The notes beneath the pieces are model-generated. The model did not search any database, was not told the origin of the DNA, and saw only the letters and a program-made list of their open reading frames with translations. Positions 1 through 64,000 of a DNA stretch of 64,000 nt are shown here, piece by piece (position 1 is the stretch's first letter; each line of letters begins with the position of its first letter). The position numbers and the translations under genes were made by a program. Origin of the DNA: Deltaproteobacteria bacterium (lineage in GTDB: Bacteria; Desulfobacterota; Desulfarculia; Adiutricales; JAFDHD01); the NCBI GenBank assembly GCA_019308995.1, contig JAFDHD010000002.1, forward strand, positions 2,946-66,945. The letters run 5' to 3'.

Positions 1-46
1 TCTGCCCTCCAGAGCGGGCGCTGGAATTAATAGCAAGTATTTTCAT
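1..46 (-). CDS. N-terminus of a flavodoxin-like / FMN-reductase-like protein (partial, leaves window)
   Basis: ATG at 46 on the minus strand follows an AAGGAGAGG RBS. It reads MKILAINSSARSGGQ, a typical start for this family, but only 15 codons are visible. Confidence 0.3.
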   Translation of the reverse strand, partial: MKILAINSSARSGGQ

Positions 47-81
47 GCTCTTCCTCTCCTTCGATGTTTAGGGTTATTGGG

Positions 82-855
82 TCATAAGGCCCTGTGCCTC
101 ACCAAGCAGCTAGGGCCGTGGGCCGATTTATTTTTTTCTCCCGGCCCGCCTTCTCCTTTCCCGGACATGATGCGGTGCTGAAAAATCCGGTCCACGATGT
201 AAGCCCTGAGGGCCCTGGCCGACTTGGTGATCTCAAGGGTAAAGGCGGCCATATCCTCCATGGAGAGGTCCTGGGTGCGGCGAGCCTGCAGGGCCATCTC
301 ATGGTCAACAATCTGCCGGGCCAAAGGGAGATAGAAGGCGGATTCCTCGATGGTAATCCCCAGTTCCTTACCCCGGAATAGGGTGTGGCCGATAGCCAGG
401 TCCTCGGTGTCGAAACGGTCCTTTTCCAGCGGCATCAGCAGTCCGGCGCCTACAAGGTCGTCCACCTCGCGCCGCGTAAAACCCGTGGCCTGGCAGAAGG
501 TCTTCTTGTCCAGAAGCTCCTGGTCGGCTCGGCCGAAGATGGCCGCGCTCAGCTCAACCAGCGGCTCAACCTCCCGGCTCTGTTCCTGCTTGTTGATCAG
601 GTTCTTGATCACGGCCAGGGGGAGACGGTGTTTGGACTGCATCAGCTTGATAAAGGTGATACGCTCCACGCAGGCCGGGTCGTAGTAAGCCATGTTGCGG
701 CTGGTCTTGATCGGTAGAGGCAGGAGTCCCTCTTTCAGGTAATGGAGGATAGTTGACTTGGGCACACCGGTGGCCCTGACCAGTTCCTTCATCTTGAGTC
801 CTGGAGGCACGGGTTTCTTTTTTTCGGAGGGTTTTAAGGTTTTGGTTTCAGACAT
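82..855 (-). CDS. MerR-family transcriptional regulator
   Basis: ORF 82..912. HTH LKMKELVRATGVPKSTILHYLKEGLLP is MerR-type. Start moved to the MSETK ATG at 855. Confidence 0.8.
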   Translation of the reverse strand: MSETKTLKPSEKKKPVPPGLKMKELVRATGVPKSTILHYLKEGLLPLPIKTSRNMAYYDPACVERITFIKLMQSKHRLPLAVIKNLINKQEQSREVEPLVELSAAIFGRADQELLDKKTFCQATGFTRREVDDLVGAGLLMPLEKDRFDTEDLAIGHTLFRGKELGITIEESAFYLPLARQIVDHEMALQARRTQDLSMEDMAAFTLEITKSARALRAYIVDRIFQHRIMSGKGEGGPGEKNKSAHGPSCLVRHRAL

Positions 856-917
856 ATTTAATATTTCCATAATATTAATCTGATAAAACTTGTTTAGCAT
901 ATTGATTGTCATGTGTC

Positions 918-935
918 AAGTGTTACTTTACACTT
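918..935. promoter_or_regulatory. Inverted repeat AAGTGT-N6-ACACTT, candidate MerR-type operator
   Basis: Perfect 6-bp arms lie about 63 bp upstream of the MerR-like start, in the divergent intergenic region. Confidence 0.3.
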
Positions 936-1005
936 TTTAACAAAAATTTCTGCCTTGACCTGTGGCCTGGTCTCTTCAGATGGGTTGACCTGATCTGATC
1001 GGACC

Positions 1006-1034
1006 TTTGTTTTCACACCTGGTGTGAAAACAAA
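1006..1034. promoter_or_regulatory. Perfect 29-bp palindrome (14-bp arms), candidate regulator or enhancer binding site
   Basis: TTTGTTTTCACACC-T-GGTGTGAAAACAAA lies between divergent genes, about 285 bp upstream of the sigma-54 element. Confidence 0.35.
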
Positions 1035-1303
1035 TGCACAGTTAAGGCTCCTTTGAACCCTTAATAAAGTAAAAGAAAAATATCTTTTAATATTAAATAG
1101 TTATGTAGCCAGTCGGTTTTTAAACCCCAGGTCCTGCCTTCTGATCCTCAAGATTATCCTGCTTTTTCTTTGAACTTTCTTATATTCATGTTCTCTTTTC
1201 CATCTTTAGTGTGAATACGTTTGCACACTTTTCAGGAGGACGCATATGGACTCAAACAAGGTATCTTATTAAAATAACATGATATTTTATAAAAAATCGA
1301 ACC

Positions 1304-1318
1304 TGGCACAGGACTTGC
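1304..1318 (+). promoter_or_regulatory. Sigma-54 (-24/-12) promoter
   Basis: TGGCAC-aggac-TTGC matches the TGGCAC-N5-TTGC consensus exactly. It sits about 44 bp upstream of the ATG at 1362. Confidence 0.65.
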
Positions 1319-1361
1319 CCTATTTCAGGACAACTGGTTGTCCGAACTAGAGGGGGGAAAA

Positions 1362-2006
1362 ATGGAACACTATTATCAAGTCCTGAATCTGGCGCCTAAT
1401 GCTGGCGCGAGTGAAATCAAACAGGCTTACCGGCGGCTGGCCAAGCAGTTTCACCCTGATTCAGCCCGGTTAGGGGCCGGTGATGCGGCCCGGTTTCAGG
1501 AGGTCTATGAGGCCTACCAGGCCCTGATGGGGAATCTGCCAGGATACAAACGCGATTTTCAGGCGCCGGCTGCTTCCTATACAGGCTTCAGGCCGCCTGA
1601 GACTGATGAATGGCAGTTCAAAGGAATCTACCATGAAGGCTTAAATGTGATTTATGTGATCGAGGTCTCTTTAGCGGCCGCCCAGCCAGGGCTAAGGCTT
1701 TACCTGCCATGGAAAAAGGAAGAAACCTGCCCCCGCTGTCTGGGCCTCGGCCACTCCTACGAAACTCAACCCCAGGCGCAATGTTTTACACGCGTGGCCT
1801 GTGCTCGGTGCGAAACACAGGGCGTGATCAGTCATAACACCATCATCGAGGTCAATGTCCCGGCTGACGCCATGGAGCGCGGCGAGTACAGACTCAGAGG
1901 CCGGGGTCATTACGATCCTTTCACGGCTGTCCGGGGGGACCTGATCGTCAAGTTTGAGACCGATTCCTGCTGCCCGGGATGGAAGGCCCGGTCTTACAAC
2001 GCTTAG
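1362..2006 (+). CDS. J-domain protein (DnaJ-like, short, with CxxCxGxG-type zinc motifs)
   Basis: YYQVLNLAPNAGASEIKQAYRRLAKQFHPD carries the HPD motif, and CPRCLGLG and CARCETQG are present. Start set at MEHYY after a GAGGGGGG RBS. Confidence 0.8.
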   Translation: MEHYYQVLNLAPNAGASEIKQAYRRLAKQFHPDSARLGAGDAARFQEVYEAYQALMGNLPGYKRDFQAPAASYTGFRPPETDEWQFKGIYHEGLNVIYVIEVSLAAAQPGLRLYLPWKKEETCPRCLGLGHSYETQPQAQCFTRVACARCETQGVISHNTIIEVNVPADAMERGEYRLRGRGHYDPFTAVRGDLIVKFETDSCCPGWKARSYNA

Positions 2007-2504
2007 GCGGTTGTTATGAAGATATCCAAAGCGCAAAAAAAACCCGGCTTTGAGCTATCCCTTGTGGGCACTAGCGAGATTGCGTCGAATGATTTCAGGC
2101 AGAATCCTGAGCACCGCCCGCGTCAGGAAGCCTTTAAATCCTCTCGTGTCACGCCTTTCCTGAATGCCGCTCAGGCCTCCCGCCTGCTCATGACTCGCGG
2201 TCATTTTATCAACTGTTTCATTTAAGCCAGCCAGGCTGATACAGCCTTTAAGGCTCCTCTTCAGCTCATGTCTGCTAGTCCGCTGGATTAAGCTGGATTA
2301 AGTTGCGATGATGCCAGGCGGTGTGTTATGCTTCGAGGTCAAAAACACCCATTCTGACTAGGATTTTGAAATGGCGGCCAGTTGAGTTTAAAGGCGCTTA
2401 TGGGTGTGATGGCTGTCTTCTGCTGGTAATTAATGCCGTTATCCGTTAGGCTATGGGTCTCGTCACCCCGGTTTAACTCAATAAAACCTAAGAAGGAGGG
2501 AACG

Positions 2505-3215
2505 ATGGATTTTAAAAAAGTAAACGAAGCCCTTAATCAGTATATCAGGCCTCAGACATTTCCCCTGGCTCTCAAGCTGTGCCAATCTGAAGAAGATCTT
2601 CCGGAAAAAGCAAGGCAGCCGCTCAAGGACCTGGGATATCCGGTGACCCTGTGTCAGGCCATGGGCCTGTCGAGGCGTTTCGGGTGGACACTGGCCGTGG
2701 GTAAGGATGATCAGTGCTGCCTGGGCGGCGCCGCGACCATGGGCTTCCTGAAGGAACTACCCGGCGAGGGATTTCCTTTTTCCGCCGAGAAATGTTTCGA
2801 GCCTGGAAAGTACAGTTACCTTGTGTCAGCGGCTCTTGAACGGGCTGAGTTCGAACCGGATGTGGTGCTCATTTACGGGAACTCCGCCCAAGTCATGAGG
2901 CTGGCTCAGGCGGCCAGCCGCGGCATGGAAGGGAGCGTATCCGCCGTTGCCACCGGCTTGGGTGACTGCGGTGACATCGTGGCTGGCACGGTCCGCGGTA
3001 ATGAATGCCGGGTCGTCCTTCCCTCAGGAGGCGATCGCATCTTCGGCTCAACCCAGGATCATGAGATCATCTTCACCATTCCCGGAGACAAGGTCCAAGG
3101 GGTCGCCACGGCGCTGGGAGACACACACAAGGCGGGCTTTAGATACCCGATCCTGACTGACCTGAGGCATCGTCCGGAGCTGCCGCCTTTCCTCAAGATT
3201 CCTGAAGGCTCATAA
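2505..3215 (+). CDS. DUF169-family protein
   Basis: MDFKKVNEALNQYIRPQTFPLALKL...TLCQAMGLSRRFGW resembles DUF169 (COG2043). AAGGAGGG RBS precedes the ATG at 2505. Confidence 0.6.
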   Translation: MDFKKVNEALNQYIRPQTFPLALKLCQSEEDLPEKARQPLKDLGYPVTLCQAMGLSRRFGWTLAVGKDDQCCLGGAATMGFLKELPGEGFPFSAEKCFEPGKYSYLVSAALERAEFEPDVVLIYGNSAQVMRLAQAASRGMEGSVSAVATGLGDCGDIVAGTVRGNECRVVLPSGGDRIFGSTQDHEIIFTIPGDKVQGVATALGDTHKAGFRYPILTDLRHRPELPPFLKIPEGS

Positions 3216-3268
3216 TTTCATTACTTGCAAAGCATATCTTGCGGAAATCACGCCGGGAGGAACCGCAC

Positions 3269-3937
3269 ATGGACCTTATCGAGGCCATCCGAACTAGAAA
3301 GAGCGTCAGGGGTTATAAACCCGATCCGGTTGACAAGGAAATCCTGAGAGAAATCCTGGAAATCGCAACTTGCGCGCCGTCAGCAGACAACAGCCAGCCC
3401 TGGGAGATCATCGTCGTTGCCGGGCAGGCCTTGGATGACATCAAGAAAGGCAATATCGAGGCGTTGATCTCCGGAAAGACCCCCACTTCGGATGCCCCGC
3501 ACCAGCCTTATCAAGGCGTTTACAAAAAGCGGCAGGTTGAGCTCGCGGTGCAGATTTTTCAGTTGATGGATATCGCCAGGGATGACAAGGAGAAGCGGAA
3601 CGCATGGATGCAGAGAGGTTTTCGTTTTTTTGACGCCCCGGCGGCCTTCATTCTTTATACGGACAACTCACTTGACCCCCGGCGCGCCGCTTCGGACGTC
3701 GGCGGGCTGGCTCAGACCATCTGTCTAACCGCGCTGAACTACGGCCTGGGCACCTGCATCACCACGCAAGGCACCATGTTCTCGGATGTGGTCAGGCGGT
3801 TTACGGGTATTCCCAAGGCCAAGCAAATTTACTGGAGTATCACTATTGGCTACCCGGACTGGGAATTCCCGGCAAATAAAGTTCAATCCGCACGAGCGCC
3901 TCTCGAAACCATTACAACCTGGCTGGGTTTTGAATAG
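3269..3937 (+). CDS. Nitroreductase-family protein
   Basis: IRTRKSVRGYKPDPV...APSADNSQPWEIIVV is the nitroreductase signature. GGGAGG RBS present. Confidence 0.85.
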   Translation: MDLIEAIRTRKSVRGYKPDPVDKEILREILEIATCAPSADNSQPWEIIVVAGQALDDIKKGNIEALISGKTPTSDAPHQPYQGVYKKRQVELAVQIFQLMDIARDDKEKRNAWMQRGFRFFDAPAAFILYTDNSLDPRRAASDVGGLAQTICLTALNYGLGTCITTQGTMFSDVVRRFTGIPKAKQIYWSITIGYPDWEFPANKVQSARAPLETITTWLGFE

Positions 3938-4078
3938 ATACTTTAGCGATTGTTAATTTTTTTGATGGAAGCGTTGGCTTCACCATAAGAAAAACATAAA
4001 ATGGGGGCAATCTCCACCGGCTGTTTCCAGGATTATCCATGTTTCAGAACACGATATGTGGTTTTTTATTATTATTTC

Positions 4079-4108
4079 TTGACATTTGCCTCTCAAACGG
4101 CCTAAAAT
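4079..4108 (+). promoter_or_regulatory. Sigma-70-like promoter (TTGACA-N18-TAAAAT)
   Basis: A consensus -35 and a near-consensus -10 lie about 105 bp upstream of the HU/IHF gene. Confidence 0.5.
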
Positions 4109-4212
4109 TCAAGCAATCCTCTTATGAAATCAAGCTGGACCTTAATGTGCTTTAATTGAAACGCCGCAGCGCAGGCAGAAAAAAAGGTGGCCAGCTTTGT
4201 TGGAGAGCATTC

Positions 4213-4512
4213 ATGAACAAATCTCAATTAATCGAAGAATTGGCTATGCGCGAAGGACTGACCCTTAAAACGGCCGAGTTGATCGTCAATAACTTCTTCG
4301 ATTCCATTGCAGACGGCCTGAAGCAGGAAGAAAGGGCGGAGATCAGAGGCTTCGGATCGTTCAAGGTGAAAAGCTACGACGGTTATACCGGCCGAAACCC
4401 TAAAACAGGTGAGCCCAGTGAGGTCAAGCCCAAGAAACTACCAAGTTTCAAAGTGGGTAAGGAATTAAAAGAACGAGTGGACGATTTTAACCTGGAAAGA
4501 AAAAAATTTTAA
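4213..4512 (+). CDS. HU/IHF-family DNA-binding protein (IHF-beta-like)
   Basis: MNKSQLIEELA...RGFGSFKVKSYDGYTGRNPKTGEPSEVKPKKLPSFKVGKELK is the HU/IHF fold signature. Confidence 0.9.
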   Translation: MNKSQLIEELAMREGLTLKTAELIVNNFFDSIADGLKQEERAEIRGFGSFKVKSYDGYTGRNPKTGEPSEVKPKKLPSFKVGKELKERVDDFNLERKKF

Positions 4513-4697
4513 AGGTTGGGAGTTGGTCAAAGGGATTGTCAACTGCAATAATTAACCGGCTTAACTATCGGGAATTCCCTTGCCTTGGGGAAAGCCGAGG
4601 CAAGGGACAGGTTGAAAGGGTTGGAGTTAAAATTAAACGCGGCAAAGAGAGAGAAAAACGTTCCTGCTCATTCTTTCCTTGTAAGGAGGTGAAGTAA

Positions 4698-4847
4698 ATG
4701 ACTGACGTGGTTGGCAGCGTCCTTGCTAGTGTCGGAGTTCTTATGATTTATGTAGGTATCTTTGTGCTTCTGGTTAACATCGGTGCAGCGATCAAAGCCA
4801 TTAGCGAAAAGGCGGGGCCAGGATCCGATAGGCCTTCTACTTACTAG
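4698..4847 (+). CDS. Small hydrophobic peptide (49 aa, one predicted TM helix)
   Basis: AAGGAGGTGAAGTAA-ATG, reading MTDVVGSVLASVGVLMIYVGIFVLLVNIGAAIKAISEKAGPGSDRPSTY. It is below the ORF-track length cutoff. Confidence 0.4.
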   Translation: MTDVVGSVLASVGVLMIYVGIFVLLVNIGAAIKAISEKAGPGSDRPSTY

Positions 4848-5011
4848 AACCGGCCGGGGCAATTGCTCCAGTTTTAACACAAACAAGGCATAAAACGCCC
4901 TTCAGCCAGAAGAGCAAAAACAGGTTTCAGGCGTCTTTCAGCGAGGGGAGGGATATTTTTCTGCTCTTTCCTCAAACCGCTGTTTAACTGATTGATGCTC
5001 TGCCTTTTAGG

Positions 5012-5049
5012 GGAAGGAAGGCCAGGCCTTCCTTCCTCCTCCTTTTTTT
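5012..5049 (+). terminator. Rho-independent terminator
   Basis: GGAAGGAAGGCC-A-GGCCTTCCTTCC (12-bp arms) is followed by TCCTCCTTTTTTT. Confidence 0.65.
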
Positions 5050-5330
5050 CATCTGCCTAGTCAAATAACTCGACAACATAGATGGCCGTGCCTCGGCCTT
5101 GAGCATGGAGACGCCCGGCTCGCTATACAGGTAATGCTTGATTGTCGAACATCAGGAGCGCCGAAGAATTGGCTGTGATACTCCTTCCATGACCAGCCTC
5201 TGGGAAGCTCGCTCAGAATTGCGCCTCACCACCGGAACAGGGCGCAGACCGGCTCTTTCGCGCTTGAAATGTTTTTTTTCAGGGGGAATTCGTTCCAGAT
5301 AAGATTTGAGGGAAGGTCCGGGGTCTAATT

Positions 5331-6410
5331 TCACCGCTCCAGCTGAATCACACGGCCATCCTTCTCCTTTCGCCTCTTGTCCTCATACAGCATCTCATCC
5401 GCCCACTTGAGCAGGGAGGCTGGGTCGTGTATCCCAGGGTCCTGCGTCATGGCGATCCCGTAACTGAAAGTGACCGGGATGGTGATTCTATCCAGCATCA
5501 AGGGGTTTTTCTGCAAAAAGGTCTTGAGGCGCTCGGCTTTTTTGTGAGCCTCGCTGAGTGTCGTGGACGGGAGGATGATTACAAATTCGTCTCCGGCAAA
5601 CCTCGCCACAACGTCGGTTTCGCGGCTCAACGTCGCGAAATGCTTCCCTACGTATCTCAACACCTCGTCCCCGACATCATGGCCGTATCTGTCGTTGATA
5701 GTTTTAAAACCGTCCAGATCGAGAAGAACCAGCGATAAAGGGCTTTCGTAGCGAAGAGCGCGCTTGAACTCCCGCTCTAAAATAGACTCCATGACCCGGC
5801 GATTAAGCAGACCGGTGAGATGATCGTGGGAAGCCGCCAGCCTGAGCTTTTCGTGGGCCGCAACATTCGACAGGCACGACGAAATCTTAACGGTCAATCG
5901 CTCCAGCAGGGTCGTGTCCATGCCCGGACAGTAACGCGTGCTGGAAGGATCGCCGAGATTCAAGCTCCCGATAATCTCGTGGTTTAGTGTAATGGGCGCA
6001 ATCGCAACCGATTTGATCAGGTATTTCTCATGCGGCGGAAACAGCCGGTAAAAGTGGCTCAAGTCCTCGTTGAAAATCAAAGGTTTGGTATTATCCGCAA
6101 CGAGTTTGAGAAGCGTCTCCTTCTCGATGATATTTAACCTCTGTCTGAGCACCTCTGAGGAGGCCAGGTCCCGGATGAAATGAACAACATCGTTTTCGCC
6201 AATTAAAGAAATCCAGACATAAGGAATTTCGAATTTATCTCTGATCTCGGTGAGCAGCCTTTCAAACAGGTCCTTGAAATTGGTGATTGATAGAATGCTG
6301 ACTTCGATCTCAAAAAACTTGTGCGCAATCTCCTCGTTACGCCGCAGCCTTTCAATGAATTCATTTATGTCATTAATATCTTTAACGTTTTTACTGTTTG
6401 AAATAATCAC
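5331..6410 (-). CDS. Diguanylate cyclase (GGDEF domain, A-GDEF variant) with a DUF484/GAF-like N-terminal domain
   Basis: LTGLLNRR...LLDLDGFKTINDRYGHDVGDEVL...RFAGDEFVIILP. N-terminal part has IGSLNLGDPSSTRYCPGMDTTLLERL. GTG start. Confidence 0.85.
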   Translation of the reverse strand: MIISNSKNVKDINDINEFIERLRRNEEIAHKFFEIEVSILSITNFKDLFERLLTEIRDKFEIPYVWISLIGENDVVHFIRDLASSEVLRQRLNIIEKETLLKLVADNTKPLIFNEDLSHFYRLFPPHEKYLIKSVAIAPITLNHEIIGSLNLGDPSSTRYCPGMDTTLLERLTVKISSCLSNVAAHEKLRLAASHDHLTGLLNRRVMESILEREFKRALRYESPLSLVLLDLDGFKTINDRYGHDVGDEVLRYVGKHFATLSRETDVVARFAGDEFVIILPSTTLSEAHKKAERLKTFLQKNPLMLDRITIPVTFSYGIAMTQDPGIHDPASLLKWADEMLYEDKRRKEKDGRVIQLER

Positions 6411-6961
6411 GACCCAAACCTGCTCTGTCCTTGATTCAATAAAGCGACCAGCATCACTAATGTACTTTAAATTATCCTCGGAATCAAGGGTTCAGGTTTT
6501 ATGTCTTGGACCTGAAAACAAGCTCGTGAACCTGCCTCAGCCCGCAGGCTTGATCAGGGCCATCCCCTTCGAGCTTGAAGCTTGACCCCTTGAGCGTTGT
6601 TTCCCGATCGTACGCTTCCTTCTTCTGTCAAGTCTTACCCTATAATACACTATAACTGGTGGTAAGTCAAGATAGAATGTCCATATATTGGGTGTGTTCT
6701 GGGACAGGCTTCCCCTGTTTTTAGTAAATCCAACGTCTAGCTGGAGGCTGACTTGAGTTTAGTCGAGGGTCAGTTTTTCTTACGCCTGGCCCACAAGACT
6801 TGACCGCTTCATAATATTAATGATTTATTAAAACCACTGCCTGCCTGTTGATCAGGCCGTGACAAAGGGGTGAAACCATGTCTTGTGAATAAAGATTCGA
6901 ACAAGGAGAGGCAAGATGGAATTTCCAGGGAGACAGTGCCAGATTTATAAGGAGGTGAGCG

Positions 6962-8758
6962 ATGAGCTTTACAAAAATGCAGATTGTCCTGGCAAAGATA
7001 TTGGGCATGACGGTTTTTATTTTAGCGGCGGCTCTCGTGATGATCCCGGCCGCAGCATACTCTGATGCCGGAGGTAAACCTGTCTGGGACAAGAGGTATA
7101 AATACACCTGGATGAAATGGGGTCAGGAATACTGGCCGACTAAGCCCGTGCGGGGCGGTTACTTTCGCACGGCCGCCGCGAGATACGTCGGTTATATGAA
7201 CCCCAACCACTGGCCGGTCAATGACTGGACGGTCATTTCCCATTTTTATGAGGGAATCACCGGAACGGACGGGAAGTACAACCAGAAGAACCCGTGGCTC
7301 ATGGCATACTGGGAGTACCCGGACCCCCTGACCGTGATCATGAAGTTCAAGGAAGGGATCAAGTTTCACGACGGCTCTCCCATGAACGCAGCCAGCGTCA
7401 AATACCAGATCGAGTGGATGAAGGACAAGCGGAACGGATGCTGGACCCGGGCCGACCTTCGGCGCTTCAAGTCCATCGAGGTGGTTGATGAATACAGGCT
7501 CAGGTGGCGCACCAAGGAGCCGTGGGCTTCCTTTCCCACCGGTTTCTTTGCCTTCATCATATCGGCCGAGGCCTTGAAAGGGGATGTGCTCATCCGGGAA
7601 GCCAAGAACGAGGCGGCCAGAGCTAAAAGGCTTAAAAAGCAGGCCGCCGCCAGCGGGAAAGAAGAAGACAGGAAAGCAGCCGCCAGGGCCGAAGAGGAAG
7701 CCAGGGCCGCGGCCAAAAAAGCAGAAGCAAAAAAGAGTACAGATCATTACCCCTTGGGCACCGGCCCCTTCATCCTCGAAGAAGCCAGACCGGGCAATTA
7801 TGTCAAAGTCAAACGGAATCCCAACTGGTGGTTCGGCCGCAGCGTCGGCCATCCGGATATGCCTTACTTTGACGGCGTCAAGACTACCGTTATTCCTGAC
7901 CCGTCCATACAACTCGCCAACCTGCGGGCCGGAAAGATTGATTCAATGGTTGTCAATAAGGCCCTTTACATCAAGATAAAAAACGACCCCAATTTCAATG
8001 TCCACGTCTTTCCTCACTATACCGTCCGGGCCCTCAGCTTCAACCATGCCGAAGGGCCGTGCCAGGACATCCGGGTGCGCCAAGCTGTTTCACACGCCAT
8101 TGACCGAAAGGCCCTGATTCATGGAACCCAGTTCGGCCTGGGCCGCATAGCCAGCTGCCTCTTCCCGGGCAACCACTGGGCGCACAACCCCAATCTCAAG
8201 CCGTTGAGCTATGACCCTGAGCTTTCCCGAAGGCTTCTGGCTGACGCAGGATACAAGGACGGTCTGAAACTCAAAGGTCATATGGGCAATTCACCCGAAG
8301 CCACGGCCTTAACCGAAGCCATCAAGGCCATGCTGACCAAGGTGGGCGTTAACTGGAAAGTGGAAGCGCTAGACCCGGTTGCCATGACAGATAAGAGAAA
8401 AAATCGCGAATACGATCTATGCGTGGGCGATGTCGGTTATATTCAAGACCCTGACTCATTCGTCAACTGGCTTTATGGCCCCACGGGCAGCTTCAATTGG
8501 GGCCGAAGCAATAACCCGAAGGTTATTCCCCTTATCGAGGCGGGGCGAATAGAGCTCGACCAGGAAAAGCGGGCCAGAATCTATCACCAACTGGAAGAAG
8601 CGATCTACGAAAATTACGAGGACGTCTGGATGTGGTGGGAGATGGTGGCAATGGCCTACCGGAAGTCTGTGCAGGGATTTAACTACGACATGTACTTAAA
8701 GGACCTGAATTTATACTCATACTCACATCCTTTGTGGTTTAAGGACGGACGCCCGTGA
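6962..8758 (+). CDS. ABC-transporter solute-binding protein, family 5 (peptide/nickel type), with a charged low-complexity insert
   Basis: AAGGAGGTGAGCG-ATG with an N-terminal signal/anchor. Family-5 pattern (GTGPF, NPNWW). No permease or ATPase genes are adjacent. Confidence 0.8.
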   Translation: MSFTKMQIVLAKILGMTVFILAAALVMIPAAAYSDAGGKPVWDKRYKYTWMKWGQEYWPTKPVRGGYFRTAAARYVGYMNPNHWPVNDWTVISHFYEGITGTDGKYNQKNPWLMAYWEYPDPLTVIMKFKEGIKFHDGSPMNAASVKYQIEWMKDKRNGCWTRADLRRFKSIEVVDEYRLRWRTKEPWASFPTGFFAFIISAEALKGDVLIREAKNEAARAKRLKKQAAASGKEEDRKAAARAEEEARAAAKKAEAKKSTDHYPLGTGPFILEEARPGNYVKVKRNPNWWFGRSVGHPDMPYFDGVKTTVIPDPSIQLANLRAGKIDSMVVNKALYIKIKNDPNFNVHVFPHYTVRALSFNHAEGPCQDIRVRQAVSHAIDRKALIHGTQFGLGRIASCLFPGNHWAHNPNLKPLSYDPELSRRLLADAGYKDGLKLKGHMGNSPEATALTEAIKAMLTKVGVNWKVEALDPVAMTDKRKNREYDLCVGDVGYIQDPDSFVNWLYGPTGSFNWGRSNNPKVIPLIEAGRIELDQEKRARIYHQLEEAIYENYEDVWMWWEMVAMAYRKSVQGFNYDMYLKDLNLYSYSHPLWFKDGRP

Positions 8759-8810
8759 GCGCAAAAAAAAATTAAAAAAAGACTATCAAACATCCACGGA
8801 TAACACCGAG

Positions 8811-8839
8811 GCGGAGTCATAAACGGCTCCGCTTTTTTT
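8811..8839 (+). terminator. Rho-independent terminator
   Basis: GCGGAG-tcataaacgg-CTCCGC is followed by TTTTTTT, about 50 bp after the SBP stop. Confidence 0.6.
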
Positions 8840-8995
8840 CTTATATGATCCGGATTTTCAATTGACACAAAATCGCTCATCCACTACGATCATCCGGCGA
8901 AAGGCCTTATAACATAAGTACATTTTAAGGCGAGCCTTACTCACCAGCAGTGATTTATATTGGGTCCTGAAGAAATAACAAAAGCAAGGGAAGAA

Positions 8996-10726
8996 ATGGA
9001 AGTGAAGACCTATCCTGAGTACAGTGTTAATTACCCGCTGCTTCTGACAACCTTCATGAAAAGACCGGTGAGCATGTATCCGGACGACATCGGCCTCGTT
9101 TATAGAAATCCTGACACCGGGCAGTATTTCCGATTTACCTGGCGCGAGTGGTACGAGCGCACCTGCCGTCTGGCCAATGTTTTGAGGGGTTCCTTCAAGG
9201 TCAAGCCGGGAAAGCCGAGAGAGCCGGGCGATCGCGTCGCCACCATGGCGCTCAACCACCATTACCACATGGAACTATATTATGCCGTGCCATGCTCCGG
9301 GTCTGTCCTGCATCCGATCAATATCAGGCTTTCCCTGGACCACATTTCCCACACCATCAATCATTCTGAAGACAAAGTTATTTTCTTCGACGATATCTTC
9401 CTGCCCATTGTTGAAGGAATATACGACCGGATAAAAGACACGGTCGAAAGATTCGTGTACATTTCAGACCGGCCGGGGCTGCCCAAGACCAAGATCGAGC
9501 CTCTTTATGAATACGAGGCCTTGATCAGGGATCAAGCGCCCGAGTTCGAATGGCCGCATCTGCATGAGGACACATACGCTACACTCTGTTACACCACCGG
9601 GACCACGGGGCTGCCCAAGGGCGTTATGTTCACGCACCGGCAGCTTTATCTGCTCACACTGCACGGGGGACACATATTAAACTTCAATACCGATCCTGAC
9701 GCCATCCACCTGGGCGAGAACGCGGTTCCCATGATCAACACGCCCCTGTTCCATATCCACGCCTGGGGGGCGCCTTTCAGAACCGTTTTTGCCGCCAATA
9801 AAATCGTGCTGCCTGGCCGGTTTACCATTGATGGCTTCCTCGAACTAGTGGAAAAAGAGAAGGTAACCAGCGCCGGGGTGGTGCCAACGGTCCTGGCCAT
9901 GCTCATTGAAAGCGGTCTGTTAGACAAACATGATTTGAGCAGTCTGCGGGCCCTTGGCGTTGGAGGCGGCGCCCTGCCATTAGGCTTGAAACTCAAGGCT
10001 GAAAAGATGATTCCAGGATTTTCCGCCGGGTCCGGTTATGGCATGACCGAAACCGCGCCGACCACTATCGTCGCTTTTGTGAAGCGGTTCATGTGGGACT
10101 GGCCCAAGGAAAAACTGGACGAGGTCAAGGTCAAGACCGGCCTCTCCCTGCCCGGTTTAGAGGTCCAGGTGGTTGATGAAAAAGGCAAGGAGGTGCCTCA
10201 GAACAACGAAACCATCGGTGAAATCGTGATCAGAGGACCCTGGGTCATGGAGCAGTATTATAAAGAGCCTGAAAGGACCGCTGAGGTCTGGTATGACGGC
10301 TGGTTTCACACCGGCGACGTTGCCAAGAAGGATGAATACGGCTACATCACCATCGTGGACAGGGTCTCGGATATGATTCGCAGCGGGGCGGAGATGGTGC
10401 CCACCGTGCTGCTCGAAAACCTGACCTCCACGGCCGACTTTGTCCTGGAAGCCACCTACGTCGGCATTCCAGACCCCATCTGGGGCCAAAGGCCCATGGG
10501 CATCGTCTCCCTGGTGCCCGGGGCCACCGAAAAGGAGGAGGACATTATCAAATGGCTCGATGCTGAAGGTGTGGAAAAAGGCAGGATAACTGCATGGATG
10601 CTGCCAGATTATATCCTCATCACCAACGAAATACCCAAAACCAGCGTGGGCAAGTTTGATAAAAAAGAGATCAAAAAGAACCTGGATCAGTTCCTGAGCC
10701 AGGCGAAGAAGATGAGAGAGGACTAA
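8996..10726 (+). CDS. AMP-dependent acyl-CoA synthetase / fatty-acid--CoA ligase
   Basis: LCYTTGTTGLPKGVMFTH (AMP-binding motif), GYGMTET, WFHTGD, KTSVGKFDKK. Start set at MEVKT (8996). Confidence 0.9.
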   Translation: MEVKTYPEYSVNYPLLLTTFMKRPVSMYPDDIGLVYRNPDTGQYFRFTWREWYERTCRLANVLRGSFKVKPGKPREPGDRVATMALNHHYHMELYYAVPCSGSVLHPINIRLSLDHISHTINHSEDKVIFFDDIFLPIVEGIYDRIKDTVERFVYISDRPGLPKTKIEPLYEYEALIRDQAPEFEWPHLHEDTYATLCYTTGTTGLPKGVMFTHRQLYLLTLHGGHILNFNTDPDAIHLGENAVPMINTPLFHIHAWGAPFRTVFAANKIVLPGRFTIDGFLELVEKEKVTSAGVVPTVLAMLIESGLLDKHDLSSLRALGVGGGALPLGLKLKAEKMIPGFSAGSGYGMTETAPTTIVAFVKRFMWDWPKEKLDEVKVKTGLSLPGLEVQVVDEKGKEVPQNNETIGEIVIRGPWVMEQYYKEPERTAEVWYDGWFHTGDVAKKDEYGYITIVDRVSDMIRSGAEMVPTVLLENLTSTADFVLEATYVGIPDPIWGQRPMGIVSLVPGATEKEEDIIKWLDAEGVEKGRITAWMLPDYILITNEIPKTSVGKFDKKEIKKNLDQFLSQAKKMRED

Positions 10727-10788
10727 ACGAGTTCCTTACCGATGATCAGCTTACATTTGATTTGAAATGCCATGAAGGAGATGTTGTT

Positions 10789-11619
10789 TTAATAGTAATC
10801 GGCCAAACTAAGGAGGTTGGGTTCCATCTCTTCGAGGATGTCTTGGAAATCGTCGGTCTTGAGGCCCAAGAGTTCCCAGGCCTCTTTGGACAGCGGCGGG
10901 ACATAGGGGTCTCCGCCGAAGCCGAAGCCGCGTGCCCGGATGATGATGTTGGCCAGATGCACAATGGCCGTCTGCTTCGGGGCGTGGCGCGCCTTTTCCG
11001 GCTGGTGGTGGTAACACATGGGTTCGGCCAGTGATTGAGGCAGTTTCCAGTGTTCGGCCAGCCACAGGCCCACCTGGGCGTGCGTGAACCCCAGGACCTC
11101 GTTTTCTGCCTCATAGCGGGATGTTTTTTTCTTCTGGACCAGGGCCACAATTTCGTCCCTGGCCTTGTCCTCGAGCTGGACGGACATGACCACCTTGCCT
11201 AAATCGTGGAGCAGGCCGGCCACAGAAACCTCCTCCTCTTCAGACTGACCGACCAGGTTAGCCAGCACCCTGGCCGTGGCCGCGCTGCCAATGGAATGCT
11301 CCCACAGGCCGACGATGCTCTTCTGCATCATCTCAAAAACCGAGGAAGTCAGGACCAGGCCTTTGATGACATCGAATCCAAGGATGACCAGGGCCTGCGT
11401 AACAGAGGAAATTTTGCGCGACATGCCGAAAAACGGGGAGTTGGCCATGCGCAGGATCTGGGCCGAAAGGACCTGGTCCTGAGAGATGACCTTGCCCACG
11501 TCGGCCGAGGATGTGGTCGGGCTTTCGACCATTTTGGAAATCTTGGCCACAATGGGCGGGATGGTCGGCAGGTTCTTGATCCGCTGGATGTTCCTTTTAA
11601 GTTCGGACCGTTCCATCAT
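10789..11619 (-). CDS. HDOD-domain signalling protein
   Basis: LPTIPPIVAKISKMVESPTTSSADVGKVISQDQVLSAQILRMANSPFFG followed by LLHDLGK. Confidence 0.85.
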   Translation of the reverse strand: MMERSELKRNIQRIKNLPTIPPIVAKISKMVESPTTSSADVGKVISQDQVLSAQILRMANSPFFGMSRKISSVTQALVILGFDVIKGLVLTSSVFEMMQKSIVGLWEHSIGSAATARVLANLVGQSEEEEVSVAGLLHDLGKVVMSVQLEDKARDEIVALVQKKKTSRYEAENEVLGFTHAQVGLWLAEHWKLPQSLAEPMCYHHQPEKARHAPKQTAIVHLANIIIRARGFGFGGDPYVPPLSKEAWELLGLKTDDFQDILEEMEPNLLSLADYY

Positions 11620-11936
11620 CCGGCCTCCTTGAGCCTTTTGAGCAGAACGCGTTTCAGTTCGGCCAGAACGGGATCGGACTCAACCTTGACGAAACGGTTC
11701 TGAAGTTCGGCCTCTTCTTTAGCCAGCCGCGCCGCCTGCTCCTCCGACGTCTCCGTGGCGCCAACCTCAATCTGAACCGTCTCATAGTTCAGGCGTTCCA
11801 GCATCTTCAGCAGGCTCCCGGTCAGTTCCGAGCCTTTCTGGCACAGGAGCACCCCGTCATCTCGAATGATTTGCTGCGCCAGGATCATGCCCGGCTGGGC
11901 CTTTTCAAGGGGAATCTTTTTTATCAAAGGGCTCAC
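11616..11936 (-). CDS. Hypothetical protein (resembles the N-terminal DUF3391-type module of HD-GYP proteins)
   Basis: IKKIPLEKAQPGMILAQQIIRDDGVLLCQKGSELT. A 4-bp ATGA overlap with the HDOD gene suggests translational coupling. Confidence 0.5.
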   Translation of the reverse strand: MSPLIKKIPLEKAQPGMILAQQIIRDDGVLLCQKGSELTGSLLKMLERLNYETVQIEVGATETSEEQAARLAKEEAELQNRFVKVESDPVLAELKRVLLKRLKEAG

Positions 11937-12278
11937 CTGCCTTCAATTTGAAGGTCGCCGAAAGCTTGAACGCCTTGTATGACAAACCAATGGTATCACA
12001 AATATCCAGCCCGGCGCAACAGGAAGCCGGAGGGAGCCTGTGTTGGTAAAGGCCAGAAAAGTCTTAGGGCTCTCACCAATAACCTGGCATATACTGGACG
12101 TATCAGTAATCTTCCAATCCGACTATTTCTTTCATCTCAGGTGTGTATCCAAAGACGATCTGGACATCGCCTGATATTCGGCAATAATTTTCTATTTTCT
12201 TGCGAGAAAAATTATTCAACTAATTCAACCATGTGCCGCTTTTATTGTGTTTGGCTGCAAACTGGATAGTGTTGTACA

Positions 12279-12737
12279 TCATCTAAAGTCTCTTTGACAT
12301 TGCCAATTCTCAGGTAATTTCCTGGATTTTATCTTTAGTGCCCAAACAAGATGTGCGAGAACTTTCTTAAACTCGCTTTCGGTAAGAATCGTCTTCATAT
12401 CATTTACAAGTCTCGTTTCGAGCACCAAATGAAAGTTCTCAGGGTTTTCTAAGTGATCGGCAGATGGGTAAAGGGGATCAGTTGCTTCGCGCTTTAAAGA
12501 AAGTGGTAACTTTGAAAAGTGGGCTCTGTTGTCAGGCATCTTGTTGAGGGAACATACAACAGCCTCACGCCAGCGAGGCACTGTATGTTTTTCAGGGCAT
12601 TCTGATTTCCTTTTGGCTCTTGCCGAAAAACTGGTCGCCCGATTATTCACCCAATCAGCCCATTTTTTTCGACCACCACAACTATTCACCCATCTGGGTA
12701 ATTTTTTTTCCACATCCGATTTTTTCACAACTACCAC
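12279..12737 (-). CDS. Hypothetical protein in an AT-rich island
   Basis: 152-aa ORF with no motif I recognise. It is basic and Trp-rich and sits in visibly AT-rich DNA. Confidence 0.35.
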   Translation of the reverse strand: MVVVKKSDVEKKLPRWVNSCGGRKKWADWVNNRATSFSARAKRKSECPEKHTVPRWREAVVCSLNKMPDNRAHFSKLPLSLKREATDPLYPSADHLENPENFHLVLETRLVNDMKTILTESEFKKVLAHLVWALKIKSRKLPENWQCQRDFR

Positions 12738-12927
12738 CCCTTATAACTTATGTTTACGGATTTAAGCTTACTTGCCAATTACTGTAATGTAATATTGATA
12801 AATTACAGCTTACAGAAACCAATCGAATTTTCAGCCTTTTATTAAAACCTATTCGTGAAAATAAAAAACTCCCTTTAAACTCAATGAAATCAAGCCTGGG
12901 CTATTACAAGTCAACTGTTTAACGTTA

Positions 12928-13206
12928 TTACTCTCGCTTAAACCTCTCCAGCTTCAAGGTTACAAGGTTATAGGTGTCTACGCATTGTAATTCAATCGTA
13001 TCGCCTTCCCACCAGGGGAGGCTGCCTCCGAATTGAAAGGTCTGAAGGCCGGGGAAGATGTCGTGATAAAAAAACCCGCACAAACCGCCGGGGTTGTAAC
13101 AGCTAATCTCGAACGTATCTCCTTCCTTGTGACCGGCGCTGCACTCACGTTTCACCCCTGTAACCGTGGCCACTACTCTGTAACCGATGCCTGGATCATC
13201 CGCCAT
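12928..13206 (-). CDS. TIGR04076-family small protein
   Basis: 92 aa. GHKEGDTFEISCYNPGGLCGFFYHDIFPGLQTFQFGGSLPWW matches my memory of this family. Confidence 0.6.
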   Translation of the reverse strand: MADDPGIGYRVVATVTGVKRECSAGHKEGDTFEISCYNPGGLCGFFYHDIFPGLQTFQFGGSLPWWEGDTIELQCVDTYNLVTLKLERFKRE

Positions 13207-13286
13207 TTTAACTGACCTCCTTCATTCATTTGGGGTTAGACTCTCTTTCTTTTCCATTCGTATATGAGCATGACCAGGGGCCTTGA

Positions 13287-14597
13287 TTAAGCCTGATCCG
13301 GCTCCTCCTCATCCGGGGACCTTTCTTCGGCCTGGTCTAGGTTAAAAAGCCGGCGGGTAAGTTCCAGGTAATCATCCTTCCGGTCGTGATGGCCGAAATG
13401 CTTGATGAACATGATCGGATCGTGAATAATTTTCTTAACCAGAGACTGGGTCATGACCTCCAGGGCCTTGATTTGATCTTCACTCAAAATATCAAGCTTG
13501 TTTATGGTGCGCTCAAGTTCAGCGCTTCGAATTTTTTCAGTCTTTTCCGTCAGCGCGATGATGGTGGGAGAAACGTCCAATGTCTCAAGCCAGTTCATGA
13601 GCTTGATCGTCTCCTCCTCCACGATGCGCTTGGCCCGGCCCGCCTCATGGGTTCGAGCGGACAGGTTTTCCTCGACAACACCCTTCAGATCGTCAATATC
13701 ATACAGGTAAACGTTGCCCAGGCTGTTCACCTCCGGGTCAATATCCCTGGGAACGGCGATATCCACAAAGAAGAGCGGCCGGTGTTTGCGGGCCTTGAGC
13801 ACGGACCGAACCATCTCTGCCGAGACAACCATTTCCGGCGCTCCGGTTGAAGAGACGACGATGTCCACCTTAACGAGCAAGGAGGGGATCTCCTCAAAAG
13901 CAACAGCCTGACCATTGAAGCGTTTCGCCAGGATCAAGGCTCTTTCCAGGGTGCGGTTGGCCACGATAATTTCCGAGGCCTTCTGATGGAGCAGGTGTTC
14001 CGCGGCCAGTTCCGCCATCTCGCCCGCGCCGATGAGCAGAATTTTTATCGCGGAGAGGTCCCCGAAAATCTTACGGGCCAGTTCCACAGCAGCGTAGCTG
14101 ACCGAGACGGCGTGGCTGGCAATACCCGTTTCGGTCCGGACGCGTTTGGCTACCGAGAAGGCCTTGTGCAGGAGTTTATTGAGGACAACCCCGGAGGCGT
14201 GGTTTTTCACGGCATCCCGGTAAGAGGCCTTAATCTGGCCCAGCACCTGGGGTTCGCCCACGACCATGGAATCGAGACTTGAGGCCACGCGAAAGAGATG
14301 GCTCACGGCTTCTTGAGCCTGGTAAACATAAAGGAGCTTCTCGAACTCGCTGGCCGGAATCCCATTCTGAGCGGCCAGGAAGGACTTGACCTCCTCCACG
14401 GCCTCCTCAGCAGGAGCGGAGGTGGTCAGGAGCACCTCCACCCGGTTGCAGGTCGAAAAACAGATGCCTTCATCCACACATTTCAGCCCTCTGAATTCCT
14501 GATAGAGCTGGGCCGGTTCGCAGTTGTCAAGGGCGATTTTTTCCCTGAGCTCAACTGGAGCACTCTGATGATTAAGGCCTAGGAGGATGATATTCAT
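13287..14597 (-). CDS. hemA: Glutamyl-tRNA reductase
   Basis: MNIILLGLNHQSAPVELREKIA...STCNRVEV...GAGEMAELAAEHL. Confidence 0.95.
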   Translation of the reverse strand: MNIILLGLNHQSAPVELREKIALDNCEPAQLYQEFRGLKCVDEGICFSTCNRVEVLLTTSAPAEEAVEEVKSFLAAQNGIPASEFEKLLYVYQAQEAVSHLFRVASSLDSMVVGEPQVLGQIKASYRDAVKNHASGVVLNKLLHKAFSVAKRVRTETGIASHAVSVSYAAVELARKIFGDLSAIKILLIGAGEMAELAAEHLLHQKASEIIVANRTLERALILAKRFNGQAVAFEEIPSLLVKVDIVVSSTGAPEMVVSAEMVRSVLKARKHRPLFFVDIAVPRDIDPEVNSLGNVYLYDIDDLKGVVEENLSARTHEAGRAKRIVEEETIKLMNWLETLDVSPTIIALTEKTEKIRSAELERTINKLDILSEDQIKALEVMTQSLVKKIIHDPIMFIKHFGHHDRKDDYLELTRRLFNLDQAEERSPDEEEPDQA

Positions 14598-15436
14598 TTC
14601 ATCTGTAGCCGTTTAAGGCTGTCAAAGCTGTGGTAGCCCGAAAAAAAATAGCTCACGCCTAAAAAAGTAAAACACAGGACCGAAAAACCGACGATGGACA
14701 GTAGGGCGGCCCGCCGGCCGCGCCAGCCGACCGTCAGGCGCTGGTGGAGCAAGGCGGCGTAAATGAGCCAGGTGATCAGGGACCAGACTTCCTTGGGGTC
14801 CCATCGCCAGTAGGTCCCCAGGGAGAGCTGCGCATATATGGCCCCGAAGATGATGCCCAGGGTTATCATGGGAAAGCCCATGCTCAGGCTGTAGTAGTTC
14901 AGGGTGTCCAGGGCATTGAGAGAAGGCAAGCGGCGGTAGAGTCCACCGGTAAGCTTGGCCTTAATCTGGTGTTCCTGCAGGAGATACATCACCCCGGCCA
15001 CAAAGGCCAGAGAGAAAAACCCATAACCGATAAAGATGGCGCCCAGATGCACGGTCAGCCAGACGCTCTGGAAAATCGGAACCACGGTCAGAGGCCTGGC
15101 CGGGATGAGCAGGGACAGGAGAATCATGGCGGCCGCCATCGGGGAGACAAAGGCGCCCAGGGCCGGGATGTCGAACTTGAAGGACAGGAGCAGATAAACC
15201 CCCACCAGGGCCCACCCATAGAAGCCCAGGGCTTCGGTCATATTCAGGATTGGCAGCTGCCCCAGATCGGCCGTGCGCAGGATAAGGGAGATGGATTGTA
15301 GAACGAAACCGAGGCGGATCATCCAGGCGGCCCCCTGCCCGGCCTGTTTGTTTTGCCGAAAGATAAAGACCAGGTAGCCGGCCGCACCCAAAATATATAG
15401 TAATATGGCCAGGTTGGCAAACAGAGCACCGATCAT
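14594..15436 (-). CDS. Cytochrome c assembly protein (CcsA/HemX-like membrane protein)
   Basis: Polytopic, with the Trp-rich motif WRWDPKEVWSLITWLIYAALLH. Overlaps hemA by 4 bp. Confidence 0.85.
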   Translation of the reverse strand: MIGALFANLAILLYILGAAGYLVFIFRQNKQAGQGAAWMIRLGFVLQSISLILRTADLGQLPILNMTEALGFYGWALVGVYLLLSFKFDIPALGAFVSPMAAAMILLSLLIPARPLTVVPIFQSVWLTVHLGAIFIGYGFFSLAFVAGVMYLLQEHQIKAKLTGGLYRRLPSLNALDTLNYYSLSMGFPMITLGIIFGAIYAQLSLGTYWRWDPKEVWSLITWLIYAALLHQRLTVGWRGRRAALLSIVGFSVLCFTFLGVSYFFSGYHSFDSLKRLQMK

Positions 15437-16113
15437 GAGCGTTTCTCTCCCGCGGCCTTAAAGCCCAGGGCGTTCAGTGTGTAGGCTGGTCCGAGGATCC
15501 TGACCACTGTTTCTTCAGCCCGGGCCAGGTTATTCTGGGCCAGGGCCTCGATCAGGTCTGAGTCCACCAGGCGCAGAAACAGTTCCCGGTTCTCTTCAGC
15601 CAGACGGCCTTCGGCTTGGACTTTAGTCCGGATTCGTCCCATAAGTTCAAGGAAACGCTCATACTCCGGACCAAATTCGTTTTCGAGCCGAGCTCGAATG
15701 CGGGCGGCCAAGGCCGGGCTGCGGCCGCTGGTGGAAACGCTGATAATCAAATCGCCTCGATAGATTGAGGCCGGGAGGGTAAAGCTGCACAGCTCAGGGT
15801 TATCAGCCACATTCACCCAGATTCCCTGCTCTTTGGCGTCACGGCTTACCTGTGTGTTGATCTCGGAATCATCAGCGCAGGCAAAGGCCAGGGCCACGCC
15901 CTCCAGATGTTTGCTTTGATATCTGCGGCCTAAAAGCTCGACCTGACCAGCCTCGATCAGGTCGCGCAGGCCCTGAGTCAGCTCCGTACTTACCAGGCGC
16001 ACTCTAGCGCCGCTCCGCAGAAGACCCTGGACCTTGCGCTGGCCCACCTCACCCCCGCCTACAACCAGACAGGGCCGGGCCTGCACGTCGAGGTTGATCG
16101 GAAGATATTTCAA
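15433..16113 (-). CDS. Precorrin-2 dehydrogenase / sirohydrochlorin ferrochelatase (SirC/CysG-N type)
   Basis: LPINLDVQARPCLVVGGGEVGQRKVQGLLRSGARVRLVS Rossmann start. Overlaps the ccsA-like gene. Confidence 0.85.
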   Translation of the reverse strand: MKYLPINLDVQARPCLVVGGGEVGQRKVQGLLRSGARVRLVSTELTQGLRDLIEAGQVELLGRRYQSKHLEGVALAFACADDSEINTQVSRDAKEQGIWVNVADNPELCSFTLPASIYRGDLIISVSTSGRSPALAARIRARLENEFGPEYERFLELMGRIRTKVQAEGRLAEENRELFLRLVDSDLIEALAQNNLARAEETVVRILGPAYTLNALGFKAAGEKRS

Positions 16114-16168
16114 CTTGCTTCACCAGCTGTTTGATTATAAAGTACAAACATACCAATCAAGCAGAAAA

Positions 16169-16360
16169 TTAACAACTTTTTTGTCCCTGTTTCTTAAGCC
16201 CCAGACCGGTCTTGGGGTCAACTTCATTAAAGACCCCAGCCGGTTTAAGCAGGCCATGAACCTCATCCAGGAAGGAGCTGATCTCTGTGGTGGGAAACCC
16301 CAACTTGTTCGCCAGTCTGGCCGGACTGATTTCAACCAAAATTTCAGGCAGTTGTATCAT
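16169..16360 (-). CDS. Small hypothetical protein (63 aa)
   Basis: The ORF lies upstream of the siroheme/heme genes on the same strand. No recognised motif. Confidence 0.3.
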   Translation of the reverse strand: MIQLPEILVEISPARLANKLGFPTTEISSFLDEVHGLLKPAGVFNEVDPKTGLGLKKQGQKSC

Positions 16361-16410
16361 GCGGGGCTGTCAAAGTATCGGCTGATACGACCTGACCTTA
16401 TTCTTTTGAT

Positions 16411-16623
16411 CTACCCATCAAGCTCGACCCCGCACCAAGGACAGAACTTAAACTCCGTATTGATCAAGGCCTCTCTGCAGTTTGAACATTGAATATGTAG
16501 CTCCTCGGCACAGATGGGGCAGTAAACAAACTTGGCGGTATATTTTGAAAACTCCTCTGGAAGCTCCTTCCAGAACTCCTGGCACTGTGTATCCAAACAT
16601 GTTTTTTCTACCTTGGCTTTCAC
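16411..16623 (-). CDS. Zinc-ribbon protein (70 aa)
   Basis: CPICAEEL...CSNCREAL...CPWCG gives three CxxC pairs. Confidence 0.45.
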   Translation of the reverse strand: MKAKVEKTCLDTQCQEFWKELPEEFSKYTAKFVYCPICAEELHIQCSNCREALINTEFKFCPWCGVELDG

Positions 16624-16950
16624 AAATAAAACCTCTCTTATTTCGTTAGGTTAATCGTTCCGCGATTTTATATTCGCAGCTAAAAAAATATATCAGAGGG
16701 AGGGCTTGAAAGCAAGGGAAGCCCATAAGTTCCTCAAAATCTGACCGATCAAAGATAAAGACCTGGCTTTGTCTGGCATCAGATCGCTCAAGTCTGGGAC
16801 GTCTGGTTGACGATTGGCTTGAAAACTGATATGAAATTATCATCAGTACAACAATATAACCCAAGACTATTTTTGAGTTTTAATCATGATAATATTCACG
16901 CGTTTGAGATATGGCCGAATTCATAAAAAAAATAGCATGAGGGGGAGGCC

Positions 16951-18336
16951 ATGACCAATTTTTCGCAGCAATGCACCAATCTAACCACCTTTTATCAACT
17001 TTCCCCCAGAACAGAGCTCCGCCAGCAGCTACTGAGCCATTCCAAGTGGAAGAAGCCGGTCCTGATCATACCCGCACTGGTCTCTGAGTTTAATATGCTA
17101 GAAAATCGCCCGGTTTTTGAGAATATTATTCATGAGCTGAGGCGTGCTCGCTACCTAGCCAAAATAATCATCGGGGTTGACCAGGCCACTCAGGACGACA
17201 TCCAGTTGCTCCGGGAGATTCTGACCGTTCAAGGGCTGCGGAATTTCTTTATTCAATGGAACGACGGCCCTGGATTTTCCTCCATTTACAATCAGTTAGA
17301 ACGGGATGGCCTGGATCTGTCCGCTCGAGGCAAAGGCCGGAATCTCTTTTTGTCTTTTGGCGTGGCTTTGGCCCTGGGGGCCACCTCGGTTGGTATCCTG
17401 GACGCGGATATCAAGACCTTCAAAAAGGTTCAACTTGACAGGCTGTTCTACCCGGTTTTGGTCCTCAACTATGAATTTTCCAAGGCGTTTTATGCCCGGT
17501 GGGATGGAAGGCGGATGTACGGCCGGGTCAAGAGGCTTTTACTTGACCCGCTGCTCCTGGCCCTTAAGCGCAAATTCACCGAAAGCCATGAAGAGAAGAT
17601 GATCCGGCTCATTGATTTTCTTCTTTCGTTCAATTACCAGCTTTCCGGTGAGGTCGTCATGGACATTGACCTCATCAAGCGTTTTCGCTATGCCTCTCAC
17701 TGGGGCATCGAGATATTTACCTTGATCGAGGCCTGGCGCAAGGCCAGTCAGGTCGCCCAGGTAGAATTTACCAACGAACCCTTTGAGCACAAACATCAAG
17801 AAATCTCAAAGGACGATCCATCAAAGGGCCTCCATAAAATGGCGGTTGATATTGTAACCACGCTTTTCAAGGCCCTGATTATCGAGGAAGGGCTGGAGGT
17901 TTCGGATCATTTCTTCCGGGACCTGACCGTGACCTACAGTTCCATTGCCGAGGACCTGATCAAGAAGTATTCAGACAACGCCCGTTTTAACGGTTTAGAT
18001 TACGACCGTGATACTGAAGAGGAAACCGTGCATGAGGTTTTTGCCAAGGCTGTGCTTTATGCCGGCTCCATCCTGGAATCACCCCAGCATATCGCAGAAA
18101 GCATCATCCGTTTCGTCTCGACTCATGAGGAGTTTAAAGTTTATAACGATCAAGGGCTCATCGGAACCGTGGCCCAGGTCGAGGAACGGCTGATGAAGGA
18201 CGTTACCCCTGACAGTGAACTTCCCTCCTGGGAGCGGGTTCAGGAGAAAGACCCGGAGATCATGCGATCTATCATTGATGTGATCGAAGTGGAAAAGGCG
18301 AAATACGGCCCGCTGCTTGCTTCGAATAAGGCTTGA
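16951..18336 (+). CDS. Glycosyltransferase, glucosyl-3-phosphoglycerate-synthase-like
   Basis: GKGRNLFLSFGVALALGATSVGILDADIKTF...KAFYARW...GRVKRLLLDPLL resembles the GpgS/GT81 pattern (KG..LW, DADI, KAFY.R, GRVTEL). GAGGGGGAGG RBS. Confidence 0.5.
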   Translation: MTNFSQQCTNLTTFYQLSPRTELRQQLLSHSKWKKPVLIIPALVSEFNMLENRPVFENIIHELRRARYLAKIIIGVDQATQDDIQLLREILTVQGLRNFFIQWNDGPGFSSIYNQLERDGLDLSARGKGRNLFLSFGVALALGATSVGILDADIKTFKKVQLDRLFYPVLVLNYEFSKAFYARWDGRRMYGRVKRLLLDPLLLALKRKFTESHEEKMIRLIDFLLSFNYQLSGEVVMDIDLIKRFRYASHWGIEIFTLIEAWRKASQVAQVEFTNEPFEHKHQEISKDDPSKGLHKMAVDIVTTLFKALIIEEGLEVSDHFFRDLTVTYSSIAEDLIKKYSDNARFNGLDYDRDTEEETVHEVFAKAVLYAGSILESPQHIAESIIRFVSTHEEFKVYNDQGLIGTVAQVEERLMKDVTPDSELPSWERVQEKDPEIMRSIIDVIEVEKAKYGPLLASNKA

Positions 18337-18410
18337 ACGAACAAGCGGCCTTTCTTCCTCTCAGCTTCCCCGGTGAGTCACCGCGGCAGGGCCAATGTGA
18401 AACGAACCTG

Positions 18411-19286
18411 ATGAGGCGTCTTTTAATCCTTGTTCTGATCTTGACCTGGCCAGCTTCAGCCTGGCCTTATGTCCCCACGGTGGATGAACTCCTGACCGAT
18501 ATTTCGGCCAGAAGGGTCCACCTGAACTCCCTGGAGGCGGTCTACGAGTCTGCCAGTCCCTCCATTGAAGAGAAAGCCGACTCATTGACCGAGGGCCGGG
18601 AAGAGAGCGCTGACGCTGCGGAGTCGCTGCGCCAAATTAGGCTTCTGGAGAAGATCACCTTTCGCGCGCCAGACAGAATCCGGCTCAACCTCACCTGGTT
18701 CGATCGGGAAGAGGTTTTTCTGGCAGCCGGGGTCAAGACTCTTGCCTTGATCGGTGATCAGGCTCAGGAGACACCCTGGCCTCAGCCCTTTCTCCTCTTT
18801 CGGCTCCTGATTGATTCAGAAGCCACCAGGCTGCGTGAACTTCTTTCTGCCTTTGGGTTCAACCTGCAAAAAATATCCCTGGGCAGACATCATAACAAGA
18901 TCGTTTTTATCCTCGGCGCCCGTGCTGGTGATCTGTCCCAGTCTCAGGCCTGGTTTGACCGTGAAACACTGCGCCTGACGCGGCTCATCCTGCCACCCGG
19001 CCGAAACGCTCCTGGGTATGATCTCGAACTCTTGAACTACCGGCTCCATGAGCAGCGGGTGGACTGGCCGGACGTTCTGGTCTCCCGACAGGATAACAGC
19101 CCGGCCTTGACCATGACCCTCAAATCCCTGATCATCAACCCCAAGACCGAGGCATATCTCACCGATCGGCAAGAGGCCGACCGGCCCGAGGCTTCGGCCC
19201 TTGACCCGGAAGAAATCCTGGCCCAAGACCCGGATGTGATCAGAATCCGGAAGATGATGGAAAGGTTACAGAAGAAGTTGGAGTGA
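18411..19286 (+). CDS. Secreted hypothetical protein (LolA-like?)
   Basis: MRRLLILVLILTWPASAWP signal peptide. The ORF is open from 18333, so the start is uncertain. Confidence 0.5.
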   Translation: MRRLLILVLILTWPASAWPYVPTVDELLTDISARRVHLNSLEAVYESASPSIEEKADSLTEGREESADAAESLRQIRLLEKITFRAPDRIRLNLTWFDREEVFLAAGVKTLALIGDQAQETPWPQPFLLFRLLIDSEATRLRELLSAFGFNLQKISLGRHHNKIVFILGARAGDLSQSQAWFDRETLRLTRLILPPGRNAPGYDLELLNYRLHEQRVDWPDVLVSRQDNSPALTMTLKSLIINPKTEAYLTDRQEADRPEASALDPEEILAQDPDVIRIRKMMERLQKKLE

Positions 19287-21754
19287 ATTCCTTATCTGAC
19301 TCTCTGGCCGAAGTGGCCGTGGCCCTGCCCGTGCCTGGGACTTTTCATTATCTGATCCCGGCCGAACTGGCCCCTGGCCTTGAGCCGGGCAGCCGGGTTC
19401 TAGTTCCGTTCGGCCCCCGTCAGGTCACGGGGTATGTCCTGGACATTCTTTTACCCGGTGGTCTTCCAGAGGCTGGGATTGAGATTAAAGAGATCCTGCA
19501 GCCCCTCGACGACGAGCCCCTTTTTGGAGCGGACCTTATCTCCTTGTTTCGCTTTACCGCCGACTACTATCATTATCCTTTAGGCCAGGTTATTGCGGAG
19601 GCCCTGCCAGCCGGCCTCAAGGTCATGAGCTGGCGCATGGCCGTGCTTACCCCGGCCGGCCGTCAGGCCTGCTCAGACGGAAGCGCCTCGCCGGAGGAGG
19701 CCCGGCTGCTCAAACGCCTGGCAAGAGGCAAGGGCCTGGCCCTGGCCCGCCTGGCCGGGGATAAAACAGAACCCCTGAGCCTGATCCGCCGCCTGGAGGC
19801 TCGAGGCTGGCTCAGGTGTGAGACCCGCCTCAAAGGAGATCGGGTTCGCGCCCGGACTGAACGCTGGCTGACTCCGGCCCCTGGCGCTCCCGATGATCCA
19901 GCCGCCCGGCTCGGCCCCAGAGAAAAGGAGCTGCTCGATCTCCTGACCGACCAGGGGCCTCTCCCAATGGCCGATCTCAGGGCGCGCTTTCCTTCACTGC
20001 ACGAGATGGTCAAACGGCTCCAAAGAAAGGGCCGAGTCGAAATCGAGGAAAAGGAGGTTTACAGGGATTCCCTGGGCCGGGCCCTCTCCTTTGATCCAAA
20101 GCCCTGTGAACCGACTGCGGAGCAGTCTCAGGCCATCAAGACCCTGACTAAAGCCGTTCAAAGCCGGAAATACGCCCCCTTTCTTCTCCACGGCGTCACC
20201 GGGTCAGGCAAGACCGAGGTTTATTTCGCTGCCGCGGCCCAGGCCCTCGAGCAGGGCCGAACCGCCCTGCTCATCGTGCCGGAGATATCCCTGACTCCAG
20301 CCATGGAAGGTCTTCTGCGCGCCCGCTTTGACGAGGACGTGGCTGTGATACATTCCGGTCTTTCTGAAGGCGAACGCTACGACCAGTGGCTCAAGATCCG
20401 CCGGAAACAGGTGCGCCTGGTCCTGGGCGCCCGCTCGGCCATCTTCGCGCCCCTGGAAGACCTGGGCCTGATCGTGGTTGATGAAGAACACGACGGGGCG
20501 TACAAACAGGAAGAAAAACTCCGCTACCAGGCCCGCGACCTGGCTTTGGTTCGGGCCAGCCACGCCAAAGGAGTGGTGATTCTGGGTTCAGCCACCCCGT
20601 CCCTGGAGAGTTTTACGCACGCCTGCGGCGGCCGCTACAATCTCCTGACCCTCAGCCAGCGCGTTGGCAAAGGCCGTCTCCCTGAAGTGGAGGTCATTGA
20701 CCTTCGCCGCGGCTCCAGGCGCGCTCGCGGCGCCCTGACACCGACACTAAAGGAGGCGCTGAAAGAGGTTTTAACCCGGGGAGAGCAGGCCCTGCTTTTT
20801 CTGAACCGGCGCGGCCTGGCCCCGCTGCCCATGTGTCTTTCCTGCGGTCATGTCATCAAATGCCGCAACTGCAGCGTTTCCCTGACGCTGCATCAGGGCC
20901 CAAACGAACCTGACGGCCAGCATCATCTTGTCTGTCATTACTGCGGTTTTGAGATTCCTCAGCCCAAGAAATGCCCGGCCTGCGGCTCAAAGGCCTTCCG
21001 GTTCATCGGCCTGGGCACCGAACGACTGGAAGAAGAGGTGAAAAAAATTTTTCCCGAGGCGCGGGTCAGCCGCCTAGATGCAGACACGGCGCGCACAAAA
21101 GGAAGCCTGGGAAAAATTCTCCGCATGCTGCGTCAGGGAGAGCTCGACATCCTGGTCGGCACCCAGATGATTACCAAGGGTCATGACTTTCCCAATATCA
21201 CGCTGGTGGGGGTCATCGAGGCCGACCTCGGACTGCATCTGCCTGACTTTCGAGCCGGAGAGCGCACCTTCCAGCTTCTGGCCCAGGTTGCCGGCCGGGC
21301 CGGTCGGGGCGAAACTCCGGGTCGAGTCATCATCCAGACCCTGAGCCCCGGGCATTACAGCCTGTTGAGAGCCAAGGACCATGATTTTTTGGGGTTTTAC
21401 GAGGAGGAGCTGGCCCAGCGCCGCACGCTCCACTACCCGCCTTTCTCCCGGCTTGCCTTGGTGCGCTTCCAGGGAAACTCAGAGGTTAAAACCCAAAACC
21501 TGGCTGAGGAGGCGGCGCACCAGGCGCGGCGGATCGCAAAAGCACGGTCCGACGCCTGGCTCAAAATCGTCGGACCAGCTCCAGCGCCACTGGCTAAGAT
21601 TAAAGGCAAGTTCCGTTTTCAAATCCTGATACACGGTCAGCAGGTCAAACCGCTCCATGCCTTTCTCAAACCCTGGATCGAACAAACACGCCGTCTGCTC
21701 AAAGGCAAGGGGGTCTCCCTTTCCCTTGACCTGGACCCCTATCAGGTCATGTAG
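19283..21754 (+). CDS. priA: Primosomal protein N' (replication restart helicase)
   Basis: GVTGSGKTEVYF (Walker A), VVDEEHD, and the Cys-rich zinc region CLSCGHVIKCRNC...CHYCG...CPACGS. Confidence 0.95.
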   Translation: MNSLSDSLAEVAVALPVPGTFHYLIPAELAPGLEPGSRVLVPFGPRQVTGYVLDILLPGGLPEAGIEIKEILQPLDDEPLFGADLISLFRFTADYYHYPLGQVIAEALPAGLKVMSWRMAVLTPAGRQACSDGSASPEEARLLKRLARGKGLALARLAGDKTEPLSLIRRLEARGWLRCETRLKGDRVRARTERWLTPAPGAPDDPAARLGPREKELLDLLTDQGPLPMADLRARFPSLHEMVKRLQRKGRVEIEEKEVYRDSLGRALSFDPKPCEPTAEQSQAIKTLTKAVQSRKYAPFLLHGVTGSGKTEVYFAAAAQALEQGRTALLIVPEISLTPAMEGLLRARFDEDVAVIHSGLSEGERYDQWLKIRRKQVRLVLGARSAIFAPLEDLGLIVVDEEHDGAYKQEEKLRYQARDLALVRASHAKGVVILGSATPSLESFTHACGGRYNLLTLSQRVGKGRLPEVEVIDLRRGSRRARGALTPTLKEALKEVLTRGEQALLFLNRRGLAPLPMCLSCGHVIKCRNCSVSLTLHQGPNEPDGQHHLVCHYCGFEIPQPKKCPACGSKAFRFIGLGTERLEEEVKKIFPEARVSRLDADTARTKGSLGKILRMLRQGELDILVGTQMITKGHDFPNITLVGVIEADLGLHLPDFRAGERTFQLLAQVAGRAGRGETPGRVIIQTLSPGHYSLLRAKDHDFLGFYEEELAQRRTLHYPPFSRLALVRFQGNSEVKTQNLAEEAAHQARRIAKARSDAWLKIVGPAPAPLAKIKGKFRFQILIHGQQVKPLHAFLKPWIEQTRRLLKGKGVSLSLDLDPYQVM

Positions 21755-22049
21755 CCGCAACAGTTTGATCCTAACCGGCCCTCCCTGTCAGGCCGGGCCA
21801 ACCGGTCTCAATTACCGCCGGCGTGGCAATGGTCCCTTTGTTTGTATTCATGCCTGACCAGGCAGGAATCCGCACCCCGACAACAAAAGTTGTCAAGGCC
21901 ACCCGCCAGGAAGCGGTATGACTAAGAAAATTTTTTTTAACAACTAAAAATAGAGTTGCAAGATCAGGCCCAAGCATTCTACTTATATATAGTGAAATGA
22001 GGGATGGGTACTTCTTGAAAATGCAAAGTGAATACACAGGAGAAACTAG

Positions 22050-22566
22050 ATGGACGTTCGCATGAAAGCTTCACTGGAGGCAATTTTCAGTCCGCGTTCC
22101 GTGGCCGTTATCGGGGCGAGCAACAATCCGAAGCGCTGGGGCTTTGAAACTATGATGACCATGCTGGCGGCGAACTACCGTCATGAGCTTTATCCCGTGA
22201 ATCCGAACGAACGAGAAGTTATGGGCATGCGCTGTTATCCGAGTCTCGCACATCTCCCCGGGGAGATTGACCTGGCGGTCATCGTGGTCAATGCAGCCCT
22301 CGTTCCAGGGATCATAAAAGAATGTATTGCTAAAAAGGTCAAAGGAGGCGTCATCATTACGGCCGGCTTTGCTGAAATCGGTTCTGAAGGCGCCGCCTTA
22401 CAAGAAAGGCTGACCACGGAAGCAAAGGCCGCCGGGTTCTATTTTATCGGACCGAACTGCATGGGTGTCTGGAGTTCTGCCGGAAGGGTCAACACCATCT
22501 ACTGGCCAGACCTGGTCCCCGGGCGCGGTTCCGTCTCGTTCATCTCGCAAAGCGACACCCTGGGCG
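22050..22566 (+). pseudogene. ADP-forming acetyl-CoA synthetase (acetate--CoA ligase family), N-terminal CoA-binding fragment
   Basis: FSPRSVAVIGASNNPKRWG...YPVNPNEREVMGMRCYPSL...IGPNCMGV...ISQSDTLG. Family similarity then stops and a stop codon follows at 22596. Confidence 0.75.
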
Positions 22567-22856
22567 ATTCTCGCGAATTTATCCCGGGCGGCGTTTAGAT
22601 TGTACCGCATCGCATGGGGTATGGCCACGGCGCAGGACACGCCATGAGCGATGTTGTAATGTCCGCCCAGCGCGTGAGCCATGTCGTGTGCGACTCCCAG
22701 CCCGACGTTTGTAAAGGAGAGTCCGGCCATGGCGCTCGCGATGAGCATGTTGCCCGCCGTCTCTTCGTTTTTTAAATCCGTATGAAAGGGTTTGAGGTTC
22801 TTTCCGATTAATCCGACGGATTCTATGGCAATCGTATCGGTGAGTGGATTTCCCAA
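22560..22856 (-). pseudogene. Internal fragment of an iron-containing alcohol dehydrogenase
   Basis: NPLTDTIAIESV...AMAGLSFTNVGLGVAHDMAHALGGHYNIAHGVSCAVAIPHAMRYN...ARIAQGV. About 100 aa only, with both the N- and C-terminal parts missing. Confidence 0.7.
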
Positions 22857-23016
22857 GGTGGAAGGACACTAATTCCTGAGTAAAATTATCTATAAAGCAA
22901 TCTTGATCGGCCCGCCTGGCTTCGTTCCGAGATGCAACATCGAGGATGTTTAAAAATTTTAATTAAAGCAACCGCTTACCCGACACGCCATGCTGCGATG
23001 CGCGTGGATGATGTCT

Positions 23017-23078
23017 AAAAAAATGCCCGGAAACCATCAGAAGCCTTTAATATCGCTTTTTTCCGATGTTTTCCGGGC
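23017..23078 (-). terminator. Rho-independent terminator of the Tat-SBP gene
   Basis: On the minus strand, GCCCGGAAA...TTTCCGGGC is followed by ATTTTTTT. Confidence 0.55.
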
Positions 23079-23091
23079 TGTGCGACCAGGA

Positions 23092-24786
23092 TCAGCTTTC
23101 CAGCCAGGCTTCGCGCAGGGCTTGTTCGGGCCAGAAATATTTATTGGGATCTACGTTTTTGAGTTTATCCGTCCATCCCCACCCATATATTGGCGACAAG
23201 TAAGGCAGGATTTCGGCCTGATCCTGTATTCTCAATACTGCTTTTTTAAACAGGTCTCTTCTCTTCTTAAAATCATCTTCAGCTGCCACTTGATCAAGGA
23301 GCTTATCCAATACTGGATCTTTTAAACCAGTTACCGGGGCATATCCGTTGTAAGGTTTTTCTTGATCTGTATGAAGCCAGTCGAAAATTGGTTTCATGGG
23401 GTCCTCAAATCCCAACGAATAGTGAAGAATGTGATAGTTCATGCTCGTCAGCCGGCCCCAGTACTGCAGCCCCATTTCAGTGATGATCTTGATGCGAAGA
23501 CCGGCCGGAGCGGCCATCTGCTGCACCACCTGGGCCACCATGCTCTGTTTGCCGAAAGTCGTGGTAATATAGAAGTTCACATCCACGCCGTTGGGATACC
23601 CTGCTTCTTTTAATAATTGCCTGGCTTTCTCAATATCCCGTTTACGGTAAGAAATATCGGAATATCCCCAGGGAGAAACTTGCGGGTTGAACGGCTGGCC
23701 CAGCGGCACCGCCAGATCCCCCCAGACCGCCTTGGCCAGTTTCTCCCGATCGAGGCAGTAATCCAGTGCCTGCCGCACCCGAACATCCTTGAATGGTGAG
23801 CCGCCTTTCGTATCATGGCAATTCAAATAAAGCGTGTACGGGCTCATTTTATAGGGGGTCGTATAAAAGCATAATCCTTCTTTTTTATCGCAAAAAACCT
23901 GGCTTGTCTTTTGGCCTTTCAGTTTTCTGGAGAGATAATTGGCTTCAAGCATAATGGCGAATTGTACGTTTCCGGCCCTCAGGGCCAGGGTTCGGGGTGT
24001 TTCCTGGGTAATGACGTTATAGATGACACGATCCAGATAAGGCAATCCTTTAACGCGGTAATCCTTGAAGGCATCGTAAACGGCCCGGTATTTTTGCTTA
24101 TACTCGGCGAGTATAAAGGGACCGGTTCCCGGAGGGCCGGCGGTGGGCGGGGTAAACGTCTTGGTCTGGCCCCAAATCACGCCCTTTGGCACGCAGTCCT
24201 TGGGCAGAATCGGCGCGTTTACCCAGGCGTTGGCCATGAGAAAGCCGCCGTACGACTGCGTGAGGTTGGCCACAAAGGTATATTTGTCCGGGGTTTCCAT
24301 GGAATCCAAAAACATGGTGAGAATTCCTCTCCCATGCGCGAGGTTTGCCGGATCCTGGATCCGCTGGTAATTCCATTTGATATCCTCGGAGTCAAGCTCC
24401 TTGCCGTTATGAAACTTCACCCCTTTTTTCAGATGAAAGACGTAACGCTTGCCGTTGTTCTCAATTTCCCAGCTTTCGGCCAGCATGGGCTTTACATCGC
24501 CCACGGCAGCTATGCTTTTTTCCTGGATAGCTTTCAGCCGATCCCCCATGGAGGTGGGTTGCGTTAAGCCTTCATAAACCAGGCTCATATGGCGCCGCGC
24601 CCAGCCGCCACCCCATCTATGTGGATCAGGGGTCTGGATCAACCACCCAATGCAGGCATTCACGGTGCCGCCCCTTTTGGGCTCAGCAGCCACTGCTGAA
24701 ATTGGAGACAAAGAAATAGCAGCAGTACCAGCAACCGATAATTCAATAAATTCCCTTCGGTTTAATCCTTTCGTTTCCTTGGTCAT
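23092..24786 (-). CDS. Family-5 ABC solute-binding protein with a twin-arginine signal
   Basis: AAGGAGAGG RBS precedes the ATG at 24786. MTKETKGLNRREFIELSVAGTAAISLSPISAVAA is a Tat motif, and the family-5 pattern GTGPF is present. No transporter partners adjacent. Confidence 0.85.
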   Translation of the reverse strand: MTKETKGLNRREFIELSVAGTAAISLSPISAVAAEPKRGGTVNACIGWLIQTPDPHRWGGGWARRHMSLVYEGLTQPTSMGDRLKAIQEKSIAAVGDVKPMLAESWEIENNGKRYVFHLKKGVKFHNGKELDSEDIKWNYQRIQDPANLAHGRGILTMFLDSMETPDKYTFVANLTQSYGGFLMANAWVNAPILPKDCVPKGVIWGQTKTFTPPTAGPPGTGPFILAEYKQKYRAVYDAFKDYRVKGLPYLDRVIYNVITQETPRTLALRAGNVQFAIMLEANYLSRKLKGQKTSQVFCDKKEGLCFYTTPYKMSPYTLYLNCHDTKGGSPFKDVRVRQALDYCLDREKLAKAVWGDLAVPLGQPFNPQVSPWGYSDISYRKRDIEKARQLLKEAGYPNGVDVNFYITTTFGKQSMVAQVVQQMAAPAGLRIKIITEMGLQYWGRLTSMNYHILHYSLGFEDPMKPIFDWLHTDQEKPYNGYAPVTGLKDPVLDKLLDQVAAEDDFKKRRDLFKKAVLRIQDQAEILPYLSPIYGWGWTDKLKNVDPNKYFWPEQALREAWLES

Positions 24787-25111
24787 GGTAACCTCTCCTT
24801 TTTGCAAGCATTTTGGTTCAGAATTCTGGCTAAGCTCATGGTTCAAGTAATCGTCGGTAACATCGTCCCGGATGATTGAATCAGAGCCTCCAAAATCAGG
24901 ATTAAGCTGTGCATTAAAAGTTGACTGAATTGACAAGAAACTATATTTTGACCGGACGGCGTATAAAAATTCCCTTTATAGCGCCGACGAAACATTATGC
25001 GGAATTATGGGGTAGGCGCCGCGAATTCCTTTCTTCACGCCCTCCGACATCCCTCTTAACCTGAAAAATTCAGCGTGAGAGGCCTGTAGTGCCTCGACAA
25101 GAGACGTTTTT

Positions 25112-25142
25112 AACCGATTAAACCGATTAAATCGATTAAATC
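25112..25142. repeat. Tandem 9-bp repeat (AACCGATTA x3.4)
   Basis: AACCGATTA AACCGATTA AATCGATTA AATC, in the intergenic region between the Tat-SBP gene and the ACS C-terminal fragment. Confidence 0.8.
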
Positions 25143-25269
25143 ACATTTTACAATTTTGAGGCATAGTAATCCATTCTATCACCCGTTGTCAAGGGAATTT
25201 TCACAAGATGTTTAAGCAACGTCAATATGTCCCCATAAGTGCAACATAAAATGTCCCCTTTTAGGGTTA

Positions 25270-25803
25270 TTGGTTTATAGTCCGATCGGCCGAGCCGTCA
25301 AGGCCAAGCCCTTCGCAGTACTTTCCGGGGGAGGTGGATTTTGTGTCACCGCGGCAGAAGCCTGCTCCAGAATAGGCCTGGAGCTTCCGGTCATGAGCGT
25401 TGACGCTCAGGCTGAAATCTTAAAGCAGATGAACTCCTTTGCCCCGCCGCCGGTCAACCCCATTGATCTGATCGCGCTCAAGGGCGCTGAGGCTTATGTC
25501 AAGATCATGGAGATCGTCGCCCGCCAGGAATACATTGACGGACTGATCATCTCTTATGGCTACGGCCGTTTTGACCGGACGGCCAGTTCGCGAAGCATGA
25601 TCAGCCGGTTGAAACAAACCGAAGCCGTGGCCACCATCCCGGACCGGTTCAACAAACCTTTAATCATCGTCAATGAAACGTTGAAATCAGGTCCGATTTA
25701 TGAGATTTACAAGAGACATCACGTCCCGTTCCTGGACAGCCCGCTTGACTGCGCCAAGGCCATGCACGGCCTGGTGAAGTACCAGGAGCAAAAGAACCGC
25801 TGA
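25270..25803 (+). pseudogene. ADP-forming acetyl-CoA synthetase, C-terminal fragment
   Basis: KPFAVLSGGGGFCVTAAEACSRIGLELP...PPPVNPIDL...YIDGLII matches the C-terminal flavodoxin-like domain. The central ligase-CoA domain is absent. Confidence 0.7.
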
Positions 25804-25855
25804 AAAATCCCCGGGCTCATTCCAAGGGCCGGTTTCCTCGGAGAAGCGACAAGGA

Positions 25856-27145
25856 ATGCCTGTTAAGCTGATCTCTCAAGCGCTTGGTAAGGTCTTTTAC
25901 GGGTGGTGGATCGTTTTAGCGTCGAGCATCATCTGCCTGCTGGGCTACGGGCTGGGGCTGTATTCGTTTGGCGTCTTTTTCAAACCGATGATGAATGAGT
26001 TTGGCTGGACGCGCGCCATGACCTCAGGGGCATATTCCTTGAGGAGCATCCAGGGCGGTATCTTTTCACCAGTGCTCGGCTGGGCCACGGATAAGTATGG
26101 GCCGCGTATCATTATCTTTTGTGGGGCCTTTGTTCTCGGACTCAGCTTTATCATGATGTACTTTATCCGGTCCCTTCTGGGATTCTATCTGGTGTATGGC
26201 ATTCTGGTCTCGCTGGGCATGAGCGCCATGCTGTATCTGCCGACCATGACCGCCATCTCCAACTGGTTTGTGCGCAAGCCGTCACGGGCCCTTTCGGTCC
26301 TGGCCATTGGCGCCGGTGTGGGCGGTTTCGTCTGCGCGCCTGCCGCCGCTTTGCTCATCAAGTATCTGGGCTGGCGTCTCTCTTTCGTGGTGGCAGGTAT
26401 CATCATCTGGACGGTTTGCCTGCCTCTGTCTCTGGTAGTAAGACATCGGCCGCAGGACATGGGACTCAGATCGGATGGAGACCCTCCTGAGACTGAGCCG
26501 TGTTCAATGAAGAATATTTCCAATGAATCTCCGGGAAGGGATTGGACGCTTAAGGAAGCCCTTTTATCGAAATCCTACTGGCTCCTTTTGACCGCTTTCG
26601 TCCTTTCGGGCATGGGTCATTCCGTCATTACAGTCCACGTTGTGCCTGCCTTGACAGATGCAGGATTTTCACCTGAAAAAGCCGCCTTTTCCCTGGGCCT
26701 CATGGTTCTGATCAGCATTGCAGGAAGGCTTACATTCGGATGGCTCGGAGATTTTTTTGATAAACGCTATCTTTTTCTGGTGACATATTTACTTCAGGCG
26801 GCAGGCATCTTCATCCTGATAGGCGCGCGGCATATGAGTTTGGTATACCTCTTCGTTGTTGTATTTGGCGTTGGTTTTGGAGGCGGTATCCCTCTGGACC
26901 CGGCCATCCGGGCAGAATATTTTGGACGGGCGGCTTTTGCGAAGATCGGCGGATTCATGGCGCCGATGTTTATGATCGCCGGAGTTACCGGCCCTCTGCT
27001 GGCCGGTTACGTCTTTGACCTCACCGGCACCTACAGCCTGATCTTTGCCGCCATGGCGGTGCTCCAAATCATGGCCGCCGTGGTGATCCTGTTCGCCCGT
27101 CCTTCAGAAAGCCCTGAAAGACGAGAGGCGATGGAGGCGGTCTAA
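25856..27145 (+). CDS. MFS transporter (oxalate/formate-antiporter-like)
   Basis: About 12 TM segments. GWATDKYGPRIII and the overall OFA-like layout. Confidence 0.85.
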   Translation: MPVKLISQALGKVFYGWWIVLASSIICLLGYGLGLYSFGVFFKPMMNEFGWTRAMTSGAYSLRSIQGGIFSPVLGWATDKYGPRIIIFCGAFVLGLSFIMMYFIRSLLGFYLVYGILVSLGMSAMLYLPTMTAISNWFVRKPSRALSVLAIGAGVGGFVCAPAAALLIKYLGWRLSFVVAGIIIWTVCLPLSLVVRHRPQDMGLRSDGDPPETEPCSMKNISNESPGRDWTLKEALLSKSYWLLLTAFVLSGMGHSVITVHVVPALTDAGFSPEKAAFSLGLMVLISIAGRLTFGWLGDFFDKRYLFLVTYLLQAAGIFILIGARHMSLVYLFVVVFGVGFGGGIPLDPAIRAEYFGRAAFAKIGGFMAPMFMIAGVTGPLLAGYVFDLTGTYSLIFAAMAVLQIMAAVVILFARPSESPERREAMEAV

Positions 27146-27448
27146 GCGAATATTTTGATAGACCTGTTTGCGATCTGGAAACCCGTGGGATTTTCTGATT
27201 AGCTTGGAATTTATCTCATTTTTAATCAACGCGGCCTTTATTCCATCTTTTCGATCCGTTCAAAATCGGAGCTTTCACATTAAATCGCTTAAACACTGAT
27301 TAAACAATCCCTAAACATTCTGAAAATTAAATTAAAAGGTTGCTTAATAATTAAAAATAAATTACAGGCATCGGAGATTACCTGGTTTGGTTCGTCCTTA
27401 TATTATATTTGACCACCTCTTTATCTAATAGGAGCTGGAGGAGCGATC

Positions 27449-28852
27449 ATGAGTGAGAAAAATATTGTTTATCCCTATGTGCCGAACTCGGTGAAGGAGA
27501 TTAAGGCCGAGATGCTCAGGGAAGTGGGCTTGGACGATGTGAAGGCCCTTTTCGCCGACATTCCCGAGCATTTGCAATTTCAGGGTAAACTAAACCTGCC
27601 GCAGCCGATCCTGGATGAGTATTCGATTAAAAGACATATGGAGGGGCTGCTCAACAAGAATAAAAACTGTTCAGAATATTTGAATTTTTTAGGCGCCGGG
27701 TGTGCGCAGCATTTCGTGCCCGCGGTTTGCGATGAGATCAACGGCCGGGGGGAATTTTTGACCGCCTACTCGGGCGGCACCTATGCCGACCATGGGAAGT
27801 ATCAGGCCCTCTTCGAATACGCCAGCCTGATGGCCGAACTGCTGGACATGGATCATTTGAGCTCGGTTCTTTATGATGGCGCGCAGGCCGCGGCGACATC
27901 CTTACGCATGGCCTCGAGAATGACCGGCCGGAATGAGGTCCTTCTCTCCCGGTCCATGAACCCCGAGGTTTTGATGGTCGTGCAGAACTACCTCCAAGGC
28001 ATTCGCGAGCCGCTGCTTAATATCAAGATGATTGATTTTGACCCTCAAACCGGGCTGCTTGATATGAACGACTTGGAATCGAAAATCTCCCCGGAAACCG
28101 CGGCCGTGTTCCTTGAAAATCCAAACTATTTCGGTTTGATCGAAGCCGACGCCGAAGCAATCGCCAAGATCGCCCGTGAAAGCGGAGCCGAGTTCATCGT
28201 GTATACCGACCCGATCTCTCTGGGGGCGATCGCTCCTCCGGCTCAGTACGGCGCGACCATTGCCTGCGGCGACATCCACAGCCTTGGGATGCACATGCAA
28301 AGCGGCGGCGGGCAGGCCGGGTTCATCGCGGTACACGACGATATGAGGTACATCGCAGAATTTAAGGACCTGATGTTCGGCCTGACCAAAACCTCTGAGG
28401 AGGGCGAGTATGGATTCGGATATGTCATGCCTCATCTGTCTTCCTACGCCACTCGCGAACAAGGCAAGGAGTACACGGGTACCAACTGCGCCCTCTGGGC
28501 CATTACCGCCGCAGTGTATCTTTCCCTAATGGGCCCCAAGGGGATGACGGAGATTGGCCAGGCAATCATGCAGAAAGCCCAATATGCAGCTAAAGGAATC
28601 TCAGAACTCAAGGGGATCGAGCTGGCTTTCAGCTCACCCTTTTTTAAAGAATTCTTGGTCAAATTCGATGGAACCGGAAAAACCGTGAGCCAGATTAACA
28701 AGGCCCTGCTTAAGTTAAGGATTTTCGGCGGGAAAGACATCTCTGGTGAATTCCCTGAACTCGGCCAGTGTGCTCTTTTCTGCGTCACAGAGATCATGAC
28801 CAGGGAAGATATTGATAGTCTGGTTACTGCCTTGGAAGGCGCGGTGAACTAG
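27449..28852 (+). CDS. Divergent glycine-dehydrogenase subunit-1-like protein (GcvPA paralog)
   Basis: Collinear with the GcvPA at 33358, but hallmark strings are replaced: AYSGGTYADHGKYQ versus TPYQPEMSQGTLQ, and REQGKEYTGTNCALWA versus REQHIRREKATSNICTN. Confidence 0.75.
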   Translation: MSEKNIVYPYVPNSVKEIKAEMLREVGLDDVKALFADIPEHLQFQGKLNLPQPILDEYSIKRHMEGLLNKNKNCSEYLNFLGAGCAQHFVPAVCDEINGRGEFLTAYSGGTYADHGKYQALFEYASLMAELLDMDHLSSVLYDGAQAAATSLRMASRMTGRNEVLLSRSMNPEVLMVVQNYLQGIREPLLNIKMIDFDPQTGLLDMNDLESKISPETAAVFLENPNYFGLIEADAEAIAKIARESGAEFIVYTDPISLGAIAPPAQYGATIACGDIHSLGMHMQSGGGQAGFIAVHDDMRYIAEFKDLMFGLTKTSEEGEYGFGYVMPHLSSYATREQGKEYTGTNCALWAITAAVYLSLMGPKGMTEIGQAIMQKAQYAAKGISELKGIELAFSSPFFKEFLVKFDGTGKTVSQINKALLKLRIFGGKDISGEFPELGQCALFCVTEIMTREDIDSLVTALEGAVN

Positions 28853-28911
28853 TCGGATTGTAAGGCGCGAAAGTTTTGAAAGACGGCTTGAAATAAAAAA
28901 GGAGAAAAAAG

Positions 28912-30471
28912 ATGCCGCGAGATAAAGAGACCCTGCTGCGGAAGTTCCATCAAGCTAAATGGGATGAACAGATCATCTTCGAGATGAGCGTCCCTGGCGA
29001 AAGAGGGATCCTGGTGCCGCAGGCCGGGGAGGAGATTAGCGCCATCATTGGCGATGGGCTGTCCGTAATTCCCGACCAGCTCAGAAGAAAGACCCCGCCC
29101 GCGCTGCCCGAGGTGGCCCAGGCGCGCGTCCTGAGGCATTTTATGCGGCTCTCTCAGGAAACCATGGGAGCGGACGTAAATATTGATATTGGAGAAGGAA
29201 CCTGCACCATGAAGTACAGCCCCAAGGTTCAGGAGCACCTGGCGGCCAGACATCCGGGTATGACCGCCATCCATCCTTTGCAGGACGACGAGACGATGCA
29301 GGGCATCCTGGAGATTTACTACAGGCTGGAACAGTTTCTAAAAGAGATTTCCGGGCTTGACTACTTCTGCTTTCAGCCCGGCGGAGGTAGCCAGGCCGTC
29401 TTTCTGAACGCATGCCTTGTCAGAGCATATCACGCCGACCGGGGCGATCACGAGCGCGACGAGATCATTACCACCATCTTTTCGCATCCGGTAAACGCCG
29501 CCGCGCCGGCCACGGCCGGGTACAAGGTCATCACCCTCATGCCGGACGAGAACGGGTACCCGACCCTGGAGGCCTTGAAAGAGGCCCTGTCTGAACGGAC
29601 GGCCGGGATTTTTATCACCAACCCTGAAGATACCGGCATTTACAATCCTGAGATTGCTGAATTCGTTAAGGCGGCCCACGATGCTGGCGCCTTGTGTTCC
29701 TACGATCAGGCCAATGCCAACGGCTTACTCGGCGTTACCCGGGCCAGGGAAGCCGGATTCGATCTTTGTCATTTTAACCTTCACAAAACCTTCTCCGCCC
29801 CACACGGCTGCATGGGTCCGGCCATGGGCGCTGTCGGTGTGAGGTCGGAGCTGGCCGGGTTTCTGCCTGTGCCTCGCGTCGAGTTTGACGGCCAGGGATA
29901 TTACTTGGACTATAATCGCCCCCAAAGCATCGGGCGGGTGAGGTCCTTCTTTGGCAACACCCCGCTCGCCTTGAAGACCTACACCTGGATCATGCAGCAT
30001 GGGGCTGAGGGCTTACGGGAGGTCGCCGAGTGCGCTGTGCTGAATAACAACTACATGGATAAGAAGATCAGGGAAATCCCGGGGGTGGTTGTTTATTACG
30101 CCAAAGATGAACGCAGACTGGAACAGGTTCGATACTCCTGGGAAAAACTGAAAGAAGACACCGGTGTGGACACCGAAGACGTTGAACGCCGGATGGCTGA
30201 TTACGGGTTGCAGCATTATTTCACCAGCCATCACCCGCAGGTGGTGCCAGAACCGTTTACGCCGGAACCCTGCGATTCCTATTCAAAGGATGACATTGAC
30301 GAGTTTGTAGCGGTGCTGCGTCAAATTTCCAGGGAGGCTTATGAAGAGCCGGACTTGGTCAAGAACGCGCCGCACCATTCCACTATCCATATGGTTCAGA
30401 ATCCGCTTATCTTTGAACTGGAAAAAATCGCCACCACCTGGCGGCAGGCAAAAAAGAAAGGACTGGTCTAG
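28912..30471 (+). CDS. Divergent glycine-dehydrogenase subunit-2-like protein (GcvPB paralog, PLP-lysine context retained)
   Basis: HFNLHKTFSAPHGCMGPAMGAVGV versus the canonical HLNLHKTFSTPHGGGGPGSGP. AAAAGGAGAAAAAAG-ATG. Confidence 0.75.
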   Translation: MPRDKETLLRKFHQAKWDEQIIFEMSVPGERGILVPQAGEEISAIIGDGLSVIPDQLRRKTPPALPEVAQARVLRHFMRLSQETMGADVNIDIGEGTCTMKYSPKVQEHLAARHPGMTAIHPLQDDETMQGILEIYYRLEQFLKEISGLDYFCFQPGGGSQAVFLNACLVRAYHADRGDHERDEIITTIFSHPVNAAAPATAGYKVITLMPDENGYPTLEALKEALSERTAGIFITNPEDTGIYNPEIAEFVKAAHDAGALCSYDQANANGLLGVTRAREAGFDLCHFNLHKTFSAPHGCMGPAMGAVGVRSELAGFLPVPRVEFDGQGYYLDYNRPQSIGRVRSFFGNTPLALKTYTWIMQHGAEGLREVAECAVLNNNYMDKKIREIPGVVVYYAKDERRLEQVRYSWEKLKEDTGVDTEDVERRMADYGLQHYFTSHHPQVVPEPFTPEPCDSYSKDDIDEFVAVLRQISREAYEEPDLVKNAPHHSTIHMVQNPLIFELEKIATTWRQAKKKGLV

Positions 30472-30516
30472 CCAGGTTGGACAAACAGGTAAGGGAGCCC
30501 TCTCCTTTAAAAGCTT

Positions 30517-31635
30517 ATGAAAAAATTGGGCGTCATCGTCAATCCGATTGCTGGCCTGGGCGGCCGCGTCGGACTCAAAGGAAGCGACAGCCTTGACATT
30601 ATAAACAAGGCCAGGCAGATGGGAGCGCGGCCGGAGTCTCCCCGGCGCACGGTCGAAGCGCTCAAATTAATCTTAAAACAAAAAAACCAGACCCAGGTCA
30701 TCACATACCCTGCTGAAATGGGTGAGGAAGAATGTCTCGCGGCTGGCTTTGAACCAGAGGTGATCGGGTCCATCATCAGTGGAGGCACCACCCCTGAAGA
30801 CACGCAAACCGCGGCCCGGGAAATGGCTTGCGCCGGTGTGAGCCTCATCCTTTTTGCCGGCGGGGACGGGACGGCTCGGAATATCTATGACGCTATCGGG
30901 GATAAGGTTCCCGTGCTTGGCATACCTGCCGGTGTGAAGATTCATTCCGCAGTCTACGCCGTAACACCCCGGAACGCCGGGGAAGTGGCGGCCATGTTCC
31001 TGCAAGGCAGACTGAAAAAACTGCGGGAGGCAGAGGTCATGGATATTGATGAGCAAGCCTTCCGGGAGGGCGTCGTTTCAGCCAGGCTCTATGGATACCT
31101 GCGCGTGCCTGAAGAGAGCCGGTATATTCAGCACGCAAAATCCAGAGGCGCTCTGTCCGGGGAGGAGACCCTGCAGGGAATAGCGGCGGATGTTATCGCT
31201 GGCATGAAGGAGGATGACAGCTACTATATCATCGGACCGGGCACCACCACCAGGGCCGTCATGGAACGTTTAGGGCTTAAGAATACGCTGCTTGGAGTTG
31301 ACGTTGTCCGCAGGCGTGCGCTGGTGGCGAGCGATGTTTCTGAAAATCAACTGCTGGATATCGTAAAAGATCACCAGGCCAAGATTATCGTGACGGTCAT
31401 TGGCGGCCAGGGCTATCTGTTCGGGCGTGGCAACCAGCAGATCAGCCCGCGTGTGATTCAGCAAGTGGGGAAAAAGAATATTGTGATTATCGCCACAAAA
31501 GAAAAACTGATCTCTCTATCAGGTCGGCCGCTGCTGGTGGACACCGGCGATGAGGAGCTGAACAAACAGCTCAGCAGCTACATGAGAGTGACCACCGGGT
31601 TCAAAGATTATGTCATGTACAGGGTGGGATACTGA
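30517..31635 (+). CDS. ATP-NAD kinase-family protein (COG3199-like)
   Basis: MKKLGVIVNPIAGLGGRVGLKGSD...FAGGDGTARN...GIPAGVKIHS (diacylglycerol/NAD-kinase fold motif GGDGT). Confidence 0.75.
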   Translation: MKKLGVIVNPIAGLGGRVGLKGSDSLDIINKARQMGARPESPRRTVEALKLILKQKNQTQVITYPAEMGEEECLAAGFEPEVIGSIISGGTTPEDTQTAAREMACAGVSLILFAGGDGTARNIYDAIGDKVPVLGIPAGVKIHSAVYAVTPRNAGEVAAMFLQGRLKKLREAEVMDIDEQAFREGVVSARLYGYLRVPEESRYIQHAKSRGALSGEETLQGIAADVIAGMKEDDSYYIIGPGTTTRAVMERLGLKNTLLGVDVVRRRALVASDVSENQLLDIVKDHQAKIIVTVIGGQGYLFGRGNQQISPRVIQQVGKKNIVIIATKEKLISLSGRPLLVDTGDEELNKQLSSYMRVTTGFKDYVMYRVGY

Positions 31636-31661
31636 AGCCGCACGGCGCGCCTGGAGCGACA

Positions 31662-32942
31662 ATGCAAAAAGATACCCAAAAAACGCTCCTCTATGACTGG
31701 CACATCTCCAGAGGGGCCAGCATGGGGAACTTTGGCGGCTATGACATGCCCCTCTGGTACCCTGCGGGCGCTAAAAATGAACACCTGGCCGTCCTCTTCA
31801 GCGCGGGCCTCTTCGACACCAGCCATATGGCCGCGGTCACGGCCGCCGGACCCGACGCCTTTGAACTGCTGCAGCGATGCTTCACCAGGGACCTGAGCCG
31901 TTATGTCAATAAAGATGAAAGTCCCTCAGCCGCAAGAAGCTGTGCCTATGGTGTGTTTTTGAACCAGGCCGGAGAAGTGATTGACGACGCCATCGTATAC
32001 CCCCTGAACCCCCAAACCTTTATGATCGTCGTTAATGCTGGCATGGGCGGGAAGATCGCCCGGCATTTATCGGACCATCTGGAGGGGGGTGACGTCCGGA
32101 TAACCGACCTGACCGGTCAACTGGGTAAATTAGACGTCCAGGGCCCCATGGCTGGCAAAGTCTTAGTCAGGATTCTAAAGGAGCCTCAAAAAGTGCTTGA
32201 AGATATGGCCTACTTTAAATACAAAGGCCATTATGATAAGGTTTCCCCTTCCGCTGAGATGGTTCTTTTAACCGACGGCACCCCGATCCTGCTTTCCCGC
32301 ACCGGGTATACCGGAGAATTCGGGTTTGAAATCTTTATCGAATTTGAACATTTGGCGCCTTGTTGGGAAATGATCATCAAAGCCGGAGAACCGTTTGAAA
32401 TGAGACCTTGCGGCCTGGCGGCCCGGGATTCACTCAGAGCCGGGGCCATGCTTCCTCTTTCCCATCAGGATATCGGCCCCTGGCTGTTTGTCAATAATCC
32501 GTGGACGTTTGCCTTGCCTTATAACGCCGACTTCACGGATTTCACCAAGCGTTTCATTGGTGACACGGCTCTTAAAAGAGCCGTTAAGGCGGAGTACACC
32601 TATGCCTTTGCGGGGTACGATCCCCGTAAGGTTTCGGTTCATGACCCGGCCCTGGTGCTGGATTTGGAAGACGATGAGTTAGGTCTGGTCATGACATGCG
32701 TTACGGACACGGCCATCGGAAGGATCAGGGGCCGGATATACAGCGTTGCCTCTCCCGACCTTCCGGGCGACGCCGTATTGCGGGGTTTAAGTTGCGGGTT
32801 TGTGAGGGTCAAAACCCGGCTGGATTATGGTCAAATGGTCAAGCTCAAAGATAGGCGGCGGGAGATAACGGTTGAAATCGTGGATGATATTCGCCCGAAT
32901 CGCACCGCCAACAAACCTATCAGCGAAATGTTACCAGGATAG
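31662..32942 (+). CDS. gcvT: Aminomethyltransferase (glycine cleavage T protein), long form
   Basis: [24 protein letters not shown]...LFDTSHM...[14 protein letters not shown]. At 426 aa it is longer than the usual roughly 365 aa. Confidence 0.85.
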
Positions 32943-32952
32943 GGAGCAGGTT

Positions 32953-33357
32953 ATGAAAGAAATTGACGAATTAGATTTGCCAGATGACGTGCGCTATACC
33001 GAGGAACATGAATGGGTCAGACATACAGGCGACAAGGTCCGGGTTGGCATCAGCGATTATGCCCAGGACCAGCTGGGTGACATTGTCTTTGTGGAGCTGC
33101 CCGAGGTGGGCGATACGTTTCATCAAGGGGAAGAGTTCGGGACTGTGGAGTCAACGAAGACTGTCACTGAGCTGTATATGCCTCTCAGCGGTGAGGTTCT
33201 GGCTGTCAATAGCGCCTTGGAGGATGTTCCGGAAAACGTGAACGAACATCCTTATGAGGAAGGCTGGATGATCGAGGCTGCGCCGAGCGAACCGGGAGAA
33301 TGGGAGTATCTCCTGACCAGGGAAGATTATCTGGACATATTAAAGGAGATGGAGTAA
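32953..33357 (+). CDS. gcvH: Glycine cleavage H protein
   Basis: YTEEHEWVR...[23 protein letters not shown]...[18 protein letters not shown] (lipoyl-lysine motif). AGGGAG RBS. Confidence 0.95.
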
Positions 33358-34689
33358 ATGCGGTTTCTGCCTCACACTGATGAAGATATCGCCTCCATGC
33401 TTGATTTAGTGGGTCTGAGCGGCCTGGAGGATCTTTTTGCGATGATCCCGGAGGATTGCCGCCGTCCCAGTGATCTCAGCCTGCCTCAGCCCCTGACCGA
33501 ATGGGAATTACAGGACCTGATGATGGAGTCCTCCGGCCTGATGGCCGTGCGGCCGGAGTACAAGGTTTTTATCGGGGCCGGGAGCTACGAGCATTTTATC
33601 CCGGCGTCGGTGACCCATCTCGCGGGCCGTTCCGAGTTCGTGACGCCGTACACCCCGTACCAGCCGGAAATGAGTCAGGGCACGCTTCAGGCGATTTACG
33701 AGTATCAGACGCTGGTAGCCCGTTTGCTGGGCCTGGAGGTGGCCAATGCCTCCCTGTATGACGGCGCCTCCGCCCTGGCCGAGGCGATACTAATGGCTGT
33801 TCGAATAACCGGACGGAAAAAGGTCGCTCTTTCAAGCCTGGTTCATCCCCTGTATCGGGAAGTCGTTCAAACCTACCTCAAGCCAGTCGGTCACAGCGTA
33901 TTGGAACTTCCTTATCTGGAAAACGGTTTAACCGACCTTTCGAAACTGGAGGGAGCCGAAAATCTGGCAGCGGTCGCGCTCCAATCCCCCAATTTTTTCG
34001 GATGCATCGAGAATCTTCAGACCGCGGGGGAACTGGCGCACCAAGGAGGCGCTCTTTTCATTACCTGCTTTACCGAACCAATGGCTTACGGGCTTTTGAA
34101 AAATCCAGGATGCCAGGGGGCGGATATTGCGTGCGGAGAGGGACAAAGTTTCGGCATCCCTGAGTCCTACGGCGGCCCGGGGCTGGGGATATTCACCACT
34201 AAAATGAAATACGTGCGCAACATGCCCGGCCGGCTGGTGGGTCGGACGTCGGATGCCGAAGGCAGACAGGGGTTTGTCCTCACCCTGGCTACCCGGGAGC
34301 AGCACATCCGCCGCGAAAAAGCGACCTCCAACATCTGCACCAACAGCAGCCTCTGCGCCCTCACGGCGGCTATCTACCTGGCTTCGGCCGGAGGGGCCGG
34401 TCTGCGGGAGCTGGCTGAATTGAACCATGACAAGGCCGAGTATCTCAAGCGTGAATTGAAAAAGGCCGGATGCGTTATCAGCTTTGAAAGCCCGACCTTC
34501 AACGAGTTCGTGGTGAAATACCCGGATAACTTTGAAGCCGCGCATGATGGCCTGCTTCGGAAAAAAATTGTGCCCGGCCTGTCCCTGGCGCCTTACTTTC
34601 CGGAGCTTAAGGGTCACTACCTGTTGTGCGTTACCGAAACCAAGAGCAAGACGGACATGGACGCTCTGGTAGGGGAGGTGGCGTCATGA
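33358..34689 (+). CDS. gcvPA: Glycine dehydrogenase (decarboxylating) subunit 1
   Basis: FIGAGSYEHFIP...TPYTPYQPEMSQGTLQAIYEYQ...REQHIRREKATSNICTN. Confidence 0.95.
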   Translation: MRFLPHTDEDIASMLDLVGLSGLEDLFAMIPEDCRRPSDLSLPQPLTEWELQDLMMESSGLMAVRPEYKVFIGAGSYEHFIPASVTHLAGRSEFVTPYTPYQPEMSQGTLQAIYEYQTLVARLLGLEVANASLYDGASALAEAILMAVRITGRKKVALSSLVHPLYREVVQTYLKPVGHSVLELPYLENGLTDLSKLEGAENLAAVALQSPNFFGCIENLQTAGELAHQGGALFITCFTEPMAYGLLKNPGCQGADIACGEGQSFGIPESYGGPGLGIFTTKMKYVRNMPGRLVGRTSDAEGRQGFVLTLATREQHIRREKATSNICTNSSLCALTAAIYLASAGGAGLRELAELNHDKAEYLKRELKKAGCVISFESPTFNEFVVKYPDNFEAAHDGLLRKKIVPGLSLAPYFPELKGHYLLCVTETKSKTDMDALVGEVAS

Positions 34690-36143
34690 AAGAACTTCCA
34701 GGAACCACGGGTCTGCTGATTAACGAGCCGTTACTCTGGGAAAAAGGAAGAGCGGGAAGATGCGGGTTTTCTTTTCCCCGGCGCGATGTCGAGCCTGCCT
34801 CTCTGGACGAAGCGCTCATCGGCCAGGTTCCCGACCTGCCCGGCCTGAGCGAGGTGGATGTGGTCCGTCATTATACCCGGCTCTCCCAGTGGAACTTCTG
34901 CGTGGACACCGGCATGTACCCCCTTGGTTCATGCACCATGAAATACAACCCCAAAATCAATGAAAAGATGGCGCGTTTAACCGGCTTTGCCACTGCGCAT
35001 CCGCTGCTTCCAGGCCGATGCTCCCAGGGGGCGATGCGGCTGATGTTTGAACTCGAACGTCTCCTGGCGGAGATAACCGGTATGAACGCCGTAACCCTGC
35101 AGCCTGCGGCCGGGGCACAGGGGGAGCTGACCGGCATGCTCATTATTCATGCTTTTCATGAAAAAAACGGCCAGGGTCGGTCGAAAATCATCATCCCGGA
35201 TACGGCCCATGGCACCAACCCTGCCAGCGCGGCCCTGTGCGGCTTTCGCGCCGTGCCCGTTAAGTCCAACGAACAGGGAATCCTGACCCCGGAAACGATC
35301 GCTTCCGTCATGAACGAGGATACGGCCGGAATCATGGTCACCAATCCCAATACCCTCGGCCTTTTTGAAGAGAACATCAAACAGATCGCCGAAATCGTCC
35401 ATTTAAGAGGCGGGCTGGTATACTGTGACGGCGCGAACCTGAACGCGGTCATGGGAATCGTGGACATGGGCGCTATGGGGGTGGACCTCCTCCATCTGAA
35501 TCTCCACAAGACCTTTTCAACGCCTCATGGTGGAGGCGGGCCCGGTTCCGGGCCGTTATGCGTCAACAAACAGCTCGAGCCCTTCCTCCCCGTGCCTCGA
35601 CCGGTCCAGGAAAACGGAAGCTTTCGCCTCTCCGAAGACTTCCCGGATACCATCGGCAGGATGCACGCCTTTTATGGCAATTTCGGCGTCATGATCAAGG
35701 CCTACAGCTATATCAGGAGCCTGGGTCCTGACAACCTTAAAAAAGCCAGCCAGCTCGCCGTCTTGAACGCCAACTATGTCAAGGAAAGCCTGAAGGGGGT
35801 GTTCCACCTGCCTTTTGATCGCCCCTGTATGCATGAATGCGTCTTTACGGATCAGTTCCAAAGGGCCTTCAAGGTTTCGACCCTGGACATGGTCAAACGC
35901 CTGATGGACTATGGCTTTCACCCGCCCACGGTCTACTTTCCGCTGGTGGTGAACGGCGCGATTATGATCGAGCCCACGGAAACAGAATCCAAAGAGGACC
36001 TGGACCTTTTTATTGAAGCCTGCAAGGCCATTGTGAGCGAGGCGGAAGAGAAGGCGCCTCTTCTGCATGAAGCGCCTCATAAATGCATAAGAGGCAGGCT
36101 GGATGAAACCAAAGCCGCCAGGCAGCCGTGTCTTACAGGTTGA
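34686..36143 (+). CDS. gcvPB: Glycine dehydrogenase (decarboxylating) subunit 2
   Basis: ATGA overlap with gcvPA. LGSCTMKYNPK...HLNLHKTFSTPHGGGGPGSGP. Confidence 0.95.
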   Translation: MKELPGTTGLLINEPLLWEKGRAGRCGFSFPRRDVEPASLDEALIGQVPDLPGLSEVDVVRHYTRLSQWNFCVDTGMYPLGSCTMKYNPKINEKMARLTGFATAHPLLPGRCSQGAMRLMFELERLLAEITGMNAVTLQPAAGAQGELTGMLIIHAFHEKNGQGRSKIIIPDTAHGTNPASAALCGFRAVPVKSNEQGILTPETIASVMNEDTAGIMVTNPNTLGLFEENIKQIAEIVHLRGGLVYCDGANLNAVMGIVDMGAMGVDLLHLNLHKTFSTPHGGGGPGSGPLCVNKQLEPFLPVPRPVQENGSFRLSEDFPDTIGRMHAFYGNFGVMIKAYSYIRSLGPDNLKKASQLAVLNANYVKESLKGVFHLPFDRPCMHECVFTDQFQRAFKVSTLDMVKRLMDYGFHPPTVYFPLVVNGAIMIEPTETESKEDLDLFIEACKAIVSEAEEKAPLLHEAPHKCIRGRLDETKAARQPCLTG

Positions 36144-36170
36144 GGGGTTTAAGAAGAGGGGAAAGCAAGA

Positions 36171-36695
36171 ATGAAAGAATTTGCGATTTTGTTTTTATTG
36201 GGACCGGACCGGCCGGGAATCGTGGATGAGGTTTCCACCTTCCTTTTCGCGCGCCAGGCAAACATTGAGGACAGCCGCATGGCGATCATGGGCGGATGCT
36301 TTTCCATCATGACGCTCATCTCATGCACCAAGAGGCAGCTGGAGACGATCAAGGCGGAATTGGGCCAGCTTGAGAATCTGGGGTTTGAAGTTTCAATCCA
36401 TGAGGCCAAAGACCCGGAAGACCTTCCCGCGCTGGCAGAACTGCCTTTGAAGCTTGAACTAAAGGCCATGGATCACCCGGGTATCATGCAAAAAGTAGTT
36501 CATATTCTGCACGAACATAACATCAATATTCAATCCTTGAACACAAGGGTCACCAGGGCCCCGCTCTCGGGATCGCCCCTGTTCAATCTGATTCTGGAAG
36601 CAGGCGTCCCGGCTGAAGAATTCATGGCCGCCATTAAGGAGGAGCTGACAGGCCTGGCCGCGGAGATGAACCTTGATCTGAGTTTTAAAACATGA
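36171..36695 (+). CDS. Tandem ACT-domain protein (GcvR-like regulator)
   Basis: FLLGPDRPGIVDEVSTFL and a second ACT domain (AMDHPGIMQKVVHILHEH). The layout matches glycine cleavage system protein R. Confidence 0.7.
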   Translation: MKEFAILFLLGPDRPGIVDEVSTFLFARQANIEDSRMAIMGGCFSIMTLISCTKRQLETIKAELGQLENLGFEVSIHEAKDPEDLPALAELPLKLELKAMDHPGIMQKVVHILHEHNINIQSLNTRVTRAPLSGSPLFNLILEAGVPAEEFMAAIKEELTGLAAEMNLDLSFKT

Positions 36696-36767
36696 GGTCT
36701 TCAGCCCGGCCAAATCATTTGGAGATACGATCTTTCCTTATGGAAGAGGATTGAAGACAACCCATCA

Positions 36768-38225
36768 ATGCCCATCAAAGTGACAATCCTGGGATCAGGC
36801 CCTGGCGGATACATCGGCGCTATCCGGGCGGCGCAGCTTGGGGCCCAGGTTACCCTGATAGAGAACAACAACCTGGGAGGCACCTGCCTGAACCGGGGCT
36901 GCATCCCGACCAAGACCCTTAAGGCCACGGCCGAAGCCCTGGAAACGACTCACCGTCTCCATGAATTCGGGGTAGTGCTCGAAGGAGAGGTTCGGCCGGA
37001 CATCCAGGCCATTATGAACCGCAAGCAGAAGGTCGTGGATACGCTGGTCACCGGCATCCGCAAGATTATTGACAGCTACAGGATCAGGTTTATTGAAGGC
37101 ACCGGCTATGTTATGGATCCGGGACGCGTCCGGGTCCAAACTAAGGAGGGCCGGTCCATCGAGATCACCGGGGATAAACTCATCCTGGCCACCGGCTCTA
37201 ATCCTTTGAACTACCCGGATTTTCCTGTTGACGGGCAGAAGATTATTTCCTCAAACGAGGCCTTGCTGCTTGACGACATTCCGGAGGAAATGGTGATCAT
37301 TGGCGGAGGAGTGGTCGGGGCCGAGTTCGGTTTCATCTTCAATGCTCTGGGCACTAGGGTCACCATTGTCGAGGCCCTTGACAGAGTGGTGGGGCTGCCG
37401 TCGGTGGACCCGGATAGCAGCAGAATCCTGGCGCGGGAGATGAAAAAAAAGAAAATCAAGCTCTTTCTAAACAAGACGGTGATAGGGTCTGAGGATGCGC
37501 CAGGGCATAAGGTCAGGCTCACCTTAGGGCCTTCCCCTTTTCTTAAGGAAGTAAAAGAAAAAGACAAAAAAGAGATTGTTCTTGAGGCCGACAGGGTCCT
37601 CGTCTCCATTGGCCGGGAATTGAACACCAAAAATATGGGCCTGGAGGAACTGGGCCTGGAGCTGCACCCCCGGGACTGGATCGTGGCCAATGAAAAAATG
37701 GAGACCAACATCCCGGACGTATATGCAGTCGGGGATATCCTGGGCCCGGAAAAGATCATGCTCGCGCACGTCGCCTCAGCCGAGGCCTTGACAGCGGTGG
37801 AAAACTGCATGGGCGCACAAAAGGTCATGAATTACGACGCGGTTCCGACCGGTATCTTTACTTCCCCGGAAATGGCTGACGTCGGTCTGACCGAAATCCA
37901 GGCTCAAGAACGCGGCCTGAACTTTCGCTCCGATTCTTTTCTTTTCCGCGGCCTGGGCAGACCTCAGGCCATGGGCGAAATCACCGGTCAGGTCAAGATT
38001 ATCTCTGAAGCCAAGACCGGGAAGATCCTGGGTGTCCACATCATCGGCCCCCATGCCACGGACCTCATCGCTGAAGCTACCCTGGCCATGAAGCTTGGGG
38101 CCACAACAGAAGACCTGGCCTCAACCATTCACGTCCACCCCAGCCTGTCTGAGGCTGTCATGGAGGCGGCCCATGCCGCCCTCGACGCCCCCCTCCATGC
38201 ACCCGCCCGGAAGCAAAAGACCTAA
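36768..38225 (+). CDS. lpdA: Dihydrolipoyl dehydrogenase
   Basis: ILGSGPGGYIGAIRAAQLG...GGTCLNRGCIPTK redox-active disulfide, and HVHPSLSE. Confidence 0.95.
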   Translation: MPIKVTILGSGPGGYIGAIRAAQLGAQVTLIENNNLGGTCLNRGCIPTKTLKATAEALETTHRLHEFGVVLEGEVRPDIQAIMNRKQKVVDTLVTGIRKIIDSYRIRFIEGTGYVMDPGRVRVQTKEGRSIEITGDKLILATGSNPLNYPDFPVDGQKIISSNEALLLDDIPEEMVIIGGGVVGAEFGFIFNALGTRVTIVEALDRVVGLPSVDPDSSRILAREMKKKKIKLFLNKTVIGSEDAPGHKVRLTLGPSPFLKEVKEKDKKEIVLEADRVLVSIGRELNTKNMGLEELGLELHPRDWIVANEKMETNIPDVYAVGDILGPEKIMLAHVASAEALTAVENCMGAQKVMNYDAVPTGIFTSPEMADVGLTEIQAQERGLNFRSDSFLFRGLGRPQAMGEITGQVKIISEAKTGKILGVHIIGPHATDLIAEATLAMKLGATTEDLASTIHVHPSLSEAVMEAAHAALDAPLHAPARKQKT

Positions 38226-38401
38226 AGCTCTCGTTAAAATTACGTTCCGATTGAAAAGGCCAGGGATTGCTTTGTCACTTCACTCCTTCGCTTCCCCCTT
38301 AATAAGGCTCAATCGGAATGTTCTTTTGCCAGCCGCTCTAAGACACGAAGAATGAATAGACGATAAATAGACAGGAAGATAGCATCGTGCGAGCTGTATG
38401 A

Positions 38402-38689
38402 TTATGGGAGGTCTTCTTTGGGGCGGGTATAGATGACCTTGACCTGGCCGGGGTTTTCAGCCAGGCAGGCTGTGCATTCCGGATTATCAGGGTTGCAGTC
38501 CACCGGTTCGATCAGGACTTCAAAGCCAAGCTCCTCGTACTCAGCTTTGGCCTCGCTTAACCGCGGCTCGGCAGCGGAGAACTTGCGCCTCCAGTCCCGG
38601 GCCTGTAATTCTTTATCTTTTGGGCTTTTCAGTTCCACTTTCCTTGGCTCCCTCATAAGGGCCTTGCCTTTTTCTCCATTAAATCTCAT
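38402..38689 (-). CDS. Small hypothetical protein
   Basis: 95-aa ORF with a charged N-terminus and CNPDNPECTAC. No family recognised. Confidence 0.35.
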   Translation of the reverse strand: MRFNGEKGKALMREPRKVELKSPKDKELQARDWRRKFSAAEPRLSEAKAEYEELGFEVLIEPVDCNPDNPECTACLAENPGQVKVIYTRPKEDLP

Positions 38690-38802
38690 TATATACTACC
38701 TTTTAATTTGAAACAAACCATCCTTATCTCTCGCGGGATATAGTCAAAAAGAGGGAGGCATTTTCATCAAGAGGACTGAAGGACTGAAGAGGCAAGCTCA
38801 AG

Positions 38803-38892
38803 CCTTGTAGGTCAGGGTGGCCCGCGAAGCGGGTCTCTCTGACAATAATAACCAGATTTTGTGTCAGAGAGCTTCGCACCCTGACACTACAA
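38803..38892. repeat. REP-like element, two inverted units (GTAGGTCAGGGTG...CTGACA family)
   Basis: CCTTGTAGGTCAGGGTGGCCCGCGAAGCGGGTCTCTCTGACA, a 17-bp spacer, then the inverted copy TGTCAGAGAGCTTCGCACCCTGACACTACAA. Confidence 0.85.
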
Positions 38893-38974
38893 CTCAAGAT
38901 CATTGACAGTGACTGAAAAAAACAGTAAATACAATTTGATAAACTAAGTGAAATTCCAAGGGCGAGGAAGGTGC

Positions 38975-39199
38975 ATGGAAAAAAGAGATGAAGAACTCAT
39001 CGCCAGCCTGCTCGATAAGGAGCCGGAGCTGAAAAAGCTGCTGGCTCAACACCAGGAACTGGGTGATCGAGTGGACGAACTTAGTAAGCGGCCTTATTTG
39101 ACCACGGAAGAAGGTTTGGAAAAAAAGAGGCTGCAAAAATTGAAACTGGCTGGCCGAGATCGAATCGAAGCCATCCTGGCCCGCTACCGAAAGAGTTGA
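38975..39199 (+). CDS. DUF465 (YdcH-like) small coiled-coil protein
   Basis: MEKRDEELIASLLDKEPELKKLLAQHQELGDRVDELSKRPYLTTEE...LKLAGRDRI. Confidence 0.65.
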   Translation: MEKRDEELIASLLDKEPELKKLLAQHQELGDRVDELSKRPYLTTEEGLEKKRLQKLKLAGRDRIEAILARYRKS

Positions 39200-39205
39200 G
39201 TAAAA

Positions 39206-40906
39206 ATGGAATCGAGTGGCGCAGAGATCCTCCTTGAGTCTTTGATGCGGGAGGGTGTGGAAGTTATTTTCGGCTATCCCGGTGGAGTCATAACCGACAT
39301 TTATGACAAGCTGCCCAGCACCAAAATCCGGCATGTCCTGGTCCGGCATGAGCAGGCGGCGGTTCATGCGGCGGACAGTTACGCTCGAGCCTCGGGCAAG
39401 GTGGGTGTGGTCCTGGTCACCTCCGGCCCGGGCGCGACCAACACTGTCACTGGCATTGCCAGCGCCTATATGGATTCTGTCCCCCTGGTAGTCCTTACCG
39501 GCCAGGTGCCGACCGGTGTTATAGGCAACGACGCCTTTCAGGAAGTGGATATCGTCGGCATCACCCGGTCCTGCACCAAGCACAACTACCTGGTCAAAGA
39601 GACTGAGAAGCTGGCCGCCATTATCAAGGAGGCCTTTCACCTCGCCTCTTTTGGCCGGCCCGGCCCGATTCTGGTGGACCTGCCCAAGGATGTCATTGCC
39701 AGGAAGGCAGAGTTTCGGTATCCTCGTAAGGTGAAGATGCGGAGCTATAAACCCACTTACGAGGCCCACCCTAAACAAATCCGCAAGGCCTTTGAACTGA
39801 TGCTTCAAGCCAAGAAGCCGGTTATTCTCGCTGGCGGCGGCGTCATCAGCTCCGGGGCGCACCGGGAGTTAAAAACGCTGGCCGAAAAGATGCGGTTTCC
39901 GGTGACCACGACCCTGATGGGCCTGGGAGGGTTCCCGGGGACCCACGAGTTGTGGCTGGGAATGCTGGGCATGCACGGGACATATCAGGCCAATATGGCT
40001 GTGGCGGCCTGCGACTTGCTCATTGCCATCGGGGCGCGGTTTGACGATCGAGTCACGGGCAAGCTTGACGAGTTCTGCCCTGACGCCAAGCTGATCCACA
40101 TTGATATTGATCCCACGAGCATCAAAAAAAATGTTGACATCCATGTTCCCATCGTGGGCGACTGCCGCAACGCTCTGGTCAAGTTGCTGAATCTGACCGC
40201 CAAAGAGTTCAAGGATCGGGTCAGGGGAGGCGCCAGCGATCACCGGGCCTGGCTCCGGCAGATCAAGGCCTGGCGCGAGACTTATTCCCTTAAATATGAC
40301 CAGGCCAAAGACGGCCCGATAAAGCCTCAGTACGTGGTTGAAGAAATCTACCGCCTGACCAAAGGAAACGCCATTATCACCACCGAGGTGGGCCAGAACC
40401 AGATGTGGGCCGCGCAGTACTACCACTTCACCAAGCCTAGAACCTTTATCACCTCAGGCGGACTGGGCTGCATGGGATTCGGTCTGCCTGCCGCCCTGGG
40501 AGCTCAGATTGCCCATCCAAAGAAGCTGGTCATTGATATCGCGGGGGATGGCAGCATCCAGATGAATATCCAGGAGCTGGCCACCGCGGTGGAGAACAAG
40601 CTTCCGGTGAAGGTGGCCATCCTCAATAATCAGTACCTGGGCATGGTGCGCCAGTTTCAGGAAATTTTTTACAACAAACGCTACTTTGCCACCTCACTCA
40701 CCGGCGCGCCGGATTTTGTGAAGCTGTCTGAGGCCTATGGCGCGGTAGGGTTGAGAGCCGAGAAACCGAGCGAAGTGACCCCGGTCCTTGAGGAGGCCCT
40801 CAGGATCAAGCGTCCGGTGCTTATTGACTTCCGCGTGGAACAGGAGGAATGTGTTTACCCCATGGTTCCGGCCGGCGCTCCTATAACAAATATGCTTTTA
40901 GCTTAA
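39206..40906 (+). CDS. ilvB: Acetolactate synthase large subunit (biosynthetic)
   Basis: [23 protein letters not shown]...[17 protein letters not shown]...[16 protein letters not shown]...[12 protein letters not shown]. Confidence 0.95.
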
Positions 40907-40908
40907 AG

Positions 40909-41400
40909 ATGATGCAAAACGAGAGACGAACCATTTCAGTTCTGGTTGACAACGAGCCCGGAGTCCTTTCCCGGGTGACCGGTCTATTTTCCGGACGGGG
41001 CTTTAACATCGAAAGCCTGTCCGTGGGAGAGACTCTGGACCCGACGATTTCCCGAATCACCCTCGTGACGACCGGGTCTCCACCCATCATTGAACAGATC
41101 ATCAAGCAGCTGCGCAAGCTGATCAACGTCATTAAGGTTGTTGACCTGACCGAGACCGAGTTTGTCGAGCGTGAAATGCTGCTCATCAAGGTGCGGGCCG
41201 AAGCCGCATCCAGGGCCGAGGTCCTTCGTATCGTGGACATCTTCCGCTGCAAGGTCGTTGATGCCTCACCGCACTTTTATACGGTTGAAGTCACCGGTTC
41301 GGAGAGCAAGATTCAGGCCGTTCTCGATCTGTTTACCCCGCTGGGCATCGAGGAAATCGTGAAGACAGGGAAGATCGCCATCGCCCGAAGCAAGAAGTAA
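40909..41400 (+). CDS. ilvN: Acetolactate synthase small (regulatory) subunit
   Basis: RRTISVLVDNEPGVLSRVTGLFSGRGFNIESLSVGET ACT domain. Confidence 0.95.
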   Translation: MMQNERRTISVLVDNEPGVLSRVTGLFSGRGFNIESLSVGETLDPTISRITLVTTGSPPIIEQIIKQLRKLINVIKVVDLTETEFVEREMLLIKVRAEAASRAEVLRIVDIFRCKVVDASPHFYTVEVTGSESKIQAVLDLFTPLGIEEIVKTGKIAIARSKK

Positions 41401-41430
41401 CGTTCACCTAATAAACGCAAGGAGTTTGAC

Positions 41431-42423
41431 ATGGAAATTTACTACGAGAAGGATGCTGACCTGAAGGTCTTAGAGAAAAAGAAAATATGCATCATCGGCT
41501 TTGGGAGCCAGGGCCATGCTCAGGCCCTGAACCTGCGTGACAGCGGGGTGGATGTTATCGTGGCCGAGCTTCCGGGTACGGAGAACTATGAACTGGCCAA
41601 AAGTTTTGGCTTTGAACCGGTCTCAGCCGGTGAGGCCTCGGAGCAGGGGGATATCATCCAGATCCTGGCCCCGGACGACGCGCAGGCCGCCATATATGAA
41701 AATGACATCAAAGAAAACCTGGCCGAAGGAAAAACGCTGCTCTTCTCACACGGGTTCAACATCCACTACCATCAAATCGTCCCGCCCCTGTTCGTGGATG
41801 TCGTCATGATCGCGCCCAAGGGTCCCGGACATCTCCTCAGGTCGGAATACGAACAAGGAGCCGGGGTTCCCGCCCTGGTGGCCATCCATCAGGACGCCTC
41901 AGGCAAAGCCCTTGAGACCGCTCTGGCTTATGCCAAAGGCATCGGCGCCACGCGGGCCGGGACCATCGTCACGACTTTCAAAGAGGAAACCGAGACCGAC
42001 CTTTTCGGCGAGCAGACCGTGCTGTGCGGCGGCGTGAGCGAGCTGGTCAAGGCCGGTTTCGACACCCTGGTTGAGGCCGGCTATCAGCCGGAAATCGCCT
42101 ACTTCGAATGCCTGCACGAACTAAAACTCATCGTTGATCTCTTTTATCAAGGCGGCATCAGCTACATGCGTTACTCCGTCAGCAACACGGCCGAATACGG
42201 CGACTACACCCGTGGCAAAAGAATCATCACTCAAGAAACCCGCCGCGAGATGAAAAAAATTCTGAATGAGGTCCAGTCCGGTGAGTTCGCCCGGGAGTGG
42301 ATCATGGAGAACAAATGCGGCCAGCCGGTCTTCAAGACCGCCCGGCGGCGGGAGGCGGAGCATCCTATCAATACCGTCGGGGAAAAGCTGCGGAAGATGA
42401 TGTCCTGGCTGGACGCAAAATAA
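41431..42423 (+). CDS. ilvC: Ketol-acid reductoisomerase
   Basis: [19 protein letters not shown]...FSHGFNIHY...APKGPGH...[11 protein letters not shown]. Confidence 0.95.
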
Positions 42424-42453
42424 AACAAGCCGGAAGCGGACAAATACAGACAA

Positions 42454-42480
42454 GGGGAATTTCTTTATCAGAAATTCCCC
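42454..42480. terminator. Hairpin between convergent genes (terminator-like, no clean T-tract)
   Basis: GGGGAATTTCT-ttatc-AGAAATTCCCC, with 11-bp perfect arms. Confidence 0.4.
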
Positions 42481-42546
42481 TTAAAAAAACCGATAATACA
42501 GGATAGGGCAGGCCTAGCGGTCGCAGAGGCTGGCATTTTTTTGATG

Positions 42547-42693
42547 TTAAGAGATTTTTAACTGTTTTTCCAGCCGGGATATCTCCGCCTCCAGCCGCTG
42601 CCGCCCCTCCTCGCTCAAGTCTTCCTCTGCCAGACGACGCCGCAGGGCTAATAGAATCTGGGTATCCCGGTATACCGAACAGCTCTCAGTCAT
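42547..42693 (-). CDS. Small coiled-coil hypothetical protein (48 aa)
   Basis: MTESCSVYRDTQILLALRRRLAEEDLSEEGRQRLEAEISRLEKQLKIS, preceded by an AAGGAAA RBS. The longer track ORF would overlap the HesB-like gene. Confidence 0.3.
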   Translation of the reverse strand: MTESCSVYRDTQILLALRRRLAEEDLSEEGRQRLEAEISRLEKQLKIS

Positions 42694-42773
42694 GCTTTCC
42701 TTTGCTAAAGGTATAAATATAAAAAGACCCGGCAAATCATCCGAGTCTTTTTTATACTCATTTTTAAGGGGCG

Positions 42774-43100
42774 TCAATAGGAACAGGTCGTGCCGCAGGA
42801 AGAACAGCCGTCGCCGAGCAAGGGTTTCCCCGGGATGACTGAAAACCCGGCGCGGATACCCTGGTCAATAAAATCAATGCTGACCTTTTCAATCATGTTA
42901 AGCAGCTCTTTATCTATCATGTAAGTGACCCCGTTATATTCCTTTGTCTCGTCCGTGTCTTTCGGCTCATCCAGAGCTAATGCCAGAGACGGACCGCCTC
43001 ACCCGCCCTGGTCAAGAAAGACGCGAATGGGCGAGCTGGTTTTATTCGCCTCCAGGTGTTCTCTGACCTTCTCATTTGCCTTTGTGCTTACCTCGATCAT
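42774..43100 (-). CDS. HesB/IscA-like Fe-S assembly protein with in-frame UGA (selenocysteine at codon 34)
   Basis: AAGGAGAG RBS then ATG at 43100. Reads MIEVSTKANEKVREHLEANKTSSPIRVFLDQGG-U-GGPSLALALDEPKD...GDGCSSCGTTCSY. The TGA at 42999..43001 sits at the conserved Cys of the GGC(S/G)G IscA motif, and the frame stays open for 74 more codons. Confidence 0.75.
42951..42994 (-). promoter_or_regulatory. Candidate bacterial SECIS hairpin
   Basis: From +5 to +48 after the UGA. Outer stem GUCCGU/ACGGAC, and apical stem GCUC/GAGC closing a UGGAU loop at +26..+30. Confidence 0.5.
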
Positions 43101-43285
43101 GATCTCTCCTTATTCCCCTAAGCTATCAGGTTTCATTTTGATAGTTAATATAAGACCCCGGAAGACCGGCGTCAAGGGCAGGCTAATTTTTATTGGGACC
43201 TGAACGATTGGACTGGGGCCGTAAGGAGTGTTTAGCTGGCGCCGGCCTCTTCCAGAGGGAAGGAGTTTATACCAGAATTATTTTC

Positions 43286-43993
43286 TCAAGCAGATTGTCT
43301 TAATATCTGGTGAGCCTTCTGATCAAGGTGGTCGAAAAAATCATGGTTCATAGGCTCCAGCCTGCGGTAGGAGCAGTCTAGAGCGTTTTCCGGTTTGAAG
43401 AGCTGTAACCGCCAATCCGGAACCCCGCTCAACTCTTTAGCCAGGGTCAGGATGTCGCTTTCCGTATGAAGCCCGGGCACAACCGTCGTTCTGAGGATAT
43501 AAGGAAGGCCTGACGATTTGAGGAGGGCCAGGCTATCCTTGACCTTGTTTAGAAATCCTGGTCGGCCCGCGGCTCGGGCATAGGCAAGCTCGTTCAGAGG
43601 GGCCTTGACGTCCATGGCCACATGATCGAGCAGGCCCCGGTCCAAAAGGTCGGCCAGAACCTCGGGCCGGCTGCCGTTGGTATCCAGCTTGACTTTAAAC
43701 CCCGCGGCCCTGATGTCCTGAATGAAGTCTGGCAGGCCGGGGCTTATGGTCGGCTCCCCGCCCGAAATGACCACTCCGTCAATCCAATTATGGAATACCT
43801 TGAGCCGGGCTTTTATTACATCCCAATCTAAAGTGGGGTACTCGTCCGGGTTGAGGACCAGGCCGTAATTGTGGCAGAAGGGACAGCGAAAGTTGCAGCC
43901 TGCCAGAAAAATAACCGAAGACACCTGACCCGGCCAGTCCAGAAAGGAGGACTCCAGGAATCCTTTGATTTTTATGCTAAATTGACTAGCCAC
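43286..43993 (-). CDS. nrdG: Anaerobic ribonucleotide reductase activating protein (radical SAM)
   Basis: FLAGCNFRCPFCHN (CxxxCxxC) and ISGGEPT. Confidence 0.9.
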   Translation of the reverse strand: MASQFSIKIKGFLESSFLDWPGQVSSVIFLAGCNFRCPFCHNYGLVLNPDEYPTLDWDVIKARLKVFHNWIDGVVISGGEPTISPGLPDFIQDIRAAGFKVKLDTNGSRPEVLADLLDRGLLDHVAMDVKAPLNELAYARAAGRPGFLNKVKDSLALLKSSGLPYILRTTVVPGLHTESDILTLAKELSGVPDWRLQLFKPENALDCSYRRLEPMNHDFFDHLDQKAHQILRQSA

Positions 43994-44007
43994 AGATCAA
44001 CCTCTTC

Positions 44008-44274
44008 TTAAGATTGCTCATTCATGGCGGCAATGTGCCGTTCCAGAAAACGGCGCACAGGCAGCTCGTACTTGACATGCGTACTGTCGTCCAGGACCAG
44101 AATAGGCAGCGCCCCCTTTTCCACTAATTCCACCAGTTCATACCAGGCCAGATTAGCCAGCACTTCAGGGTCGTCCGCTTTGATGACCTCGATGTTGATG
44201 CCCAGCTTGTTCAGGTCAAAGGCGCGCTTGATGTTCTCGCACTTCCCGCAATTCTCTTTTGTGAACAGAGTCAC
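44008..44274 (-). CDS. Glutaredoxin/NrdH-like small redoxin
   Basis: MTLFTKENCGKCENIK (CxxC at the thioredoxin-fold position). Lies between nrdD and nrdG. Confidence 0.65.
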   Translation of the reverse strand: MTLFTKENCGKCENIKRAFDLNKLGINIEVIKADDPEVLANLAWYELVELVEKGALPILVLDDSTHVKYELPVRRFLERHIAAMNEQS

Positions 44275-44304
44275 CGTCCTCCTCCTCTCAGATGACGCTC
44301 AACT

Positions 44305-46488
44305 TTACCCGGTAGCAGACTCGGTCGCCCGGGCGGGCTGCGGTTTACCAAACACCGCCTGGTTTCGGTAACGATCTCTGAGTTCCCCTAACTTGCCTTT
44401 ATTCCAGGATGAGAGCTTGGTAAAGTAACCGGTAATCCGGGTAATGCCTTCCAGGTCGGTTGATCCGCAGTAAGGACATTCATCAAGCAGTCCCCGCGCC
44501 GTGCGATAGCAGCTCCGGCAGCTTGTAAACTCCGGCGAAAAGGCCACCTGATCGTTCTTGGTCCAGCGAAAGGTCTTGGTAACGAAGTTGGCCAGGGACT
44601 CAGGAGAAGGTTGCGCTTCGCCCAGAAAGATGTGCGTGATGGCGCCAGCTTCAATGAGGGGATGAAAGAGGCCTTCCAGCTTGATCCGCTCGATAGGATT
44701 CATCTCGGCCCCGATGTTGAACAAGGTTGAGTTCGTGTAGTAGACCTCGTTTTTTTCAAGATCGCCTTTGATGACCTCCCTGGTCTGTTCGGGAAAACGT
44801 TCCAGGTCCAGCTTGGCGAAACGGTAGGCCGTACTTTCGGCCGGGGTCTGTTCCAGCACAAAGTGCACCCCGTATTTCTCACGATACTTGTCCGCCAGGA
44901 TCTTCATGTTGGCAATGACGTTCAGCCCGAACCGAATGGCCTCATCCGACTCGTGGAGCTGGGTGCCGATGTGGTACTGGATCATCTCGTTGAGGCCGAT
45001 CATACCAATGAGATAGCTGGCTCGATGCATCCTGAGGTATTGTTCGCCGTCATGGTTCATACACAGCAGAGAAAGGGGACTTTTTTCTCCCGCCGCCAGA
45101 AGCTTCTCGATAAAGGCCTTCTTCTGCAGGTGCGCCTTCACGGCTAGCTCTATCTGCTCGCGGAGAAGGGCCATCAGCTTGGTATCGTCCCGGTCGGCCC
45201 GAAAGGCCAAGCGAGGCAGGTTGATGGTCACATTCTGTATGGCGGAATAACGCATGCGCCAGGGGATCTTGGCGTCTTCAAGGTCGCTCTGCTCTAGTTT
45301 GAAGGACAACCGGCAGCATTCGGAGATCTTAGCAGTGTTGCCTCGATCAAAGACAAAGTATGTATTGCCTTTTTCCGAGGCGACCTGGCAGATCAAGTTC
45401 AGAAATTCCTCATGACCCGGGGTCTTGAAAAATTTCTCCGTAATATGAACCAAAGGCTTGGGGAAAAAGAACGGGCGTCCCGCCCCATCCCCTTCAAGAT
45501 AGGTCTCAAAGAGGGCCCAAATAAATCGCTGCGCCTCCTTTTCAAAATCGCCATAGGTCAAATACTGTTTTTCTTCCCTGGTAGCCGGGTCTTCGTTCTC
45601 AACATATTCTCCCCCCGGGCCGATGGCCGGGACATCAACGAAATGATCCGGGACCTCCCAGTAGAGGTTGATGTCAGAAAAGATGGCCTGGCCGCCGCGG
45701 GCCACAGCCTGCTGAGAAAATTCGAAGATGAGCATCTGGGCCAGCTGCTTCACCTGGCGGTCATTGAGTTCAAGCAGATAGGGGGCGAAAAAGAGATTGA
45801 CCGCGTCCCACCCGATGGCCCCGGCAAAATTAGACTGCAAGGCCGCGGCAAACTTGACCATATGAGCCAAAAGAACCTCGGCATGCCGGGCTGGCTTGGC
45901 CAGGGAAAGGGCGTTGGGCAGGGATAGACCAAATTTCTTAATATACTCCAGTGATTGACCTGAACAGTATGGCCGGTCAATGAAGCCAAGGTCGTGCAAG
46001 TGAATATCACCAGCCAGGTGAGCGTCACTCACCTCCCGGTCAAAGACATTGAGGAAGGCGAACTCCTTCTTGATGTTTTCGGCCAGGGTCAGGTTGGTCG
46101 CCTCCGGACCGTGAGGCATGTTGGCGTTTTCCTTGTTCTGCTGCATGATAAGCTGTTTGACGTCATGGATAGGCATCCCCAGCCGGGTGTGCATGCGTCG
46201 TTCATCCTCCAGTCCCAGTTCAATCAACTTGGCGTTGACCAGTTCCCTTATCAGAGGCGCAGAAACAAATTTGATCTTGACCTTGCGGATGATCTCCTCC
46301 ACCTCGCGGCCCACCAGATCGGCCGTGTCGTGGTCAATCATGGTCTCCTTGAGAAGGGCGTCCACGATGCGCTGACGATTCCACCCCTTAAAATCATCAT
46401 CAGAGGATCTTACAAACACAGCGATGTCTGTTGCATCCTCAAACTGAACTCCGACCGGACCGTAATCCGTTTCTTGGAGACTGGCCAT
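44305..46488 (-). CDS. nrdD: Anaerobic ribonucleoside-triphosphate reductase (class III)
   Basis: N-terminal ATP-cone, C-terminal CRSCYRTARGLLDECPYCGS zinc site, and the glycyl-radical motif TRITGYF. Confidence 0.95.
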   Translation of the reverse strand: MASLQETDYGPVGVQFEDATDIAVFVRSSDDDFKGWNRQRIVDALLKETMIDHDTADLVGREVEEIIRKVKIKFVSAPLIRELVNAKLIELGLEDERRMHTRLGMPIHDVKQLIMQQNKENANMPHGPEATNLTLAENIKKEFAFLNVFDREVSDAHLAGDIHLHDLGFIDRPYCSGQSLEYIKKFGLSLPNALSLAKPARHAEVLLAHMVKFAAALQSNFAGAIGWDAVNLFFAPYLLELNDRQVKQLAQMLIFEFSQQAVARGGQAIFSDINLYWEVPDHFVDVPAIGPGGEYVENEDPATREEKQYLTYGDFEKEAQRFIWALFETYLEGDGAGRPFFFPKPLVHITEKFFKTPGHEEFLNLICQVASEKGNTYFVFDRGNTAKISECCRLSFKLEQSDLEDAKIPWRMRYSAIQNVTINLPRLAFRADRDDTKLMALLREQIELAVKAHLQKKAFIEKLLAAGEKSPLSLLCMNHDGEQYLRMHRASYLIGMIGLNEMIQYHIGTQLHESDEAIRFGLNVIANMKILADKYREKYGVHFVLEQTPAESTAYRFAKLDLERFPEQTREVIKGDLEKNEVYYTNSTLFNIGAEMNPIERIKLEGLFHPLIEAGAITHIFLGEAQPSPESLANFVTKTFRWTKNDQVAFSPEFTSCRSCYRTARGLLDECPYCGSTDLEGITRITGYFTKLSSWNKGKLGELRDRYRNQAVFGKPQPARATESATG

Positions 46489-46532
46489 TTAAAAAACCTC
46501 AACCTCCGGAAGGGAATTCCCCCTCCTTTTTA

Positions 46533-46579
46533 TTTGCTTATATTGTGTTTCTATTAGCAAGAAATACTATATATAGTGT
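46533..46579 (-). promoter_or_regulatory. Tandem NrdR boxes
   Basis: TTTGCTTATATTGTGT (46533..46548) and ATACTATATATAGTGT (46564..46579) start 31 bp apart, 45-90 bp upstream of nrdD. The second is one mismatch from a perfect ACACTATATATAGTGT palindrome. Confidence 0.7.
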
Positions 46580-46860
46580 TAAATGGCCTGTCAAGCACTT
46601 TTTTTAATCTTTTTATTCCTATTATTTCCATGGACAGCCGCGGTCTCTTCTAGTGAGTTGAGCCTTATTTGACGGCAATATCCAAACCCACTCTGAAGAT
46701 GCTTAAAGCAGTGGTTCAAGATTATACAGCGACCTTGCTTATTGATTTTATTAATTTTTATCACCTGCCAGGCTGGGACAGATATTATTAAAAGGGGGAT
46801 GGAGGGGGATTTTCTTCTTGGACGCTCGGATAATTTAACGGGCAGGAAGAAGCAGACGCG

Positions 46861-47478
46861 CTAAGAATCCTGAAATATTTCGTAATATGTCAGGACCCGC
46901 TTCACAAAGACCCGGGTTTCCCGAAAGGGAGGCACACCGCCGTATCTTTTCACCTTGCGCGGGCCACTGTTGTACGCCGCTAGAGCCAGGGTTTCATTCC
47001 CATCGAACATAACTAGCAGTTTTTTCAAGTATTTCACCCCGGCCTGGATGTTGTAATGAGGATCGAACAGGTTCCTGATACTGGGCGCTTTGGCGGTGGC
47101 AGGCATGACCTGCATCAGGCCGATGGCGCCCTTGCGCGAGATGGCCTGAGGGTCGAAGCGCGATTCAGCCTTTATGACGGCCTTGATCAGGGCCGGGGAA
47201 ACCCCGTGACGCTGGGCGACCTTTTCGATGTACCGGTCGTACGTGGCCGGGTCCATTTCCCTGGACTTCTGCTGCTCAAGCTTTTGAGCTACAATGTTGA
47301 CCACAACCGGCGCAGACGGGCCGGGCCTCAAGACCCTGCGTGATTCGGCCACTGCCTTTGAGGTGCTTGCAAGGCTTGAATCAGCGGACCTGAAGATATG
47401 TCTCGCTTCCAGCGACACGACCGCCAGCGCGAACACCACTGCCAACAGGGCCAGGAGGATCAATCGTTTCAGGTTCAT
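46861..47478 (-). CDS. Lytic transglycosylase (SLT domain), signal-anchored
   Basis: IKAESRFDPQAISRKGAIGLMQVMPATA...AAYNSGP. Confidence 0.9.
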   Translation of the reverse strand: MNLKRLILLALLAVVFALAVVSLEARHIFRSADSSLASTSKAVAESRRVLRPGPSAPVVVNIVAQKLEQQKSREMDPATYDRYIEKVAQRHGVSPALIKAVIKAESRFDPQAISRKGAIGLMQVMPATAKAPSIRNLFDPHYNIQAGVKYLKKLLVMFDGNETLALAAYNSGPRKVKRYGGVPPFRETRVFVKRVLTYYEIFQDS

Positions 47479-47845
47479 GACACCACTCTTTTCCCAGAAG
47501 CCAGATACTCTCGGCCTCTTTTACAAGCCTATCCAACTCTTTTATCGGGTCAATACGAAGAAAGTATGATTTTTTAGCGCATTTCAGGGAAAAAACTCAT
47601 ACTTTCTTCCTAGTGTAAGGTCTTTAAAGGTATATAGAGCCAGTATTCGTTTTGAAGTAATTAATAAAAAAATTAACAGGTTATGATGGATATATGTACG
47701 CTCCTTCCTGTTCATGATTGATACAAGATTTCCTTAGATAAAATCTGCATCTGGATTCCTGCTTGCGCAGGAATGACGGCCAGTTGCGAAGGACAAGGAA
47801 TACAAAAGATTGAAATTAATGAATTGGAGAAGCTAGATTAAAAAC

Positions 47846-47886
47846 GTCAGGGAACCTCGCTTCGCGAGCCACCCTGACCTACAAGG
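47846..47886 (-). repeat. REP-like unit (GTAGGTCAGGGTG family)
   Basis: The reverse complement reads CCTTGTAGGTCAGGGTGGCTCGCGAAGCGAGGTTCCCTGAC. Confidence 0.85.
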
Positions 47887-47913
47887 CTGCTTCCATCACT
47901 TCATAAAGAAATT

Positions 47914-47946
47914 GTGGGGCAGGCTTTCCAGCCAGCCAGCCAGCCA
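47914..47946. repeat. GTGGGGCAGGCTTTC module followed by a (CAGC)4 microsatellite
   Basis: The same 15-mer occurs inverted at 58044..58058. CCAGCCAGCCAGCCAGCC forms the tandem tract. Confidence 0.7.
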
Positions 47947-48002
47947 TAAAATCCTTCTTTCGATTAACCTCCTGTCGCTGCGCGACCCACCGAAGAAAAG
48001 TT

Positions 48003-48041
48003 AAAAAATCCCCCTCAATCCCCCTTGTAGAAAAGGGGGGG
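48003..48041. repeat. AAAAATCCCCC...GGGGGG hairpin module
   Basis: AAAAAATCCCCCTCAATCCCCCTTGTAGAAAAGGGGGGGG. A related module lies at 58229..58264. Confidence 0.6.
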
Positions 48042-48082
48042 GCAGCCAGGCCTTGCAGGTTTTCCTGACGATATTAATTTGG

Positions 48083-48874
48083 TTATTTTTTATCGTCCTT
48101 CAATCCGGCCATCATGGCCTTTAAGGCGTCCTGGCTGTCTTGCGTGGATCGGATCACGCCCATGTGAGAGGAAATCATATCCAGGGCCGTCCTCAGGTCC
48201 ACCCGGCTGCTCTGGTAGGTGGCGCGCTTGATCAGCTGGATAACCTTGGTGGGGCCGTCTGCCAGCCGCCTGGCAAACCGGTAGGTTTCTTCCATCAACC
48301 GGTCGTCCGGAAAGACCCTGTTGATCATACCGATGCGTTCCGCTTCGTGGGCCTCAATAAAGTCCCCGGTCCACAGAAGTTCAAGGGCCTTGGCAATGCC
48401 CACCAGCCGGGGCAGGTAATAGGCTCCCCCGTCACCGGGCACGAGACCGACCTTGACGTATCCTTCGGAGAAACGCGCCGACGCGGCGGCAAAGCGCAGA
48501 TCGCACATCAAGGCCATATCCAGTCCCGCGCCCACAGCCACGCCGTTTAAGGCGGCGATAACCGGTTTATCAATGTCTTCCAGGGTTAAGGGGATGCGGT
48601 GAATCCGGTCCCATAAAACACTTTTCCGTTCAAACGGCGTCGGCTCTTTTGCCTGTTCTCCTGGCCGCGATTGAAAATACACCCCGCTGCAAAAGGCGTC
48701 TCCCGCGCCCGTGACTATGATGACCTTGACCTCAGGATCGTCGCGCCAAACCTGTAGCCCTTGCGCCCATTGGTCTATCATCTCGTAAGTAAGGGCGTTC
48801 TTTCTTTCCGGGCAGTTCAGGGTTATGGTGGCGATCTGATCTTCCTTGTTGAACAAAATGTCCTCGCGTGCCAT
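48083..48874 (-). CDS. Enoyl-CoA hydratase/isomerase-family protein
   Basis: ITLNCPERKNAL...IIVTGAGDAFCSG...AALNGVAVGAGLDMAL. Confidence 0.9.
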   Translation of the reverse strand: MAREDILFNKEDQIATITLNCPERKNALTYEMIDQWAQGLQVWRDDPEVKVIIVTGAGDAFCSGVYFQSRPGEQAKEPTPFERKSVLWDRIHRIPLTLEDIDKPVIAALNGVAVGAGLDMALMCDLRFAAASARFSEGYVKVGLVPGDGGAYYLPRLVGIAKALELLWTGDFIEAHEAERIGMINRVFPDDRLMEETYRFARRLADGPTKVIQLIKRATYQSSRVDLRTALDMISSHMGVIRSTQDSQDALKAMMAGLKDDKK

Positions 48875-48941
48875 GGCTTTATTCTCCCTGTTAAAATTCA
48901 GTTCAAGTTTTTGCCTTTGTCGAAGACTGATTCCCGGATGC

Positions 48942-50624
48942 TCACCGTGCTGAGAGGCGCCCTTCAGTCCTTACTTCCAGAACATATGGCTTATCGAGGC
49001 TCAGCGCTTCCTTGACCGCCGGTTTTACATCCTCCGGCCGGGTGACGCTCTTTCCTTCAATCCCCATGCCGCGGGCGATTTCCACGAAATCCAGGGGCGG
49101 GTCGGTCAGGTCCATGAAGGGGTAGTTAGGGCGCGGCTCCTGGCGCCTGGCCTGCCGGTACCGGTTCAGATTGTACTTCAAGATACGATAGGTCTGATTG
49201 TTCAGGATGATATAGAGCACCGGAATATGGTGATGCGCCGCGGTCCAGAAGCTCTGCACCGTATACATGGCTGAGCCGTCGCCGATGAGGGCCACCACCG
49301 GCCGCTCGGGACAGGCCAGCTTGACCCCGAGCGCTCCAGGCAGTCCCTGGCCGATGCCGCCGCCATGATTGCCAAAATAACTTCCAGGCTTCTCAGGCAG
49401 GAGGGTGCGCATCAGGTCGGCTGAAGCGGTGATGGTCTCGTTATAGATCACCGCGTCGCCTGGCAGGCAGTCACGCAGCTCGGCCATGAAACGCGGCGGG
49501 GAGATCGGCATGTTGCCCCATTTATCCCGGGCGCGCTTCTCCTGGCGCTTAAGCTCCTGCTGCTTTTGAGCCGTCATGGCGGCGCGGCGTTCGGCGGCGC
49601 TTTTCCTGGCCGGTTCATCCATGCTCGATGTCACCGCTGCCAGGAGTTCCTGCAGACCCGGTTTGGGATCGGCCAGCAGGCCCACAGCCGCCGGGATGTT
49701 CTTTCCGATTTCCCAGGACGAATTGTCCAGCTGTATCAGGACACAGCCTTGAGGCAGGGGAGAATCTTTGGCGTAGAATGACTCATCAAAGAGATTGGCG
49801 CCCACGGCCAGGACCAGGTCAGCCTCACCGAGCGCCGTGCGGATGGTCCTGTATTCGGCCTGCAGCTCCCCGCGAAACTGGGGATGTGAGGCCGGAAAGT
49901 TCAGGGCCCCGGTGAACATGGTGCTCCAGACCTGAGCCCCTAAAAGCTCGGCCAGCTGAACCAGTTCCGTTTGGGCTTGAGACCATGTCACTCCCTCGCC
50001 GCAAATAATTACCGGGGTGCTGGCCTTGGCGAGCAGCGCCGCGGCCGCGGCGACGCCTTGTTGATCGGGTCGAATGCGGCGAAAAGGAACGGTGGGGCGA
50101 GGCGGAGGGAAATCCGCTTCTTCCTCGATGACGTTGTCTGGCAGGGCGACCAGGACCGGCCCGCGCGGCGCGTCCTGCGCCGTCTTGAAGGCCCGCGGAA
50201 AAATAATCGGAATCTCTTCGGCATGCTGTAATTGAACGGCCCACTTGGTCAGGGGTCTGGCCATACCGATCAGGTCGTGCGCCAGGATGGGTTCACGGAC
50301 CAGCATGCGGCTGTCCTGCTGCCCGACCGTGACCACCAGCGGCATTTTGCCTACCGAAGCGTTATACAGAGCGCCGATAGCGTTACCCAGTCCTGGCGCC
50401 ACGTGCAGGTTCACGACGCCGGTCTTGCCCGAGGCGCTGGCGTACATGTGCGCCATGCCCAGGGCGACCCCCTCGTGCAGGGAGAGGATGTACTTTATCT
50501 GCGGATAGTCCGCCAGAATATCAAGAAAACCCAGCTCGGTCGTGCCAGGATTACCAAAAACATATTGAACGCCTTCTGCCAAAAAAATTTCCATAATGGC
50601 CTGGCGTGCGGTCATGATGGCCAT
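48942..50624 (-). CDS. Thiamine-diphosphate enzyme, benzoylformate-decarboxylase-like
   Basis: GVQYVFGNPGTTELGFLD...NLHVAPGLGNAIGALYNA...GDGSAMYTVQSFWTA. Start set at MAIMTARQ (GGGAGAAG RBS). Confidence 0.8.
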   Translation of the reverse strand: MAIMTARQAIMEIFLAEGVQYVFGNPGTTELGFLDILADYPQIKYILSLHEGVALGMAHMYASASGKTGVVNLHVAPGLGNAIGALYNASVGKMPLVVTVGQQDSRMLVREPILAHDLIGMARPLTKWAVQLQHAEEIPIIFPRAFKTAQDAPRGPVLVALPDNVIEEEADFPPPRPTVPFRRIRPDQQGVAAAAALLAKASTPVIICGEGVTWSQAQTELVQLAELLGAQVWSTMFTGALNFPASHPQFRGELQAEYRTIRTALGEADLVLAVGANLFDESFYAKDSPLPQGCVLIQLDNSSWEIGKNIPAAVGLLADPKPGLQELLAAVTSSMDEPARKSAAERRAAMTAQKQQELKRQEKRARDKWGNMPISPPRFMAELRDCLPGDAVIYNETITASADLMRTLLPEKPGSYFGNHGGGIGQGLPGALGVKLACPERPVVALIGDGSAMYTVQSFWTAAHHHIPVLYIILNNQTYRILKYNLNRYRQARRQEPRPNYPFMDLTDPPLDFVEIARGMGIEGKSVTRPEDVKPAVKEALSLDKPYVLEVRTEGRLSAR

Positions 50625-50643
50625 GGTTTCTTCTCCCTTTTCC

Positions 50644-51423
50644 TCAGATATCAATAAATCGTGAAATAAATCCTTGCACCGCTTCATTAAACCGCTCGGG
50701 CGCATCAATGTTGACTGCATGGCCGCCGTCAAAAACCAGCGCCTCAAGCTTTGGCATGGTTTGCTGGACAAACTCCAGCAGCGAGGCAAACTGCTTGTCG
50801 AAACGGCCGACAACCAGCAGGGTCGGGACCCGGTTTTGATGAATCACCCGGCGTACCGAGCAGGCGGTGACGGTATAGAGCATCGTATAAGCAAGTCCGT
50901 GGACGTCAATCAATTTCACGTCTTCAACCAGGGCCTGCTTGATCTCGGGCTTGAGACGACGGCTCCGCGCCGGATGCAGCGGAAAATTATCAATTACTTT
51001 ACGACCCTCCTTGATAAGACGCTCTGCCACCGGTTTCATGGCTTCTGCCGGGATGTTGTCAGAAAGGGCCGACCGCGAGTTTGTGAAAATCTGAGCCGTG
51101 ACGCGTTCAGGATGAGAGAGGGCGTAGCGGAGGGTCAGCGACGCGCCGAGCGACTGGCCGCACACGAACCAGCGTTCCGCCTCCAGTTGACAGCGAAGCC
51201 GCTCGAACTGGCGCACGTAACTGTCAGGGCTGTAACATTCAGGATCGTCGGGCGCGGGCGAACGCCCATGTCCGAACAGCTCGATGATGACCGGCCGGCT
51301 GAAGGCCTTGAGCGCTTCCAGGTTGAGCTTCCACTGGGCGCGGCTGGAGAGGATACCGTGAACCAAGAGGATAAAAGGCCCATGGCTGCCGTGTACTTCG
51401 TAATAGAGCGCCTGATTTGACAT
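50644..51423 (-). CDS. Alpha/beta hydrolase
   Basis: ILLVHGILSS... and the nucleophile elbow GQSLGA. Confidence 0.8.
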   Translation of the reverse strand: MSNQALYYEVHGSHGPFILLVHGILSSRAQWKLNLEALKAFSRPVIIELFGHGRSPAPDDPECYSPDSYVRQFERLRCQLEAERWFVCGQSLGASLTLRYALSHPERVTAQIFTNSRSALSDNIPAEAMKPVAERLIKEGRKVIDNFPLHPARSRRLKPEIKQALVEDVKLIDVHGLAYTMLYTVTACSVRRVIHQNRVPTLLVVGRFDKQFASLLEFVQQTMPKLEALVFDGGHAVNIDAPERFNEAVQGFISRFIDI

Positions 51424-51672
51424 AATCGAACCTCACAGCATGGTGTGGCAACATGGTTTTTTGCCACTTTCCCGGGAAGCTGACAGGATGCAGCTGCGAC
51501 CACCACCCCCATTTTAAAAAGGCCTGAAATAAAAAACCTTCAAAACCTCTGCAACCTCAGAAACAGGAAGGGTCGGCCAGCAAGAGGCGAGGTCATGAGA
51601 GCCCGCTTTTCCTGATGCCAGTATAGGGAAAACGGAAAGGTGAGTCAAAAAGAAATCACCCCTTGTATGGGC

Positions 51673-52977
51673 TCATGAGGCGGTTCGCTTTTTTTCCATT
51701 CCGGTCAGCAGAGTCAGGATCAGGGTCGCTAAAGAACACACGGCGCCCAATGTAAAAGCCAGGACGTATGATCCGGTCAGATCACGCATGAATCCGTAAA
51801 GAACCGCCCCGCTGCCTCCAACGACGCCTCCGATAAAAAAGAGCAGGCCGTAAAGCGCGCCCAGGGCGGCGCGCCCGAAGATGTCCCCCACGTATACGGT
51901 CCATAAAGACATACCCAGGCCATAGAAGAATCCGGCCGATATGTTAAAAATAATCACGCCAGCCAGCGACGGAACCGCCTGGGTGATGACAGCCCCGTAG
52001 ATCATGGAAGCTCCGTAAAGGATGAAACTGGCGGTGAAAACAGGTTTCCGGCCCACGCGGTCGGACAGGGCGCCGCCGAGAAAGGCCCCGATGACCGCGG
52101 CCATGGCCGAGGCGAAGATGCTGAACTGGATCTTGCCCATGCCCGCCTCGACCGGGATGCCCAGGGCGTGTATGATATCCACGCCCCAGATCGCCATGTG
52201 GGTCAGCGCGCCCATGAGCGGGATGCTGATGATGGCGTGCCCGGCCACCAGGCACCAGTAGGAACGGGTCCTGAAGGCCTCCCGCACCGTCCAGTCCTCC
52301 CATTCAAGAACGGACGCTACTGGCGCAGCCGGCCCTGCGGCGGGGTCGTTCGACGGCTTCTGAACGCCGTCTGGCAGCAGGCCCATGGATTCAGGGTCCT
52401 TTCTTATGACCAGGAAGGAAATGAGCATGATCCCGGCTCCGAGGACAAGACCCAGGTAAAACCAGCTACCGCGCCAGCCCAAGACCTTGATCAGCCACGG
52501 GGCCACCAGGGCGATGGCCCCCAGTCCCATGCCTCCGCCCACAGATGAAATTGACACGGCCAGACCGGCCCGCCGGGAAAACCACTTCCTCACCGTCGAG
52601 GCGGCCGGAACCCCGTGGGCCAATCCGCCTCCCACGGCTAAAATGATCCCGAAGTAGATATAAAACTCCTTGACATTCGACATCCGGGAGGTGAGCACCA
52701 GCCCGACGAGAGTTAAAAACCCGCCGAGAGTCATGACGAGTCTGGGCCCATATCTGTCCACAACCGGGCCTGCAATCAAGGCCGTAATTGACGAGACCCA
52801 CCAGCTGACTGTAAAACCAAAGGCCAGCCTGGCCCTGGTCCATTCCAAATCCTCAAGCAAAGTCGGGAAAAACAGGGTGAAGGAAAACCTGGATGAGCTG
52901 GACAGCACACCGAGAACGCTGCAGGCGATGACGATCCACCATCCGTAAAACAAGCGCGGGCCTCGATGTATTTTCAC
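51673..52977 (-). CDS. MFS transporter
   Basis: About 12 TM segments, with DRYGPRLVM and LSDRVGRKPV loops. GTG start. Confidence 0.85.
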   Translation of the reverse strand: MKIHRGPRLFYGWWIVIACSVLGVLSSSSRFSFTLFFPTLLEDLEWTRARLAFGFTVSWWVSSITALIAGPVVDRYGPRLVMTLGGFLTLVGLVLTSRMSNVKEFYIYFGIILAVGGGLAHGVPAASTVRKWFSRRAGLAVSISSVGGGMGLGAIALVAPWLIKVLGWRGSWFYLGLVLGAGIMLISFLVIRKDPESMGLLPDGVQKPSNDPAAGPAAPVASVLEWEDWTVREAFRTRSYWCLVAGHAIISIPLMGALTHMAIWGVDIIHALGIPVEAGMGKIQFSIFASAMAAVIGAFLGGALSDRVGRKPVFTASFILYGASMIYGAVITQAVPSLAGVIIFNISAGFFYGLGMSLWTVYVGDIFGRAALGALYGLLFFIGGVVGGSGAVLYGFMRDLTGSYVLAFTLGAVCSLATLILTLLTGMEKKRTAS

Positions 52978-53306
52978 GCTGGCTATTCCCTTTTAACGGT
53001 ATCTGGAAAAAACCCGACCAATCGCTTCTTTCAGGACCGGCCTGCAGGTTCAAGTTAATATGTAATGAAAAAATGATCAGTTCAGTTCAGTAATTTTACC
53101 AAAGTCCTGGCCATAAAAAAAAGGATTTTATGCCCGCGCCATTATCACATGGCCCTCCGGACGGCCAGGCCCTGATATCCTCTAAATTTGGGAAAGTCCT
53201 GAACCTGAAAAGGATTGACTTTCAAGAGGTATTTTGCAAGCATAAGAGCGGGTCAACTTGAACTTCATCAAGCGCAGACAATCCTAACGAAAAGGAGGAA
53301 TTAGTT

Positions 53307-55220
53307 ATGGCCAAAATGCCCAAGAAGGCTGTGGTGATCGGCATGGATGCCGCATCCCCAACGTTTATATCGCAGTATGTCGAGGAAGGCGTTCTTCCCA
53401 ATTTCAAGAAACTGATTGACGGCGGAGTCATGGCGGAGCACTGCCTGGTTCCCTTCCCCACGGTGACCCCGCCGAACTGGACCACCATCGTTACCGGGAG
53501 CTGGGCGGGTACCCACTGCATCACCGATTTTCACGTTCACAATCCCGGCGATCCGCTGCACAAAATTCATCAGGGCTTTGACGCCAATGAATGCAAGGCG
53601 GAATTTATCTGGGAGAGAGCGGCCAAGGCCGGCAAAAAAAGCATCGTCTTCAACTATCCCTCTTCCTGGCCTCCGCGCGTCAAGGAGGGGGTCATCATGC
53701 TCGGGGGCGGAGGGCTTACCCCCGGGGAATGGCGCCGGCCATTTCGAGGCCTGAACTCTGGAATCAATTTCTCCGGTGAACATCTCTTTACCACCGAGAT
53801 CTTACCCGGCGCGGTGCGGGTTAAGTTCGAGGAGGCTGAGGACTGGGAGAATGTCCCGGAGTCTCAGGGCGAAGAGGACCTGGAAGCGGTGGCGGGGCTG
53901 AATTTTCAGCAGGCCATGGAAGAGCCAGCCCCGACCTCCTGGTATGTCCTGGCGCAGGATACTCAGGGCGACGGTTATGACAAGGTCACGGTCTCCCCGA
54001 GCCGGGACTATAGCGAAGCCTTTTTTACTATTGGCGTGGGCGAGTGGAGCCAGAAGATCACCACGACCCTGAAGCTTAAAAACGGTGAAGAAAAGGTGGT
54101 TCATTTCAGGGCCAAGCTCCTGGAGCTTTCCGATGACGCTGAGGATTTCAGGCTCTACTTCACTTCCCTGGGCCAGGAAAGCGGCTGGTCCTTTCCGGAA
54201 GAGGTCTGCACTGAAATCAAGTCCAAGGAAGGGGTCATGGCCAATAACGGCGGATACGTGGCCTACACCCTGGAATGGATTGACCTCGACACTTATATGG
54301 AGGTCACGAACTGGCAGAATATCTTCTACGCCGACGCCGTGGAGTATCTGCTGAAAAACAAGGAGTGGGACCTTTTCTTCATGCACGCCCATGCCCCGGA
54401 CTGGTTCTACCACGCCGCCATTACAGACATGGAGCCTCTTGTCACCAAGGACGAGGAGAAGGTCAAAAAAACGAGGAAGGCGGACCGGAGCCTGTACCAG
54501 AGCCTGGACCGGATGCTGGGGAGGATCATGGAGGCGGCCGGAAAGGACGCCCTGATCATAATCGTTTCAGACCACGGCGCCACAGCTAACGGCCCGACCG
54601 TCAACCCGAACGAGATCATGGAAAAGGCGGGCTTGCTGGTATTCGAGGAGGTCGAGAAGGCTAAAGGAGGAGATGCTAGCGATATCATGAGCGCTAAAAT
54701 CGTCCCGCGATTTCCCAATAGACCAAATCACAAGAAATCAAAGGTCATCCCCCAGAGGGAGATTCACGTCTATATCAACCTCAAAGGCAGAGACCCGGAC
54801 GGGATCGTGGAACCCGAGGACTACGGAAACGTCCAGCGGCAGATCATTGACGCCCTGCTGACCTGGAAGGACCCGCAGACTGGCACAAGGCCCATCGCCA
54901 TGGCCCTCTCCAAGCAGGACGCCCGTATCCTGGGCCTGTATGGCGATTATGTCGGCGATGTCATCTATGCGCTTTACCCTGAATTCGGAGGCCAGCACGG
55001 CCAGCAGCTCCCGGCGTCATCGTACGGTATCGGCGACCAGCGCTCGGTCATGATCCTGAATGGGCCGGGTCTGAAAAAGGGGTACAAGATGCAAAGGACC
55101 ATGTGGTTGACCGACATCGTGCCCACGCTCAGCTACGCCCTTGACCTGCCCGTGGCTGACACCGTGGAAGGCGCTGTCGTGTACCAGATCTTTGAAGACC
55201 CGAATTTTAAACTCAAGTAA
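53307..55220 (+). CDS. Alkaline-phosphatase-superfamily enzyme (type I phosphodiesterase / nucleotide pyrophosphatase-like)
   Basis: VVIGMDAASP...FPTVTPPNWTTIVTG (nucleophile Thr region)...IIVSDHG. AAAGGAGGAATTAGTT-ATG. Confidence 0.75.
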   Translation: MAKMPKKAVVIGMDAASPTFISQYVEEGVLPNFKKLIDGGVMAEHCLVPFPTVTPPNWTTIVTGSWAGTHCITDFHVHNPGDPLHKIHQGFDANECKAEFIWERAAKAGKKSIVFNYPSSWPPRVKEGVIMLGGGGLTPGEWRRPFRGLNSGINFSGEHLFTTEILPGAVRVKFEEAEDWENVPESQGEEDLEAVAGLNFQQAMEEPAPTSWYVLAQDTQGDGYDKVTVSPSRDYSEAFFTIGVGEWSQKITTTLKLKNGEEKVVHFRAKLLELSDDAEDFRLYFTSLGQESGWSFPEEVCTEIKSKEGVMANNGGYVAYTLEWIDLDTYMEVTNWQNIFYADAVEYLLKNKEWDLFFMHAHAPDWFYHAAITDMEPLVTKDEEKVKKTRKADRSLYQSLDRMLGRIMEAAGKDALIIIVSDHGATANGPTVNPNEIMEKAGLLVFEEVEKAKGGDASDIMSAKIVPRFPNRPNHKKSKVIPQREIHVYINLKGRDPDGIVEPEDYGNVQRQIIDALLTWKDPQTGTRPIAMALSKQDARILGLYGDYVGDVIYALYPEFGGQHGQQLPASSYGIGDQRSVMILNGPGLKKGYKMQRTMWLTDIVPTLSYALDLPVADTVEGAVVYQIFEDPNFKLK

Positions 55221-55262
55221 ACCTTGAGGCTCAAAAAGGGGCTGGAGCACCTGAAAACGGCT

Positions 55263-55307
55263 TCATCTAGTTCCCGGGTTTGGAGGCTGTGCTCGGGAAC
55301 TAGATGA
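55263..55307. other. Strong hairpin (14-bp perfect arms, 17-nt loop)
   Basis: TCATCTAGTTCCCG...CGGGAACTAGATGA, about 45 bp after the AlkP-family stop, with no T-tract. Confidence 0.5.
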
Positions 55308-55447
55308 TAAAAGACTGCTGCGCGGGGTCTGGCCGGAGCGCAAGCAAAGGGCTCGCAATGGCATGCCTTAAACGCTATTAGAAATTGTCATGGCGTGGAA
55401 CTAAGCGATGAAGCCAACCTCTTTCTAACCTCTAGAGGGGGTGCGAG

Positions 55448-56233
55448 ATGGATGAATCTGTGAAGATAGATATAAGAGAGGGTATTGCCAGGATAAGCCT
55501 GAATCGGCCAAAGGCTTTTAATGCATTCAACTTAGAGATGATCCAATCTCTGTCAGAAAGGCTTATTGAGCTTGCCAGGGATTAAATCGTAGCTGGCGTG
55601 GTTATTTCCGGAGAAGGCAAGGCCTTCTGTGCCGGAGGAGATTTAAAATGGGTCTCCCGATCTGGAAAGACGTACGGCCAGGCCCTTCATGAACTTGCGG
55701 CCAGGTTCCATCAGGCTGTTCTTGAAATACGCCGGATGCCAAAGCCGGTGGCGGCGGCCATTCATGGTGTTGCCGCGGGAGGGGGTTTTTCATTAGCCCT
55801 GGCCTGCGATTTCAGGGTGATAGAAGCATCGGCTCTTTTGAGGCAGGCCTATACTTCCAATGGATTGAGCATTGATGGCGGTGGGACATTCACCTTACCT
55901 AGATTAGTGGGGATGGCTAGGGCCTTAGAAATTGCGGCCTTTGACACCCCTATTTCGGCTGAACAGGCCCTATCCTGGGGGCTCGTAACAGAAGTGGTAG
56001 AGGACGGCCAGGCCCTGGCTAGGGCCATGAACTTGGTTGAAGAAATAACAAAAGGGGCTTTGTTCTCTTTTGCGGCTTCAAAAAAATTGATAAATGAATC
56101 CTTTAATACATCATTTGAGACCCAGTTGGAAAAGGAACGGGAGGCCTTATCATTATGCGCCGAACATCCCCATGGGCGTGAAGGGATAGCTGCTTTTACG
56201 GAAAAAAGGAAGCCGGTGTTTACAGGTAAATAA
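55448..56233 (+). pseudogene. Enoyl-CoA hydratase-family gene with an in-frame TAA
   Basis: MDESVKIDIREGIARISLNRPKAFNAFN...LIELARD-TAA(55583..55585)-IVAGVVISGEGKAFCAGGDLK is one continuous frame across the stop. The track ORF only restarts at the GTG at 55598. Confidence 0.7.
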
Positions 56234-56414
56234 AGAGTGATTTGCCTTTAATCTTTATATCGTCTTTAAATCATTACTTCTGGATTCCACCATTCTTCTT
56301 GTGACCTTTTCAAGGAAAAAATTCTGCTTGACTTCTGAGGCGTTTTACTTTTTCATCACTTCTAGTTACCCGTTAAATTTTTATTAATCTTTTAAGAACA
56401 AAGGAGGATAGGCC

Positions 56415-56699
56415 ATGCCTCTATTCATGATGTTCGGGAAATACTCTTCCGAGGCCCTCAAAGGCGTCAGCTCCGAACGGACTGATAAAGCCGAGGAGCT
56501 GATCGGCAAGCACGGCGGAAAGGTCGTTTCTATGTATGCCGCGCTTGGAGAATACGACCTTGTCTTTACCATAGATTTCCCAGATGCCGAAAAGGCGCTG
56601 ACCGCCTCGGTGGCATTGAACAAATTAACGGGAGTCTCCTTTACGACCTCGCCTGTGGTGGAAATCAAAGAATTTGATAAGCTGGTGAGTGAGGTCTGA
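56415..56699 (+). CDS. GYD-domain protein
   Basis: MPLFMMFGKYS...ALGEYDLVFTIDFPD. AAAGGAGGATAGGCC-ATG. Confidence 0.8.
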   Translation: MPLFMMFGKYSSEALKGVSSERTDKAEELIGKHGGKVVSMYAALGEYDLVFTIDFPDAEKALTASVALNKLTGVSFTTSPVVEIKEFDKLVSEV

Positions 56700-56729
56700 G
56701 ATATCTGAGCCGCGTGGCAGGATTCCCGG

Positions 56730-56748
56730 CCCGTTTTAAAACGGGTTT
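56730..56748 (+). terminator. Rho-independent terminator
   Basis: CCCGTTTTAAAACGGG is followed by TTT, about 30 bp after the GYD stop. Confidence 0.5.
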
Positions 56749-56970
56749 CATCAAGGCTCATGGCCGCGCCGGGGTGAGGACCTTTCTTGAAAAGAAAGCA
56801 GTCCCTGCGCTAAAAAGCAGTCTGTGAAGCGGTGTGTCCATTTGCGGGCCTTATACTAAGTTGCATTTAAATATATATAAAACTCATGTTCCTGTCATTG
56901 TGAGCGCCCGGCCTTCCGGCAGAAGCCGCAGGGTTATTTTGCAAAGAAACTGTTTTCAAGCTTTGGAAGA

Positions 56971-57042
56971 GGGTGGGGATAAACCCCACCCCTAGTCTAA
57001 AACTCCAAATCGGTATTGTAGGGGCGGGGTTTATCCCCGCCC
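56971..57042. repeat. Pair of GC-rich hairpin modules
   Basis: GGGTGGGG-ataaa-CCCCACCC and GGGCGGGG-tttat-CCCCGCCC lie 30 bp apart in an intergenic region. Confidence 0.6.
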
Positions 57043-57090
57043 GTATTTTTGCGATGTTTGATCGCAACTTGGCCTTAAGTTCAAGTCAGC

Positions 57091-57951
57091 TTATGAACCC
57101 AGAAAGAATTCGAGCATGGCCCTGTTGACCTGATCCGGCTGTTCCCATATGGAGAAATGGCCGGAATCGTTGATGACAACGAAGCTCTCAAAACCCGGCA
57201 CCGCCTCTTCCAGGCCGGGACGAACGTAATCCAGAGGCTGGCGGGGGTCGTGGTCTGGGTAAATGAACCGCACCGGAAAAGTCATCTTCCCCCACCTTTC
57301 CATGGTGTTCACGCCTTCTGCCCCTACACTGTCCCGGAAGTAGCGGGGGAGAGCCTCGGCCACGCCCGGATACCCGGCTTCCTCAATGGCCCGGGCCAGT
57401 TCTTCTTCGGATATGGCATTAACCCCCTTCAGGCATGAACTCTGGTAAACCCCATGAATAAACTGCTCGGCGTTTTTCATGAGCCTGATGACCTGTTCCG
57501 GGTTTTCGCGAAACTGGCGGTGATGCGGGGCCATTTTGGGATCGTAGCGAAGCGTCGGCGTGGACATGTGACAGTATCCCACGATTCGCTCGGCGTCACT
57601 GACAGCCAGGAAGGAGGCGATGAGACCTCCCCAGTCGTGTCCGGCCAGCCGGTATCTATCCAGGCCCATAGCGTCCAGCAGAGCCGTAAGCTCACGGATG
57701 ACGCCTGGCATGGAGTAATCGCCGTCGCGCTTGACCGACTGCCCGTAACCTTTGAGGTCCGGGGCTATGACGCGAAAATGCTCGGCCAGGGCCGGAATCT
57801 GGTAGCGCCAGGAATACCAGCTTTCAGGCAGGCCGTGCAGCAGGACCACCGGCTCGCCCCGGCCCATTTCCACGTAGTGCCAGTTCAACCCGGTCGCCTC
57901 GATGAAATGATGTTTGAGTTCCTCTTCGTTAACCATTCTGGCCATCTTCAA
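57091..57951 (-). CDS. Alpha/beta hydrolase (epoxide-hydrolase / haloalkane-dehalogenase-like)
   Basis: VVLLHGLPESWYSWRYQIPAL...APDLKGYGQS...LAGHDWGG. Confidence 0.85.
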   Translation of the reverse strand: MKMARMVNEEELKHHFIEATGLNWHYVEMGRGEPVVLLHGLPESWYSWRYQIPALAEHFRVIAPDLKGYGQSVKRDGDYSMPGVIRELTALLDAMGLDRYRLAGHDWGGLIASFLAVSDAERIVGYCHMSTPTLRYDPKMAPHHRQFRENPEQVIRLMKNAEQFIHGVYQSSCLKGVNAISEEELARAIEEAGYPGVAEALPRYFRDSVGAEGVNTMERWGKMTFPVRFIYPDHDPRQPLDYVRPGLEEAVPGFESFVVINDSGHFSIWEQPDQVNRAMLEFFLGS

Positions 57952-58034
57952 TCTCCTTATAAGATTAAGTAAGCGGGTGGAATTTAACTAAAGCGTCCTA
58001 TAAAGATACACCAGGGTGAATGGAGGTTGGAAAT

Positions 58035-58058
58035 GGCAGGCTAGAAAGCCTGCCCCAC
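58035..58058. repeat. GGCAGGCT-agaa-AGCCTGCC-CCAC hairpin module
   Basis: Contains the inverted copy of the GTGGGGCAGGCTTTC module seen at 47914. Confidence 0.7.
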
Positions 58059-58098
58059 AAACATAATTGAAAAGTTAACATTTAGTTAAACCAATCCC

Positions 58099-58225
58099 CA
58101 TGTAGGTCAGGGTGCGAATCTCCCTGACAAAAAATTTTAAAAAGGGAATGACAGCCATCATCCTACAATATCCTGTCCAAAAATGTCAGGGCGCCTCACT
58201 TCGCGAACCACCATGACCTACAAAG
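58099..58225. repeat. REP-like element, two inverted units flanking a 54-bp spacer
   Basis: CATGTAGGTCAGGGTGCGAATCTCCCTGACA ... TGTCAGGGCGCCTCACTTCGCGAACCACCATGACCTACAAAG. Confidence 0.85.
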
Positions 58226-58228
58226 TTT

Positions 58229-58264
58229 AAAAATCCCCCTTTAGAAAAAGGGGGGATTTCCCCG
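58229..58264. repeat. AAAAATCCCCC-...-GGGGGATTT hairpin module
   Basis: AAAAATCCCCCTTTAGAAAAAGGGGGGATTTCCCC, related to 48003..48041. Confidence 0.6.
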
Positions 58265-58627
58265 GCACAAGAAATAGATGTCAAATATCTGGTTACCCGG
58301 TTTTTTCATCAACTCTTTTGAAAATGAACCTAAAATATTTTTCAAAGATAATCAATCCCCACGCCATAAAACCGGATCACAGTAAAGACACGATTCATCT
58401 TGCGCTCTGGTGCGGCCCGGCCATTTCCGCCCCTAGACCGGCCCGAATACCACGGGTGCTTGAATCTCTTTTCCATTGACACCTAAAATCATCTCTTCCT
58501 ATACTCCAGCCTGAAAAAGAAACGAAAAGCATTAAAGACGATCAAGGTGCGTGTCAGGTTCATTCAAGTGGCGTAAGTCAAATGTATGGTTAGGATCTAA
58601 AAATAGATAAACGAATGGAGGTTCGCC

Positions 58628-59656
58628 GTGGCTGTCAAGTTTCGTAAAATCCGCACCACCTCCAGGTTCCTCGACCCCAGAAACGATTATGCGGAAAAGG
58701 AAGTGCCTCTGGAATACAGAGTTGACCCGCTGACAAAAGATATGGGACTGGTGCGGGATATTCGTTTCAAGAATCCCTTTAAAACCGACCTGTCGCCTAT
58801 TGTGGCGAAATCTCTTGAAAGAGGATGTCCGTTTTGCAGTGAAAAAATAAAGAGTGTCACCCCCAAATTTACGCCTGCCTTTAGCGCTGATGAAAGGATC
58901 GCTGTGGGTGAAGCCACGGTCTTCCCCAATGCGGCCCCTTACATGCAGTACAGCGCCGTAACCGTGGTCAGCTCCGAGCACTTTGTCGGGTTGCCGGATT
59001 TTTCGCCCCAGATGTTGTCCGACGCACTCCTCGCTTCGCAGAGCTACCTTAAAAAAGTTCATCAATATGACCCCAGGGCGAAGTATTGCGGCATCATGTG
59101 GAACTACCTCCCCCCGGCCAACAGCAGTATGGTGCACCCGCATCTTCAGGCCTTTGCCAGCCGTTTCCCCATGGTTTATCAGAAGGAATTACTGGAGGCT
59201 TCAAAGCGGTATTACCGGCGGAACGGTTCGGTGTTTTGGGCCGACCTTATCCTCGAGGAGAAGAGGCTTCAGGAGAGATTCATTGGCGTTCTGGGCCGCA
59301 CGGCCTGGCTGGCCAGCTTTGTTCCCAGGTCTTTTCAGATGGATGTGCGGGCTATCTTTCAGGAACATGAGTCCATCCTCTCACTGTCCCATAAAGACCT
59401 TGAAGACCTGGCCGCGGGCTTGGTCAGGGTCTTCAAGTACATGGATGACCAGAACTATTACAGCTTCAACATGTTCATCTACTCAGGCCTTATCGGAGAA
59501 AAGAGCTTCTGGACCCAGGCGCGCCTCATCCAGAGGGGGCCGCTGCCTCCAATGGATATTTCCGACGCAGGCAACGCCACTCTCCTCGGGGACACCAGGA
59601 CCTCGATCAGAAGCCCTGAATTTGTCTGCGAGGGACTTAGATCGTATTTTTCTTGA
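58628..59656 (+). CDS. Galactose-1-phosphate uridylyltransferase-like (GalT / HIT-superfamily) protein
   Basis: CPFCSEK zinc knuckle and SSMVHPHLQAF (His-x-His-x-Gln active-site pattern). GGAGG RBS before the GTG start. Confidence 0.6.
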   Translation: MAVKFRKIRTTSRFLDPRNDYAEKEVPLEYRVDPLTKDMGLVRDIRFKNPFKTDLSPIVAKSLERGCPFCSEKIKSVTPKFTPAFSADERIAVGEATVFPNAAPYMQYSAVTVVSSEHFVGLPDFSPQMLSDALLASQSYLKKVHQYDPRAKYCGIMWNYLPPANSSMVHPHLQAFASRFPMVYQKELLEASKRYYRRNGSVFWADLILEEKRLQERFIGVLGRTAWLASFVPRSFQMDVRAIFQEHESILSLSHKDLEDLAAGLVRVFKYMDDQNYYSFNMFIYSGLIGEKSFWTQARLIQRGPLPPMDISDAGNATLLGDTRTSIRSPEFVCEGLRSYFS

Positions 59657-59758
59657 ACAGGCGCCTGGTAAAGATGATCCAGGAAGGCTTGAAGGCGGCG
59701 CGTGAACTTTTCTCACACAGATTTTAAATATGACTCAAACAGACATTGATATAAAGCC

Positions 59759-60283
59759 ATGGCCCTGCATCTGATCATTGACGGTTACAATTTCATTCGT
59801 CAGAGCCAGAGCCTTTCCCGGCAGGAGGCCCGGGGGCTTGGATTCGGCCGCGAGGCGCTCCTGGCCCGCCTGGCCTCATACAGGCGCATCAAGCCCCATC
59901 CCGTCACCGTGGTCTTTGATGCGGCCGAAGGGCCGATCCAGAGGCAGACCGCGGAAAAGACCCGTGGCATCAAGGTGGTTTACTCTTCAGCCAGAGAGAC
60001 GGCCGACCAGGTCATTATCCGCCTGGCCCGGCGCATGGGTTCGCAGGCGGTGGTGGTCAGCTCGGACCAGGCCTTATGCCAGGCCGTGGAAGCCGCTGGA
60101 GCCACGGCTGTTTCCTCCCCGGAGTTTGAAGAACGCATGGAACAGGCCTCCTGTTCAGACAAAAAAGGGGTGGAAGAAGAAGAGGAAGACTACCAGCCCT
60201 CCCGATCCACTCGCAAGAAGGGTCCGGCGCGGCGGCCGTCTCGCGCCGCCCGGCGCCGCAAGTCCCGTCTGAGCAAGATTTAG
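59759..60283 (+). CDS. NYN/YacP-like (PIN-fold) nuclease-domain protein with a basic C-terminal tail
   Basis: MALHLIIDGYNFIRQS...VTVVFDA...VVYSS...ADQVI. C-terminus is RKKGPARRPSRAARRRKSRLSKI. Confidence 0.6.
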   Translation: MALHLIIDGYNFIRQSQSLSRQEARGLGFGREALLARLASYRRIKPHPVTVVFDAAEGPIQRQTAEKTRGIKVVYSSARETADQVIIRLARRMGSQAVVVSSDQALCQAVEAAGATAVSSPEFEERMEQASCSDKKGVEEEEEDYQPSRSTRKKGPARRPSRAARRRKSRLSKI

Positions 60284-60327
60284 GCGCTGGCCAGGCCTCC
60301 GTCAAATGCCTCGCTTCGGCCTGTCAG

Positions 60328-60369
60328 CCTTGTAGGTCAGGGTGGCCCGCGAACTAGGTGGCCCTGACA
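60328..60369 (+). repeat. REP-like unit (GTAGGTCAGGGTG family)
   Basis: CCTTGTAGGTCAGGGTGGCCCGCGAACTAGGTGGCCCTGACA. Confidence 0.85.
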
Positions 60370-60471
60370 ATATTAACTTGACTGCCAGGCGCTTTACAAT
60401 TATCTTCTTTGACTTAGTAACGGAAATTTTAATTTTTCACTTTCACTTGCAGTTTGCCACGGGAAGGAACC

Positions 60472-62652
60472 ATGAAGCGGAAATTATGTGTGGCAGCGCT
60501 CCTTCTGGTTACGGCCGGTTTCCTTTTCCTGTCCATTGTTTCGCCGGCACAGGCGACCGAGGTCTATGCCAGGAAAACCGGGAAAGGCTGCATCTTCTGC
60601 CATGAGCAAAGCACCGGCGGGGCGCTCAAGACCGTCGGTTTTGCTTATATAAAAAACGGCTACCAGTATCCGATTCCCGAAAGGATACTGAAAAAGGCCG
60701 AAGCCCTGCAAACCCCTTTCCGCAAGACCCTGAGATTCATCATAGGCTACATTCATCTCCTGGCGGCCATCGTGTTTTTCGGGGCCATTTTTTATATCCA
60801 TATCTTTGTGAACCCCGCGCGTCTCACGGGCGGCATCCCCAAGGCGGAACGCATCCTGGGCCTTTCCTGTATGGTCACCCTGACTCTAAGCGGCATCTAC
60901 CTGACCTGGGCGCGCATCAGCAGGTGGGAGCAGTTCTTTAACAACACCTTCGGCCTCATGCTTTTCATCAAAATCCTCCTCTTTGCCTTGATGGTCGCCA
61001 TTGGCGTCACCGCCATCACCGTGGTAAACCGCCGCATGAAAAGGGAGAGGCAGAAGCCGGGCCTTGAGCTTGACACCGAAGAAATCACCCGGGCGAACCT
61101 GAGCTATTTTGACGGCTCCTCAGGCCAACCGGCCTATGTAATCTTTGAAAACAAGCTCTACGATGTCAGTGAGAGTGAGAAATGGAAGGGAGGGCGGCAT
61201 TTAGGGAAGCACACCGCCGGTCAGGACCTAACCGAGGCCCTGCTGCAGGATGCGCCTCACGGTCCGGAGGTCCTGGAAAGGGTGAAATATCGCGGTGAAA
61301 TTTCAGCAGAACAGATAGAGCCGCTAAAAGCCAGACCGGCTCAAAAGGTTTTTATCGTCATGGCCTACACCAATCTGGCGATCATTTTTTTGATTCTGGC
61401 CTGCATTAGTGTCTGGCGGTGGGGGTTTCCCTTGAGCCTGCTGCCTGAAAGACGGGCGGAGGTTCTGGCGGGAAAAAGCTGTATCCAGTGTCATCAGGCC
61501 AAAACGCCTGGCATATTTCATGACTGGCAGGCCAGCGTTCACGCCAGGGTCGGCGTGGACTGTTACAAGTGTCATATGGCTGCCTCGGATGACCTGGCCA
61601 GCCGGGCGCATTTTGAAAATAACCCCAACCCCATCGCCGTGGTGGTGACGCCGCAGAGGTGCGCCAGTTGCCATCCTGAGGAGGCCAGGCAGTATGCCTT
61701 GAGCAAACACGCGAACACGCATGCCATTATATGGAAGGTGGACCACTGGTTAAATGACGGCATGAACAACGCCATTGAACGGCTGAGCGGCTGCTATGCC
61801 TGTCACGGAACCGTGGTCAAGGTTCAGCATGGAAAGCCCGTTTCAGGCACCTGGCCGAACGTGGGAGTCGGCCGCATCAACCCCGATGGCAGCCTGGGTA
61901 GTTGCAGCAGCTGCCACACCCGGCACCGGTTTTCCATGGTGGAGGCGAGAAAGCCGGAGGCCTGCGAACAGTGTCATCTTGGACCCGACCACCCGCAGAT
62001 AGAGATTTACAACGAATCCAAACATGGCAGCATCTACCACGCCGAAGGCGACGGATGGACCTGGAGTCCTGATGATAGAAAGTGGCAGGCAGGCAGAGAT
62101 TTCCGGACGCCCACCTGTGCGGCCTGCCATATGTCCGCCGCCGGAGCGGTTCCCCGCACGCATGACCTCACGGAAAGGCTCGCCTGGGAGACGCAGGCCC
62201 CGTTGACGGTGAGACCCAGCGCCTTCAAACCCTTTCCGGCCCGAACAGACTGGAAAGAAGAACGCCAAAAAATGAAGCAGGTCTGTTTGCAGTGTCACTC
62301 CCCAAGCTGGACCGACGGTCATTTCCATAATCTGGACAAGGTGGTCTCCAATTACAATGAGAATTATTTCAAACCAATAAAGGCGCGCCTAGACGAGCTT
62401 TATGATGAGGGCCTGCTTTCAAGGGAAAGATATTTCGACGAACCCCTGGAATGGGAATTCTACGAGTTGTGGCATCACGAAGGCAGGAGAGCCAGAATGG
62501 GCGCGGCCATGATGGCGCCTGATTACGCCTGGTGGCACGGCTTCTATGAATTGAAACACCGCTTCAACCATATCATCCAGACCGCCCAAGAGCTAAGAAA
62601 ACGGGGCCAAGGCCCGGTTTATAAAGAGTTTCCAGGAAAATATGAAAAGTAA
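60472..62652 (+). CDS. Membrane-anchored multidomain cytochrome: monoheme c motif, 3 TM helices, cytochrome b5-like domain, 1 TM helix, HAO-type octaheme domain
   Basis: Signal peptide MKRKLCVAALLLVTAGFLFLSIVSPAQA and CIFCH. b5-like YFDGSSGQPAYVIFENKLYDVSESEKWKGGRHLGKHTAGQDLTEAL. Eight CxxCH motifs follow (CIQCH, CYKCH, CASCH, CYACH, CSSCH, CEQCH, CAACH, CLQCH) with HAO-family strings CSSCHTRHRFS, CEQCHLGPDHPQIEIYNESKHG and PDYAWWHGFYE. Confidence 0.8.
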   Translation: MKRKLCVAALLLVTAGFLFLSIVSPAQATEVYARKTGKGCIFCHEQSTGGALKTVGFAYIKNGYQYPIPERILKKAEALQTPFRKTLRFIIGYIHLLAAIVFFGAIFYIHIFVNPARLTGGIPKAERILGLSCMVTLTLSGIYLTWARISRWEQFFNNTFGLMLFIKILLFALMVAIGVTAITVVNRRMKRERQKPGLELDTEEITRANLSYFDGSSGQPAYVIFENKLYDVSESEKWKGGRHLGKHTAGQDLTEALLQDAPHGPEVLERVKYRGEISAEQIEPLKARPAQKVFIVMAYTNLAIIFLILACISVWRWGFPLSLLPERRAEVLAGKSCIQCHQAKTPGIFHDWQASVHARVGVDCYKCHMAASDDLASRAHFENNPNPIAVVVTPQRCASCHPEEARQYALSKHANTHAIIWKVDHWLNDGMNNAIERLSGCYACHGTVVKVQHGKPVSGTWPNVGVGRINPDGSLGSCSSCHTRHRFSMVEARKPEACEQCHLGPDHPQIEIYNESKHGSIYHAEGDGWTWSPDDRKWQAGRDFRTPTCAACHMSAAGAVPRTHDLTERLAWETQAPLTVRPSAFKPFPARTDWKEERQKMKQVCLQCHSPSWTDGHFHNLDKVVSNYNENYFKPIKARLDELYDEGLLSRERYFDEPLEWEFYELWHHEGRRARMGAAMMAPDYAWWHGFYELKHRFNHIIQTAQELRKRGQGPVYKEFPGKYEK

Positions 62653-62857
62653 ACAGAGGATCCGATAGAATTTTTCATATTAAACTGCTTTTCTTCGATT
62701 TGAGACCGAACTCGGGAAGGCAAAAAATCGCGGCTGCAAGCGCCATAGCCGGACGGCTTCACTGAAAAAGCCATCATGCGCCGAATCAGAATAAGACCTA
62801 TCTCCAATTTAAAGGGGAAAGCCCGGTGATTATACCCATGGGCCAGTATCACCTGGC

Positions 62858-62884
62858 CAGCAGAGTGCGAAGCCCCCTGACAAA
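62858..62884 (+). repeat. Degenerate partial REP-like unit
   Basis: CAGCAGAGTGCGAAGCCCCCTGACAAA matches the 3' half of the unit at 58099 (CAGGGTGCGAATCTCCCTGACAAA). Confidence 0.5.
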
Positions 62885-62900
62885 TATAACTCCCGGCCGG

Positions 62901-63920
62901 TTAAGGTTTAAGCAGTACCTTCACGGACTCCTCCACCTGGCACTGTATTTCAAAGGCCTCCCCGGCCTGATCCAGGGGAAACTCATGGCTGATAAGCCCC
63001 TGGCGATCAACCTTCTTGGTCCTCATCAATTCTAAGGCCTGTTCCACCTCTGGGGGTAAAAGACCGAATGACCCGAGGATGTTAATCTGCTTCGCCACCA
63101 TGGGCAGGAGGTTCAAAGACACGTTTTCCTCGAAGATCCCGTGAGCCACGATGCGGCCGGTAAAATCACGGGCCAGATCCATGGCCTGCTGGATGACCGG
63201 AGGTTCCGGGCGCTCCTTGATGTATCCGACGCAGTCATACACAATATCAACCAGGGGCGCGGTCACGGCTGAATAAAACATGAGCGGCGCTGAGCCGATC
63301 AACTCCGTGACCTTTTGCACCGTGTCCTCCTCGGCCGCATTGATAACCTCATCAGCGCCCAGCCGTTTGGCAAATTCAAGGCGGTGTTTCGACACATCCA
63401 CCATGATGAGCCTGTTCAGGCCAACCTCCAGGGCTTTCAAGCATTGAATAACGCCCAGCCCGATGATTCCCGCTCCGAAAATAACAGCGTTTTCTCCGCT
63501 GGCCGGGTTGGCCTTTAGCATAGCGTGCAGAGAATTTGCCAGGGGTTCCAGGGTGGCCGCCTCCTCATAGCTGACTTCCGGAGGCAGCTTGAAGACGTTT
63601 AAGCCCGGGAAAACAGTAACCGGGGTGTACTCGGCCATGCCTCCTCGGGAGAAGGTCCCCACGCGGTCTCCGATTTCGATGCCCTGCACCTGGCTCCCGA
63701 CCTCGACCACATCGCCGCTGAATTCATGTCCGGGTATTCCGCCCTTGTCCAATGGGCGGCAGAGCATATCGGCAAACAGGCCCAATTTGTACATGTGCAG
63801 GTCCGAGCCGCAGATACCGCAGGCCTTGACCTTGATCAGGATTTCATTATCCCCGATGACAGGTTTTTCCACCTCCTCCGTTTTAACGTCCTGTACTCCG
63901 TAATAAACAGCTGCTTTCAT
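62901..63920 (-). CDS. Zinc-dependent alcohol dehydrogenase (MDR family, threonine/sorbitol-dehydrogenase-like)
   Basis: MKAAVYYG...ILIKVKACGICGSDLHMY...GHEFSGDVVEVG...IFGAGIIGLG. Confidence 0.9.
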   Translation of the reverse strand: MKAAVYYGVQDVKTEEVEKPVIGDNEILIKVKACGICGSDLHMYKLGLFADMLCRPLDKGGIPGHEFSGDVVEVGSQVQGIEIGDRVGTFSRGGMAEYTPVTVFPGLNVFKLPPEVSYEEAATLEPLANSLHAMLKANPASGENAVIFGAGIIGLGVIQCLKALEVGLNRLIMVDVSKHRLEFAKRLGADEVINAAEEDTVQKVTELIGSAPLMFYSAVTAPLVDIVYDCVGYIKERPEPPVIQQAMDLARDFTGRIVAHGIFEENVSLNLLPMVAKQINILGSFGLLPPEVEQALELMRTKKVDRQGLISHEFPLDQAGEAFEIQCQVEESVKVLLKP

Positions 63921-64000
63921 CTTTCCCTCCTTTTTCGTTGTTGTGCTTGCATTGCTTGTTCATCCTTATATGGAATATTCAGCTGCCGGTTTCTGCAGCG

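Follow-up and report, generated by a model that had tools for sequence, protein, structure and literature searches.

The minus-strand frame at 43100..42774 is very probably a functional selenoprotein gene of the NCBIfam family NF038090, in which an in-frame UGA is recoded to selenocysteine (Sec) and the SECIS element lies within the coding sequence. The gene is part of a 64-kb stretch of DNA, here called the window, that was analysed over its whole length. The call of a coding sequence for a 108-residue IscA/HesB-like selenoprotein at 42774..43100 (terminal TGA included) draws on the reading frame, profile HMMs, alignment to IscA structures and purifying selection. The Sec codon, residue 34 at 42999..43001, is placed by its coincidence with the first cluster-ligand Cys position and by the TGA and TGC codons found there in relatives.

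Reading frame and protein family

The minus strand from 43100 to 42774 reads as 108 sense codons. TGA occurs once inside the frame, at 43001..42999, and closes it at 42776..42774. A ribosome-binding site, AAGGAGAG (43104..43111, minus strand), was read directly from the sequence; three nucleotides (atc) separate its end from the ATG at 43100, and its GGAG core ends 5 nt upstream of that ATG. The translation is MIEVSTKANE...DQGGUGGPSLALALDEPKD...GDGCSSCGTTCSY. An earlier sequence-only reading had proposed this ribosome-binding site, start codon and 108-codon frame with one interrupting TGA, and reading the sequence again bore it out; the peptides given for the two sides of the TGA (...IRVFLDQGG before it, GGPSLALALDEPKD... 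and ...GDGCSSCGTTCSY after it) are read in the same way. The same reading held that stop-to-stop ORF calling would miss the gene, and the ORF list indeed yields two fragments only, of 33 aa (42999..43100) and 48 aa (42774..42920). One mRNA would thus carry two UGAs 74 codons apart, the first a Sec codon with a SECIS and the second a stop without one.

For HMM scoring of the product, U was entered as Cys. The product scores 123.3 bits against NF038090 (IscA_HesB_Se; cutoff 85, E = 4.1e-36), with residues 1-101 aligned to positions 1-101 of the 101-position model, and 34.6 bits against Pfam PF01521 (Fe-S_biosyn), above the gathering threshold of 26.3. These two scores uphold the assignment to the IscA/HesB-like family. 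The other models fall below their cutoffs: TIGR01911 (HesB_rel_seleno) at 41.0 against 66.35 bits, TIGR00049 at 53.1 against 58.8, and the equivalog models for IscA (36.4 against 150.6), SufA (38.4 against 136.2) and ErpA (31.8 against 117).

In a search against solved structures, the residue opposite U is Cys35 in E. coli IscA (SGCSG; 1r94, 1s98), and in Aquifex AQ_1857 (GGCSG; 1nwb) it is the corresponding Cys. E-values against the IscA structures ranged from 2.5e-7 to 7e-6, with homology over about 100 residues. The claim that the TGA falls exactly at the first cluster-ligand Cys is therefore correct, and aligning the U-containing product with the IscA/HesB families, which had been suggested as a check, both places U on the ligand Cys and carries the product over the NF038090 cutoff. 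The residues U-G-G-P at this site match the UxGP motif of TIGR01911-type proteins (table in PMC13188914), and the TGA occupies the Sec/Cys position, the first ligand, within the GG-x-[GS]GPS pattern by which NF038090 is recognised.

The C-terminus reads C-S-S-C-G-T-T-C, a CxxCxxxC arrangement of C99, C102 and C106, and not C-G-C-G. The canonical A-type ligand set C-x(n)-C-G-C is accordingly absent, the first ligand being U. Disorder is expected for this tail with its probable ligands. Among the retrieved NF038090-type members, 83 of 84 have 3-4 Cys among their last 14 residues, a pattern that includes the window's protein; the Cys-rich tail as an NF038090 trait is a description drawn here from those retrieved members.

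Gene neighbourhood and possible function

Upstream on the same strand lie nrdD (46488..44305; TIGR02487, 429.7 bits), an 88-aa CxxC glutaredoxin-like gene (44274..44008; Pfam Glutaredoxin, 25.1 bits) and nrdG (43993..43286; TIGR02495, 185.9 bits). The glutaredoxin-like protein between nrdD and nrdG begins at a GTG, has an N-terminal C-G-K-C of the NrdH/glutaredoxin-like kind, and has counterparts of 83-85% identity in loci L010 and L016. A sigma-70-like sequence, TTGACG-17 nt-TATATT (43147..43175, minus strand, 10 of 12 consensus matches), falls within the 185-nt spacer that separates nrdG from the selenoprotein gene and is suggested as its promoter; the 900-nt region holds one such site against about 0.9 expected by chance. 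An intrinsic-terminator-like hairpin with a 12-pair stem and a T run was found by sequence match 22 nt past the stop (42721..42752, minus strand). With a promoter-like site and a terminator of its own, the gene appears to be monocistronic. The position 3' of nrdD, the glutaredoxin-like gene and nrdG on the same strand, as first described, is confirmed, but it amounts to synteny within the lineage, the selenoprotein gene having a promoter-like site of its own, and an operon is not evident. In L001, the 95%-identical metagenome relative, the gene's stop and the shared terminator are separated by some 185 bp more of AT-rich DNA (350-540, compared with 42773-42753 in the window); the extra sequence could be a small insertion/deletion polymorphism or a miniature mobile element.

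The order nrdD-grx-nrdG-hesB, with ilvBNC beyond, is found again in L010 and L016 alone, the two closest relatives. Elsewhere 35 loci have a Macro-domain protein as neighbour, 24 a zinc-ribbon protein and 23 a SagB-type dehydrogenase, and an enoyl-CoA hydratase recurs as well. No isc, suf, nif or other Fe-S assembly genes recur near family members at the 80 loci, and the family neighbourhood gives no functional lead.

From its sequence the protein is assigned, with moderate confidence, a role as an Fe-S carrier. Sec would replace the first Cys ligand that A-type carriers use for the Fe-S cluster, and the remaining ligands would probably be C99, C102 and C106 of the CxxCxxxC tail. An Fe-S cluster (or Fe) would be bound transiently and transferred through the Se ligand.

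A different function for the same gene product, which leaves the gene call unaffected, is possible although unlikely. The protein would be a real selenoprotein but not an Fe-S carrier, its selenol working with the C-terminal Cys as a centre for redox or chalcogen (S/Se) relay, such as that of a selenenyl-sulfide redox protein or of a persulfide/selenium carrier. The fold and the position of U agree with IscA proteins of solved structure, U falling on their cluster-ligand Cys, nearly all members keep three Cys within their last 14 residues, as suits metal ligation, and the Sec is surrounded by U-G-G-P with neither UxxC nor CxxU; these features speak against a relay, even though the canonical A-type carrier models all stay below cutoff, the tail is CxxC/CxxxC-rich with Ser and Gly and is not CGCG, and Fe-S assembly genes do not recur at the 80 loci. 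A relay would also agree with the general picture, in which redox proteins make up the majority of bacterial selenoproteins and the literature calls what HesB-like ones do unclear.

It is distinctly improbable that the Sec-containing IscA-like protein was recruited beside nrdD-grx-nrdG in the window, L010 and L016 for loading or repairing the oxygen-labile [4Fe-4S] cluster of NrdG. If true, this would for the first time give a HesB-like selenoprotein a concrete client and function.

The UGA codon and the SECIS element

Relatives were surveyed with one genome per species. The survey detected 555 relatives, and codon counts refer to the best 80 of the 555, nearly all of them Thermodesulfobacteriota/Desulfobacterales MAGs. 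The codon aligned with the internal TGA is TGA in 75 of these 80 and TGC in the other five, with no other codon present, which puts the share of Sec forms in this subfamily at about 94% among the Desulfobacterales reference species examined. TGA also stands at the Sec codon in the metagenome relatives L001-3 and L007-9. Across the best 80 of the 555 the protein is equally conserved before and after the TGA, and neither frameshifts nor further stops occur. Downstream of the TGA, dN is 0.09-0.31 with dS saturated (against L010, L016 and L007), and purifying selection acts on both sides of the codon. Orthologs with a genuine stop and no conservation beyond it, named in the sequence-only reading as evidence that would count against recoding, were not seen among the best 80 of 555: conservation continues past the TGA.

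In the homologs returned by a protein search, the site is W in seven full-length entries and Cys in two; three more start just past it. The DNA behind the stored W is TGA in every case checked; the W residues arise because gene callers read through TGA on short contigs. The W-bearing entries are the public metagenome proteins P0001, P0002, P0005, P0007-P0009 and P0011 (loci L001 and L007-L009), of which P0001 runs past the true TGA stop to 121 aa against the 108 expected, and P0003, P0010 and P0012 are N-terminally truncated at the TGA. Such Trp calls and truncations are a systematic database artefact for selenoproteins.

The sequence-only reading had described an imperfect hairpin that follows the UGA at +5..+48 and has the loop UGGAU at +26..+30. 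RNAfold reproduces it exactly (42951..42994, minus strand) with a 6+3-bp lower stem and an MFE of -17.5 kcal/mol. Its apical part, +21..+35 after the UGA (42964..42978, minus strand), was delimited by a 76-sequence alignment and codon analysis. In the window this part is AGCUC-UGGAU-GAGCC: 42977..42974 pair with 42968..42965 in a 4-bp stem, UGGAU at 42973..42969 is the loop, and A·C at 42978/42964 is a mismatch. The family consensus is GGCUC-UGGA(U/C)-GAGCC, formed by the codons for Ala-Leu-Asp-Glu-Pro. Since the window's Leu+7 codon is UUA, the fifth pair becomes A·C and the upper stem is a minimal 4 bp; a mismatch at the fifth pair is confined to the window and the near-identical L001-3 (A·C) and to L058 (A·A).

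In a dinucleotide shuffle test over 52 nt the window fold gave z = -1.43, and 19 of the 200 shuffles folded equally well; a 65-nt frame gave z = -0.06. Because this energy is unremarkable against shuffled sequence, the evidence for a SECIS is taken from the comparison with relatives and not from the single-sequence fold. A gap-free alignment of 63 nt from the UGA was made of 76 distinct Sec-form sequences. RNAalifold returned one consensus helix, columns 24-28 with 34-38, which is paired in 99.2% of cells and has a consensus energy of -8.4 kcal/mol for the apical helix alone. The stem has 5 bp in 73 of the 76 relatives, and the loop is U-G-G-A-U/C in all 76. Variation in the stem is limited to 11 G-C to G-U changes and 3 mismatches, and no compensatory double changes were found in the apical stem among the 76 sequences. 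With the stem nearly invariant, covariation was unusable, and synonymous sites and the contrast between Sec and Cys forms were analysed instead.

Both point to constraint on the RNA. Within the hairpin the synonymous sites are invariant in all 76 sequences at Ala+8 (GCT), Leu+9 (CTG) and Glu+11 (GAG); just outside it, the equally conserved Pro+3, Ser+4, Ala+6 and Pro+12 draw on every codon available to them (entropies 1.7-2.0 bits). In all six distinct Cys-form sequences Ala+8 is encoded by GCG or GCC and the codon at +12 does not specify Pro, by which two of the five pairs are lost. The constraint on the RNA is therefore present only together with UGA, as a SECIS predicts. The lower stem of the window hairpin lacks conservation in the family, with 61% of cells paired. 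A UUG at +7 associates weakly with an A at +36, which extends the stem (Fisher p = 2.6e-4, ignoring phylogeny).

Bacterial SECIS elements have a loop of 3-9 nt, an upper stem of 4-16 bp and an MFE of -7.5 kcal/mol or lower; the first or second loop nucleotide is G, usually with G or U after it, and 16-37 nt lie between UGA and loop (PMC13188914 Fig. 2). The window hairpin lies within all of these limits, having a 5-nt loop that begins U-G-G, a 4-bp stem, a spacing of 25 nt and the energy of -17.5 kcal/mol. Its loop UGGAU departs from the commonest sub-pattern, N1-G-[G/U]-N-N2 with N1 and N2 paired, and the hairpin has no match in Rfam. Of the structure first put forward as a SECIS, the apical part stands, being conserved, specific to Sec forms and within the bacterial limits, but the rest of +5..+48 is not conserved. 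The accompanying check for a stable fold likewise divides: the energy passes the bacterial SECIS limit but stays near that of shuffled sequence.

By analogy with characterised bacterial systems, the UGA at 43001..42999 would be decoded as Sec by SelB·GTP·Sec-tRNASec, which would bind the apical hairpin and bring Sec to the ribosome. At the terminal UGA, which has no hairpin, translation would end. The conserved UGA/SECIS pair and the lineage of the organism argue for SelB-dependent Sec insertion in it, and Deltaproteobacteria are the most selenoprotein-rich bacteria, several of them with HesB-like selenoproteins (PMC1794560). No selA, selB, selD or tRNA-Sec was found in the 64-kb window, where there were no tRNA or Rfam hits and 20 large ORFs were scanned, and no tRNA-Sec was found near family members at 89 loci. 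At L046, in a Desulfobacterales MAG, ARAGORN reports a 97-nt 'tRNA-Gln(ctg)' (5767-5863) about 140 nt upstream of the family gene; this long call is probably a false positive.

That the internal TGA is a genuine stop, with the locus a pseudogene or a pair of unrelated 33-aa and 48-aa ORFs and the downstream similarity a relic, is highly unlikely. Standard ORF calling does halt at the TGA, Sec machinery was not seen within the 64-kb window, and the hairpin energy is unexceptional, but a relic would hardly keep its TGA in 75 of 80 reference species (the best 80 of 555) with full-length conservation beyond it, a dN far below dS, and neither frameshifts nor extra stops. The Sec-form-specific hairpin with frozen synonymous sites 3' of the TGA, and the passage of the joined protein over the curated NF038090 cutoff along the entire model, also stand against it.

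Elsewhere in the window TGA serves as the ordinary stop of 8 of the 22 other identified genes, at family-typical lengths, among them nrdG and, from the second set, both gcvP subunits. The tandem gcvP sets (gcvPA 27449-28852 and gcvPB 28912-30471; gcvPA 33358-34689 and gcvPB 34626-36143) lie on the plus strand within 27449-38225, interleaved with an NAD-kinase-like gene, gcvT, an ACT-domain (GcvR-like) ORF and lpd. Examination of 142 TGA-joined frames gave no second selenoprotein gene in the window. The frame at 36171..38225, the only striking one, was rejected because it joins an ACT-domain gene to an lpd that has a start of its own; the two share a frame across the TGA at 36693, an ordinary stop that mimics a selenoprotein. 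The remaining TGA-joined frames are antisense to real genes or overlap them. Two further plus-strand ORFs were noted. The 732-aa ORF at 60454-62652 matches hydrazine dehydrogenase / HAO-type multihaem proteins only weakly and in part, at 80 bits where the cutoff is 900, and may be an octahaem-type oxidoreductase; the 637-aa ORF at 53307-55220 has no NCBIfam match at E <= 1e-10 and is overlapped by antisense ORFs of 160 and 203 aa.

An alternative code (table 4 or 25) that reads TGA as Trp or Gly, the reading that the seven database homologs with W would suggest, can be set aside with near certainty: those W residues come from gene callers on short contigs, with P0001 overrunning its true stop, TGA ends the selenoprotein gene itself as well as the 8 of 22 other identified genes, homologs exchange the codon for Cys and never for Trp or Gly codons, and the lineage is Thermodesulfobacteriota, which use the standard bacterial genetic code.

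Relation to known selenoproteins and A-type carriers

Descriptions of HesB-like selenoproteins go back to the mid-2000s. The statement that the family is not new agrees with the literature on them and with the curation of NF038090 by NCBI; since the family is long described and curated, the finding is already known in kind and is an annotation correction. Its practical value lies in the correct annotation of a gene otherwise split into 33 aa and 48 aa, and the near-invariant 15-nt SECIS core is usable as a simple detector of the subfamily. The locus brings no new leverage on the role of Se at the A-type carrier ligand position. HesB-like selenoproteins are an established family of bacteria (PMC1794560) and archaea, frequent in Deltaproteobacteria, with the motif UxGP (PMC13188914), and a HesB-like selenoprotein has been labelled with 75Se in Methanococcus maripaludis (PMC11097638).

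The hairpin resembles the bacterial SECIS, of which E. coli fdhF is the prototype, in lying inside the coding sequence just 3' of the UGA and in its small loop with G at positions 2-3, but its primary sequence is unrelated to that of the fdhF element. Its extreme conservation within the protein family comes from its overlap with the conserved A-L-D-E-P peptide.

With IscA, SufA and ErpA (PF01521; 1r94, 1s98, 1nwb, 2d2a and 1x0g) the protein shares the conserved first ligand position. Unlike them it has Sec at ligand 1, a CxxCxxxC tail and no isc/suf operon setting. The HesB-like selenoproteins of TIGR01911 are nearer to it in fold family, in Sec for the first ligand Cys, in the UxGP motif and in the anaerobe/Deltaproteobacteria setting; the window protein differs in a C-terminal Cys-rich tail that lies outside the 92-position model. 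Its 41 bits against the TIGR01911 cutoff of 66.35 mark it as belonging to a sister subfamily. The assignment to the known HesB-like selenoprotein family thus holds in that a Sec-for-Cys family of this kind was known, but the membership is in NF038090, below the TIGR01911 cutoff. Compared with other NF038090 proteins, that of the window ends in ...CSY and not ...CSC, has an extra Cys99 and has a SECIS stem one pair shorter. It has in common with them the GG-U/C-GGPSLALALDEP core and the Cys/Ser/Gly-rich tail, and its relatives are overwhelmingly Sec forms in Desulfobacterales.
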